A DNA stretch of 64,000 nucleotides from the human T2T-CHM13v2.0 reference genome, Homo sapiens. The stretch lies in assembly GCF_009914755.1 (NCBI RefSeq), contig NC_060927.1. One strand, 5' to 3'. This document shows positions 1 through 64,000 of this stretch, in pieces. The notes under the pieces were generated by a model, which was not told where the DNA came from, searched no databases, and saw only the letters and a list, made by a program, of their open reading frames with translations. Positions within the stretch are counted from its first letter, which is position 1. Each line of letters starts with the position of its first letter. Position numbers and translations under genes: made by a program.

Positions 1-488
1 AGTGGAAGGCATCAGGCAACTGGGAACTACCTATTCCCTATAGGATTTTGTTCTACTGTATTGCCGTATTGCAATGCCATCCATAGTAGCATACTTTTTA
101 TTTTCTGTTATAAATATATAATCTCATAGAATAAGAATGTATTCTTTCAGCTGCTCATTAGTTGAGTCTAGTTCTCCTCATATAAAGACTTTAAAAAAAA
201 AAAAAACAAACACCTATTTTAGTAACACTTTCTGGAACATCTTTAATTTTCCAGATGAATTGTTCACTAATTAGTATCCCAGGAGTGTGAGTGCTATAAA
301 TGATAGATACTCTTTTAATTTTAAAACTAAGATGGCTTGGAGAATTTTTAAATTTAAGTCCCAAGAAAATTTAACAGAAATGCTGATAAAAATGGTATGT
401 CATTCTATGCTTATGTTCAGTGAAAGAAATCGAATACATTTATTTTTCCCAAATAGTTAAGTTTACAGAGTTTCCTAATAAAGAGTGG

Positions 489-859
489 TGATATAGTCTG
501 GGTCTGCATCCCCACCCAAATCTCATGTCAAATTGTAATCCCCAGTGTTGGAGGTGGGGCCTGGTGGGAGGGGATTGGATCATGGGGGCAGTTTGCCCCT
601 CAGTGCTGCTCAGTGATAGTGAGTGAGTGCTCATGAGATTTGTTTGTTTAAAAGTGTGTGGCACCTCTCCCCTCTCTCTCTTCCTTCTGCTCTGGCCTGC
701 TGCCCCTTCACCTTCCACCATGATTGTAAGTTTCCCAAGGTCTCCCCAGCCATGCTTCTTGTACAGCCTGTGGAACCATGAGCCAATTAAACCTCTTTTC
801 CTAATAAGTTACCCAGTCTCAGGTATTTCTTTATAGCAGTCTGAGAATAGACTAATACA
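489..859 (+). mobile_element. MSTA-like MaLR solo LTR
   Basis: Starts TGATATAGTCTGG...CCCACCCAAATCTCATG, contains the AATTAAA poly(A)-signal region, ends GACTAATACA; flanked by a perfect 5-bp TSD AGTGG (484-488, 860-864). Confidence 0.92.
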
Positions 860-2125
860 AGTGGTATGCCCTAAATTACCATGCAACCTAAAACTTAAAG
901 GGAGAGATTAAATAAAACAACATTTTTGTTTATTAAAATAACCATCTATTTAAAAATGTTCATTACTTAATAATGACCTATAATATCCATTTAAGCATCA
1001 AATTGGGCAAAAATTATTTACAAAGTTCTACTTTTGTTTCTCTCTTTAAATAAAATATTGGCTTCAGAGCACTCATAAGTTAATAGACCAAAGAGAATTC
1101 TAATCTTTCGATTCTCGGCCTAATTTTCTCCTTTCATTTTCAGTATGAACATAGGGGTTCCAGGTAGACATTGAAACAAAACTTTAGAAGGATTAAAGAA
1201 GGAAGTAAGAGCCAAACAAGGAAAAAATAAGAAACAAAAAAGAATGGGGTAATCTCTCCCATGACAAGCCCTGAATATAAATAAGGGTGCGGTCTTAAAG
1301 TGAGTCATTACTCCATTGCCTACTCCTTTCATGGCAGAGACAGTGATGTCGTGGAATAGAAGCTGTTAAAGAGGCTTTATATAACTATTAGCCTCTGAAA
1401 CAATAGACAGGCAGCAGGGTGTTGTTCCAGAAAATGTTCAAAGAGGAGGAGTAATTTTGTCCTTTACAAATTTAATATCTTCTCTTTTCTCCTATATCAT
1501 TTGGAGGAAGCGCCTTTTTCCTTTTTCTCTTTTTTAAGCAAAATAAGCGTTATGCACTAGTAGGTAGTGAGTGAATTCTCTTTGCCAGCAGGAAGAAAAG
1601 CAATTTTTGAATGCCAAAAATAGCTCCTTTGTGTGAAAATATCACATAGCCCAAGACATTTTTGGGAGAAAGCAAAGATTCATGTTCTGAATTATTGTTT
1701 TTTAAATATACAGGCAGAGAAATGTTAATAATAGAAAAGACAGAAATTGATGGTCATTTCAAAGTCTGAATGTTTATCCTGTTTACGACACACTCAGACT
1801 TTTGTGTGGTCTCAGTCATAATTCCTCTCCCAGGCTATGTCTCTAGGAGATAGGTATTCCTAATCATTCTGTTTGGGTCAAGACATTTTATTCCTTCCCT
1901 ACCTTTTACTACTTGTTCCTATGCAACATTACAAACCAGCAAAGTATGAACTGACCTGGATATAGGAGATGGCCCTAGAGCTGCAGACAGAATTAAAAAT
2001 CGTATCTTTTTTTTTTTTTTTGTAAAGCACCCCGACATCTTTGGGAACCGTACACTCTAGGGAATCTTTTTATCCATTATTTGCAAATAGCAGACCATCA
2101 GCCAGTTACAAAGACTTTTGATAGA

Positions 2126-2380
2126 GGTGGTGGGCATCTTTTACTTTCACCCAACCAGTATCCCTTTCTGCTTCATTTGATAGTAACATATCCTTTTCTT
2201 TTGAAAAACTAACCATTCTTATTACATGTCATTTTGATGGCACTGTCAGTCCAACTGTACTGCCTTCCTTCTGGCCAGTGAGTGGATGGCCATGTGAACC
2301 AGGCTGGGACAGTGAGATGTTTTCCTATGAACGTGAGTATTGAATGGAATGACACAAGAATGGAACATGGTCACTGACTC
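2126..2380 (+). mobile_element. Old MLT1 (K/L/J-like) LTR fragment
   Basis: Motifs CACCCAACCAGTATCCC and GGCCATGTGAACCAGGCTGGGAC resemble old MLT1 LTRs; highly diverged. Confidence 0.5.
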
Positions 2381-2384
2381 ACTT

Positions 2385-3801
2385 TGCTAGTGGTTCTACT
2401 TGTCTGACTGCTGAATGAATTCTAACTCCTGACTGACAGATTTTGGAACCTGGAAGTAGAGTGCTCTCATAGCAAAATCTAAAATGAGACAGTGGTTTTG
2501 GAAATAGGCGGTGTGTAGAAGGTGGAAACTGTGAGAATTTTGAGTAGAGTATTGGTGAAAGATCAAGTACCTTGAACCCATTGTGCATACAATTTTGAAT
2601 TATGAGGAGGCTGGCAGTGAGGCCTTAAAGGAATGGGAGAAAAATCTTATTGGAAACTGGAGGGAAGGGCAGAAACTTAACAATACACTTGTCTGCAGGA
2701 ACATGGAAAGTAGAAAATGTGCCTGATAAACTAGGGGATCTAGCTGAGATTTCCAAGCAGAACGGTTAGTTACCACCCATTTTTTTTTTCTTGCTGCTTA
2801 TAGTAAAACATGAGATGAGAGAGAGCTAAACTAAGGGAAGGACTGTTAAACAAAAAGAAGCTGGATCTTGATGGTTCTGAAAGCTCTCACACTATTCAGA
2901 AAGTCGGAGATGCTAAAACGGAGATAATGTCTAGGGTGTGGCCATAAATCTTTTTATTAAGATCTTCACAATTCTCTGGTACCTCAGAGAACCTTCAGTC
3001 AGACTGAAGGGCCCCTTAAGGAGATTAAGAGTGTGCCACACAGATTCTCTCAGCCAAAGAGTAGAGCTTCTAAGAAGCCTAAGGGCATTGTCCCCAGTCA
3101 TCTCAGCAGAAGCCCAAGGTGGAAGGGAGATTATCTGTAAGAGGTGTGTGGGTGGGGCTTTTGTCTGATGGATTTAACCTGGAGAAGTTTCACAGGAAAC
3201 CCATAAGGTTCTCAAAAGAGATAGATACAGAAACATTACCACTTGGATGGAATGGGACAGTGCAGAACAGTACAGAATGAAGACAGGGCTTTGAAGGCCC
3301 AGAATTTTAACACCTGCTATATTTTGCAAAACTAGAAAGAAGACTAGGAGGGTGAAACCAAGAGCCCAGAGGGCAGAGTGGAGAAACACGAAGAATTATT
3401 TCAGATATGAGACCTAATCAAGGATCTTCCAACATTTGCCTGGCTCAATTTTAGAACTGCCATGGACCTGTAACCCCTATGTCTTCCATCCCCTACCCCT
3501 TCTTTGAACAGGGTCATATAAGTGCTTATCTTATATCTGTCCCGCTGTTGCATGTTGGCAGAGGAAGACATAATTTGCTCTTGTTTTATGGGTTTAAAAA
3601 TAACAAGGAATTGTATTTGAAGAGCTGTGCTTAAAGAACTACACTTGAGAAACCACATTCATACTTGGACCTGATTTAGATGACGAGATTATGGACTTGA
3701 AGCTGATATTGCAATGGAATGAGAATTTTGAAGTCTTTGGGGGCAGTGAGTACATTTTGCATTTGAGAGGTAAATAAATCATTGGGCACCAGAGGATACA
3801 C
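2385..3801 (+). mobile_element. MLT1-int (MaLR internal region)
   Basis: GATTTTGGAACCTGGAAGTAG start motif, typical MaLR-int blocks (TTATTGGAAACTGGAGG, CTTGCTGCTTATAGTAAAA, GGACCTGATTTAGATGA) and a PPT-like stretch directly before the LTR at 3802. Confidence 0.8.
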
Positions 3802-4332
3802 TGTGGTGGGCAGCCTCTAAGGTGGCTCCTAGTGATCCTTGCCTTCTGGTATTCACATCGTTTTGTAATACCTTCTTGCTGAGTGTGGGCTGGGCTTGTT
3901 GACTCACATATAACAAATAGAATACCTGGGAAGTGATAGGACAGTAATTGAGGGATTAGGTTATAAAAGGCTGCAGTTTTCATCTTGGAGGCTCTCTCTC
4001 ACTCTCTTTTGAATGACTTACCCTGGGGAAGCCAGCTGCCATGCTATAAAGCATAAGGCAGCCCTGTGGCAAGTCCCATGGAAATGGACTTGAAAATAGA
4101 CTTTCTGAGACCTGCCCATAGCTATGTGAATGGGCTTGGAAGCAGATATCCTTGAGATAACTGTAGTCTCAGCCAAAACCTTGATTGTAGCCCATGAAAG
4201 AATCTGTGCCAAAACGACACAGCTAAGCTGCTCCTGATTCGTGAGCTACAGAAACTTTTGAAAAATAATTGTTTGCTATTTTCAGCCTCTAAATGTTGAG
4301 ATAATTTGTTATGCAGAAATGGATAAAAATAC
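3802..4332 (+). mobile_element. MLT1F-like LTR (3' LTR)
   Basis: Starts TGTGGTGGGCAGCCTCTAAGGTGGC; ends TTTGTTATGCAG...AATACA. Confidence 0.85.
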
Positions 4333-4729
4333 ACTCATATTCTAGAGGATACACTATGCTATAATGCTCTAATTACTATTATTCAACATTTTGTGAAAAG
4401 GCAATTCCACTGTGTTTAAGAGGATGACATTGTCAATGAATCTTTTAGTCACTATTTAGTCACTATTTGAAGAGTGCCAACTTTGACCACAATTTTATTT
4501 TTAAAAATTGTGCTAATGCCAAATTCCTTTTTAAATCTGATTTCTCAAATATCGTGAAATATAAAGTTTGGTCTCCTACCTCTCCACTGTCTTAACTGAT
4601 CTTTTGATTAATTCTTTTCTTTAATTACAAAACGATAGCTTAAAATGGCATGAGGGCATGGTGTTCCCTTGGTCCTTGGAATTATCCCAGGTTGGAGTGC
4701 TCAAAGATAGGCTAGATTTATATATAATA

Positions 4730-4945
4730 ATGTTACCTTTATGAGATGCTTATGTGTAACAGGAACTTTGAAACTTGCTTTCTGTCATCATTTTAGACAA
4801 TTCTCATACCAATTGTTTGAATTAGGCATCATTATTATTCCTCCTTTAAAGAGAGTTGCCCAATGTCATACATCAGTGAGAGGTGGATCTGAGATTTGAA
4901 CCCAGATCTGCCTATCTTCAAGAAATCCTGAGCTCTTAATCACTT
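4730..4945 (-). mobile_element. MIR SINE
   Basis: Antisense MIR core TTGCCCAATGTCATAC...GAGATTTGAACCCAGATCTG. Confidence 0.75.
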
Positions 4946-7670
4946 TAGGCAAAGAAGATGTCCTGTGCCTCTTTGCATGAATTAATAAGCTGTGATAAGT
5001 GGATTCGCTCCATGGCCCAGTGGTTACAAAACAGAACCTGTGCAAGCCCATTTCATATCCTCCTGGATGCAGCCTGTGAGGGGTTTTGAATCCAGAGAAG
5101 CCCTTTTGTTACATGTGAGCCCAGGACATTTTTGAAGAGAGAAGTCCATGCCCAATCTGAAATAAACTCTGTCACCAGGTTATAGCCTCTGCCTTTAAGA
5201 AAACTTTGGGCAATCTTAAACATTATTCAGAATGTGGGAGATACTTGAAGTGGTCAGTTATATTGATTTTTCAGGATCAAGAGTACATGAATTCTAAGAG
5301 AGAAATCAGAGGGTTTCAACAGGCATTTGGATGGAGTGGAACAAAAACTCCCTGGCTATGCCTGTGACCAAGACTATCACTGTTTGTTTTCCGCTAAGGG
5401 AAAACAGGGGCTAGCATGTTTGGTAAACTGTTACATGCCAGAGTGTTCACTAAATGCTTTATGCATTTGGGTCATTCTGACAAACATTGACTCATTTGTT
5501 GGTTATTTAAAAGGGACAATTGAAATATAAAATATGGTGAAATTCCTGATATTAATAAGTGTCTTTGTTCTATTTGAGAAATCAGATTAAAAAAAGAATT
5601 TGGCATTAGCACAATTTTTAAAAATAAAATTGTGGTCAAAGTCATTAATGAAATATTTATTTTTATTTGCTTTCTTCCCTCACTAATTTTCCAACAGACT
5701 TAATTTCTTCAAAATCGAATCCTTTATATTTCTTAAAGCTTCAGCATAATTTTACAAATTGTTGAAAATACATTCCATGTTTTCCTGGTCATGTTTCTCA
5801 TACCTAGACTATGTATTCAGTCAAACAGGGTGATGGTCAGGCCAAAGTTTATCTTATCACACCAGAGTTTTTAGGTCATTTCCAGTTTTCTTATTTTTTT
5901 TTTCTTTTCAAACTTTCACTTGAAAAGAAATTAATTGGAAAACACTAGCAAAGCTTTTTTCCTTCCTCTTTTGGCTACTTAACTGCCAACTGCCAATTGT
6001 TTCTGCATTCTTTATCTGATGTGCACAAGATACAGGAAAATTGTGGCTGTATTTGGAGTTGGCAATAGTTAAATGGAATTATAGAGAGTGACTAAAACCA
6101 ACATGTATTTTGTAGAGTCTTTTGATTACACACAGCTTTCTCTGAGACATAAAAAAAAAACCTCTTGAAGGATTAGCTTTCTAGGGAGAATTACCATTTT
6201 GAAAGATTTTTGCCACATTTCAATGACAAAATTATTCAGAAAAAAAAGTGCCTCTCTGTAAATAGTCTCTAAAGTCTCACAAACATCTGAGCTCTTGGGG
6301 GCCAGAATCAGGGCACAATTTGCGTAAATTAAATACACACACACATTTGATAATCCAAAGGTCTCTCAGATGTGTTTTGACCCCTCTGGAAAGTATCATC
6401 AAAATAACTGTACCATCTCTTCAAAAAAGCGCCTGTGACACGGACCATGAAAACACGGTTGTAGAAATCTTATTTTAACCATTGATGTATTACAGCTATG
6501 TTAAAGTGGCAGCTGAATTAACTTGGTTGAAAACCAAGTATGTTATATGTATCTTTTCCTCAACAGACCAGTGTGAAATATAAAGCTTATTTTTTTATGT
6601 AACTCCTTAAATGATCTAAATCCTTTATTTAAAACAACTTACCTTATGATAACTCTTCTGACAGATTTAAATACTCTTTTTATAATATGAGACTTTGCAT
6701 ATTTCTATTGAGATAGCTACATCAACACATTTCCTGAAATTTTTCTTAATAATTAATTTTAATAACATGTGATATGCTGGTTGGAATTTGTGGTTGTTTC
6801 ATGTGCCTATCTTATTAGAATTTCAAGCATTCCCAAAGCATTCATGTTGGAAAATGACTTAGACAAAATTTTGTGCAATTGGTTAATTTCTCATCAGAAA
6901 AAGTCCTGAGAGGTTGAGTAATTTTGCAGTTAACTAATGCCAGACCACTGTAAACAAGAAACAAAATGTGAATCAGATGCTACCTTCTCTGAAGATGGAA
7001 TCCATATCAAGCAAAAAATCTGACTTCAGAAATTCGCTTTGCAAATTAGTCCAGTAGCTGTCTGTCACGTCACCTGGCATCGGTCCACAGCCTCCCAGTA
7101 AGACACTTGATAGAGTGAAGACAGCAGAGTGAGAATGTGGTATCCTCCCTCGTCTAAGCCCTCCTTAGGCAAGCTCCCTCATTCCAGCTCTCTCATCCCA
7201 ATACAAGTTGGGGTAAGATAAGCTCTAGTTGTGAAATGCTCTATGACAAGAAAAATTCAGAGAATGTGCTTTTGTGACCATGAGAGTGTGTTTTACTGCT
7301 GGGATGAGGTGAGCCATACAGAGAGGCAGGTGGAGGGGGAGAAGAGAGCTGTGATCTTCCTGGAAATAATTTGCTCCCATGTCACCCCCGGAAAAGGCAT
7401 CTCCCTTAAATCAGGCAGGCATAATGAATGGTGTGATACCCGGCGGCCTGCACAGTTATAAATACACAACCTTTCATTCTAGAGATGGCCCATTACCACT
7501 CACTAAAACAGTCTGTCACAGTGGTGCTCTGGGGCCATTCATTTTTCATGACCTTCTTGGAGACGTGACTGGGATTTCCTGAAACCACGCATAGGTCCCT
7601 GCCCAGCAAGCGCTCTGCATTAACATCCCTTAATTCTTCTCTTCCAAAGGTTATCATGTCCTGTGGGGGG

Positions 7671-7673
<3 letters not shown>

Positions 7674-7706
<33 letters not shown>
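7674..7706. repeat. (TG)n microsatellite, ~16 units
   Basis: Read directly from the sequence. Confidence 0.97.
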
Positions 7707-7710
<4 letters not shown>

Positions 7711-10025
7711 CTTCCCTAGCAGGCAGAGAAACAAACAGCACAAACTAAGCTTGACCTTGTTGGAAATACAGTTTATCCACAGAGTGAATGTTGGCTAAAA
7801 TTTAATCTTATGACATCAGGAATGTTCAAAGTTTACACAGGAGGTAAGAAATTTTAAAAATCAGTTTAAAAAATTATCTCACTATTCCCAAGGTTCAGAT
7901 TTCACATCATGAGAGGCACACTTTAGCGGAGCAATTGCAGCAAAGCAGGACCTTCTCATTTGCTGGCTGCTTCAAATAACAGTTGTCCCTTTGATAATAT
8001 TGACACCTATCTCCTTCACAATCTAGTGCTTCTCCTGCACTTTGTAACATATCCCATCTGTTTTTTTAGGGCCACTGTCATAAGGACGCCTGGAAGAGTG
8101 AAGAAAGGCCTGATTGATCACAAGGTCCTATCAAATGTCAAAGCTGGCCCTGGCTGACCTCCCATCTATTCAGAGCTGCTTTGATTTAATCTCCAAACTG
8201 GCTGCTTCTCCAGGCTGTGAGTTCTATCTGCAACCCATGTGTCAGCATTGAGATATGACCTGCTTCACGCTCTATTCATCTCATTTGAAGGACGGAAATT
8301 AAACTCGAGGGTCGAAGAGGGGAACTGCTCAAAATACACACACACATTAACTGAAGCCTTTTGTGTGGGTACATTATAGGAGTTTGAACAACCATTAAAA
8401 ATTATATTAAAATGAACTTGATCTTTACTCCACTGAAATGGTTTAGAACTCTTCCTCCCCTCACTGCCCCTTCGTCTATTCTTTTTTCCCTCTCATATTT
8501 GTAGTAATCATATGAACCTGATCTTATTAAGATTCAAAGTGAAAGAAGAGAAAAATTTACATTTTTTCAGTTTCTTTAAAAATGGTGTCCTTTAGAAAAT
8601 TCACTTTGCCTGTAGTTTGCACAGTAAATATTTTTTTTAAAGAGATAGGAGAAGCCAGAACCAGACTAATAGAAATGCAGACTGCTTTGTTTAGCATTAT
8701 TGATTCATTTAAGTTTCACCTTGTAAGGTTTTTAAAAAAATTAATTAAAACTCAAACTTTGGGAACAGTTCTATAACCATCAGGACACATTGGTATGGTA
8801 TAAATCTATATATCCTAGGTTCCATTTCTTATTTCTAAACTCTTCTTTCTCTTTTCATTGGCCCTTTTATACTATCAAGGCTAATAACTAAGTGAAACTT
8901 GATTCCTTATAGATTTGTTTGCATAAAAATTTCAAGAACAAGCTCTACGTTATTTACTAGAAGTACCTCAAAAGTATTGAAATAAAATAATTATAAGTGT
9001 GTTAGAAAAGTTAGTTATACTTATTTCTGTGTTTATTCATTTGCTTATGCATTCATACATTTAAACTCTGTATGATAATGGCATCCAGGTAGGAAAAATG
9101 TTGTTGCTTGTTTAGTTAAAAAGATATACTGTACATTTCCACTGTAAGAGTAGTACATATTCAATATAGAAAAGACAATTGGCAAAGACAGGCAAGAAAG
9201 AGGGAATAGCAGACATCAAAAATACTATTGACCAGAAGTAAACAACATAAATACCTTTGTGTTTATCCTTTCTTTTTTTTTTTGTAGATGCCCACTTTTT
9301 ATTTTCCTTATATAAAATCATACTGTTTCTGCTTGGGAGAAGACTGCATTTTTGATTGTTATATCACCTTTTATGGAAATGATTATTTTGCTTGGTAATA
9401 TTGTATGAATAGCAATTCAGATTTTTAAGTTTTTTCACTATTATGAATATTTTTATGTAAAAATATAATTATATATAGTATGTTATTTATGTTTCCTTTA
9501 TTTTCTCCAAAATACTCTAATTTGGGAAAAAAAGATGTGCTCAATTTACTGGTATAGTTAAAACTATAGTCTTTTCTTTTACGGTTTTTCATTTGAATAC
9601 TCACTTGGAAATAATTTTCCTTCTTAAATAATCACTCGTGTTTTCTTTAAGACATGTCATTTGTTTTATATGTAATATATGTACAATGGAATGAGTACTA
9701 TAGTGAATACTGATACTATTTCTACATAAACAATTTCATGGGACTTATGAAAAATCTTTCTGACTACGGTCATATGGAGAGAAACATTTGAGCATCTGAG
9801 GCATTCAAATAATGCTGTTTAAACATCTAGTTTTGCAAGTAGGGAAGTGGAAGAACACAGGATGATTGTATCTGTCTTGTACTTCTCAGTAAAATCTCTC
9901 TTTCTTCATATCCTTATGTTAATATCTTATTATTCATGGCAGAAATGTTGAATAAATGCACTTTGCAAGTTAACTCATTCTTTGCAGTGCCAGGTGGAAA
10001 GTAGGCTCATTCTTTTAATATGGTA

Positions 10026-10230
10026 TAGCATTTTGCAAGAGAACTTTTTACAATGGTGGAAATATTCTATAATTGAACTGTTCAACATGGTAGCCACCAG
10101 CTACATGTGGCTATTGAACACATGAAATGTGACTCATGTAACTGAGAAACTGAATAAAAAATTTTATGTAATTTAAATTTAAATCAATTAAACCGCATGT
10201 GACTAGTGGCTATCATATTGGACAACACAG
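10026..10230 (+). mobile_element. MER3 (hAT-Charlie MITE)
   Basis: GGTAGCCACCAGCTACATGTGGCTATTGA and CATGTGACTAGTGGCTATCATATTGGACA, the internally palindromic MER3 signature. Confidence 0.85.
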
Positions 10231-10499
10231 CCTTAATAGTCTTAGCATTGTTAGGACCATTTTAATAGTTTGTGAAGCATTGTAGATGTTTACCCAGTTA
10301 CTCAAGTTTATTTCATTGAAGAATAAATATAAGATGATGAAGAACTTACAGTCTCTGAATATAATAACAATAAACAATTACATTTGTCCTGAGAGATGTT
10401 TTTCATGGTTTCTTTCAGAGAAGAGAATTGAAAATTTCAAGAAGGCAAAGGTGATGGAAGTGTCTTCATGAGACCCTTGGGTAACATAAATTGGCAAAG

Positions 10500-10780
10500 A
10501 ATTGGATGATCTGGGTTCTAAGATCTGGCCTTAAAACTAGCCATCTATTGACTGAGTAAGTTACTTCACTTTTTGGTGGTCTTAGTCTCTTGATATTCAC
10601 CACACAGGGTTTGGAAAAAATGTATTTCTTTGTTCCTACTATGGCTAAATTATATGGATTTTTTCTGTCCTGTATTCAGAATCAAATACTAGTTTTTCCT
10701 TCATACCTCAATAATGTGTATAAGCACCTAGGGCCAGATACATTCTAAGTGTTCAATAAGTATTTGTTGAGTGAATGGAT
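10500..10780 (+). mobile_element. MIR fragment followed by L2 3' end
   Basis: CTGGGTTCTAAG...GTAAGTTACTTCACT (MIR); GTTCAATAAGTATTTGTTGAGTGAATG (L2 tail). Confidence 0.65.
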
Positions 10781-11893
10781 GTACTTAGTTGTCTGCCTGG
10801 ATCAATAGCTCCTTTAACACTCCATTATTAAAGTTTGATATTTTCCACACCTAGACTTAAGCAAAGTATTAAAACATGGATGTTTTTGATGCAGGTGAAA
10901 TATTTTGCTACAGAGTGGTAGAGGATCACTAGGCACAACCCTCTGCTCTTGAGTTGCTAAAAGGGCCTACTTCCAGAGATGGCCAAGAAAGTTTGGGACT
11001 CTAGCACTCAGCTGATTTTCCTAAAGAAAAGCCCTCAGGATGTGCTCAAAGACCTGGATCAGGCACACTGAGGTGATGATGGGAGGTCAGGAAAATGGCC
11101 AGAATGGAACTAAGATTTAACTTCCCAGAACACTCATATATGATTTTTCTGAAAAGTTTTTTCCGCACCTTAGCAATATTAACTACTTTGAATACTCAAG
11201 TCCAGAATAATTACATTTTCCTTCTTTCACATTCTGACACTTATATATATATCACTTATGAGATATTTAATACTACTCTTTTGAGAATAAATAGTTTATT
11301 TTTAGTGTGATGATGTCTTTTTAATCCAATGAAACTGTTAGCATCAATAAGGACAGAGATACTACCTTTATTTCTGGCACACAGTTCTCTGTATCTCGCA
11401 AACTCCAGCACAGTATAATCTACTCAGCATCAGACACATGGGAAAACACTATCTAAACAGGAAAGCATTGTACAAACATTAGTAGTTGTTATTATGATTA
11501 GAATTGATGTTTCAGGTAATTTAATAATTACTCTTACTTCTGGTACATACCCTCCTCCAGGAATGTAAAAGCTCGTCAGTGTTTACTGGGCTTAGCATAG
11601 ATGTCCTGAGATCTTAGCATTTCTAAGATTTCAAACTGTACAAGAATATACAAAAGAACATTTATCATGCTCTCCATTCAGAAGGATAATATTAAAAATT
11701 AATAAGCATTTTAGTCTGCTGGGATGCAACATAATTCAGGGGAGGGGAGGAGGTCCGTCGCTATCTTTTTCAAGGGCAATTCACAACAACACTTTGCATG
11801 ATAAATTCCTGAAGCTTGATGTTCTCCTCACCATTATACAATGTGAGTGCTGACAAGGTCTTTTAAAAATAACAATACTTTATTTTAAATTAG

Positions 11894-12295
<402 letters not shown>

Positions 12296-12599
12296 TAAAA
12301 AAAATAGTTCACGTAAGAAACAAAAATCTTAAGGAAGGAATGACTTTACTTGTGACTTATTGATGATAAAAGGAACTTGGAAACAATTTGGATGCCCAAT
12401 ATTAGAAATGCTTAAATAAATTATACTAGCAAGAAAACACATTAGAAAGATGTTAACATTTAGCACTTTAGAGCTTAGACAAATATATAGAAAAATTTTT
12501 TTTGGAAAAGCTTAATGCGATATTTGTACACAAGTATGTGAAATGCTATATATGAATGCTAACATTCCCCAAAAGCAAAGACTTATTTTACTGGGTAGG

Positions 12600-12721
12600 C
12601 TGTTTGCATTGTATAAAAAACATGAGTTTAGAATTAGAGCTAGATTTAAATTCCAGTTCTTCCATAAGCTGTGTGACACTTGCAAATTATTAATCCTCTC
12701 TGGATATCTATTTCCTTATTA

Positions 12722-12765
<44 letters not shown>

Positions 12766-12815
12766 AGCAAAGCCACTTTAAGAGTCTAGGACATAGTAGG
12801 AGCTCAATGCTATTA
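12600..12815 (+). mobile_element. MIR interrupted by a GT repeat
   Basis: TTTAAATTCCAGTTCT...AGCTGTGTGACAC...; tail ACATAGTAGGAGCTCAAT. Confidence 0.7.
12726..12763. repeat. (GT)n microsatellite, ~19 units
   Basis: Read directly from the sequence. Confidence 0.97.
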
Positions 12816-14814
12816 TTTCCCTTTCCCTTTACTAAATACCTGAGACTCCCTTGGTTTAAAAAGTTTTGTTCAAATTGACTGACTTTTATAGAAATTTCAA
12901 TGTCGTTGTTTTTGACCCATGCAAGAATTTCTAACAGATGAGACTCTATTAATTAATGTGATGATTCTCCTGTAATTGGTCAATAATCTTTACATTTGAA
13001 TAGATTTCAGAACAGTATTAAATATCTTGGGTTGGAGGTTAATTTCTATAAACAGAAATGTATATCCAACAGTGTTGCATTTTAGCTGATCTTGACTATA
13101 AACGAGTGCAATTTGTGTTCATTTCCCATATATCATTGACACTAAATTTTGGAACACTTACATCTGGGTTATGTTTGAGTAACCTTCTGGGAGTATCTCT
13201 CCATAGATTTGGGAATGAAATATCTCCCAAATATAATGCAATTTCAGAATGCCTAGAAACTCACTACGTAGTATATATGCGTATTTAAAAGAAACTGGTC
13301 TCATACATGATAAAAGAAGGTTAATGCTAGACATAATGACTATTGCCACTTGGTAGCAGGGGCCAGAGAGAACAGGAAAAAGATTAAACAAGAGGATTAA
13401 AATTATTTTTCAAGTAAGGCTATACCTCTGTATACGTGCTTAATTACAAAAGGAAATTAGGAGCAAGTGCATGTATATTACTGCATGTATAAACATAGAG
13501 TTTAATCGGTTTGGAGTAACTTAATGACTGCTTGCAATATTTCTGGCGATTTGTTCTAAGCTTTGTGATTTTAAATTGGTTTCTTGAAAATGCTGGATAA
13601 AACATTTGAATTCACACATTGCTTTAGGAATTGATTTGGAGATAATAAAATATAATGAAATGTTTCACCTCAGATGGATCTAATTTATATTTGCTCTGTA
13701 CCCTTTTTTAAAACCTGAATGCAAATAATAAGGACACTGCTAGGATGTTTAGAGGAGCTGTAACTGCAAGTTACTCTTATTTCTTTTTATTGGGTGAACT
13801 CTTTCAAAATTCCATTCTCTCGAGGTGGTAGAGAACAAGGACAAATCCTACAGGGGTTTCCCCTTTTTATCCACAAAAATTATATATGAAATTGAAAGGC
13901 AAGGAGGTAAAAATCTGGCAACTCAGGAAAGAAATGATTATAAAAGTCTAAGAATAGGGACATTTACATTTCGACCACTAAGGAGAAGTTTCATGAGTTC
14001 TCAGATAGTCTCTGATAGTGACAGGACTACATTTGATCAACTATCAAAAGGAGATGATGACAGTCAGTATTACCTGATGTGAAAATGACCTGCAAATGAT
14101 TCTGGAAAAAAATGATAGCTATTCTTCCAAGACAGTCAAGAAGAATAAAGCAAAGGTGTTTATTATCATCCTATTTTTTGATTTATAAATATTATTTTCC
14201 TGATCTGACAATATATACTTGGAAGTATTTAAAAAAAAAGAAGTCTGGGCATATGAAACCACTCGAGGCACATATGGCCCCTTTATGTCAGGGAAAGTAT
14301 CATGGTATTATATTCTTCTTTTTTTCCTTGTTAGCTGGGTATCCATTTCCTGTTGGATTTCTTTAATCCAACTAAGATTTTCAGCTTTCAGGAGTACAGT
14401 CACCCCAAATTTGCTCACTCTCTTTTTGGGATCTTCTTTTGCCATTGTTTTTTCTTTTATAATTGATTAGGTAGTAATAGGACTTAAAAAATAACTCTTG
14501 AATAGATTATAACTCAAGTGTCCCAGAATTTGTGCCCAGATTACCAATCATATGACTGCTAGCAAAGCAGTCTATTTTTTCTTAAACTTTGTTTTCCATT
14601 TCTGTGATTATCCTACATTTTATGAATTTTTTTCATAGGTACCTAATCTTCTCATGCTAATTATTTTCTCTCACCTTCAAGCAAGAAAGACTGTTCCTAA
14701 AAAACTCCTTTCCCAACTCCACCTCCTTTCTGTTTCTTCTCGTTGAAGTTTGCACTTCAATGAGTTTGGGAGTTTATTGCATTATGCATTGCAGCTTTTG
14801 ACATACAAATTTGA

Positions 14815-14925
14815 TCTCCCATTAGCCAGTGACCTCCTTGAAAGCAAGAATGTATGTTATTACTCTTTGTAGCTTAGTTATGTTCATAGCACATAGTAGG
14901 TACTCAATACATGCTAACTTATTTA
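14815..14925 (+). mobile_element. L2 3' end
   Basis: CTCCTTGAAAGCAAGAA...GCACATAGTAGGTACTCAATACATG. Confidence 0.7.
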
Positions 14926-16481
14926 GAATAAGGTGCAATGAGTAATAAAAATCATCCTTTTTATTCCTAATGCATTGCAACAAGTGTAGATGTCCAGAGA
15001 TAAACTTTATACTACAAAAGTATAAATTTTGTTTTGGAGAATTTTGAACATTAGTAAGTATGAAGACAACTTGAGTCTTATTTTTGTCTTTAATCAGAGG
15101 AGCCATTTTGGCATATCGAAAGTCACATCACAAAAATGCCTTCCCTCTTTTCCTACCTCTGAAGACTTTGATGTATTTCTGAGTTTTTTGTTTCCAATCT
15201 CACTTTCCAACAGTTTCATTCTTGGTTATTTGCTGGAAACTTAAAGGGGTAAGGGGTCAGTAATGCATGGGAGTGTGTAGGCAGGTGGGGGGTAGTCTTT
15301 TTTGTTTCTTTTATTTTTATTTGTTCTTTTTTTTTTCCTTTTCCTTCTTTTTTTTTTGGAACAAAGAGCTTTTCCTAGCGCTATTAGGCTTCCTTACTGC
15401 CACCTTTTCCTTTTTAAGGTAGCAGGAAAGATAATAGTAACATGATTTCAGTTTTTAAAAATGAAAGTTCAGAGAGTCTGAGTTGCTTGAACTCACTAAG
15501 AATGAAAAACCAGAATTCTTATCACTTCTCTTCATTTTCCAAATTCGGTACCCTCTTATAGTATAAAACTTTACACAGCATGTCATTGTCTTAGGATATT
15601 TTCTCAGTTACTTAAAGGTCAAGTACACAGAATTAGACGTGATGGAATGGCCTGGTTGAATAACTCTTTATTACGCTGGACTTACTGCTCTTAAAACCTA
15701 AGCAATGTTCATGTCCATCAACAGACTAAGATCTATTTGTCTAAGTTTAAATAGTGTATTAATTTAATTTATTTGTCAACACAGCTGGTCTCTTTAGGTA
15801 TTTTTAAAACATCAGCACAATGATTAAAATAATAATAATCTGTAGAAAGTTAAGATTAAATACATGTCTATGTTAAAATTGGCCATACTTCACAGAACCA
15901 TTTTCATATGCTTAGCACTAGATAAATTTATGTGACAAGAGTAAAATTAGACAATCTATGACGTATGTCATCGAAACATATGTCATCAATTAATAGGCTG
16001 AATTTTCAAGTCCCATTGCTAGAAGACTGTTAATAACTCCTATGCTTTCTTTATTCTTGTAATTTAGGTGAGCATCACCATGTTCAATGATTAGACCTAA
16101 CTCATACTTGAAAACAGAGATCATTGAAAAATTCATATGAATGATACAACTAAATGTACTTCCTTTTTATATGGAAAAACCTCATAATATCTAACAGAGA
16201 TAGATCCACTAGAAGATAGTAACAACAGCAAAGATAGCAGTTATACCACGTAGGGGGGGTCTCTTCTTTACTGAAATCAAGATCTTCTAAAAAGTGAACA
16301 TAACATTTCTTTCTCTATTTCAGTTAGAAATTAGAGGCTGACTTTTCAGATGTGGATGCTGAACCTTGCCAACCTCAGTCAACCAAAGCTATTTTAAACA
16401 TTTTCAGTCTGGCCTATCCACTTGTAACCAAACTTCTTAGGACTTGACACCCATACCCCTACCTCTTGGATCAAGGCTTGA

Positions 16482-16880
<399 letters not shown>

Positions 16881-16974
16881 GAGTGCAATTCTTTAGTTAC
16901 TTCCGATTCCTTTTTCTTTTCTGGATATTTGGCCTTGGTCTTGTTTGGGCAGTCCTATGGCATTCTGTCTCCAC

Positions 16975-17350
16975 AGTATTTAGAACTCTTTTGATTGAAA
17001 TAATGAATGCCCAATTTAGACTAACGTGGAGTAGAGCACATTGCATCCAGGCCCAAGGAATAATTGGTACAGAGACACACAATGCCACCAACATTCTTTC
17101 TCTTGTCTCTGCTTCTCTTTCACTCTATTTCTTTCTTTTCTCAAGTTGCAGACTTGACTTCTCTCTTTTATAGTTATGACAGGAAGTGGTTTTTGAATTC
17201 GTTTCCCCCAAATTCATCACTTCCTTTTAAGAAAGCTGTCAAAGCAAGCAGGAACTTTTGGATCCATTCCAAATTCTCAGAGAAGTGTGATTTGCTTAGC
17301 CTGAGCCAGATGCCCATCCGAAGGCCAATGACTGTAACAAGCAGATGGAG
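16975..17350 (-). mobile_element. Very old MLT1/ERVL-type LTR remnant
   Basis: Motifs such as GATTTGCTTAGCCTGAGCCAGATGCCCATCC...CCAATGACTGT resemble antisense old MLT1 LTRs; subfamily not resolved. Confidence 0.45.
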
Positions 17351-18392
17351 TCACATTATACTCTTAGGGAAGCCCTATAGTAACCATATAGATATAGATG
17401 GTTTTGAGGGGTTGAAGAGTAACTGTAGTTTCCAGACAAAAGATGAGGCAGTCTTAGGGTAGATTCTGTGCCCTTTAGAACAGACCTCTATGACACTTTT
17501 TCTTCTCACTGCTTGCTACATCATTTCCTCAAGAATCACAGGACTTTACAGTCTGTGCCGAAAGCAGCCAAAAACCAGTGGTTTTATGCCATTTTCCCTT
17601 GAATCCCTGCTGGTAAGCTTTTTAACATCTATCTTGCCTTTTGAAAGTGAAATGTTATTTTTTATGTCTTCAGCTCTCATAATTAGCTCAAGAACGTAGC
17701 TTTCTCAGCTAGCATTTTTTTACTCTTTTTAGACAGAACAACAATACCAAGTTTTCTGGATGCCTCTCTGTCTCCATCTGCTTTACCATCTCCCCTTAAT
17801 TGAGGAAAAATTCTAAGTAACCCTGATGGTCATTACTCGGTGTCAGTCTTGCCACTATGTCACAGCCTGTCATAATTACATGATGTCACTCTATGCTAAA
17901 TTCCCCCTCCTAATGAATGCTTCATTATCCAAAAGAGAATATATTATATTAAATCTACATTTTGCAGTTTTGGCATTTTGCTAAAGATTATGCTTTATCT
18001 GGACCTTGAGAATACCAGAGGTTCTTCCCTTTGACTTTGTATGCTTAAGTAGGCCTTGACCTTTCCCTTTTTGAAAACCATTGTTTGATGCTAAAATTTT
18101 AGTCACACTCTAGTTGCCTTCCATGGAGCATTAGGTAAAGCAGAAGTAGCAACACAACCCCAAAACACTAATTTAATAATTGTTGGTGGACTCTAGCTAA
18201 AACGTCTTAACTTGAATTATGATTGGAGGCATGAAAACATGAAGCAACATTTCAGATACTCCTGGAAAATTACACATTTGACTGTAGTAGTTAATAAGCA
18301 TAGAATTAATTATCAGAATTTTCAAGGTATAAGGTCGTCATAAACCAAAGACAGTATTTAGGCATATGTTAACTTTCCAACATACTTTAGTA

Positions 18393-18595
18393 TAGTGGTT
18401 CCCAATTCTGACTGACTATAAGAATTAACTAAATAACTATTTAAAAATACCCAGATTCTTAAACTCTGCCCAAGACCTACTGAATGAGGATCTTTGGGAG
18501 AGGAATTTTATATAATATTTGATTTTGATTTTGAGGAAGAGAGATTTTAATGTTCTCCCAAGTGATAGTGATGCTCAGCTAAACTAGAAATCACT
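18393..18595. mobile_element. MER5-family hAT MITE
   Basis: TAGTGGTTCCCAA...AGACCTACTGAATGAG...CCCAAGTGATAGTGATG...AGAAATCACT. Confidence 0.7.
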
Positions 18596-19189
18596 TATTT
18601 CTATTACAGCTCTACTCTTTCCTTTAAGTGAACTCCAGGAAGTCATTTTGCTCACAGATGTGACACTGGCAGATTAGAAGTACACTTCACTGATAAGTCC
18701 GGAGAGTTACCCATCAATGTGTCCCCATAGTCCCAGCCCAGGCTCTTCTGCCCTCCTCATTCTTCATTAGTTACAATTGACACCTCTTTATAAAAACTAG
18801 GGCCTACTCCAACAAGTTTGAGAAGAAAGAGAATGGCTCGTCCCACACCCCAAATCTGGGCTCATTTGAGAGGGGAGAACCATACTTCCCTCGGCTGTAG
18901 AGTATCCAGGAGATGAAATACGAAAAAGCACTGAGAGGCAGACGCTGCCTGTCTCAGCCTCTTGGACTGTTCTTAGCCCGAACCTCTTGCAATCCTGCCT
19001 GTAGCTTCAGCCCCACCCTACTCCTTAAGACCAACCTAATCTTGGACATGATAGTCTTTACACAACTTCTGGGGCATCACTCCCAGGCTGGAGATATCGT
19101 GACCTGACTCTGGTAACTAGGTTTCAGCATTTCTCTACACGTCAGAGTCTTTATCTCGGCAACCTGCCTGATACCTCGGTTTTCCCAGA

Positions 19190-19385
19190 TCACACTTCTC
19201 AGTGTGGTATGGGACATCCTTCACCAGGATCTTCAAAGGTGCCTATCAAAAAAATGCCAGTAATGAGCTTGCACCCAGACCTATTAAATCAGAATCCTTA
19301 TGGCTGGAGTCCAAGAAGCGTATTTAAAAATAAGTGAACAGTCAAGTTGTTTTACAGAGTCCTCAGCTTCTCTAATCTGGAAATT
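19190..19385. mobile_element. MER5A-like hAT MITE
   Basis: CTTCTCAGTGTGGT...CACCCAGACCTATTAAATCAGAATC. Confidence 0.65.
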
Positions 19386-20986
19386 CTGGAATCCCTTAAT
19401 CTCTTTGTATCTGATATTTCTGATTATTTTCATTATTATTATTATTCTGACTTTTGGAGTAGTGTAATATAGTACAATAGTTGTACATTTCTTTTTTAGC
19501 AGAGCCATTCATAAGATATCACCCCTGAATTTGGCTGGGGGTTGTATTGTGCATATGAAATTTTTGGCTGCAGGACATTCTAGTACTCTACTCAAAAATA
19601 TGTTTTTATTGCATACTGGAGAGATTTAATCATGTTACCAAACATACTCATTCAGAAGCATTACGAAATACAACTCACTCTAATTACTTTTTATCATTAT
19701 TATTGTAATTATTTTATTATTTATTATCCCCATTAAGAACAATTAATATGATATACTACTATCAATCATTTGACTATAATAATAACAGCAACATCTGAAA
19801 TTTTCAAAGCATCTTTTTTAAAAGAGTCCAAATAGAATGAAAAAAAAATGAGTTGTGTCTTTAAAAGTATTTTCTGAGTGTTTTTCTAGTAAGCCACCAC
19901 CATTTACGTATTTATGAGAAACATATTCACATGCACGCTACTTGTGTGATGACAAAATTATTCTCTCAAAGCCGAATACAAATTAGAAAGTCAGGGCAAG
20001 GTCTTTATTTTATATCAGATCCAATAATTGTGAAATACTTTGGCAAGCACTACTAAGAATAAGTGAAATTGTGTTATTGCAAAATAATCAGATCTGACTT
20101 CAGTAAACTCCACTCAGTGATATTTAAGTTGGATGACAAAGCTGAAATTTCTGCAAACTATTATTTGTACCCAGACTGACATGAATTAGAATTAGTAACT
20201 CACAATGGGCATTCAACTATAAGGTACAAACTAGAGGTGATTTATTTAGTGGTTTGAAATCTAGGAAGGAGTTTTATACTTCGACTGTATGTAAAGGCTG
20301 TTTCTGTTTTTACAAATGCTAATTACAAAAAATTATAACATAACTCATCTGAATTGTCACTGAACTGCCTAGGGAAACTCACATAAATTTTCTTCCCTAA
20401 ATAAGTCTGCTAATACAGCATGCAACAATAACAAGGGTAAATAAGACCAATGTTTTCAAATATAAAGGGAGATGGTGGTATTCTTCTAAATTTATTTGAT
20501 GAATTTGATAACATTTCAAATACATCACGAACTAATTTTTTGTGGCTGGATTGCATTTTATTTATATACATAACATTTTTTCTAGATATAATAGTATGTC
20601 ATGCAGATTTTTTTTGAGGAAGTGGAAATGATTCTCCAGTGGAATTGGAAGAATAAGATTTAATTTTGTTATCTTTTATATGCATCATTTTTCTATCCTT
20701 GAGATAATTTTTTTAAATACCTGAGATCTTTTGCAATAGAATTCTTTTCACCCATGTAGGTCAGAGATCCCCACTTCCAGTGACCACATTACTCATAAAT
20801 ATCAATATTATGATAGTTAATTAAAGAGGGAGGCTCTGAAAGGGGAGAGTTTCAGAAAACCTGATATATGTTCAAAGGTCTGCAGGTGCACTATGCGAAT
20901 ATATCCAGGTTGAAAGAAGATGACCATTGCCCCTGCAATGTCAAACCAGCATTCCCTGGTGATGACAGTGGTGGAGACTTCCCTAG

Positions 20987-21120
20987 TCATTCATCTATTC
21001 ATTCCTCAAGTATTAATTGACATCTACCATGTGTAAGGTGCTGTGCTGGATGCAATGGTTATAAAGACAGGAAAGCAGTTTTGCCCCTAAGGAACACACA
21101 CACTAGAGAAGGAAACATAA
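20987..21120 (-). mobile_element. L2 3' fragment
   Basis: CATTCATCTATTCATTC...CTACCATGTGTAAGGTGCTGTGCTGG. Confidence 0.7.
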
Positions 21121-21149
21121 ATTGATACATCAGCGCCAAGTGGAACACA

Positions 21150-21332
21150 CAATATAACATCATGATTGAGTACAGACTTCAGAGCCAGATTGTTTATGTT
21201 TGAATCCCACTGTCATTTACTACGTGACCTTAAGGAATTACTTTATTTCTCTTTCCTCAGCTTCATCATCTGCAAAATGGGGATGCCTACCCTATAGGTT
21301 TATTATAAAAATTACGTAAATTAATGTATGTA
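21150..21332 (+). mobile_element. MIR
   Basis: TTTGAATCCC...GTGACCTT...CCTCAGCTTCATCATCTGCAAAATGGGGAT. Confidence 0.8.
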
Positions 21333-21386
21333 TTAAGTTGAACCATACAAAATTGCTGATTTTGTGGTTATAAAACCATTTGAATA
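21333..21386. mobile_element. MADE2 (Hsmar2 mariner MITE), truncated
   Basis: TTAAGTTGAACCATACAAAATTGC matches the MADE2 terminal inverted repeat; the second TIR is missing. Confidence 0.6.
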
Positions 21387-21505
21387 AACAACATACAAAA
21401 AGTGCTAACCGTGAAAAATTAATAAATTGGAGTTAATTGAATCTAAACACTTTTACTCATCAATAGATAGATGCTTTAAAAGTGTGAAAGGCAAGCCACA
21501 GACTT
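21387..21505 (+). mobile_element. L1M ORF2 fragment
   Basis: AAAAATTAATAAATTGGA...GTGAAAGGCAAGCCACAGACT. Confidence 0.65.
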
Positions 21506-21509
21506 AAGT

Positions 21510-24500
21510 GGTGAAGCATCACTGACAGCCTTGAAAGAAGGTCAAAAGTCTCATGTAATAGAGCTACCAGGACCAGGCAGGGACGATATCCCATGCAATG
21601 TGACTCCCTTCACCCCAAGGCAAACAGGTCAATTTTGGAAGGAGTCTCGTCATACACGCAACAGCAGCCTCTGCATCAGAAACATCAAGTCCTTTACTTT
21701 GTGGTAATCTATGGTGATGGATATGTTTCCATGCCCGTTATGATGATGATGATGGTCAGGTAGCAGCTGTAGCAGTGAAAGTGGTACTGGCTTATTTGGC
21801 AGCTTGATTCCAGTCAGTCTCATCAGAGAACAGCTGTTCACTGTGGTCATCTACACAAGTGACCTACACAGTTGCTTAGCAGCTGTGATTTACTTCCACA
21901 CTTTTCAGTCTCAAAGAGGGGTGTCTTTAACCTGCCAGTCTTAGCTTTCTAAGTGACAATTTAAAGAGCTAGGCTATTGACAACATTACAAGAGTTAGTA
22001 AAAATAAAACAAAGCTCATCAAGGGGAGTATTGCCTAGAGTTCAAAGAGCGACTCTGAGTTCCACTCACTGAGTAGAGGGACCACTTCCATTTTCTGTTC
22101 TTCACAGCTGGTGCTGAGGTTAAACAGCCACAGTCAGCCAGTGCATACCATCAAGTTTTAACTTAGCTAAACTGTCAGTGCCCAAGTTTGTTGAAAAACT
22201 TCTTCCTTCAAAGAGATAGCTGCCACATTTTCATGTAAAGCCAAGTTATAACACTGGTACCATTTCCACTTGACCAAGAAGTTTTATTGGGCCCTTCCTA
22301 TGCCATTACTGAGTTTGAGTTCAGCCCCCAAAATAAGAATATCAAGCTGGAGTCACAAGGCCTCCGTTTTTTAGATGTTCAGATGTCAGATGTCCAGAAA
22401 ACCCCAGAAGAAAACTAATAGCTTCAAAACCTATACCTAGTAGCCCTGTCAGGGAAGCAGCCCCAAGGGGAACCTCCAGATGGAGGGTGCCTCCTTTTTT
22501 TTGCCTGAGGCCTGAGTTGGTGAAATCATCAGTCACAAAGACGTTCAGCACAATAGGGTCATTAGGGCTTTGGGTCTCAAGAGTGGAACACGTGCCATAG
22601 CTTGCACAACTCCCCACACGGCTTCTTGCACTGGGTCTATTCTCAAAAGATGTTGATGTGCAGGTTAGTTGATGTAAAAGACCAAATAGAAAGCCCAAAT
22701 GAGGCATACGCTGTCTCTCTCTTCAATACCCGACAAGTGTAATAAGGTACTCAGCTTCATTTTGGATGGTGGAGGTTTATAGACAGAGCAGTTTTTCTTG
22801 ACTCCCAGAGGGACTGAGCATTGTAAATCTACCCACATGGTTTCAAGAAGCTTTATTTTGTAAGCGTGTCCCTGAGGGCTGTTTATTTATATCAGCAAGC
22901 AGGCCACCACCCTTCAGGTCCCCTCACTGTTGGTGGAGGTTTGGTAACACCACAGTCTAGGCTGTAGTGACCAAGACTTCTGATTCACCAATCAACGGGG
23001 CATTATTGGAATGAAAGCTTTGGGTAGGGCTACTCGTACTAAATCCAGACTGACTCCCTGGTAGAAAAAGACAGTGAGTGACTTACTGGTAGCAAAGGCA
23101 GTGCATCTTGGGGAGCACTTTGTCATAAATGGGAGTTAGGGAGCAATTTATATGTCACACTGCTACTTCTCTACCTGTGGGTCTTCCTGAATTAAAGAGT
23201 CCCCTCTGGAATATATGGAGCAGCAAAACATGTAACACATTGATTCCTCTGCATTCAGATGTAGAAGCAAAAGCAATAGTGCATTAAATTTTTAAAAGGT
23301 CACACCCACAAGACCACCTTAGCTTCCCTTCCCCACTGTAAAACCACCCCACACTCCATTAGCAGAACCCAGGTGGATTTTATTTCCAAGTGTCTGGTAG
23401 GACAGTAACTTGCTTGCCTGTCTCAAATTGAGTTAATGTAGTTTGAGCCCCTTGCTTCCCCAATCTTTGGGTCAGTTTCTTATTATCTAGTAGGTTATCT
23501 TCATCAACACTATTAACCCAATCTAGAACACTAAGTGCCTAAATAATTGTTAATGCCTAATCTGTCGTTTCCCATGTGCTATGATTTGAATTCCAAATTC
23601 ATATGTTGAAGCCCTAACCTCCAGGACCTCTGAATGTGACCTTATTTGAAGACAGGGTATTTATGGAGATAATCAAGTTAAAATCAGCCTATCAGGGGAG
23701 GGTCTAATTTAATGCGACTGCTGTTCTTATAAAAGGGGAAATGTAGACACAGAGGCAAACACACCTGCAGGGACAATGATATAAAGAGACAGGGAGAAGG
23801 CAGCCAACTCTAAGCAAAAGAGAGAGGCATAGAATGGATCCTTCTCTCACAGAACTTGGAAGGAACAACCCTGCCAAAACCTTGATTCTTGGACTTCTTC
23901 TAGTCCCCACAACCATGAAATAATACATTGTTGTTGTTGAAGCCACCCGGTTTGTTGTACCTTGTTACAGCAGTCTTTGCAAAGTAATATATCATGGGAG
24001 CTTGACTTTCTCCAAGAAAATATCCACAAGAGGCCAAAGCTCCCTTATGGTAGCCTAGATCCACTGCAAAAAAAACCTGAGACATTTTACTATTATCCCT
24101 AAATAAATCCAAGATTGGAATAATAGACTGCAGGTGGGAAATAAGCATTAAGAAATACTTTTCTTTAACAAGCATTTCACACCTTGGCCCTCTCATAGCC
24201 CAAGGGAACCAGCCAAACTTCTAACAGTTGATGAAAAGTCCCTTCTCCCAAGGAAGTTGCAGCCACAGCCAGAGCAGCCATTGCTGAACCTATTTTTCAG
24301 TATTCGAGTACCTGTCCTGCACCCACCTTCCCATTTCTGATTAATGGTCAGTAAGGTCACTTATTGCCTAGTTAACACCACATTATTTTGTTCCATGTTT
24401 TCTACTGTTTCCATGTCCCATTAATTGATTCCCAAGGCCTTCATCTTTCCCATTCCAGAAAGCCATGTCTGTAAGCATCCCATCCTCGCCCTTTACATAC

Positions 24501-24600
24501 TTCAGACTCCTATTTGTCTCTGATTGTTTGGTAGACTTATCACCACTTTCTGAACAGATCTCTTTTTCCTCTTCAGTTTTTTAAGCATCTAGCATCCACT
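21510..24600 (-). mobile_element. Degenerate class III (ERVL-type) endogenous retrovirus internal region, gag-pro-pol, split by MLT1B
   Basis: Minus-strand translation gives ordered ERVL Pol motifs: RT thumb/tether PHLGFLFGLLHQLT...SFE and DPIVLNVFV (ORF 22342-22707), GRAQ*NFLVKWKWY (VKWKWY at 22257-22274), RNase H STQ*VELRVA (22048-22077) and FIFTNSCNVVNSLA (21967-22008), and integrase HNGHG and PAWSW*LYY. Many stops and frameshifts. The gag-side boundary is weakly supported. Confidence 0.8.
23577..23991 (+). mobile_element. MLT1B-like solo LTR
   Basis: TGCTATG...CCAAATTCATATGTTGAAGCCCTAACC...TTGTTACAGCAG...TAATATA; imperfect TSD CCATG/TCATG. Confidence 0.88.
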
Positions 24601-25720
24601 TGGATTTGCATTGACTGATACAAGCATGCGTTTTGCTTTGGTCATGACTTTGACGAACTGTTCAGTGTGTAAGTACTGTCTTCCTGTACATAATTGTGCC
24701 CTTGACTCTGGTTTGTAACTCCTTACTGCGTCATAGTCTTACTTAGTCTCTTGATTATACAGTTATAGCAATTATATCCTTTTGTAATTAAAATCTTTGG
24801 TTGACTATATTAGTCTCATCTTAATGATTCTTTCTAAAACAAAGGGATAATAAATAATCACTCTGATACTAATACTATTAATCACGTCTGTATATTATTC
24901 TTAAGTTTTCTTCAAGATCAGATACTATGACATGGGTTATAGATTATTTCCATCATCTTTCTTCTCCTTGCCATGTGAAGATCTATGATAAGCAGTATTT
25001 TAAAATGTGTGTGTGTGTATTTGTGTGTATATTTATATGCATATGTTTTAATTGAATAGCTATTATTTGGTCTAATGTTGTAGCCAGGAGCAGATTTTAT
25101 CTGTTAGATGGACGATGTTGGATAGATGATTATGTTTATTAAAAGATACTAATAGTCACAGTCATGAGCTATTTCTTGAACAGTTTCATGCTCTATATTA
25201 ATTACAATTTTTATTTTGAAATAATTGCAGATTCACATACAATTGTCTACCCTTTGCTCAATTTCACCCAGTGGTAACATTTCTCCGAGATATAATACAA
25301 TATTATACCTAGGATCTTGGTGTTGATACAGTCAAGATACAGAACAGTTTTATCACCACAGAAATCCCTCATGCTGCTCTTTACGTTCACATCCACCTCT
25401 TTTCTGCCCTGCCCATGCCCTGGCAACCACTAATCTCTTCTTTTCTATAATTTTGTCCCTTCAAGAATGTTATGTAAAGGGAATCATATAGTATGTAGCC
25501 TTTTAGATTTGGCTTTTTTTTTTTTTCATTCAGAGTAATTCTGGAAATTCGCCCAAATTGTTACATGTATCAATAGTTTGTTCCTTTTTATTGTTGAGTA
25601 ATAATCCATGGCTGGATATGGTGGTTTGCTTAACCATTCAATCTTCGAAGGATATCTGAGTTATTTCCAGTTTTATGGCTACTATGAATAAAGTTACTGT
25701 GAAGATTCATGTGCAGATTT

Positions 25721-26693
25721 ATATTAAAATATACCTGGGGTTTTGTCTTTATTCAGGTATGATGAGCCCAACAGATCAGGAGACATTGCCATTAGAAAGT
25801 TTATTATTCAAAGTTCCCAAGAGGAGGGTAGAGTGTCATTCCTCACAGGACCATACTAGAGAACAACAACATCAGTTGCAGGCAAAGAGAGAGCAAGGGA
25901 AACTTCAGGAAAGCTTTTACTATAGTTTTCTTGGAAGAAATGGGTCATTTGCTCTAAAGCAAATGGGCTAAGCAAGTTTAGAACTCTTGGCTAATATGAA
26001 TAATTTCAGTATGCTTCAGGGTGTTGAAGCTGGCTGATGCTTAGTCTTGGGGTGATTAGGGCAGGTGAATAGTGTCTTACAAGAGTAAGAACCCCTGAAA
26101 GAACAGGCAGGTCAGGGGTGTGGATTTTGGATCAGTTTGTTTACATATTGATATGGTTTGGCTTTGTGTTCCCACCCAAATCTCATCTCAAATTGTAATC
26201 CTCACAAGTTGAGGGTGGGTCTGGGTGGGAGGTGATTGGATCATGGGGGTGATTTCTCCCATGCTATTCTTGTGATAGCGAGTGAATTGTCACGAGATCT
26301 GATGGTTTTAAAGTGTGGTACTTGCATTGTTCACTCTCTCTCTCCTTCCACTGTATAAGAAGTGCCTTGCTTCCTTTTCACTTTCCACCATGATTGTAAG
26401 TTTCCTGAGGCCTCCCCAGCCATGCGGAACTGTGAGTCAAACCACTTTCCTTTGTAAATTACCTAGTCTCAGATATTCTTTATAGCAGCGTGAAATGGGC
26501 TGATACAGACAATAGCAGCGTGAAAAGGGACTAACACACATATGAAAGGTACACTCTAATGAGAGTCAAAAAGCCTTCTGCTAACTCTAGGAATTCCAAC
26601 TGCTAAACCTGTGGGAGGGGCAGTCCCTTCCTACTAACAAGGCCTAAGATGTCAAAACATCATATACAGAAACTTGAAAACATGGATAATACA
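25721..26693 (-). mobile_element. MER74-like ERVL LTR, split by THE1D
   Basis: Minus strand begins TGTATTATCCATGTTTTCAAG...TTTGACATCTTAGGCCTTG...GGGACTGCCCCTCCC; continuous across the THE1 insert (TTTACATAT|GAAAGG). Confidence 0.7.
26149..26538 (+). mobile_element. THE1D-like MaLR solo LTR with duplicated 3' end
   Basis: Starts TGATATGGTTTGGC...CCCACCCAAATCTCATCTC; 5-bp TSD CATAT (26144-26148, 26539-26543). Confidence 0.92.
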
Positions 26694-26959
26694 AGTTTTT
26701 TGTGTGAACTTAAGTTTTCAGTTCTCTGGGATAAATGCCCAGGAGTGCAATTTCTGGGTCATATGGTAATTTCATGTTTAGTTTTATAGGAAAATGCCAA
26801 ACAATTTTCCAGAGTGGTTGAACAATTTTCCATTACCACCAGAAATGTCTAGATGATTCTGTTTCTCTAATCCTGTAGATTTATAAAGTGTATGGGAGGG
26901 AATAAAGGGTTTTTTTTTTATTATTAACACTTCAGGCATTTAGGTAAACCATGACAATG

Positions 26960-27740
26960 ATTTTTTATTTAGCAAGTACAATCTGTAGTACACCGAACTG
27001 GGAACTGTGAAAGATCCAAAGGTGAAGAGGTAGATAATTTTGCTCAAGGAGCCTCCAGTCCCTCAGTGGAAGCAGGCCTGTAAATGTTGAACAAAAAATA
27101 ATAAAAATGGGTGGTACATGTACATTCAACCAGTCTGCAGTGTAGGCACAGTGGAAATGCTAAGTATTTGAAATAATGGATATGCTAATTAGCTTGATTC
27201 AATGATGCTGCATTGTATACATATATCACAGTATCACTTTTTACCTCATAAATAGATATAATTTATTAAACTCAATACAATTTAAAAAATAAGTAATGTT
27301 TAAGAATTCTGAGGGTGTGGCTGGTGAGGCCTGATGTAGGTAGTAATCTCTGAGCAGTGTTTGAAGAATAAATATAATTTTAAAAGTAAAGAAAAAAAGT
27401 GCAAAAGGCATTTAACATTCAAAATATTTTGTGTGCTGGGTGCACCAGGGGTATTCTGATGGGATTAGAGCCCTAGTACAGTGGGGAGATGGATGGAGCA
27501 ATGAAAGTGAGAAACAGAATTGAAGAAAGGTCATGAGTAAACTGGAATGACCTGTGAAGAAGCTAGACTTGGTTTGGTAGCTGATGTGAAGTCACTGAAT
27601 TTGGAGAAGATGAATACCAGTTGGCCTGCATTTTAAGATATTGACGAAGTTCACTGAAAACAGTCAAGATCAAAGGTGAAGAGAACTGAGGGGAAGCTAT
27701 TGTGGTAGTTTAGGTGAAAGATGCTGAGAGCATGAGCTCA
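26960..27740 (-). mobile_element. L2 fragments with an inserted sense L1MA 3' end (~27150-27292)
   Basis: Antisense L2 motifs (GCTCAAGGAGCCTCCAGTC, GAAGCTATTGTGGTAGTTTAGG); L1MA tail GGATATGCTAATTAGCTTGATT...TGTATACATATATC. Confidence 0.65.
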
Positions 27741-28444
27741 TTGCAGACCCTTTAAAATGTCATTGTGCTATTTTTTTAATTAAGTCAACTACAAAAAAAT
27801 GCATGTTCCTTGCAAGCACATCAGAAAACAATGCAAAAAAATAAACAGAAATCACCCTTGATCACCACAGCAAACATTTTGAAATATTTTAATAAAAATG
27901 TTTGTAATCTTTTTAGCTATATTGCCATGAGTGCATGTATGTATAATTTTAAGCATATATCAGTGACAGCATATATAATGTTTATGTCATATTTATAACA
28001 TTTTTTCATCAAGTGTATTATAACATCTTTTAGTATATAAATGTATTTATTCACTATCACCTAAATTATTCTCATTGTATGGAAACACTGTAACTAAATC
28101 AACTCCTCCCCACCGCAGGATATTTAAGTGGTTTTGTTTAATTTTGTTTGACTATTTTACTATTTCTAGCTTTTTATTTACATTCAAAACCTCATTTGCA
28201 GACTTGGAATAAGAAAGGAGATTCTCTATCTGTGGTTCTGTCTCTTGCCCATGCTCATGGAAGACGAAGTTGGGGCTCTGCAGACATCCTGAGATGCACA
28301 CATTTTGTGCTGGCATTGCACATTGAGTGGCCTTGCCTCACCCCTCCAGCACTGAAAATAGTATGGCTTACGTTGAATTAGAGACCAATATGCTTATGAT
28401 TCTCTAGCTGCTGCAATTTCTACTCAAGCTCTTTTATCTCATGT

Positions 28445-28625
28445 CGAGTTCCCAAAACTAGACTGTGCATCAAATTATCCACAGATCTTTTTACAAATGA
28501 AATGCTGAGGACCCACCATAAAAGACTGTGATTCAGTTGGTCTGGAGTCAGGTCAGGGAACTGTGTTTTTTACTCTTCCCTAGGGAATTTGACCATTCAG
28601 CCAAGGTGAAAACCATGGTGCTAGA
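28445..28625. mobile_element. MER5B-like hAT MITE
   Basis: GTTCCCAAAACTAGACTGTGCATC...TGATTCAGTTGGTCTGG...GAAAACCATGGTGCTAGA. Confidence 0.7.
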
Positions 28626-28981
28626 CCTTTCTTTCCCCCCTTTTACTGATATAACTGTCTCCACTGACTGTGAGTTTGCCTACGTGGTGACAGAACAATT
28701 TAAGCTAAGATGGGGCTCAGCGATGGCGGCTTGATGTGTTCCTTTCTGGGAAGTTCAATGTTTTCAACCAAAAGGGAGCCAAACTCATGCAAACCAGTGA
28801 CAGATGAGGAGCAGGAATAGTTTTAGAAAGGGAGTTTCTTTAAAAAAAATTTTTAATCTGAGACTGGGCTCCTAGGGGATATCCTACCAAGTGTGGATCT
28901 TTTGCTTTTCCAAAGTATTTCCTGATCTTTCTGATTGGGTGATGAAACCTTTTGACACCCTTACTAAAAAGGAGGAAAATA

Positions 28982-29362
<381 letters not shown>

Positions 29363-30334
29363 TTACATGAAAGACAAATGGAAGCATCTCAGAGTAGGGA
29401 CAGAAGGACACAGTAGAGAGGCTTATGTTGTTGGGGACAAATTTTGTTCATTGGGTTCTTTTCCTTGAGGTGGCCTCTCAAATGCTACCCAAAGAACGTT
29501 GACCTGAGGATGACATGAGGAAGTCTGCAGAAGTACGGCTTTAGGCCATTAACACAGGCTAAGCCATCACTGCACAGTGGACAGAGCCCCTAGGTGGATT
29601 CCCTCCTCTCATGGCTGGCTCCTTCTGTCATCACTGCCAGCTCAAAGTAGAGATGCATCCTCCTCACTCATGCCTGTTGTCCATGTTCCCTGTTAGAACT
29701 AAGATATCCTGCAGATATTTCTGTAATCGATCTTGCTGCATTGCAGTCCTGTGCTGCCCTGACCTCCAGCTCTGCCTTCCTCCTTGGATCTCTGAAAGTG
29801 TAACCTAGGTATCCTCCCTGTTTCTGGTTTCACTTGCCTGAAACACATCCCCTTCTTGGTGGACCAGAATCAGCTCCAATATTTCTTTAATTCCATTACA
29901 GGGGCTGAGGTATCCTCCTGGCTGCAAAGAGGATAACAGAGTTTGCAGCTCCAGTCACACAGTTCTCTATAAACCTCAAGAAATTGCTTGGCACAGGTTA
30001 ATTTTCCCCATCTTTAGAGAAAAATACTACCGTGTTACCAACACTTACTGATACACTGAAAGCATCAGATTAAAATAAAATGGTTAGCTGCACTTTAAAG
30101 AATGGAAAAGATCTGTAGCATCAATATTAATCTTGCAAAATCTGTGTGTCAATAATATGGCATAAAAAACAAAGTTATTGCAAAAAAGGATATTTTTACA
30201 AAAAAGGATCAATATGACCTGCCTGGAAAATCAACACTGTGACTTCTCATCATTTATAATGTATTAGCTAAAAGGTCTAAACCATCTCAATCAGGAGACA
30301 TGCTTTGAATTTTCTACATGAGGATCTGAAATGA

Positions 30335-30600
30335 TGTAATGATAGCAACATTCATTACCTACCATGAGTGAGTATTATGGTTAAATCACTCTCATTCGAT
30401 TCTATGGCATCCCTGGAAGGGAACTGGTATCATTCCTTGTTTTGCAGATGAAGTATCTCAGAGAGAACCTCTACTCAAAATCAACACTAATTAGATGTTT
30501 CTGCAGGGCCTATGGGTTTTCCCAGCACACCACAGGTTCTCTCTGGTTCACTCGTGTACAAAGTCCCAGAATTCTCAAAGCTTGCACCCAGTGTGGCTGC
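30335..30600 (-). mobile_element. MIR
   Basis: TTTTGCAGATGAAGTATCTCAGAGAG antisense MIR core. Confidence 0.55.
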
Positions 30601-31046
30601 AGTGGTATTGCTTTCTTCCAATTCTCCTCTTTTACTTTGTTTTGTGTGAGGGAGACTAGTAGGTAATGTTTGATGCAGGTCAATCAACTCCTGTCGTCCT
30701 GATCATATGGCTGTTGGTGGGGGTTGAAAAGGTGGATTCAGGGTTTAAAATAAGGAAAAAGCAAAGCAGGTAATGAGGGACAAAGGTTTACTTGACAAAC
30801 ATGAGTGTCCAGAAAGAGATTACATTTCTAGAGGAAAATCAAATAAACCTCCATGAAGATGGTTCTATTCTTAGCACTTAACCTGTTGTATTTTAGGAGA
30901 TCAAATACTGTTCAACTAATTCAAATAGAGATCATCTTAGTGGCATTTTAAAGGTGATATGAAAACAAGCTATAAAAAGAAAAAAATTAGATGTATCTTT
31001 ATTCTTTATATCCAGAAAGAACCATCTTAATGTTTTGGCATGTACT

Positions 31047-31051
<5 letters not shown>

Positions 31052-31090
<39 letters not shown>
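31052..31090. repeat. (AG)n microsatellite, ~19 units
   Basis: Read directly from the sequence. Confidence 0.97.
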
Positions 31091-31094
<4 letters not shown>

Positions 31095-31099
31095 CAGAA

Positions 31100-32410
31100 A
31101 GACAGATACAGCTAGAAACATTTTATAAAACAGAGATCATAGATTTTATATATATATAAAATTAATCTTTTTTTCAGTTATGAGAATTTTCCCTTGTCAT
31201 TATCTTTTGAAAAATTTTAAAAATGACTTGATATTTTATTATACGAGCAACAATTTAATGATTGCCCTATTTGGGGTCATTTACATTTTCCAACCTGTTT
31301 TTTTCCTTTGCTATTATAAACACTTCAGTGAATATCTTTGAAAATGTATCCTCATCCACATCTTGAATCATCCACATCTTGAGTCAATAGAATTGTAGAC
31401 ATGTAATTATGGCTTTAAAAATGGCTCTTAATGTATATTATCAAATTGTTTTCCAAGAATTTGGTACTATAAATACGTCTACCAGCAATATTTAAGAATG
31501 ACTGACTTATACATTTTTATTTCAAAAAGTTGACAAGTGTGAAAACTGTTACATAATAGTTTAACATTTTATTTTTTCAATTACTGAGGTTGAATATAGC
31601 CCACATGTTTATTAGCAACGATGCCTTTTTGGTAAATTATCTGTTCATGTCTAGAGTCAGTTTTTTGATAGATTTTCTTCCTATTGACACCTTGTATGTT
31701 AATTTTTTTTTCCAATTTGTAAGTTATCTTTTAATTATATTTAATAAAATTTTCAGGTATTTTAAAGAGCTGGATTTACAATAAATGTAACCAAGAAAAC
31801 TCTACATGAATTTTGACCTGATATTGGATGGTGGAGAATTTTTCTAAGCACAAAATAATAAAATAAATAATGAAGAGAAATATTAAATTGAACTGCAACC
31901 AAATGTAAACCATTTGGTTTGCAAAACAATATCAAAATACAGTATGTGATAAGCAACAATTATAGAACTGAACATAAAGTAAAATTACCATTTTTGAAAA
32001 ACAAACATCTAATGTCAATTTTAAAAAAATTATACTAGTTTATATTCCCACTTCCCAGGAAACAATTGTAATGGTGAATTAATTGCATATTCAAGAGAGT
32101 TCATAGCAACATAATTTGCAGTAGTTAAAAACTAGAAAAAAAAAACTGTTTAAATATCCACCAAATAAGAGAATGGATTCATTGTTCATTTTCATACCTG
32201 GGACGCTTTAGAGAAGTGAAAATAAATGGGTTAGAGCATCACACACCATCACGTATGAATTCCATAAATAGAAGAGAGCAAGATATACAGAATACATGCA
32301 GTGTGATTCCGTTTATATAAGGTTCATGCACAACTAAACAGTAAATTGCTGGGGACACATATATATGTCATAAAACTCTAAAGAAAAGTCAAGGAATGAG
32401 AAACACAAAA
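31100..32410. mobile_element. Old L1ME fragments (antisense ~31100-31780; sense ~31990-32410)
   Basis: CTTTGCTATTATAAACACTTCAGTGAATATC (antisense 3' region); ATTCCCACTTCCCAGG...TGATTCCGTTTATATAAGGTTCA (sense). Confidence 0.6.
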
Positions 32411-32569
32411 CGCTATTGTTTAGATTACTGCTGCTCAGCTCTGGCTGCGCATTAGCAGTAACCAGGGAGCTTTTAAAAAATACTGATGCACAGGACCCAG
32501 CCCAGAAGAATTAAATTAGAATCACCTTACTCAATGGCTTAGTTAAGACTTCCAGTAAACAAATACTTA

Positions 32570-34122
32570 CTGCAGCATTAAGGAAATTAGGGTCATCCTT
32601 TCTCAGTACCTCAAGATCTTTGCTTCGGCAATTATTCCCTCTCTCCTGCAGCATCAATTTCTTCCTCACTATTGGGTTACTCTCTTTTCTGTATGCACAT
32701 GCATGCCTAGTATCGGCCATCCTAAAAGAAACAATAAAACAAAGAAAGAAAAATCAGTCCCTCGACAGTATGTCTTCCACATACCATCTACCAACTTTTC
32801 TTTTTCTCTGCTTTTAAAGTCATACTCCTGGAAACAATTGTCTACACTTCTTCTTTCTTCTTGCTTATGTTTATGTTTATGTCCTTCAGCTCACTTTACT
32901 GAAGCTTGCATCTCCAGCATTGCTACAAAACAGCTTTCATTTAGATCAGCAGCAATGACCTCTGTCCTACCAGACCCTCCAGTCAATTCTTGGACTTCAT
33001 CATGTTTTACGTCTCAGCAGCATTTGACACAGTTGGTCACATCCTTTCTGCTTTTCCTAGCTCACTGTCATTCCTTACGTTGAATTTCTTCTTTTCCTGA
33101 CCTCAAGATATTGGCTTAAGGCCACAGCTTGGCCCTTGGCCCTGTTCTGTAACTGTCTTCTTTCCTCAGATGAGCTCATTCTGTCCCATGCCTTTAAATA
33201 TCATCTACAAGCTATTGGCTACTAATTGTTTTTCTTCAACTCTATTATCTTTCCTGAACTTGGACATAAATATCCAACTATATACCCATATAAACTAGTA
33301 ATTGATTTCAACACCAAACTAATTGATACCTTTTACTCAGTTGCTTCGGACAAACAACAATGACGTCTCATTTGTCAACAATTCTTTTTAGGATGACCTT
33401 CAAATTATAGAATGAATGGATCACTTCCACTGTATCCACTGCTACTACCTTAATGTAAGACATGCCTGAGCTAATGCAACAGCTTCCTATCTGTTCTTTC
33501 TGCGTCCACTCTTTATCCCCCTACAGCTTTCCTAGAGCAGCTTGATCCTCTCAAAATACAAATCAGATTATGTGTCTTTTCTATTAAAAACTCTCCACTA
33601 GTGTCCCATGGCTGAGCTACTCACCATGGCCTAGGAGGTGTACAAGAGGTGGCCATTTTCCAGATTTCTTACCATTCTCATCTTGGTTGTGGGAATTTAG
33701 ACCCACTATTCTTCCACCCTGTGGAAATGCCTGGCCTCTTCAGTCACAATGTCTGGGCACCAGCTCTTCTCTTTGCCAAGAATGCAGAACTGGCCCCTTC
33801 CTGTGAGTAATTCAGGTTCTCAGCTCAGATGTCCCCTTCTCTACAGAGAGCCTTCCCTCATCATTCAGCTCATAAAGTGTTGTCCAAGCACACTCAACTT
33901 CTAGCATATTAACCCATTTTCTATTGCTACTAAAATATCAATCACCATATAAAGTTATTTGTGTATAACTGTAGTCTCTCTCTCTCTCGCTAGCCTCATT
34001 AGAATAGCAGCTCCAAAAAAGCAGGGGGTTTGTCTTCATTACAGCTGAATGCTTAGTATTTAGAGCAATGCCTAACAATCTGTCAGGTCATGATAAATGT
34101 TTGAAATGAATAAATAAATAAT
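32570..34122 (+). mobile_element. L2a, ~1.5 kb 3' portion
   Basis: CAGCAGCATTTGACACAGTTGGTCAC, CCCATGCCTTTAAATATCATCTAC, AAATCAGATTATG, and tail AAATGTTTGAAATGAATAAATAAAT. Confidence 0.85.
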
Positions 34123-35589
34123 AACTCAACCTAAACTTTCCACTACTTAATGTACTATTTGGGTGTCTGTGTCTTATGCTTACGTTGGCTGTGTTTTTTT
34201 TTTCTCAATTTTCTTTGCAAACCTTCTTGATGATTACTTAAAATGAGAAAGTCACAGTTCATTTCCTGAATATTAAACACTTTATTTGCTTCAATATTAT
34301 TCTTTTATAGAAAAAGCATAACTGAGAAAACATTCATGAAACAGCTTCTCCCATCTATGAAACCACACCTCTCAACTTGAAGTACACCTGCTTATAGATT
34401 TCCCTGCTTTTGGTTTTTACCACAATCCCCCAGCTGGGTATTTCTTGGCCTGCTGTGATTCCCAGATGTTTACCATTCACTTGTCACCTTTACCATCCTC
34501 ACACTTTCTTACTTTTGCAGGCCTTCTTTTTCTCTTCAGCATCCTTTGTGACTTTTGTATGCTTTGTATGAACATGCATTATTTTAGCATCTCCACAGTC
34601 GGATAATAGGGCACATCATCAGAATTTTTCTTTCTCTCTTATCTGACTTTCTAGCCTTTTGCAGGATGGACTCATCTTTTGAAAGAAAGCTTAGGTGGTT
34701 AACATTGACAATTTGAACCAGATATCTTGGAGACCTAAGATATTTCACTAGATGTAATTCTGGGCTTAGTCAAGATATTAACTAACGGGATTGTTCCTAT
34801 TTATTATGTTATTTATTATCCAATCATCACCGTGTAACATTACGCTGATTATGCATTATACATGTGCAGTACTTTGGGTGAACATTTCACTTGGCTATGA
34901 CTTGAGGAAAACACAGTGTTATTTTAAAGTATAAGTGTTCCTAACTTAAATGTTCCTGAAGTGAATTAAATGGCAATTTTGTGCTATTCTTAAGAGAAAG
35001 GATTTACACCTACATTGTAAATTATAAAGCAAGCTGCAGTGTTCTCAGCACCCACTTCATGCTGTTTCTGTTAAGAATTCCCAGAAGGGCTGCTTAGAAT
35101 ATACTAGCGATTAAGTGAGTTACAGTACATTCTAAAAGATTTTATAATACCACAGAGAAATAAAAATAAATGCAAAAATATATTTAAATTGTAAAAATGC
35201 TTTTTGAAAAATTAAAGTTATGATTTATTTGATAGTTCATTTCTCATATTAACATAGGATTTCTGGCCCCACTCCCTATTAAGAATGTTTCAAGAGGCAA
35301 TATTTAATGGTGCAAACTCTGTTTTTCTGGGCAACCAAATATAAAATATCAAAAGACCGAATGTCACCCTTGACTCAAGTATTTGTGATGTTTACAAAAT
35401 AATTAGACTGTCATTAAGCTGAAATATTGTTGAATTACCATGAAAGTAAAAATATTACTGCAACAAAGTACAAAATACGAAATATATCATCCTTAACTCT
35501 TTTGTTTTTCAAATAGACATGAGAAAGAGTAAAGTCTCTTCTTTATTATAGAAGCACAGAAAAAAGTTGTTTCTTTGAAATCATCCTCC

Positions 35590-35935
35590 ATCTCTCCCAG
35601 ATTGCAGACCTTTGTCCAAATGTTGAAGTACAGCTCATCTTTTAAGGCTATGAGCAATGACATTAAGATGTGTCGCCTACTGCAATTGAGGCTTTCCTAC
35701 ATTTATCCTTTGGAAACTCTTTCCCTGTCCCTCTATCTCTTCCCCACTTGCACCTCTGGTTTTAAACAGCATTTTTATTTCCCTCTTTTTGGTATTCACT
35801 GCAATGTGTCTTTATTCTCTGTTATTTAATAGAATTCAAGGCAGGGAACTTATTTTATTTATCTTGGTATTACATGCGCCACCAGAGTATTTTCTTGAAA
35901 CAGGTGCTTTGTGAAAGTTTGAATTGAATTGCATT
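35590..35935 (+). mobile_element. L2 3' fragment
   Basis: CAAGGCAGGGAAC...TTATCTTGGTATT...GTTTGAATTGAATTG. Confidence 0.55.
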
Positions 35936-36204
35936 GATTTGACCAACATTAACTATCAATAAATATCTCAGAGCACTCAGAGTAGTTCTATAGCTCATGA
36001 CTATAGAGTTTTAGCAACAAATCAAGCATTAATAATTACATAATGTCTTTTATGCTGAAGGTACTAACACCTGTGGAAAAGTAAAGACATCTAATAAATT
36101 ATGAAGTCTGTAGTAACGATGGGGAAAAGTTGAAGGTGTATTTGACTTTATACAAAACAATAAATAGCAAAACACACTTTTCTTTTTCAAAACCACTAGG
36201 GTTT

Positions 36205-36340
36205 GCCTTATGGTGGTATGTGCCTATAGTCCCAGCTACTCGAGATGTTGAAGTGGGAGAATTGTTTGAGCCCAGAAGCTTAAGACCAGTCTAAGAAAGG
36301 TAGTAACAACCCATCTCAAACAAACGACAAAACAAAAAAC
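36205..36340 (+). mobile_element. Alu monomer (FLAM-like)
   Basis: TGGTGGTATGTGCCTATAGTCCCAGCTACTCG...TTGAGCCCAGAAGCTTAAGACCAG...CCCATCTC followed by an A-rich tail. Confidence 0.8.
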
Positions 36341-36511
36341 CACCACAAAACAAAGTCAGTAGGATTTAAGAGGAGGTTATGGGCACTCTCATTCTATCCA
36401 GAATCTTATCTAGATAGGATTATCATCCACTGTTGAAATTTTAAGTAAAAATCCATTTTAAAAATCATACAACTATAATATATGTCTAGAAAATATAAAT
36501 AATTTAGAATA

Positions 36512-37085
36512 CAGTAATTTCTCACTTAACATAGTTGATAGGTTCTTGGTAACTGCAACTTTAAGTAAACCTACACATAATGAAACCAATTTTACCATAG
36601 GCTAATTGATGTAAATAAGAGTTTAGTTTCTATGGTCACAAAAACATTACCAATCTTCTAAAGAATGACCAAAATACTTTTAGTATTAAACTTTGAAATA
36701 AATGTCTACTCTATGTACATTTAAGACAGGTTAAAAAAAAGAAGCAAGATGATTATTTACTCAATTATTCCAGTTCGAGGTCACAGGTGGCTGAAGCCTA
36801 TCCCAGCAGCTCAGCATAAGGTGGAATCAACCTTGGCCAGGATACCATTTTATCACAGAGTGCTCTCACACCTACACCCACACTCACTCAGATTGGGGCA
36901 ATTTAGACATGCCAATTCACCTAACATACCTTTGAGATATGGGAGGAAATGAGTGCCTGGAGAAAACCCACACAAATGTGGGGAGAACGTGCAAATGCCA
37001 CACAGACAGTAGCCCCTGTGGAAATAATTTTTTAAATTTTTTCTCTCAACGTTATAAAGAAAAAACATGATTTGAGATCCTGCTG
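36512..37085 (-). mobile_element. MER6A-like TcMar-Tigger DNA transposon
   Basis: Begins CAG and ends CTG, flanked by TA dinucleotides; contains GGAGAAAACCCACAC...GGGGAGAACGTGCAAA...CACACAGACAGT. Confidence 0.85.
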
Positions 37086-37109
37086 TATATTTTACATAAA
37101 GATAATGAT

Positions 37110-39030
37110 GTTTTAACATTTTACTACAGATAATTTAAAACACTCAAGTAGAGTGAATATGTATCTGTCATCCAGCTTAAACAATTACCAGTCATGGCCA
37201 ATATTGTTCCATTTAAGTGATTATTGACTTCACCCCTTCCCATACTTTGAATTATTTTGAGACAAATTGCAGATATCACATCATTTTAACAACACATATT
37301 TGAGGGGTTTCTTTAAAATGTCTAAAAAATTTAAAATAATGCATTACAAAGTCCAAATTCTCAAAGTGATGCATAATTCATTTTTTAATGTTTATTTGAT
37401 TGAATCAAGATTCCCTTGAGGTTTAGACATTAAGTATCTCTTTTATTCTTTCTCTATTTTTAACATTACATTTATGCAAGAGACAGCAAGAAAGGACCAC
37501 AGAATGTTTTGGGTTTCCAGTACCAGAGGAAGAGGTCATAGCAAGAGAAAAGGAAAGAAAGCAGGAAATTGGCAGAGATTCAGGAAATGGGCAGAGATTC
37601 AGAATCTAGGCCTGTGCATATTGACCCATTCTCTGGAGACCTCTCAGTTCCTGGGGCTGTCTTTGGGAGTCTAAATATCCTCTTTCTAGGTTTCTTCAGG
37701 GCGTGTTCCACTGGCTCCCTGGGCCCAGAAACCTGGACTGGATTAGATTATCTCTGGGCAGTTATTCTGTTTTTCTCCAGCCATTTCTAAGGAAACACCA
37801 CAGCACCTTTTCTTCCCCTCCTCCGAGCTAGTCCTTGGTGCTGTTTCTTGATGCCTCCTGTGTTCTTTGGCTTAAATTGCTTAGTGCGAGTAGATGTATG
37901 AAAGCAGCACTGGTGTTTCCAGGTGGAGTAGGTTGGGAATTTGCATTTCTGAAACCTCCCATCTCCTCATATATCTTTTAAGTGTATAGGTTCATCTTGC
38001 TTTTTCCTCATGCTGTTCATTTCTTGAATAAACCAGGATGTTTGTTTTGTAGTTTCCCTCTATCAAGTGATTTTTTCACTATGTTTCCATGGTATGATTT
38101 AATATGTTCTTTTATTCTGTATCCTATGAATTGGGTAGTAGCTGTAGAATCTTCCCCAGGTTCAGATTTGAGATTTTGGTAAGAATACTTCTTAGGTGAT
38201 ATTGTGTACTGCCAGCAGGGGACACATCATACGTGGTTCTCATTTTTTTGTTGTGTGATCTTAGTTGCCATCAGTATTCATAGACTACAGTCAGTATTTC
38301 ATTAGGCTCACACTTGTAATCCCAGCACTTTGGGAGGCCAAGGCAGGTGTATCACCTGAGGTCAGGAGTTCAAGACCAGCCTGGCCAACATGGTGAAACC
38401 CCGTCTTTACTAAAAATACAAAAATTAGCTGGGCGTGGTGGCGGGCACCTGTAATCCCAGCTACTCGGGAGGCTGAGACAAGAGAAGAGCTAAAACCCAG
38501 GAGGTGGAGTTTGCAGTGGAGCCGAGATCACACCAGTGTACTCCAGCCAGGGTGACAGAGCGAGATTCCGTCTTAAAAAAAGAAAAGAAAAGAAAAGAAA
38601 AAAGGAAAAAAATTAATATTCAAATTCTATTAGTCTATCTTTGCTTATCAGTTGAAATAATTTTCTAAAGAAAAACTTCCCTTGTCTACTATTTGGTTAT
38701 AGGAAAGGCAGAAAGTATATTTAAAATTTTCCCTATATTTCCTGGTTATGAAAATGATAATTTAGTCCCACAGTATCTGCCAAAGATGACTGATGAATTA
38801 TTTTCTTTGTCTCGTTCATGAACTCATAGATTTAGGTATAGTTGATGTTCATCAATGCATCACATAATTATTATTCTACTAATACTCCAATATCCCATCT
38901 TTGGCAAGTAGAAAATTCTTCAGTTGGTTGATGAATATTTTTGAAATAATCATAGTAGAGTTTTTCCTTTTTCTTATAACAAGATGTTTCAAGAACCAGC
39001 CATTTTTTCAAAAGAAGCAGCCGTTTCTTA
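37110..39030 (-). mobile_element. L1MC4/5-like 3' region in fragments (~37110-37440, ~37980-38304, ~38613-39030)
   Basis: CAGTCATGGCCAATATTG, GGTTCAGATTTGAGATTTTGG, AAACTTCCCTTGTCTACTATTTGGTTA, CCCATCTTTGGCAAGT. Confidence 0.7.
38305..38612 (+). mobile_element. AluSx-like, missing the first ~13 nt, with (GAAAA)n tail
   Basis: Starts at GGCTCACACTTGTAATCCC; both arms are present; no TSD is visible. Confidence 0.95.
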
Positions 39031-41784
39031 AAAAACAAAAACAAAAATAAGAAGTCAAAGTATTTGTCTGCTTTATTTACTGTTGTATCCTCAGTAGCCA
39101 GTTCCTGTAAAGTAGTTGGTATCAGTAGAAATTACTTTAATAATGTATATTTAAAAGGTAAAATTAATGTGAAAAACAAAAAAAAAATTAAAAATTAATT
39201 CAGAGTTTTGCTTTCTTCCAAGATGTGATAACAAGGAGATTTACCCTCTTACCTGAAATTCCTAAAACAAAAGCAAAAACAAAAAAAAAATGGTAATATG
39301 TATAAAACAATGATTCTTAAGACATTGGACAATAGATAATGAAGCTCATTGATCCCTGAGAGATGGGAAACAAGCTAGGTGAGCCCTATGATTGTCCAGC
39401 TTATTGGGCACTGTACAGGGCAGGGGACTCAGGATGAATGTGACAATCTATCTTTGTTGAGAACTTGAGTAAAGGTGGTTAAACTTCACAGAGAAGAACA
39501 TCAGAGAGGAGGCAACTTCAAAGAGGAAGAAGTCTGAGATCTGTAGACGGGTCCCTTTGAATATTGAGAACTGATGAACACAGTCATGGGAAGAAATGAC
39601 CCAATACTGGGGATAGGACCTTTGCAAAGATCAAAGGGAAGAATCTCATAAACCTGCCCAGTGCTGGCATCAGTGCCATTATGAGTGGAAATCTTCATTA
39701 TTCATGCAGAGGTGGCTTGAGTGCTAGGAAAGGTTTTGCTACAGTAATGGGAAAAAATCAATTCTAAAATAAATGCTGGTCGGCTTCAACCTAATAAACT
39801 TAAATGTAAGATCTGAAACGATCAAACTGCTTTCCCAAAACAAAGCTGAAAAATATTTACATGAAAGCAAACATTTTGAACATATAGCAAAGTAAAATTC
39901 ACAATGCATGGAATCCAATAAAAAATTTACTAGGCATGCAAAAATCATAAAAACATGACTGATGATAAAAATAAAAATTAATACATATTGACACAGATGA
40001 TGGAATTTGTAGACAAAGACATTAAAAGAGTATTGTAATTGAATTATAGATATTCAAGAAGCAAGAGAAAAGACTAAACATGCTAAGGAGAAAAATTAAA
40101 GATATAAAATATAGATTAAACTAAATTTCTGGAGATGAAAATAATAATATCTGAGATGAAGACGACGCTAATGGAATTAGTAGCAGTTTATACATTGGGA
40201 AGAAAAGACTAGTGAACATAAAAGCATGACCATAGGAACCACTGCAAATAAAACACATTAAAAGACAAACAAACAATAAGCAGAACATCCTGCAAATCAG
40301 TGAGGTATAGGAAAATTTAAACAGCCTAATATAGATGTAATTGGAGTCTCTGAAAGGGGGGAATGCAGCAAAAACAGATTTGAAAAAATAATGGCTAAGT
40401 TATTTTTAAAGTTAAGAAAACTATAAACTTGAAGATCCATTAAGAAACAAATCCCATGGACACAAAAACTGGAGAAAATTACACCAAGAGCTATCATAAT
40501 CAAATTGATTAAAAACAGTGATAAAAAATTGAAAGAAACCAGAGAAAATATGTTACATTTTGAAGAACCAAAGGTAATGGAGACAAATTTCTTGTAAAAA
40601 ATGGTGCAAATTAAAAGACTGCTGAGCAACATATTTGAAATACAGAAAGAAAAGAACTGAGAACCTAGAACTATTTACCAAGCAAAATTTTTTTTTCCTA
40701 AAGGAAGGCCCTGTGCTTTTTCAGACATACAAAAGCTGAAAGAATTTATTATAGCACACTTGCACTGTAAGAAATGTTAAAGGAAGTTTATGAAGTAAAA
40801 GAAAAAAATCATAACAGATGGAAATCTGGATGTACAAAGAATGAATAGCTTAAAAATAGTAAAAGATAATTAACTTTTAAGCAAAAAATAGTGATGTACT
40901 GTGGGTTTTATAACACTTGTGTAAGTAATATATAGATAGCAATAACACAAAGGCTGGGAGGAGAGAAATCAAGGTATAGTACTTAAAGCTCTTATCCTAT
41001 GTGTGAAGCAGTAAAATATCACTTAAGGGTAGATTGTTATGTTAAGGATGTATTCCATAAACTCCAAGGCAACGAGTCAAGTAACAATAGTTATAGTAAT
41101 AAATAAACAAAGAAATAAAATGGAATTATAAAAATCCAAAAGAAGGTAGTAAAAGAGGGAAAATAAGCCAATAACAGAATGGACAAATAGAAAACAAATA
41201 GAGAGATAGTAAACTTAAGCCTACCTCATCACAAATCTTATGAAATATAAATGGTCTCAATATCCAATTACTAGATTGTCATATTGGATTAAGAAAGGCA
41301 TGACTCAACCGAATGCTACACAAACTCACATTTTAAATATAAAGAACCAAATAGACTAAAAGTAAAAGGATGAAAAATGATATATCATGGTAAGACTAAT
41401 GAAAAGAAGGCTGGAGTGGCTATAAGGTAGATTTCAAAAGAATTATCAAAGTTGAAAAGAGTAATCTCAAAATAATAAAGAAGTCAATGATCAAGAGTGC
41501 ATAGCAATTTTAAACATTCATGCGCTTAATAAAAATGCATCACAATACATGAAGCAAACAAAAAAAAACCTCAAAAAACAAAAAGAACTGCAAGAAAAGT
41601 ATACAAATCCACAATTACAGCCAGAGATTTCAGTAACCTTTTCGTAATAATTAATAGAACTCATAGAAAAAAATCACAGCCCCATCAATCAATTTAAATG
41701 AAAACTTGTAAAACATTATCAACAAATTTGACTTAATTCATATTATAGAACATTCTACTTGACAACAGCAGTAAACACATTTTT

Positions 41785-41982
41785 ATTTTATTTATTTATT
41801 TATTATTATTTTATTTTACTTTAAGTTCCAGGACACATGTACAGAATGTGCAGGTTTGTTACATAGGTATACGTGTGCCGTGGTGATTTGCTGCATCTAT
41901 TGACTCATCCTATAAGTTCCCTCCCTCACTCCCCACCTCCCAGCAGGTTCTGGTGTGTGTTGTCCTCCTCCCTGTATCCATG
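41785..41982 (-). mobile_element. 5'-truncated L1PA (PA8-like) 3' end
   Basis: TTTAAGTTCCAGG...GTGCAGGTTTGTTACATAGGTATACGTGTGCC; 12-bp TSD AAACACATTTTT (41773-41784, 41983-41994). Confidence 0.9.
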
Positions 41983-42038
41983 AAACACATTTTTTTCCAA
42001 GTGTATATGAATATTTGCCAAGGTAGGTCATATTCTGA

Positions 42039-42470
<432 letters not shown>

Positions 42471-45439
42471 TGACCACACTTAAATAAAACAAAGATATCT
42501 GAAAAACTCATAAATATTGGAAACTAAATAATATACTTTTACATAACCCTTGAGTATAAAAGAAATGAAACAGCATATTAGAAAATATTTTGACCTAAAT
42601 AAAAAGAGAAACACAATATATCAACATTTGTGGAATAGGGCTAAAATAGTACTTAGAGATAATTTTTTTAGCATTAGACACCCATGTTACACAAGAAGAA
42701 AAAAATGTTCTCAGTTTCTATCTTAAGAATCCAGAGAGCATAGAGCAAATAAAACCTAAGGTAAGCAAAAGAAATAAACATAAAAATCAGGAGGTAGAAG
42801 TGAATAAAATAGAAAACAGAAACACAATAAAGAAAAATAATTAAACACAAAATCTGACTTTTGAGGAGGTAAATAAAATTGATAAACCACTAGCCAGACT
42901 GATCAGGAACAAAAAAATTGAAAGCATAAACAAAAGAAGGGACTAATATCAGAAGTGGAGAGGTGTTGTCACTCTAGACTATATAGATATCAAAAGAAAA
43001 ATAAAAGGATAGTATAAAAAACTTAATGGCAATAAATTTGACAGTCTAGTTGAAGTGAATAAATTCCTTGAGAGTTACAAATTACCAAACATCTCCTTAT
43101 TTAAATAATTTGAATAGACATGCCCATTAAATAAATACGTTTCTGGTTAAAAATTATCCCATGTTTAGGTTGCTCCATTGAGGATGTCTGCCAAATATTT
43201 TAGAAAGAGCCAATATCAATTTATATGACTTTTTCCATAAATTGAAAACGAGAGACTGTTTCCCAGCTCATTTTATAAGGCTAGCATTACTCTTATTCCA
43301 GACCAAAGACATTACAACATTAAAGTACAGACCAATATTCCTCATGAAAGTTGACAAAAAAAATTCTTAACAAATTTTTAGTAATTCAGATCCATCAGCA
43401 TGTAAAAAGGATAATGCATCATGATCAAATGAACCCTATCTCAGGAATACTAAATTGGTTTAATATTTGAAAATTAATCAATGTAATTCACCATATTAAT
43501 GGACTACCAAAGAGGGGAAACCCATACGATTACCTTAATAGACACAGAAATTGTTTTTGAAAGAATCCAACATTCATTCCTCATACAAATTCTTAGCAAA
43601 CTTGAAATAGAAAGGAACCTCTTCAATCTGATAGAGTGAAAAACTAAATACTTTCACCAAAGACCTGAAACAAGGCAAGGGTACCTATCCACTCTCAACA
43701 GTTCCATTCAACATTTTATTAGCCCATGCAATAGGGGATATGCAATTCAGATGGGAAAGGAAGAAGTAAACCTGTATTCAGTTGCAGATCACATAATGGC
43801 CTATGCAGTAAACCTCTCTAAAACTAATAAATGAGTTTAGCAACTTTGTAAGATACCATATCAATATGCACAACAATATTTCTATAAATTAGTAATGCAT
43901 AATCCAAAATTCTAATTTTATATTCTATAAATTAGTAATGAATAATCAGAAATTCTAATTTTGAAATCTTTTTAATAGTATCAAAACTATGAAATGGTTA
44001 ATGATAAATCTGGCAGTTATGCAAGACCGTCACAGAGCATTTCTGAGTTACCATTTGGTATACATTCCCACCAGCAGTTTGGCAGTTTCTTAGTAAAAGT
44101 GTACCTTCCATGGGAGCTACCATTTCACATACATTTTTTGTAGAAAAATGTAGGCATATGTCCATGCAGACCTCAACATGAATGTTCAAGCAACTTTATT
44201 TGTAATAGACAAAAAACAGAAACAGCCTCAAGTTCTACAGGCTAAAGAATAAACACACTGGTGTGTTCATAAAATGGATACGAATCAACAGACTATTGAT
44301 ATATACCATAGCATAGATAAAGTGCAACATAATTATTCCAAGTAAAAGAAGCCAGACCAAAAAAGAGTATATCCTATATGATTTCATTGATCTACAATGA
44401 TGGAAAAAAACAAACTAATTTGAAGTGAAAGATACATATCAAGGTTTCCTGGGGACTGGTAAGAGGGATAGGAGGAGGAGATTACAAAGGAGCAGGGGAA
44501 ACTTTTGAGGCTGATGAAGATGTTAATTTTTGTCTTCATTATGAGATGATTTCATGGGTAATACATATGTCAAAATTTATCAAATTGGGTATTTGTAATA
44601 TGTGCAGTTTATTGTATAGTATCAATTATACCTCAGTAAAACTGTGAAAATTACCCATCATCTCACCAGTAAGAGGTAATTACCACTATCCTAGTAGTAT
44701 ATTCCTCAGTGTGCACAGGAGCCATACAAAGATGTTTGATAAACTACTTTTATCTCTTAACAATGCATCATAAATACCTTTGTAAGTAAAACATGTTAGA
44801 GATAATTTTGTCAGCAATTATACAGGGGCTTACAATGTTGTTCCTTCTTATCACTTATGAATCCACAACTGAAAAGAGCTCTACACAAATTGTTTATACT
44901 GTTTTATGTTTTTATTTATTTTTAGTAGCAAAGACCAAGAAAGCAACCAAACTATCAATAAGAAAAAAAGGAATATGGTTTAGTAAATTATGGTGCATTG
45001 ACACAATGGAATATTATTAAGCCATTTAAACAATTAGACATTTATAACAATATGGGAAAATGTTTCTTTTATAACATTTAACATAAAATTTAGGTTAAAA
45101 TCTACCATTGGTGGTTGGAAGTACAAGAGATAACATTTAAAACAGTGACAAAATGTGAATTAGTATGACACTCGGATACTCTGATACAAATATAGCACAT
45201 AAGAACAACAATAAAATATTGTATCTTCATTTCCATACATGGGTGTGTAGGTTCTTACTAAAAATTGTATCTAGCTCTGAACTTCATAATTTTGAAAAAA
45301 GCTAGAATATTTGTATTCAGCAACAAAAATAATTCAAAATCTAAACATTCACCATTATCAGAAAACGTTAAAGATGTTAGAATAGTTTAGCCTGCATAAG
45401 CCAGAAAATGCATACTATTTGTACATAAAGAAATGTCTT

Positions 45440-45620
45440 TGGGCACATATTATCTATATTTTATTATTCCATATACTTAAATATAATACATATTACTTAA
45501 ATATACATAAAATATTATAATTAAAGATAATTATAAATTAATTAAAGATACTTAATTATAAATACCCTTAGGTATAATTATTAAAATCCTCATTGAATAT
45601 GTACATTATAAATGATAGAA
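45440..45620. repeat. AT-rich low-complexity tract
   Basis: Almost entirely A/T, with imperfect repeats of TACTTAAATATA and AATTAAAGATA. Confidence 0.7.
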
Positions 45621-47432
45621 CTATCATCAAGGTTTTCATATAACAACATTTTCGTTTAACATTATTAGACATCTTGGTGACAGTTTGTCCTAGTTGCTGC
45701 TGGAGATCTTGATTTGAGATCTGCTGTAGCTATCTTTTTGTTTTTCTTAAATAAGAATAGGTTGATCCTGGAAAGGACATCAGAGATGATCTATTTCAAT
45801 ATCTGAATTTAATGGTGAGTAAATTGTGGTGAAAAGACATCAAAGCTCACGGGGCTAATTATTGGGAAGAATTCAACCCAGATTTACTTACTCCTAATAT
45901 ACAGTCACCCTCATTTAAAAAACAAATTATTACATTCTGTTTTATAGTGAACTGTTCACTTTAAGAAGCTACTCTTTTGGTAAGACAATTCTCCTGAAGA
46001 TAGAAATTTAATTGTTTGTTCCAATAAAATGGGGTTGCTGAAGGTCTTGCCCAAATTATTCTATTGGCAATCTTAATAATAACAATCCAGATTCCTGAAA
46101 TCCAGAATCCTGAACTCAAAAGTCCATTGGTTTTCCCTTATCAGTTCTCAGGGCTAATAACTTAACTAAAAAAATTACTGTGTTTTCACTGCATTTACCA
46201 CCATGCTGGGCACTGGTAGTATCACAGGTAAATAGAATAGAGCTGAATCAGACAAACCCACTCTGGCCTAAAAGTGCACATGGCTGAAATGCACACCAAG
46301 GTGATGACTTAGTGATTAATCAGCATAGGGACAATGAGCACATTTTCTCACCTTACTAAATCCGCAAGGGAAGCTGAGGATAACCTGGCAATGCCAGTTT
46401 GCCCTAGGGACCCCCAGGCTCTGCCTTTTTCTGTGCTTCTGTAACTGATCAACCTCCTTGTTAGTAAAATATTCTATCTTTAGAAATGTTCATACATTTA
46501 ATCCAGCCTTAGTCAAACCCTGCAGGCCTAGGAGTCATTCTGTTCCTATGAGGTAACTTTGCATACTTCTATTCTGCTGTACTTTGATCTCTCAGCTTAA
46601 CCCTCAGAGCCAGTCTTAGTCTCTCATTTTCGAATTATTGGGGGCATCATTTTGTAGCCTCCTGAATTCACAACCTTCAGAAAGAGTTTTAACTCTTTTT
46701 CTATGTCTGTTTAAGATAGGGATTCTGAAATACACATTTTAACACATTCCTTTTAACATTACTCTGTGTACTCAGCTATATAACAATGATGATGTTTCAA
46801 TCCTCTCAATTCTGTCAAGAGCTATTAGTGATGATTAGTACAGTAGATATTGCTCCTGTAGTAGCTGTTTTTAGCCTGTAAAAATAGGTAGAATTTAGGC
46901 AGTAATTTCACAGTAATGAAATGAGAAATGAATACTCTTGAATCTTTTATGATTACCATTGTAGCTTTATGGAGACTCAGGATTTACATATGCTTTGGGC
47001 AAAAGAGTCGATTAAGTAATAGAGAAAGAAAATGAAATTACTTTTCATTCTGGATAACCAAATAGATGCTTTTTAATTTTATTTTTAAAGGAATTTCTTT
47101 TAAAACAAATTTAAGATCTACACATTTTTTTTTCCCGGAAGAGTCTTGAGTCATCTGGTTTAGCCTCCTGTCTCTAAATATGTCTATGCCCACAAAACTA
47201 TTTTTGAAGATTTAGAGATGAAGAACTCAGAATGTCCTTTGTATATTGTTTTTAGGTTCAATTTCCTATGCGGTCCTTAGGTCTAATTAAACTCTCTCTT
47301 GCTTTGATTATATTCTGTTCTCTTTTCAGTTTTCTTTGGAGAAGAACAGTCAATCTTCAATTCTTGTAATAGTGCTGATTGCACTGAGAAAAATTTGAGA
47401 GTTGTTTTCTAGCCCTCTCTTTTTGTTAGTAG

Positions 47433-47779
<347 letters not shown>

Positions 47780-48849
47780 TATATTATACTTTTCTACCCC
47801 ATAATCATTTTCATTGCTCTGGGCCACCTTAGTTTAACAGAGGTCAACAATGGGGCAATTCACCTAAGAAGAGATGGCTGCTCTAGGGTACAGTAGAAGG
47901 CTGACTTCCTGAGCACTGAACACCTAGTTCCCATGAACAGATCACAGTACCACCAGACTTTTAGAACAACGCCATTAGCAGTTTGGGATGATTTCTGCTC
48001 CAGCCTTTTCCTGTTGCATCTGGCCCCCGCTAGCCTGCTTCTGTATTGTTCTGAAGACAAAGAACAAAAGCCATAAAATTGGAAAAGCCAATTTTATGTA
48101 AGCCAGTTTTTTTTTTAATCAGTATATCAATAAAAGCCAAAAGAAGAAACTCGATAGCTCATCTAATCTCTGGAAACTGAGGCCTGGAGAAAATAAATTT
48201 CCCCTATTCGCAGTGCTACTGTGGTGATGTGGATACATGAACTCATCTCTTCAGACTGGCAAGCCAGTATTTGTTTTTCATCATCATGCAATGTATTTCA
48301 TAGTTTATTTTTGTTGTCGTTGTTGTTCCAAACTGAGTTGTTCTATTTTTATGGACGCCTTTCTGAAGCAAAAGATTGAATTCAAAGTGCTCTGTAGAGA
48401 CAAAAAATAGTCTCAAGCCTGCATTATTTATTTCAGCTGAAAGCCCAATTAACAGCCCCTTACTTATGTTATTTGCCTTAGGAATTATAATATTATTTGA
48501 TATCAATTCCAATCTCAACCCTCTTGGATAATTACTCGATATCCAATATCTTAGAAGGTGGAACAAATTGAGCAATTTGAGGGTATTGTTAGTGTTCACT
48601 TACATAGTGAACGATCCTTAAGCCTTAGTACAATTTGGTTTTGGGTGTGGCAGGAGGAGCTAGAAAAAAAATCAAGGCTTACTGAAAGATGTACGCTCAT
48701 AGGAATGGAAGTATTAGGTGATCCTGCAAACACTGAAGTTTCAAATGAAGACCCTGTCATCTCTTCACTATTCAATTCCAGAAATCATCACAAAACCTTT
48801 GCAACTGAAAGATATCTCATAGCAATGTTGGGTCCATGAACTGAGAATC

Positions 48850-49012
48850 ACTGTGCATGGGAGGACACTGCATCACGACTGCATGTGGGAGCTTTAGAAA
48901 TCATTCCACTCACGCTATACCTCAGACCAATTAAACCAGAATCTCTAGGGGTGGGTTCAGCCATCAATATTTTATAAAGCTTCCGTGCACTCAAAGTTGA
49001 GAACTTCTCACT
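48850..49012. mobile_element. MER5A-like hAT MITE
   Basis: CAGACCAATTAAACCAGAATCTCTAGGGGTGGG...CAAAGTTGAGAAC. Confidence 0.7.
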
Positions 49013-49189
49013 GTCGTCAAGTGCCAAGTACTTTTGGCAGTTTTAATATCTTCTTTACAGTTTATCTTTCCCCCATTTTTGACTTAGGTGATACTATCCT
49101 CATTGATTATAAAAAGATAACTTTTTTCAGAACCATAGTTTATGATAGTTTAAATCATAATGTAAATATATTATATATATTATTGTCTT

Positions 49190-49660
49190 TCACTAATTCA
49201 TTTAACATTGACTTATTGTGCCTACATTGAGCCAGAAAACGTTTTCCTTGCCAAGGATTGTACTGGTAAATAAAACTTGCAGAAAGTGATCGAAATGAAG
49301 TGATAGAGAAATATTAGGGATGATGGGAATGATTGGAAAATACTTCTACAGGGAATGCCTCTTTGAGAAAGTCACAGTTAAAAGCAGATTAGGAGGAAGA
49401 GAGGAGAACATTATTGAGTTAATTTAGCAATTCCAGAGAGGCCATTATATGCCAGAAAATGCAGCCATAAAGATATACAAGATGTGGCTCTGTCTTCTAG
49501 AAACTCACAGCTTGGTAGAGAAGCTAAATAAATACACTAATAATTAAATACAACAAGACAAATGTTAATAGAGGAATGTACCAACTGCCATGGGGGCACA
49601 GGGTCAGACAAAGCTTCAGAAGGTAATCTTGGAAAAACTTAGAGACCTTCATGAATTTGC
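49190..49660 (-). mobile_element. L2 fragments
   Basis: CATTTAACATTGACTTATTGTGCCTAC; CTAGAAACTCACAG...TGCCATGGGGGCACAG. Confidence 0.55.
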
Positions 49661-50159
49661 ACAGGCTCTATACACAGGGCTGTGTAAATCTCCAATTTTA
49701 GCACATGTACTATAATGCCTGCTCTTTCTGTGTTGTTAAGTTTGATCCTGGGATGGAAAGGGATTGTAATTTCCTCTCATTAACTCCTCTTTATAAAACA
49801 TTCCGTATGCATATAGATATACATATGCCTACGTCTGTAACAGGTAAACAATAATTATAATGAATCTCTAAGTCTATACTTGAGAGGGGAAAAAAATGAC
49901 TTATTTTTATGAACAGGGAAAGTCCAACATGTTTCAAGTTGATGGCTCAGGGGTTTATGTTTGTCAGTGTAACCATGTCCAGTTTAGCAAGAGTTTATAT
50001 GAACTCAGTCATCTGAAAGTTTTATTTTTTCCAAAGTCTAGAGTTGCAAATATTTGATCACCAAAGCACTGTGACAATTACTTCTGTCTAAAAATGTCTA
50101 GGGTCTACAGCCCTGATTTTTCTGCTTTACTGATGGCTTGGATATGGATAGAGCAATAG

Positions 50160-50208
50160 ATCTTACTTATATAGTAATCTTACTTATATAATAATCTTAC
50201 TTATAAAA
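50160..50208. repeat. 17-bp tandem repeat, ~2.9 copies (ATCTTACTTATATARTA)
   Basis: Read directly from the sequence. Confidence 0.9.
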
Positions 50209-50525
50209 TCACCCAGAAGGCCACTATTACTCCAATTGGATCTTTATGCTGTTTGGGTGTCCTAAGTGTGTCTTTCCTCACAGTAAATGAGATAGCCTAG
50301 ATGCCAGTAGGATACTACTCTTTGGTGTTCAAGTAATCAGACCAATAGGGAGGTTAACAGAAAATATATTTAAGTCGTTGAGCAAATGACTCCCTTATGA
50401 TCCTTTTTATCTAGTTGTCCAATGTATTTTCTATGAGAAATAATGAATCATCTCTTTCTAGGCTTCATAAATTCCTCTCAATTTTTAACTGAGCTCTAGC
50501 TCTCATTTCCCCCTGTCTCTGTTTT

Positions 50526-51037
50526 TGTGCTGGATACTGCTGTCTGCTAATTCTATTGCTCTGTTTTAACAGAATTCCAGTTTTTTGTCTGTGGTTTCAA
50601 TGTATGCAGCTAAAATCCACACTAATTTCACAGGTTCCCTTATAATAAAGGATGCTCATATGACACTGTCCTAGTAAGGAAGTGGAACTCAGTAGGGGAC
50701 ACTGCTGCGACAGCTGTTATTTTCTCAATAAAATACAGATTCACAAGTACATTCCCTTTGCCCTTCACTTTTCACCACTTCTTGCCTGGAGAAGAGGATT
50801 GATGACCAGTGAGGGGAGTCACATCTTGGAACCATGGGGGCTGAGGCCACATTCTAAAGAGAATGAATCAGAGTTAGATTATGCTTCATTCTGTAATGAC
50901 TTCCTTGATCCACCATATGAGTGCTAGATTGCTCAACTCTGGACTTCTTAGTCTATGTAAACAATAAGCCCCTATTGAGTTGAGTCATTGTGGATAAATT
51001 TTGTTACCACTAACTGAAGGCATTGATAACTGATAAA
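50526..51037 (+). mobile_element. MLT1I/J-like LTR
   Basis: TAACAGAATTCCAG...CATATGACAC...CATCTTGGAACCATG...CTCTGGACTTCTT...TAACTGATAAA. Confidence 0.7.
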
Positions 51038-51064
51038 CTAATTTTCATTTTGTCTGGGTCAACA

Positions 51065-51290
51065 TTTCAATATTATGGAAAAAGAGATTTTGGAGTGAGA
51101 CATACTTGAACTAAAATTACAATTCTGCTTCTTACCAGCTGTGTGATCTTAGGCAAGTTATTTTACTGATCTGAGTTAGTTTTCTTATATGTAAAACAGA
51201 AATAGTAATACCTTGTTTTTAAAATTATTATAATATTAAAAGAGATTGTATATATCAAGGCATTTTAAAATAGTGTTATTCAATAAATGT
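51065..51290 (+). mobile_element. MIR
   Basis: CTTACCAGCTGTGTGATCTTAGGCAAGTTA...ATGTAAAACAGAAATAGTAATACC. Confidence 0.8.
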
Positions 51291-51729
51291 CCTTTCTGGC
51301 ATCATGCACCAAAACATCATTATTATCATCATCCATAAATATTTGTTAATTCTGTACTACATAAAGCTCTCCACTTGAAACATACTTGGGTTAAGGTCCT
51401 AGATTTCTACCTCATTTCACAATATAAAGCACAGAAGCTAAACTACGAATAAATGAGCCCTTGTTTTCTCATAAACAAAAGTTATAAAAAGTAGAGATCT
51501 TAAACATTTGTTTTATTGAAGTAGAGCTGCTTGATTTATATCCTGTCCTTAATCTCTGTTTCCCTGAAATTGGTGTCAGAATAATATACATGGAGAAAGA
51601 AATGGATGAATATTGGCTACAACAACACATAAACTAATAGATTTTTAAAATGAAATAAAATAATTTCTGTTAGAATAGAGTAAAATTCCCTTCACCTTAG
51701 GAGGCAGGAAGCCAGGAAGAGAGGTAGGG

Positions 51730-51925
51730 AATTTGGACTCCAGTATACTTGAGTTCTAAATTCAGTTTCATCACTTACCAGCTAGCTGTGTGACCTCAGC
51801 CAGTTTCTAAGTTAGGAAGCTTCAGTTTCTATTCAATGGAGCTATATTAAATATTTGAAAAGATTAGACATATTAAGTATATAATATAATTTTTAGCACA
51901 AAACAGGTATTTAATTTTAAAAAAG
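51730..51925 (+). mobile_element. MIR
   Basis: CACTTACCAGCTAGCTGTGTGACCTC...GCTTCAGTTTC. Confidence 0.7.
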
Positions 51926-51959
51926 CTATTATTGTTTTAAATAAATATAACAGAAGAAC

Positions 51960-52135
51960 AGATGTTTATGCTATTATGGCCGTGGACCATTCTGAAGCAA
52001 CTGTGCTGCTGGCCATAAAATCTCATATTACAGTGGGTTATGGAGCCAGTAGCTTTTCCAGAGTCACTTTATTACACTGTGCAAATTTTACAACCCAGAA
52101 AGCCCAAGCTTGTTCCTGAGGCCATAATCAGCTGC
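51960..52135. promoter_or_regulatory. Putative enhancer: cluster of CDX/posterior-HOX-like motifs
   Basis: ATTATGGCC, GGCCATAAAA, GTTATGG, TTTATTAC, TTTTACAAC and GGCCATAAT lie within ~170 bp of non-repeat sequence; function is inferred from motifs only. Confidence 0.35.
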
Positions 52136-52322
52136 TGGAGGATATTACTAAAACATCGGAAATTATTTTTAAATCCTTGACAATTGAAAAATAGTTCAAC
52201 ACATGGAAACTCCTTAAAATGGTCTTTCTCTACCACAGATTGACAAGAAATGAGAAAACGACCTTTAGTAATCCTGAAAATAATTTATTTTGAAATTCCT
52301 TAGGCAGATATTTCTTTTCTAT

Positions 52323-52395
52323 TGAAGGAAAGATGGAGGGAAGAAGGAAGGAAGGAAGGGAGAGAGGGAGGGAGGGAGGGAGGGAGGAAAGAAGC
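52323..52395. repeat. GA-rich polypurine tract with (GGAA)n and (GGGA)5
   Basis: Read directly from the sequence. Confidence 0.9.
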
Positions 52396-53231
52396 AGGCA
52401 AGCACTTATATTAGGATGATGATTGAGAGAAAATTGTCTACAGTGGAACTTCTCTAAAACATCACTCTGCCTGTTGGGTGACTGAGAAGGTCCTTTCTGT
52501 ACTGGGGATTCTGTACTGTGCTGATGAGTACCCACCTTTGCTGGTTTCCTGAAGGCAAACGCCTGAAGGCAATCCCTTGTCCATAGGTACAGGCAAAGGA
52601 AGCAAAAATAACATATACAGCTGAGTTTGTTCCATCCACTGCTACAAATGGCAAACAACCAAATGAAATGTTTTCTTCACAATTGTCATCAATTACTTAT
52701 GAGCAAAGATTTTGTAGAATATCTTATATAATCCAACCTGTTATTAATGCCAAATTATGACATCATGCCAACAAATTAAAAAAAATCATTAATGGATATG
52801 CTGACACATTGCTGTTATCCAAAATGTGTGTCTGTGAAGAATGCTACTGATAATCATCATTTCCTATGAGAAAACCATCTGTCAGTGTGATATGACAGAA
52901 TGCAGTTTTACTAGGCATAGCACTTTTAACGACCTAACTAGAACTTTGAACAGTGTGTTGCAGATAATACATGCAGAGTATTTGTTGATGAATCAGATTC
53001 CAAGATATTATATAGCTCACAAACCCACATAAACCCTCTTTAACAAAAGAAATAGGTGGGGATGGAATAATTTTCTTTTTGAGATTCAGTAAAAATGACG
53101 GGATTTGTATTCAATCATTATTTTTCTTAGAGGTATTTACTCTGTTAAACTGCAATAGAAATTATGGTCATTCTACAGACTATTTTATTTTTGAAATGGT
53201 TACTTTTCTTACCACTTAGAGAAGTAAATTT

Positions 53232-53526
53232 ATTTCATTTTATTATTTATTTATTTCTATTGAGATAGAGTCTCACTCTGTCATGCAGGCTGGAGTGCAG
53301 TGGCACGATCTCTGCCTCTGGATTCAAGCGATTCTCCTGCCTCACGCTCCGGAGTAGCTGGGATTACAGGCACATGCCACCGTGCCCAGCTAATTTTTGT
53401 ATTTTAAGTGGTGACTTGGTTTCACCATGTTGGCCAAGCTGTTCTTGAACTCCTGACCTCAGGTGATCTGCCTGCCTCGGCCTCCGAAAGTGCTGGGATC
53501 ACAAGCGTGAGCCACCACACCCGGCC
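53232..53526 (-). mobile_element. AluSx-like with a small internal deletion
   Basis: Antisense Alu; the GGCTCACTGCAACCTC segment is missing near 53310; degenerate TSD AGAAGT(T)AAATT. Confidence 0.93.
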
Positions 53527-53590
53527 TCAGAAGTTAAATTAACCTTTGATAAAATAGAGCATCCCTGACAACACCATATTTTGTCTTTAT

Positions 53591-54365
<775 letters not shown>

Positions 54366-56214
54366 ATTTGGATGTCTTTTTATAGGCTCACTACTTTCTG
54401 GCTCATCCTACTCAGAACCAGGAAAATGTTGTTAGATTCATTTTCCAAGGTCTAAACCTGATGTCTGAAGCAAGGGGAAAACTGATGTCTGAAGTGAGGT
54501 GAACAAAAATGCCTGTAAACACTAGGGTTGTGCACCTCTGGAATACATGAAGGACAAAAATCATTGAGAGTTTTAAGACTAATGACATAGAACATGAAAA
54601 GGAATACAGCTCTTGCCTCTCTCTGGCCCTGGGACTGGTGCAAGAGATGACTGGGTAGGAAACAGGCTCAGGGTTCCTCAGCCATGCCTTTTCTCACTCT
54701 GTCAGTCCTCAGGCCCACTGGGGCATAGAGGTGTAAATCAAAGACTGGCTTTAGAGCCAACAAAGGAGCTTCTACAAGTTATGGCTGCCTGAGTCTGGAC
54801 TTCTTAAATGAGATACTTGGGTATCAGCATCAGGAGTATGCTTTAAAATCTCTATAGGTAACAAAAATCATAACATTTATAATAGCTAACATTTAGTGAA
54901 CACTTGTGGCAGTCCCTTTCTAAGTGCTATGAATAGATTAACACAGTTAATCCACCTTACAACATTGGAACCCTGATAGATTCGTTCTAAAGATTTACCC
55001 ACCAGTGAGGTAGTTTGCTGTATCTCACTCATATCCACTTCTCTTTGCCATAGAAGGTAAGTGACCTTGTGAACATTGTTTGCACATTTTTCTCATATGC
55101 TAAGAATATATAATTGCTTAGTCATAACATAATTCTTGTGGAAAGTAACCACATAGTGACAATAATAACATATTGTAGATTTATAAGTGCTGCTGCCCTA
55201 TTGTAATTTTCAACAAGAAACATTTGTTCAAATGCCTGCTATGTATTGGACAGCATGCTAAGTGCTCAGGATAAAAAAGTAAAGTAATATGTGGTCTCCC
55301 TGACCTGGAGGAACTAATAGAAAAAAAAAAAAACACAACACCAACCTTTCATTTCATTTGTCACCAACATTTATTCTGCTCTATAAATTTGTATCCCCAA
55401 AGGGTCTCATTTCTCTCATGTGACAATCCCATCAGGGAAGAGTTTAAGATCCTTTAAGTCCTAAATTAATTCCTTGATATATATATTATCTTCCCATCAC
55501 CCACATCATTGCAATTATGGCTCCTTCCTGGCTCCTTCTCCCAATATCAAGCCCCAAGGCATCTATAGAGAGGAATTAGAAATTATATCAAGTATAATAG
55601 AGCCAGATTGGGAAAGCTAGAACAAATAGGGTTCTAAAAGACAAAGATTGATGCCAATTAAAGTCTTAATCAGGTCAAGTAGCTAAATCAGTGAAAGTAA
55701 TCAAGAAACAGCAGGATTATGTAAAGCAAAGTTGGAAATCAAAAGGTAGTGAGGCACGGTGGACCAGACATCCAAATAAAGGGGAGAGGCCCCTTAATTA
55801 CAGAATGAAACTTGAGGACAAGGATTGGTGGGCAGGGGAGAATGAAAAGGTCATTGATGCTTTCTTTATTATGGTTTGATGCAAATAATATTCAGCTGTG
55901 GCAGCATATAGAAATTGGGGGAAAGAATAGAATGCCAAATTAGAAAGTGAGGATTCAAAAAATATTTTGCAAAACTGGATATTTCAAATAAGAGTGACCA
56001 AATGGCAAAAAGCCAGAGCTGTCTCAGAATGCAAGGCGATTGAATTTTTTTTTCTATTTGCCCTTAATTAACTCTTGAGCAGGACAAACTGTTTTGAAAG
56101 TATCATGATAACAAATAATCAGACTTTTCCTATTGCAAAAATGTGGTTAGAATCCAATAGGAAAGTATCTTAGGAAAATCTCCATATAATGATAATAATC
56201 CTAATATAGTAGTT

Positions 56215-56835
56215 ACATTTACTTATTCAAAAATATTAACTAAGCACCTACTATAAGGCCAGGTTCTGCTCTAGGTGTTGAGGATATAGCAGTTAATATA
56301 ACAGACAAAAATGTCTGCTCTCATAGAGTTTACATTCTAGTGGGGTGAGACAGACAATAAGCATAATGAATAATTTATAGCGTGGTTTGAGGGGTGAATA
56401 AGTGAGATGGCAAAAAGTACAGCAGACTAGGAGGGTGGGGAGTGCTGGGGGCAAGGAGTGATTGTAATTACATAGAAGTGTCACTGGAGAGGGAAAGAAA
56501 GCCAACCATTCACCTGAAAAGAGCTTTCCCAGTGGAAGCAATGGCCAATGCGAAGGATGGAGGCAAGTATGTAAGATTAATAAGAGGATTGGTGTGGCTG
56601 GAAGAGAGAGAGGGAGGGATTGGGTGGTTGGAGAGGAGACTAGATGGAGAGAAGAGAGGGAGGAGGAGAGAGGGCAGCTCACAGGGCTGTGTGTTTCCAA
56701 GGAATTTGGAATGAAATGAAGAGACACTGGGGAGTTTCAAGTATAGGAATAATGTGATCCAACTTCCCTTTTAACATGATGGCTGTGAAACTAGACCATG
56801 GGAGACAAAAGTGGCAGTAGGAGTGTCAGATGAGG
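56215..56835 (-). mobile_element. L2a 3' region
   Basis: AAGCACCTACTATAAGGCCAGG...GAGTTTACATTCTAGTGGGG...AATGTGATCCAACTT. Confidence 0.85.
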
Positions 56836-57010
56836 GTTACTGAGTGTTTACTAAGCCCCTGTTCCAATGCTGTAGATTGTGCATAAGATTCAATCATAAG
56901 ACTTTGAGGAATGAGACTACATTTTACAGATAAGAAAACTGAGGCTCAGAGAAACTATAGTTCCAGACCCCACTGCTGATAAGGTCTGTTGAGCTCTTAA
57001 AATCATACTC
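56836..57010 (-). mobile_element. MIR
   Basis: CATTTTACAGATAAGAAAACTGAGGCTCAGAGA. Confidence 0.8.
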
Positions 57011-57187
57011 TTAGGTGTTTTCTATAACATTAAAAATTTACAAATAACACATATTCTACAAATATGCCCCTGAATCTATGAGGATACAGCAGTGAGCAAG
57101 AGAGACATGGTCCACGTTCTTATGCAGAGCCTACTGGAGGAGGTGGACATTTAGAAATCTATCAAATTGATAAATATATAATCATAA

Positions 57188-57478
<291 letters not shown>

Positions 57479-57617
57479 CTGAAGACTCCTTTTCTCAAGG
57501 ATCCTGGGCTCAGAAGAACTTTTGGCCTCACCTGTCCCCAACTCTGGCTCCCCGCTACTGTTAGCCTGCTGCTGTGACAGCGCCGCATGGGGACATTCTG
57601 TGCGAGAGCCACTCCCT

Positions 57618-57701
57618 GGCTGGGCACGGTGGCTCTTGCCTGTAATCCCAGCACTTTGGGAGGCCGAGGCAGGTGGATCGCCTGAGGTCAGGAGTTCAAG
57701 A
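57618..57701 (+). mobile_element. Alu 5' fragment (~84 bp)
   Basis: GGCTGGGCACGGTGGCTC...AGGAGTTCAAGA, flanked by the direct repeat AGAGCCACTCC. Confidence 0.92.
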
Positions 57702-58744
57702 GCCACTCCTGCTGGCTCTCTCACTGAGGGTTCCCCAAAGACCCTAACCCAGAGGCCCCTGACCTCTTGGGGCCTCCCCGGCACCCCAGCCCACCTCACT
57801 CCTCACCCCGTCACTATAAAAATGCATCAAACAATTTAGATGGAGAGGTTATGAGAGGAAAGGCTTTGCAACAGAAGTGAGAATTAAGCTGAAACCTGAT
57901 GAAGACAAAGTTATTCAAGGAAAGAAATGATGAAAGATTATTTCAGACAAATGCATTAAGGCGGCAAAGAGATTAAACTTTCTAGGAACTGAGGGAAGGC
58001 CAGTGACATGAAGAGGAGGAGAGTGGTGAGACATGTGGCAGGTTCAGTAGGTAGATGCCAGGTCATGCAGGGTGTGGTTGGCCAGAGTTGGAGTTTGAAT
58101 TTTACTCTAAACGCAGAGAAGCTATGGGTGTGTTTTAAACAGCAAGTGGCATAATTTGATTTGAGTTTTTCAGGATTACTTTGGATTTGTTGGAAGAGGG
58201 GTTGTTTGACCCCTTAAGATATTCCTTTTCCTAGGGCCATTTTTGGGGGGCTTGGCAGGCCCCAAAGCTAGGACAACAAAATTAAGAAAGAATTTTGATT
58301 TTGAAGAAGAACCAGAGATATTTCTAGGAACAGTAAAAGAAAGTGCAGCTTGACAGTAGGGAAAATCTTCTAACTGATATTCATCTTCCCTCCCCACTTC
58401 CAACCACCAGGCTTATTTAGATAGAATATAATAACCCAATAGAACCAAATGAGTATCACCTCAAAGTAGGAAATGAGGAGCAAATATGGGAGATTGGAAG
58501 GATTAAAGGGAAGAGAAGACATTCATAATAGGATTGTTTTGTAATGAATGGGAAAGACATGCTCCCAGAACGGCAGCCATGAAAAGCAGAGACAAAAGGA
58601 CCCACACTTACTGAGGAACCATGGAGGAGGATGAGTTGAAAGAGTAGAGGAGCCATTCTCCTCTACTTCACTGTAGACCCTACACGGATTGGATGATTGT
58701 AAAAGACAATTATTTAAATTAAAATGAAGGCTTCTCAGGTAATA

Positions 58745-58960
58745 GCAACTACAACAGAAACACTTATTGATGTTACACTATTGATCATTACTTTGCTAAA
58801 TTTAGCCAATGTCCAAAGTAATTGCCTGTATTAACTCATCAAAACTCACAGCAACACTGTGAGGTAGGGACTCTTAGAGTCCCTTTTATAGAGGAGCTAA
58901 TGGAGGCACAATGAGATTAGGGAACTTGCCCAAGGTCTCTAAATTGGAAAGTGGTGTTTA
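58745..58960 (-). mobile_element. MIR
   Basis: CTCACAGCAACACTGTGAGGTAGG...GAGGCACA...AACTTGCCCAAGGTC. Confidence 0.8.
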
Positions 58961-59716
58961 TGTATACATCATACTTTCTATTCCCTTTGCAACATCGTTA
59001 TAGTTTTTCCTGCTCATTTGAGTTTCAGGATTAATGTCCATTAATGGGTTGATTTTTTGAAGTCACATGGCTTCATTAGCAAGAGAGCCTGGATAAGACT
59101 ATAGTTAAATATAATGTGCAACTGCAGAAAACTGTGTCCTTCACAGCCCTCTCTATGATTTGCTTCCACTCCACTTCAATCAGCCGTGGGAACATGGATA
59201 GCTCCTCAGGGATAATGATGAATTACTAATGTAATTGTGTATTTCAAAGACCAGTAATAGTTCCAGTGCCAGGCAGATGATACAACTCTTACATATGATT
59301 GTTTTAGTTTTGACTGATGTTTAATCCTATTTTTATAGTTTTCAGGAAATGTATTGCAGTTTTTTTTTCCCCAAGAAACTAGTACTACTTAAGATTAACT
59401 GATGAAACTGTGGAAAATAGCTGCCATGAAAACAGTCATTACTATTAGGAAATGTAGAGCATAAATCTGAAATAAAGATCAAGCTCTTCTTTTCCTTATT
59501 AAAGCATAATTTTATGCATTGGTTGAATGCCTCTTTGAGTCATGGTGAAATTGAGCCACTTAATGATGTGGAAATATTTAGAATGTTCAAAAAGGAAACA
59601 TATTACAAGGGGCATCAGCACCTAGAAAAATGTCTATCTTTCATTTCTACAATTACAATTTTCCCAGTTACATTTTTTTTTGCAGAGATTTCTAATATAT
59701 TTGAACCCACAGCCAA

Positions 59717-59819
59717 TATATTGATTAGAGATCCATAGTGAATACCATGATACTTGGGTAAGATTCCTGCATTCTTACCCAAGTATCATGGTATTCACTA
59801 TGGATCTCTAATCAATATA
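59717..59819. repeat. Perfect inverted repeat, 47-bp arms, 9-nt spacer
   Basis: 59717-59763 (TATATTGATTAGAGATCCATAGTGAATACCATGATACTTGGGTAAGA) is the exact reverse complement of 59773-59819; spacer TTCCTGCAT. Confidence 0.97.
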
Positions 59820-59821
59820 AT

Positions 59822-60070
59822 TTTATCGACAAACATAGCCTCTATTATGTGCAAAACAAGTGCTTGGAAAAATAGAGACAACAGATCCTTAAGGATGGGA
59901 GAGGGCAAGTAGACCAAAAAATATAATTCAAAACAAATGAAGTAATGCTTATAAAATACGTTGAAAGAAAAATCTGCAAGGCTGCAAAGAAGGTAAGGTT
60001 AAGAAGCATAAGAATTTCCTGAAAGAGGTGCTATTGAGTAGAATCTTGAATAATATGGATTTCAAGTGTA
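59822..60070 (-). mobile_element. L2 fragment
   Basis: ACAAACATAGCCTCTATTATGTGC...TTCCTGAAAGAGGTGCTATTGAG...TCTTGAA. Confidence 0.55.
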
Positions 60071-60399
60071 AAATATTTCAAGTGTATATTAAGTCCCCGA
60101 GAAATATCGGCTATATGAGTGAAGTTAAAAATCTAGTGGGGAATAAAAGAAAGGAGAAGGTTTCAGGGCTCAGGAAATGACAAATGAGGATATTATTTCA
60201 GACGGAGACAGATCCTTCCCTGCTCACCTGCTCCTTCTAGTAAGAACTTACACCTGTAGTGAGATGTCAAGAAAGCTTAATTGAAATACAGGTTTTGACT
60301 GTCAGATAGTGAAGAAACAATTGGCTGTTATTTGATACATTGAAGAAATGTGGTGTTCAGAAAGGCTTGTAAACATAATTTAGAATATATGATTATTTT

Positions 60400-61120
60400 C
60401 TTTCTCTGTCTCCGGGGATGGTTTTACCATCCATTCAGCCGTGCAAGTGGGATTCCTAGAAATGGTCCCTGGCCCCTCTTTTCCAGGCTTCCATGAGCTC
60501 TGTTGATGTTATGTCCTAATGCTGCCAAACAATCCACTCTTTTGCATCTTTACCACCTCCAATGCAGTCTTTTCTCACTTTGGCTTTTAAAAATTCCTTC
60601 TTCCACATCCATCCATGCTCTTTCAATTATGTTTTCTACATTGCAACCAAAGTGATCTTTTAAAAGAGCTGTTTATTTATTTTATTTTATTTTATTTTTT
60701 ATTTTTTTGCTAAAACTTGCAAGAGGCTCCTCCTTAACATGGTACAAAAATCCTCCAGGGTTTATTCCCTGCCTATAAGTCTGGTCTTACTTTACACCAT
60801 TTTCCTATATCATTATACAATTTCTTTCACAGGACTAATCACCATTTACATTTGTATATTCTTGTGTGATCAGTTTCTCCCTTTCTTACCAGGGGAATCC
60901 ACATACATACTCCGTGAACTCTGATTTTGTGTCCCAGTGGTGTGATTCTCAGAGTTATTTAAACATTATCCCTAGTTTTATCATCTGAAAGAAGGAGAAG
61001 GAGAAGAAAAAAAGAAGTTCTCATGGAGTGGTTACAGATTACACGGACTAATACCTGCAAGAATTCTTAAAACTGTGCCTGACACATAGTACATGCTCAA
61101 TAGATGAAAAAACTACTAGT
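60400..61120 (+). mobile_element. L2 fragment followed by MIR
   Basis: CCATCCATTCAG...CAACCAAAGTGATCTTTTAAAA (L2); CTTAAAACTGTGCCTGACACATAGTACATGCTCAATA (MIR tail). Confidence 0.65.
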
Positions 61121-61435
61121 TATAGAATGTAAATTCTATCAATACATGTATCAAAATTTGTTTGGCACATCAGCGCTTTGCATAATGCCTAACACAATTG
61201 TTTAATTCCTCAATAACTGTCAATTAAATAAATAATAAAGAATACAAACATAAAAGTGAACATTTGATTACACCACGTAATACTTATGAAATTAAAGGTA
61301 TAGTGTAGATATCTGAAATACTGACAAGGGAGTCCAGCTAATTTCTGTTCTGGAGCCTTACAAGATGATCTAGGTGTAAATCCTTAACCTGCAGGCCAAG
61401 AAACACAAATTTTGGCAGTGTTCTGATTAAGCTGA

Positions 61436-61818
<383 letters not shown>

Positions 61819-64000
61819 GAGATATTTATACAATGTAAAACACAATTTATATTTGGTTAGCACATCCTTTCCTTTCTAGGAAAGTATATGTAAAAACCAA
61901 ATTATTATAAGAAATATATTCATTGATCATGGAATAAAAGCAAAGGGAGCAGTGGGATGACCTTTATAATTAATGACATCAGGCTTACAAAACTGTGATC
62001 CAGCTCTCTTCACTTTAGGGATACAGCAACCAATGGGCAGACCATCTCTTCCTGGATTGTTCTGACTCAGTCTTCATCTTGGTGATCGCACATGTTTTGC
62101 TGGACAATATGTAGGCCACTTGTTTGTATTCACGTTTTCTTCTTTTTCCCTAAACCATTATTTAGATTCTACTCGATATGGCTAGATTTAAATCCTAAGG
62201 AAACGTAATCATTTTTGTAATAGACTTAGGCATTTCCCAAATCTCTCATAGTTCTACGGATTTGTTTCAGTTTGGCTTTGTTGTTGTTGTTGTTTGTTTT
62301 TTAATTTATTTTAACCAAGAGTTAGTTTCATCCTTTATGCTAAGGTTTTACTACTCTCACCTGAGCAGTCTGGAGTCATTTACTGATGCCCACAATATGC
62401 CAAATGTTACCCTAATGCTCAAGAAACCTGATATTTTAAAAATACCTTCTCATTTCAATTTTGGACTAATTTTTACATAGGAAGCATTACTTAGGTTTTG
62501 GTATCATTGTTGTTTTCAATTTTTACTAGTTATGATAATCAAAGAAACCTTTCAAAAATCAATTTTGGGAGGTTTGTAGAGTAACTGAGAAATGCAAGAA
62601 ACAATGTACAGACTTGGTGGCAGCATTTCAGATAAACCTAAACTGGAGATTTACTTGCACAGAACCCCAGAGAAAACCACGGATACTACTTTCTTTAATT
62701 TATGGGCAGTCATAGAATTGAATTTTTTAAAAAAAATAAAATGAATGTTGCCTCGTTATGAATAAACCTTCACAAATTAATTAAACCTTTTAATTTTCCT
62801 TGCCATTAGATCATAGGAAGAAATGTCATTTCATATTTTTAATGAGTATTCATTTATTTGAGATGTGGCTTTATAACTAGTGTTAGGTATAGTAAAATTT
62901 CCCTCTATTTGGACTAAACAAGGAGAGGAAGCTAGTTTGAATTTAATGAGTCTGAAATAATTTTTATTATTTTCAAATGTACTGGTAACTAAATCAGTCT
63001 AACTCCATGCCCTATAATGAGACATAGCAAAGGATTTGTAGTTAGCATATTGATTGCTTTAAAATGCCGTTAATACCTAAATAGGAGCTCAGAAGACACA
63101 TTAAAAATAGTTATGGAAACAAACAGAATTCCTGCTATTGATTTTTCAAACCTATTTTTCAATATCACACAAAATTATATTTTGTCAAAGAACCATTTCA
63201 AATTTTCATAAGTTTCAGATTTGTAAGGCATAATTAAAAGCTTTAAACTAATTTTGTAGGTGGAAAGTTTAAGTAGTTTTTTTTTTAAATAGTAGCTTTA
63301 TGTGTTTAATGATCTTTTGGATTTTTAATGCCTGCAGATTCCTAATTACGATTACAATTATGGGCTCAGTTAAAGTTGAATGCATGATTATGTGGGAGTA
63401 TTTCAGGTAATAAGTTAGATATTTTAACTCAGTAATTGCCAGTGATTAATTCTATTTTTTTCCCAGATTGTTTTTTGTTTGAATTTGAAAAGTTAGCTTA
63501 TTATTTCCTTGAACTGTAATTGCCTCTAAATTATGCACAAGGCTTTAAGTTCTGAGTTAATTATATCCTAGTGCATTCTTTTAAATCAAACTTAGAAATT
63601 TCAAGGTGCACACATCATAAGAATCCATAAAGTCCTTTAACATGTGCCTGGATAAAGAACTGCCATGCATGATTGATGACAGTAGGTTTTTTGAAGTTCT
63701 TTCAATTCTGTGGTGCCAATCATTAAAGGCATTAGAAATTCATCTCTATCGAAGAATTTATGGAGATTCAAATATTAAAATTAAGCTGTCGAGTCTCCGG
63801 TCAATACCTTTTAGTCCAACTTCTTTGAAAAACAAGAAGCTTCAGTGTGAATTATATTTTATAAATGTAGGTATAGAAAGCATCAGGAAAAAACTATTTT
63901 TTTAAAACCTGCATTTATTATATATCCAAAACCCAAAACCAAAATAGCTTCATAAAAAGCAGAGTAAGAAATCTTAAGGCAAAGTTGGGACATGTTATGA

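What the first reader, a model, noticed from the sequence alone, without database searches (positions are those of the whole stretch)
59717..59819. Perfect 47-bp inverted repeat with a 9-nt loop: candidate template-switch-born hairpin or de novo miRNA
Seen: the arms 59717-59763 and 59773-59819 are exact reverse complements (47/47), with loop TTCCTGCAT. The sequence is complex and does not resemble any MITE I recognise (not MADE1/2, MER3 or MER5), and there is no TSD. Neighbouring repeats are heavily decayed, so zero mismatches points to a very recent origin or ongoing homogenisation. Established: short-range template switching during replication creates such perfect hairpins in one step and has been proposed as a source of primate-specific miRNA genes; such palindromes also extrude cruciforms and let the spacer invert. 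Inference: if transcribed in either direction, the ~103-nt stem-loop has pri-miRNA-like dimensions.
Basis: partly seen in the sequence, partly recalled or inferred. Interest (0 to 1): 0.8.

Follow-up and report, generated by a model that had tools for sequence, protein, structure and literature searches.

The report
Single-copy perfect 47-bp palindrome, intergenic
A real, flawless 103-base hairpin-forming palindrome sits in unique intergenic human DNA; it is most likely a neutral by-product of a one-step copying error, and nothing here shows it to be a microRNA gene.

Summary
Arms 59717-59763 and 59773-59819 are 47/47 complementary around the spacer TTCCTGCAT. The next-longest perfect inverted repeat in the window is 11 bp.

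The arm occurs nowhere else in the T2T-CHM13 genome, and the 400-480 bp on each side are single-copy. Positive controls show the search finds old and young repeats. Complementarity stops sharply at the arm ends. A MITE is therefore rejected.

The best reading is a one-step inverted copy of adjacent unique DNA, made by a short-range template switch or fold-back synthesis. No primate or second human assembly was available, so I could not tell the ancestral arm, replacement from insertion, age or polymorphism.

"Very recent" is not required. With 94 non-CpG sites, zero mismatches fits ages up to about 32-80 Myr.

The miRNA idea has no support:
- only sub-threshold generic Rfam hits;
- a 47-bp stem and 9-nt loop against the preferred 35 bp and at least 10 nt;
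- an intergenic position.

Longer unique perfect palindromes are already catalogued in this genome. It is a new member of a known kind, of low interest.

The parts
59717..59763 (.). Left arm of the perfect inverted repeat (47 nt, 32% G+C, no CpG)
   Evidence: In the whole genome it is found only here and as the right arm.
59764..59772 (.). 9-nt spacer / hairpin loop, TTCCTGCAT
   Evidence: It is no more similar to the flanks than shuffles are.
59773..59819 (.). Right arm, the exact reverse complement of the left arm

Best explanation
The palindrome is a neutral structural mutation and not a gene. In a single event, a DNA polymerase left its template and copied 47 nt of the adjacent unique sequence in reverse-complement orientation. 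The copy was made from the nascent strand folded back on itself or from the complementary strand. The polymerase then returned, leaving a perfect inverted repeat around a 9-nt spacer (short-range template-switch mutation).

One arm is the original local sequence and the other is its copy. Since then no point mutation has hit the 94 paired bases. That is expected for anything from a present-day polymorphism to an event tens of millions of years old.

Shown here: the perfect repeat, its uniqueness, its sharp ends and the absence of a repeat family.
Inferred: the mechanism, the neutrality and the lack of transcription.
For: (1) The arms are 47/47 perfect with a 9-nt spacer, and the repeat is far beyond chance.

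(2) The source is local and unique.
- A 41-mer of the arm with up to 3 mismatches hits only the two arms in 3.1 Gb, with 0 hits for the reversed control.
- A 161-bp BLAST query finds only itself.
- The flanks 59300-59716 and 59820-60300 are single-copy.

(3) Half-arm patterns behave like chance.
- The outer half gives 2 other hits against 1 control.
- The inner half gives 13 other hits against 7 control.
- 10 of those 13 were fetched, and none aligns beyond 19-27 nt.

(4) The same search tool does find repeats. It found 45 other copies of the outer 26-45 nt of a chr11 palindrome arm at 87-100% identity. It also found 7 copies at 72-86% identity of an old repeat at window 58815-58942.

(5) The ends are sharp. 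Flank-to-flank and flank-to-arm alignments are no better than shuffles, with 232-393 of 500 shuffles scoring at least as well. It is therefore not the homogenised core of a longer decayed repeat.

(6) 47 nt lies inside the reported size range of human template switches, which reach 90 bp in complex sequence and 318 bp overall (PMC9435742, passages). Such events are reported to create perfect hairpins in one step, with more than 31,000 new stems in genic regions on the primate-to-human lineage (PMC10710096, Results).

(7) No annotated gene, MIR gene or functional element overlaps the repeat (hub gene table), and no Rfam family reaches threshold.
Against: That test is an outgroup or alternative allele showing one arm only, with the other arm replacing or being added to unrelated sequence. 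The mechanism is therefore inferred from the present-day sequence alone.

The locus was not found in three published lists of template-switch events. Those lists are filtered, only part of the files could be searched, and my GRCh38 position (about chr3:177.99 Mb) rests on a recalled offset of about 2.80 Mb. This is weak evidence either way.

Replicative template switching cannot be told apart from fold-back synthesis during break repair. Neutrality is assumed and was not measured.
Confidence: 0.72

Rival explanations
1. The palindrome is a fold-back (snap-back) templated insertion made during double-strand-break repair. A resected 3' end paired with itself through a few bases of microhomology next to the present loop. 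It was extended for about 47 nt and then joined to the other end, as in polymerase-theta-type end joining. The result is a net insertion of about 50 nt and not a replacement.
For: It gives the same product as seen here: a perfect inverted copy of directly adjacent sequence, a short 9-nt loop and abrupt outer ends. The mechanism itself is recalled from established knowledge and comes from no call.
Against: Templated insertions of this kind are usually much shorter than 47 nt (recalled). Nothing in the sequence separates this model from replicative template switching.
Confidence: 0.18
2. The palindrome is an older imperfect inverted repeat (quasi-palindrome) that was recently made perfect, or is kept perfect, by template switching or gene conversion between the arms, possibly with spacer inversion.
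For: Quasi-palindrome correction is the classical form of template switching (cited in PMC10710096). The arms are flawless, whereas a repeat about 800 bp upstream is only 72-86% like its relatives.
Against: Zero mismatches needs no homogenisation, because the mean wait for the first substitution is 10-27 Myr. There is no residual complementarity beyond the arm ends. There are no family members elsewhere that could be the source of an old repeat.
Confidence: 0.06
3. The hairpin is a young small-RNA gene (miRNA or hairpin endo-siRNA). It is transcribed in one direction and processed by Drosha and/or Dicer.
For: The stem is very stable as RNA on either strand (-79.7 kcal/mol). Template-switch hairpins have given rise to human miRNAs (PMC10710096). 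Rfam gives E-values of 1e-7 to 5e-5 for three miRNA models.
Against: The three Rfam hits are to unrelated fly, plant and bird families. All are far below gathering score: 48.9 against 70, 45.3 against 70 and 36.2 against 85. None reaches threshold in the whole window. They reflect a generic perfect helix.

The stem is 47 bp and the loop 9 nt, against the preferred 35 bp and 10 nt or more (PMC10710096).

My own motif reading (the motifs are recalled) found no basal UG and no apical UGU/GUG on either strand. CNNC occurs only at offsets 8 and 20 (+ strand) or 32 (- strand) from the stem end.

The locus is intergenic, and the only annotated exon in the window ends at 7174 (hub table). 89% of template-switch miRNAs are intragenic, and only 0.9% of suitable genic hairpins are annotated miRNAs. 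No paper main text holds 16-17-mers of the arm.
Confidence: 0.02
4. The 103 bp is a copy of an unrecognised palindromic MITE or other mobile element.
For: It has long terminal inverted repeats and a small size. The TA at both ends could hide a TA target duplication.
Against: There are no other copies in 3.1 Gb at any sensitivity tried, while the same tool recovers repeats of 72-97% identity. Human DNA transposons have been inactive for tens of millions of years (recalled), so perfect 47-bp ends would be unexpected.
Confidence: 0.01
5. The palindrome is an assembly artefact, or a mutation that arose in the CHM13 cell line and not in the human germline.
For: Only one assembly could be examined.
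Against: Inference only. A 103-bp palindrome embedded in single-copy sequence lies well inside single long reads of a polished consensus. Random library fold-backs would not reach consensus.
Confidence: 0.02

Closest known systems
Template-switch-mutation (TSM) hairpins of the primate lineage (Loytynoja & Goldman 2017; Loytynoja 2022, PMC9435742; Monttinen et al. 2023, PMC10710096)
   Same: It is a perfect inverted copy of directly neighbouring complex sequence that forms a complete stem in one step. Its size is within the reported range. It lies in non-repeat DNA.
   Different: The before-and-after comparison that defines a TSM could not be made. At 47 bp it is longer than most reported events. 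It is intergenic, whereas the miRNA-forming cases are mostly intronic. It was not found in the published lists I could search.
Catalogued long perfect inverted repeats of T2T-CHM13 (PMC13155455, Supplementary Table 4; e.g. chr9:114,631,601-114,631,798 and chrX:138,732,620-138,732,799)
   Same: They are perfect arms of complex, genome-unique sequence with a short spacer and unrelated flanks. I verified the chr9 case (95-bp arms, spacer 8) and the chrX case (88-bp arms, spacer 4). Each arm is found only at its own locus.
   Different: This one is shorter (47 bp). Its 9-nt spacer puts it just outside that survey's cut-off of 8 nt or less, so it would not be in that catalogue. It would meet the gfa criteria of the ape T2T non-B survey, which are arms of 6 or more and loop of 100 or less.
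MADE1 / mir-548-type palindromic MITE hairpins (recalled, from no call)
   Same: It is a roughly 80-100-bp element that is almost all terminal inverted repeat and folds into a long, near-perfect hairpin.
   Different: Those are families of thousands of diverged copies with TA duplications. This sequence is single-copy in the genome.
Canonical pri-miRNA hairpin
   Same: It is a stem-loop of about 100 nt, stable on either strand.
   Different: It has a 47-bp flawless stem and a 9-nt loop, against the preferred 35 bp and 10 nt or more. It has no mismatches or wobbles, no processing motifs in register, no family match and no known transcript.

Membership tests
Template-switch mutation (four-point TSM model) | The derived allele carries a reverse-complement copy of nearby sequence | tested here: met
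   47/47 inverted copy, 9 nt away from its source.
Template-switch mutation (four-point TSM model) | The ancestral or alternative allele has only one arm, so that a cluster of differences is explained by one switch | not testable with these tools
   No other primate or human assembly is held; the genome tool states 'no relatives here'. Published event lists gave no hit, but the searches were partial and the coordinates approximate.
Template-switch mutation (four-point TSM model) | Copied stretch within the observed size range and in complex, non-repeat sequence | tested here: met
   47 nt, against up to 90 bp in complex sequence. The arm and flanks are single-copy.
microRNA gene | Match to a curated miRNA family | tested here: not met
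   Best Rfam scores are 48.9/70, 45.3/70 and 36.2/85. There are 0 matches at gathering score in the whole window. No MIR gene appears in the hub's RefSeq table.
microRNA gene | pri-miRNA geometry: stem of about 35 bp, apical loop of 10 nt or more, imperfect stem | tested here: not met
   47-bp flawless stem and 9-nt loop. The preferred geometry is as stated in PMC10710096.
microRNA gene | Transcription, and phased reads of about 22 nt from the arms loaded into Argonaute | not testable with these tools
   No expression data are on hand. The locus is intergenic by the hub table. No paper main text holds the arm 16-17-mers.
Palindromic MITE (MADE1-like) | Many dispersed copies of the unit | tested here: not met
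   Only this locus was found in 3.1 Gb. Half-arm hits are at control level and do not extend. The tool's sensitivity is shown.
Palindromic MITE (MADE1-like) | Target-site duplication flanking the terminal repeats | tested here: inconclusive
   There is no direct repeat outside the arms. A TA duplication would be hidden inside the palindrome's TA ends.
Perfect inverted repeat / cruciform-forming non-B DNA motif | Mismatch-free arms of 10 bp or more with a short spacer | tested here: met
   Arms are 47 bp and the spacer is 9 nt. This is within the gfa definition (loop of 100 or less) and one base over the 8-nt cut-off of PMC13155455. Actual cruciform extrusion was not tested.

The most novel reading that the evidence does not exclude
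The hairpin is an ape- or human-specific palindrome caught before any post-birth mutation. It would be transcribed by unannotated intergenic transcription and diced into small RNAs, making it an incipient de novo small-RNA locus. It could also still be polymorphic in people, with spacer inversion or breakage at the palindrome centre.
Probability: 0.02. Interest if true: 0.55.

Novelty: new member of a known kind. Interest (0 to 1): 0.2.

Why it matters
On its own it matters little. It is one more long perfect inverted repeat in unique human DNA. Thousands of hairpins made by template switching are already described, and longer perfect palindromes are catalogued in this same assembly.

Its modest value is as a clean example. 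It is complex, single-copy and sharply bounded, with no later mutations. Outgroup and pangenome alignment could therefore read off the switch points exactly. It could also serve as a test locus for palindrome stability or spacer inversion in human populations.

The age calculation is a useful caution: a flawless 47-bp stem without CpG sites is not in itself evidence of recent origin.

Tried and rejected
- Repeat or MITE origin: rejected by whole-genome searches of the arm, both half-arms and both flanks. 10 of the 13 near-matches to the inner half were inspected; the three on the reverse strand were not fetched.
- Using paralogous repeat copies as a stand-in outgroup to tell which arm is ancestral: impossible, because the arm and its flanks are single-copy.
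- Hidden longer or decayed inverted or direct similarity in the flanks, including a GATTTCTAAT / ATTAGAGATC resemblance I noticed by eye: no better than shuffles.
- Rfam: only generic sub-threshold hairpin hits.
- Published template-switch lists:
  - Loytynoja 2022 supplements: 0 occurrences of four arm fragments, but 11 of 22 files were not searched.
  - Walker et al. 2021, file s015.tsv (4,016 rows): no start coordinate beginning 17796-17800, and the one row beginning 17801 is on chr2.
  - Loytynoja & Goldman 2017: 0 occurrences in 7 of 8 files.
  - The coordinate look-ups depend on a recalled T2T-to-GRCh38 offset of about 2.80 Mb and a recalled GRCh38-to-GRCh37 offset of about 0.28 Mb.
- Full-text search for arm 16-17-mers as DNA and RNA: 0 papers. 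Supplements are not covered by that search.
- Pol III shRNA-like reading (TTTT right after the stem, an AT-rich stretch 20-25 nt upstream): dropped. It comes from my own reading of the sequence, with no motif scan run. I saw no proximal-element-like sequence, and a T9 run lies just upstream. In 64% A+T DNA these features are expected by chance.

Full report
**Observation**

The window holds a flawless inverted repeat at the stated coordinates.
- The arms 59717-59763 and 59773-59819 are 47/47 complementary around the 9-nt spacer TTCCTGCAT.
- The repeat cannot be extended by a single base, because 59716 and 59820 are both A.
- The arm is complex sequence with 32% G+C and no CpG.
- With the window's base composition, the expected number of such repeats is about 5e-21 per window and 3e-16 per 3.1 Gb.
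- In the real window, the 11 maximal perfect inverted repeats of 10 bp or more with spacer 60 or less comprise this one, two of 11 bp and eight of 10 bp.
- Either strand folds into one uninterrupted stem: -79.7 kcal/mol as RNA with z -14.5, and -49.9 kcal/mol as DNA with z -18.2.

One caveat applies to 'no TSD'. The arms start and end with TA, which is its own reverse complement. A TA target duplication would therefore be invisible.

**Is it a repeat or a mobile element?**

The whole T2T-CHM13 assembly was searchable.
- A 41-mer of the arm with up to 3 mismatches occurs only as the two arms, with 0 hits for the reversed control.
- A 161-bp query finds only its own locus.
- The flanks 59300-59716 and 59820-60300 are single-copy.

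I then searched the two halves of the arm with up to 3 mismatches, to reach copies of about 87% identity.
- The outer half gave 2 other hits against 1 control.
- The inner half gave 13 other hits against 7 control.
- I fetched 10 of those 13, all on the forward strand. None aligns to the locus beyond 19-27 nt around the seed, so they are chance matches.

Two results show that the search tool can find repeats.
- The outer part of a chr11 palindrome arm gave 45 other matches of 26-45 nt at 87-100% identity.
- Window 58815-58942, about 800 bp upstream of the hairpin, matched 7 other places at 72-86% identity.

A MITE family or any other dispersed repeat is therefore rejected.

**Anatomy of the ends**

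Local alignments were scored against 500 shuffles each. I compared the left flank with the right arm plus right flank, in direct and inverted orientation, and the left flank with the right flank.
- All were at chance, with 232-393 of 500 shuffles scoring at least as well.
- The spacer also has no source in the flanks.

The complementarity begins and ends abruptly. It is not the homogenised core of a longer decayed palindrome. Because everything here is single-copy, paralogues could not stand in for an outgroup to tell which arm is ancestral.

**Mechanism**

The sequence shows a perfect reverse-complement copy of immediately adjacent unique DNA, with a very short spacer and sharp ends. This is what a short-range template switch produces in one step.

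I read the abstract and the Results of PMC10710096. They report:
- 53,666 putative events in genic regions on the primate-to-human lineage;
- 31,007 of these forming a new stem;
- 6,054 of miRNA size.

Passages of PMC9435742 report:
- 872-1121 high-quality events per human genome;
- copied stretches up to 90 bp in complex sequence and 318 bp overall.

A 47-nt copy is therefore long but within range.

I commit to this mechanism at about 0.72. The defining evidence, an allele with one arm only, could not be obtained because no other primate or human assembly is held.

The main rival is fold-back synthesis during break repair, at about 0.18. It gives the same product and differs only in predicting a net insertion. 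Quasi-palindrome correction or ongoing homogenisation (about 0.06) is not needed to explain the data, as the next section shows.

**Age**

I used recalled human substitution rates of 0.4-1.0e-9 per site per year. The 94 paired non-CpG sites then wait 10.6-26.6 Myr on average for their first substitution.
- A perfect state is compatible at the 5% level with ages up to 32-80 Myr.
- With a flat birth rate, the chance that the event is younger than 6.5 Myr is only 22-46%.
- The chance that it is younger than 0.5 Myr is 2-5%.

This ignores any palindrome-specific instability, which would shift the estimate younger. The palindrome may well be shared with other apes.

**The miRNA idea**

Three Rfam miRNA models match the hairpin at E-values of 1e-7 to 5e-5. 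They are unrelated families:
- mir-982, 48.9 bits against a gathering score of 70;
- MIR5200, 45.3 bits against 70;
- mir-1662, 36.2 bits against 85.

Nothing in the whole window reaches a gathering score. I read these hits as the response of hairpin models to any perfect helix.

Other points against a miRNA:
- The geometry is off the stated preference of a 35-bp stem and a loop of 10 nt or more: here the stem is 47 bp and flawless, and the loop is 9 nt.
- The processing motifs I recall (basal UG, apical UGU/GUG, CNNC in register) are absent or out of register on both strands.
- The hub's RefSeq table shows no transcript over the locus. The only annotated exon in the window ends at 7174.
- 89% (99/111) of template-switch miRNA loci are intragenic, and only 0.9% (57/6,054) of suitable genic hairpins are annotated miRNAs.
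- No paper main text in the library contains 16-17-mers of the arm. Supplements are not covered by that search.

I put a small-RNA function at about 0.02. It remains untested and is not refuted.

**Comparison with what is known**

A survey of perfect inverted repeats (PMC13155455; passages, Supplementary Table 4) lists human T2T repeats with arms of 80-140 bp and spacers of 8 nt or less. I fetched six of them.
- Three are AT-rich and look like low-complexity sequence (11-20% G+C).
- chr9:114,631,601-798 (95-bp arms, spacer 8) and chrX:138,732,620-799 (88-bp arms, spacer 4) are complex sequence. They have unrelated flanks, and their arms occur only at their own locus. They have the same anatomy as the present case at twice the size.
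- The chr11 case (80-bp arms, no spacer) is partly built from a dispersed repeat.

The present repeat misses that catalogue only because its spacer is 9 nt and the cut-off is 8. It meets the criteria of the ape T2T non-B DNA annotation. It is a new member of a known kind.

**Published event lists**

I looked for the locus in three sets of supplements.
- Loytynoja 2022: 0 occurrences, but 11 of 22 files were not searched.
- Walker et al. 2021: the event table has 4,016 rows. No chr3 row lies near my estimated GRCh38 position. The only prefix match is on chr2.
- Loytynoja & Goldman 2017: 0 occurrences in 7 of 8 files.

My GRCh38 and GRCh37 positions rest on recalled offsets, so these negatives are weak.

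**Verdict**

This is a real, striking-looking but ordinary structural feature. It is best explained as a neutral one-step inverted copy. Interest is 0.2. The decisive steps are outgroup alignment, a pangenome check and small-RNA mapping. All three are simple and lie outside the tools available here.

Noticed in passing
window 60059-60090: A 16-bp tandem duplication, ATTTCAAGTGTAAAAT / ATTTCAAGTGTATATT (88% identity), lies about 240 bp downstream of the palindrome. It is a second small local duplication in the same kilobase.
   Followed up: no
window 58815-58942: An old dispersed repeat: 7 other genomic places match at 72-86% identity over 49-114 nt. The family was not named because no Dfam library was available.
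   Followed up: partly
window 59675-59683 and 59821-59824: A T9 run lies about 35 nt upstream of the stem, and TTTT lies directly after it. This is superficially like an shRNA with Pol III terminators. In 64% A+T DNA, with no promoter element that I could see, I judged it to be chance.
   Followed up: partly
L017 302-499 (G000:C9:114631601-114631798) and L018 321-500 (G000:C23:138732620-138732799): Two much longer perfect palindromes of complex sequence (95-bp arms with spacer 8; 88-bp arms with spacer 4). Their arms occur nowhere else in the genome. They are listed in PMC13155455 Table S4. Their origin appears not to be discussed in the passages I saw.
   Followed up: partly
L019 302-461 (G000:C11:5253731-5253890): A perfect 80-bp-arm palindrome with no spacer. 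The outer 26-45 nt of its arm belong to a dispersed repeat, with 45 other matches at 87-100% identity. The inverted duplication therefore spans a repeat edge and adjacent sequence.
   Followed up: partly
window 57629-57706: An Alu-like sequence (GGCTCTTG...CCTGTAATCCCAGCACTTTGGGAGGC...) lies about 2 kb upstream. No dispersed repeat was found by the genome searches between 59300 and 60300.
   Followed up: no
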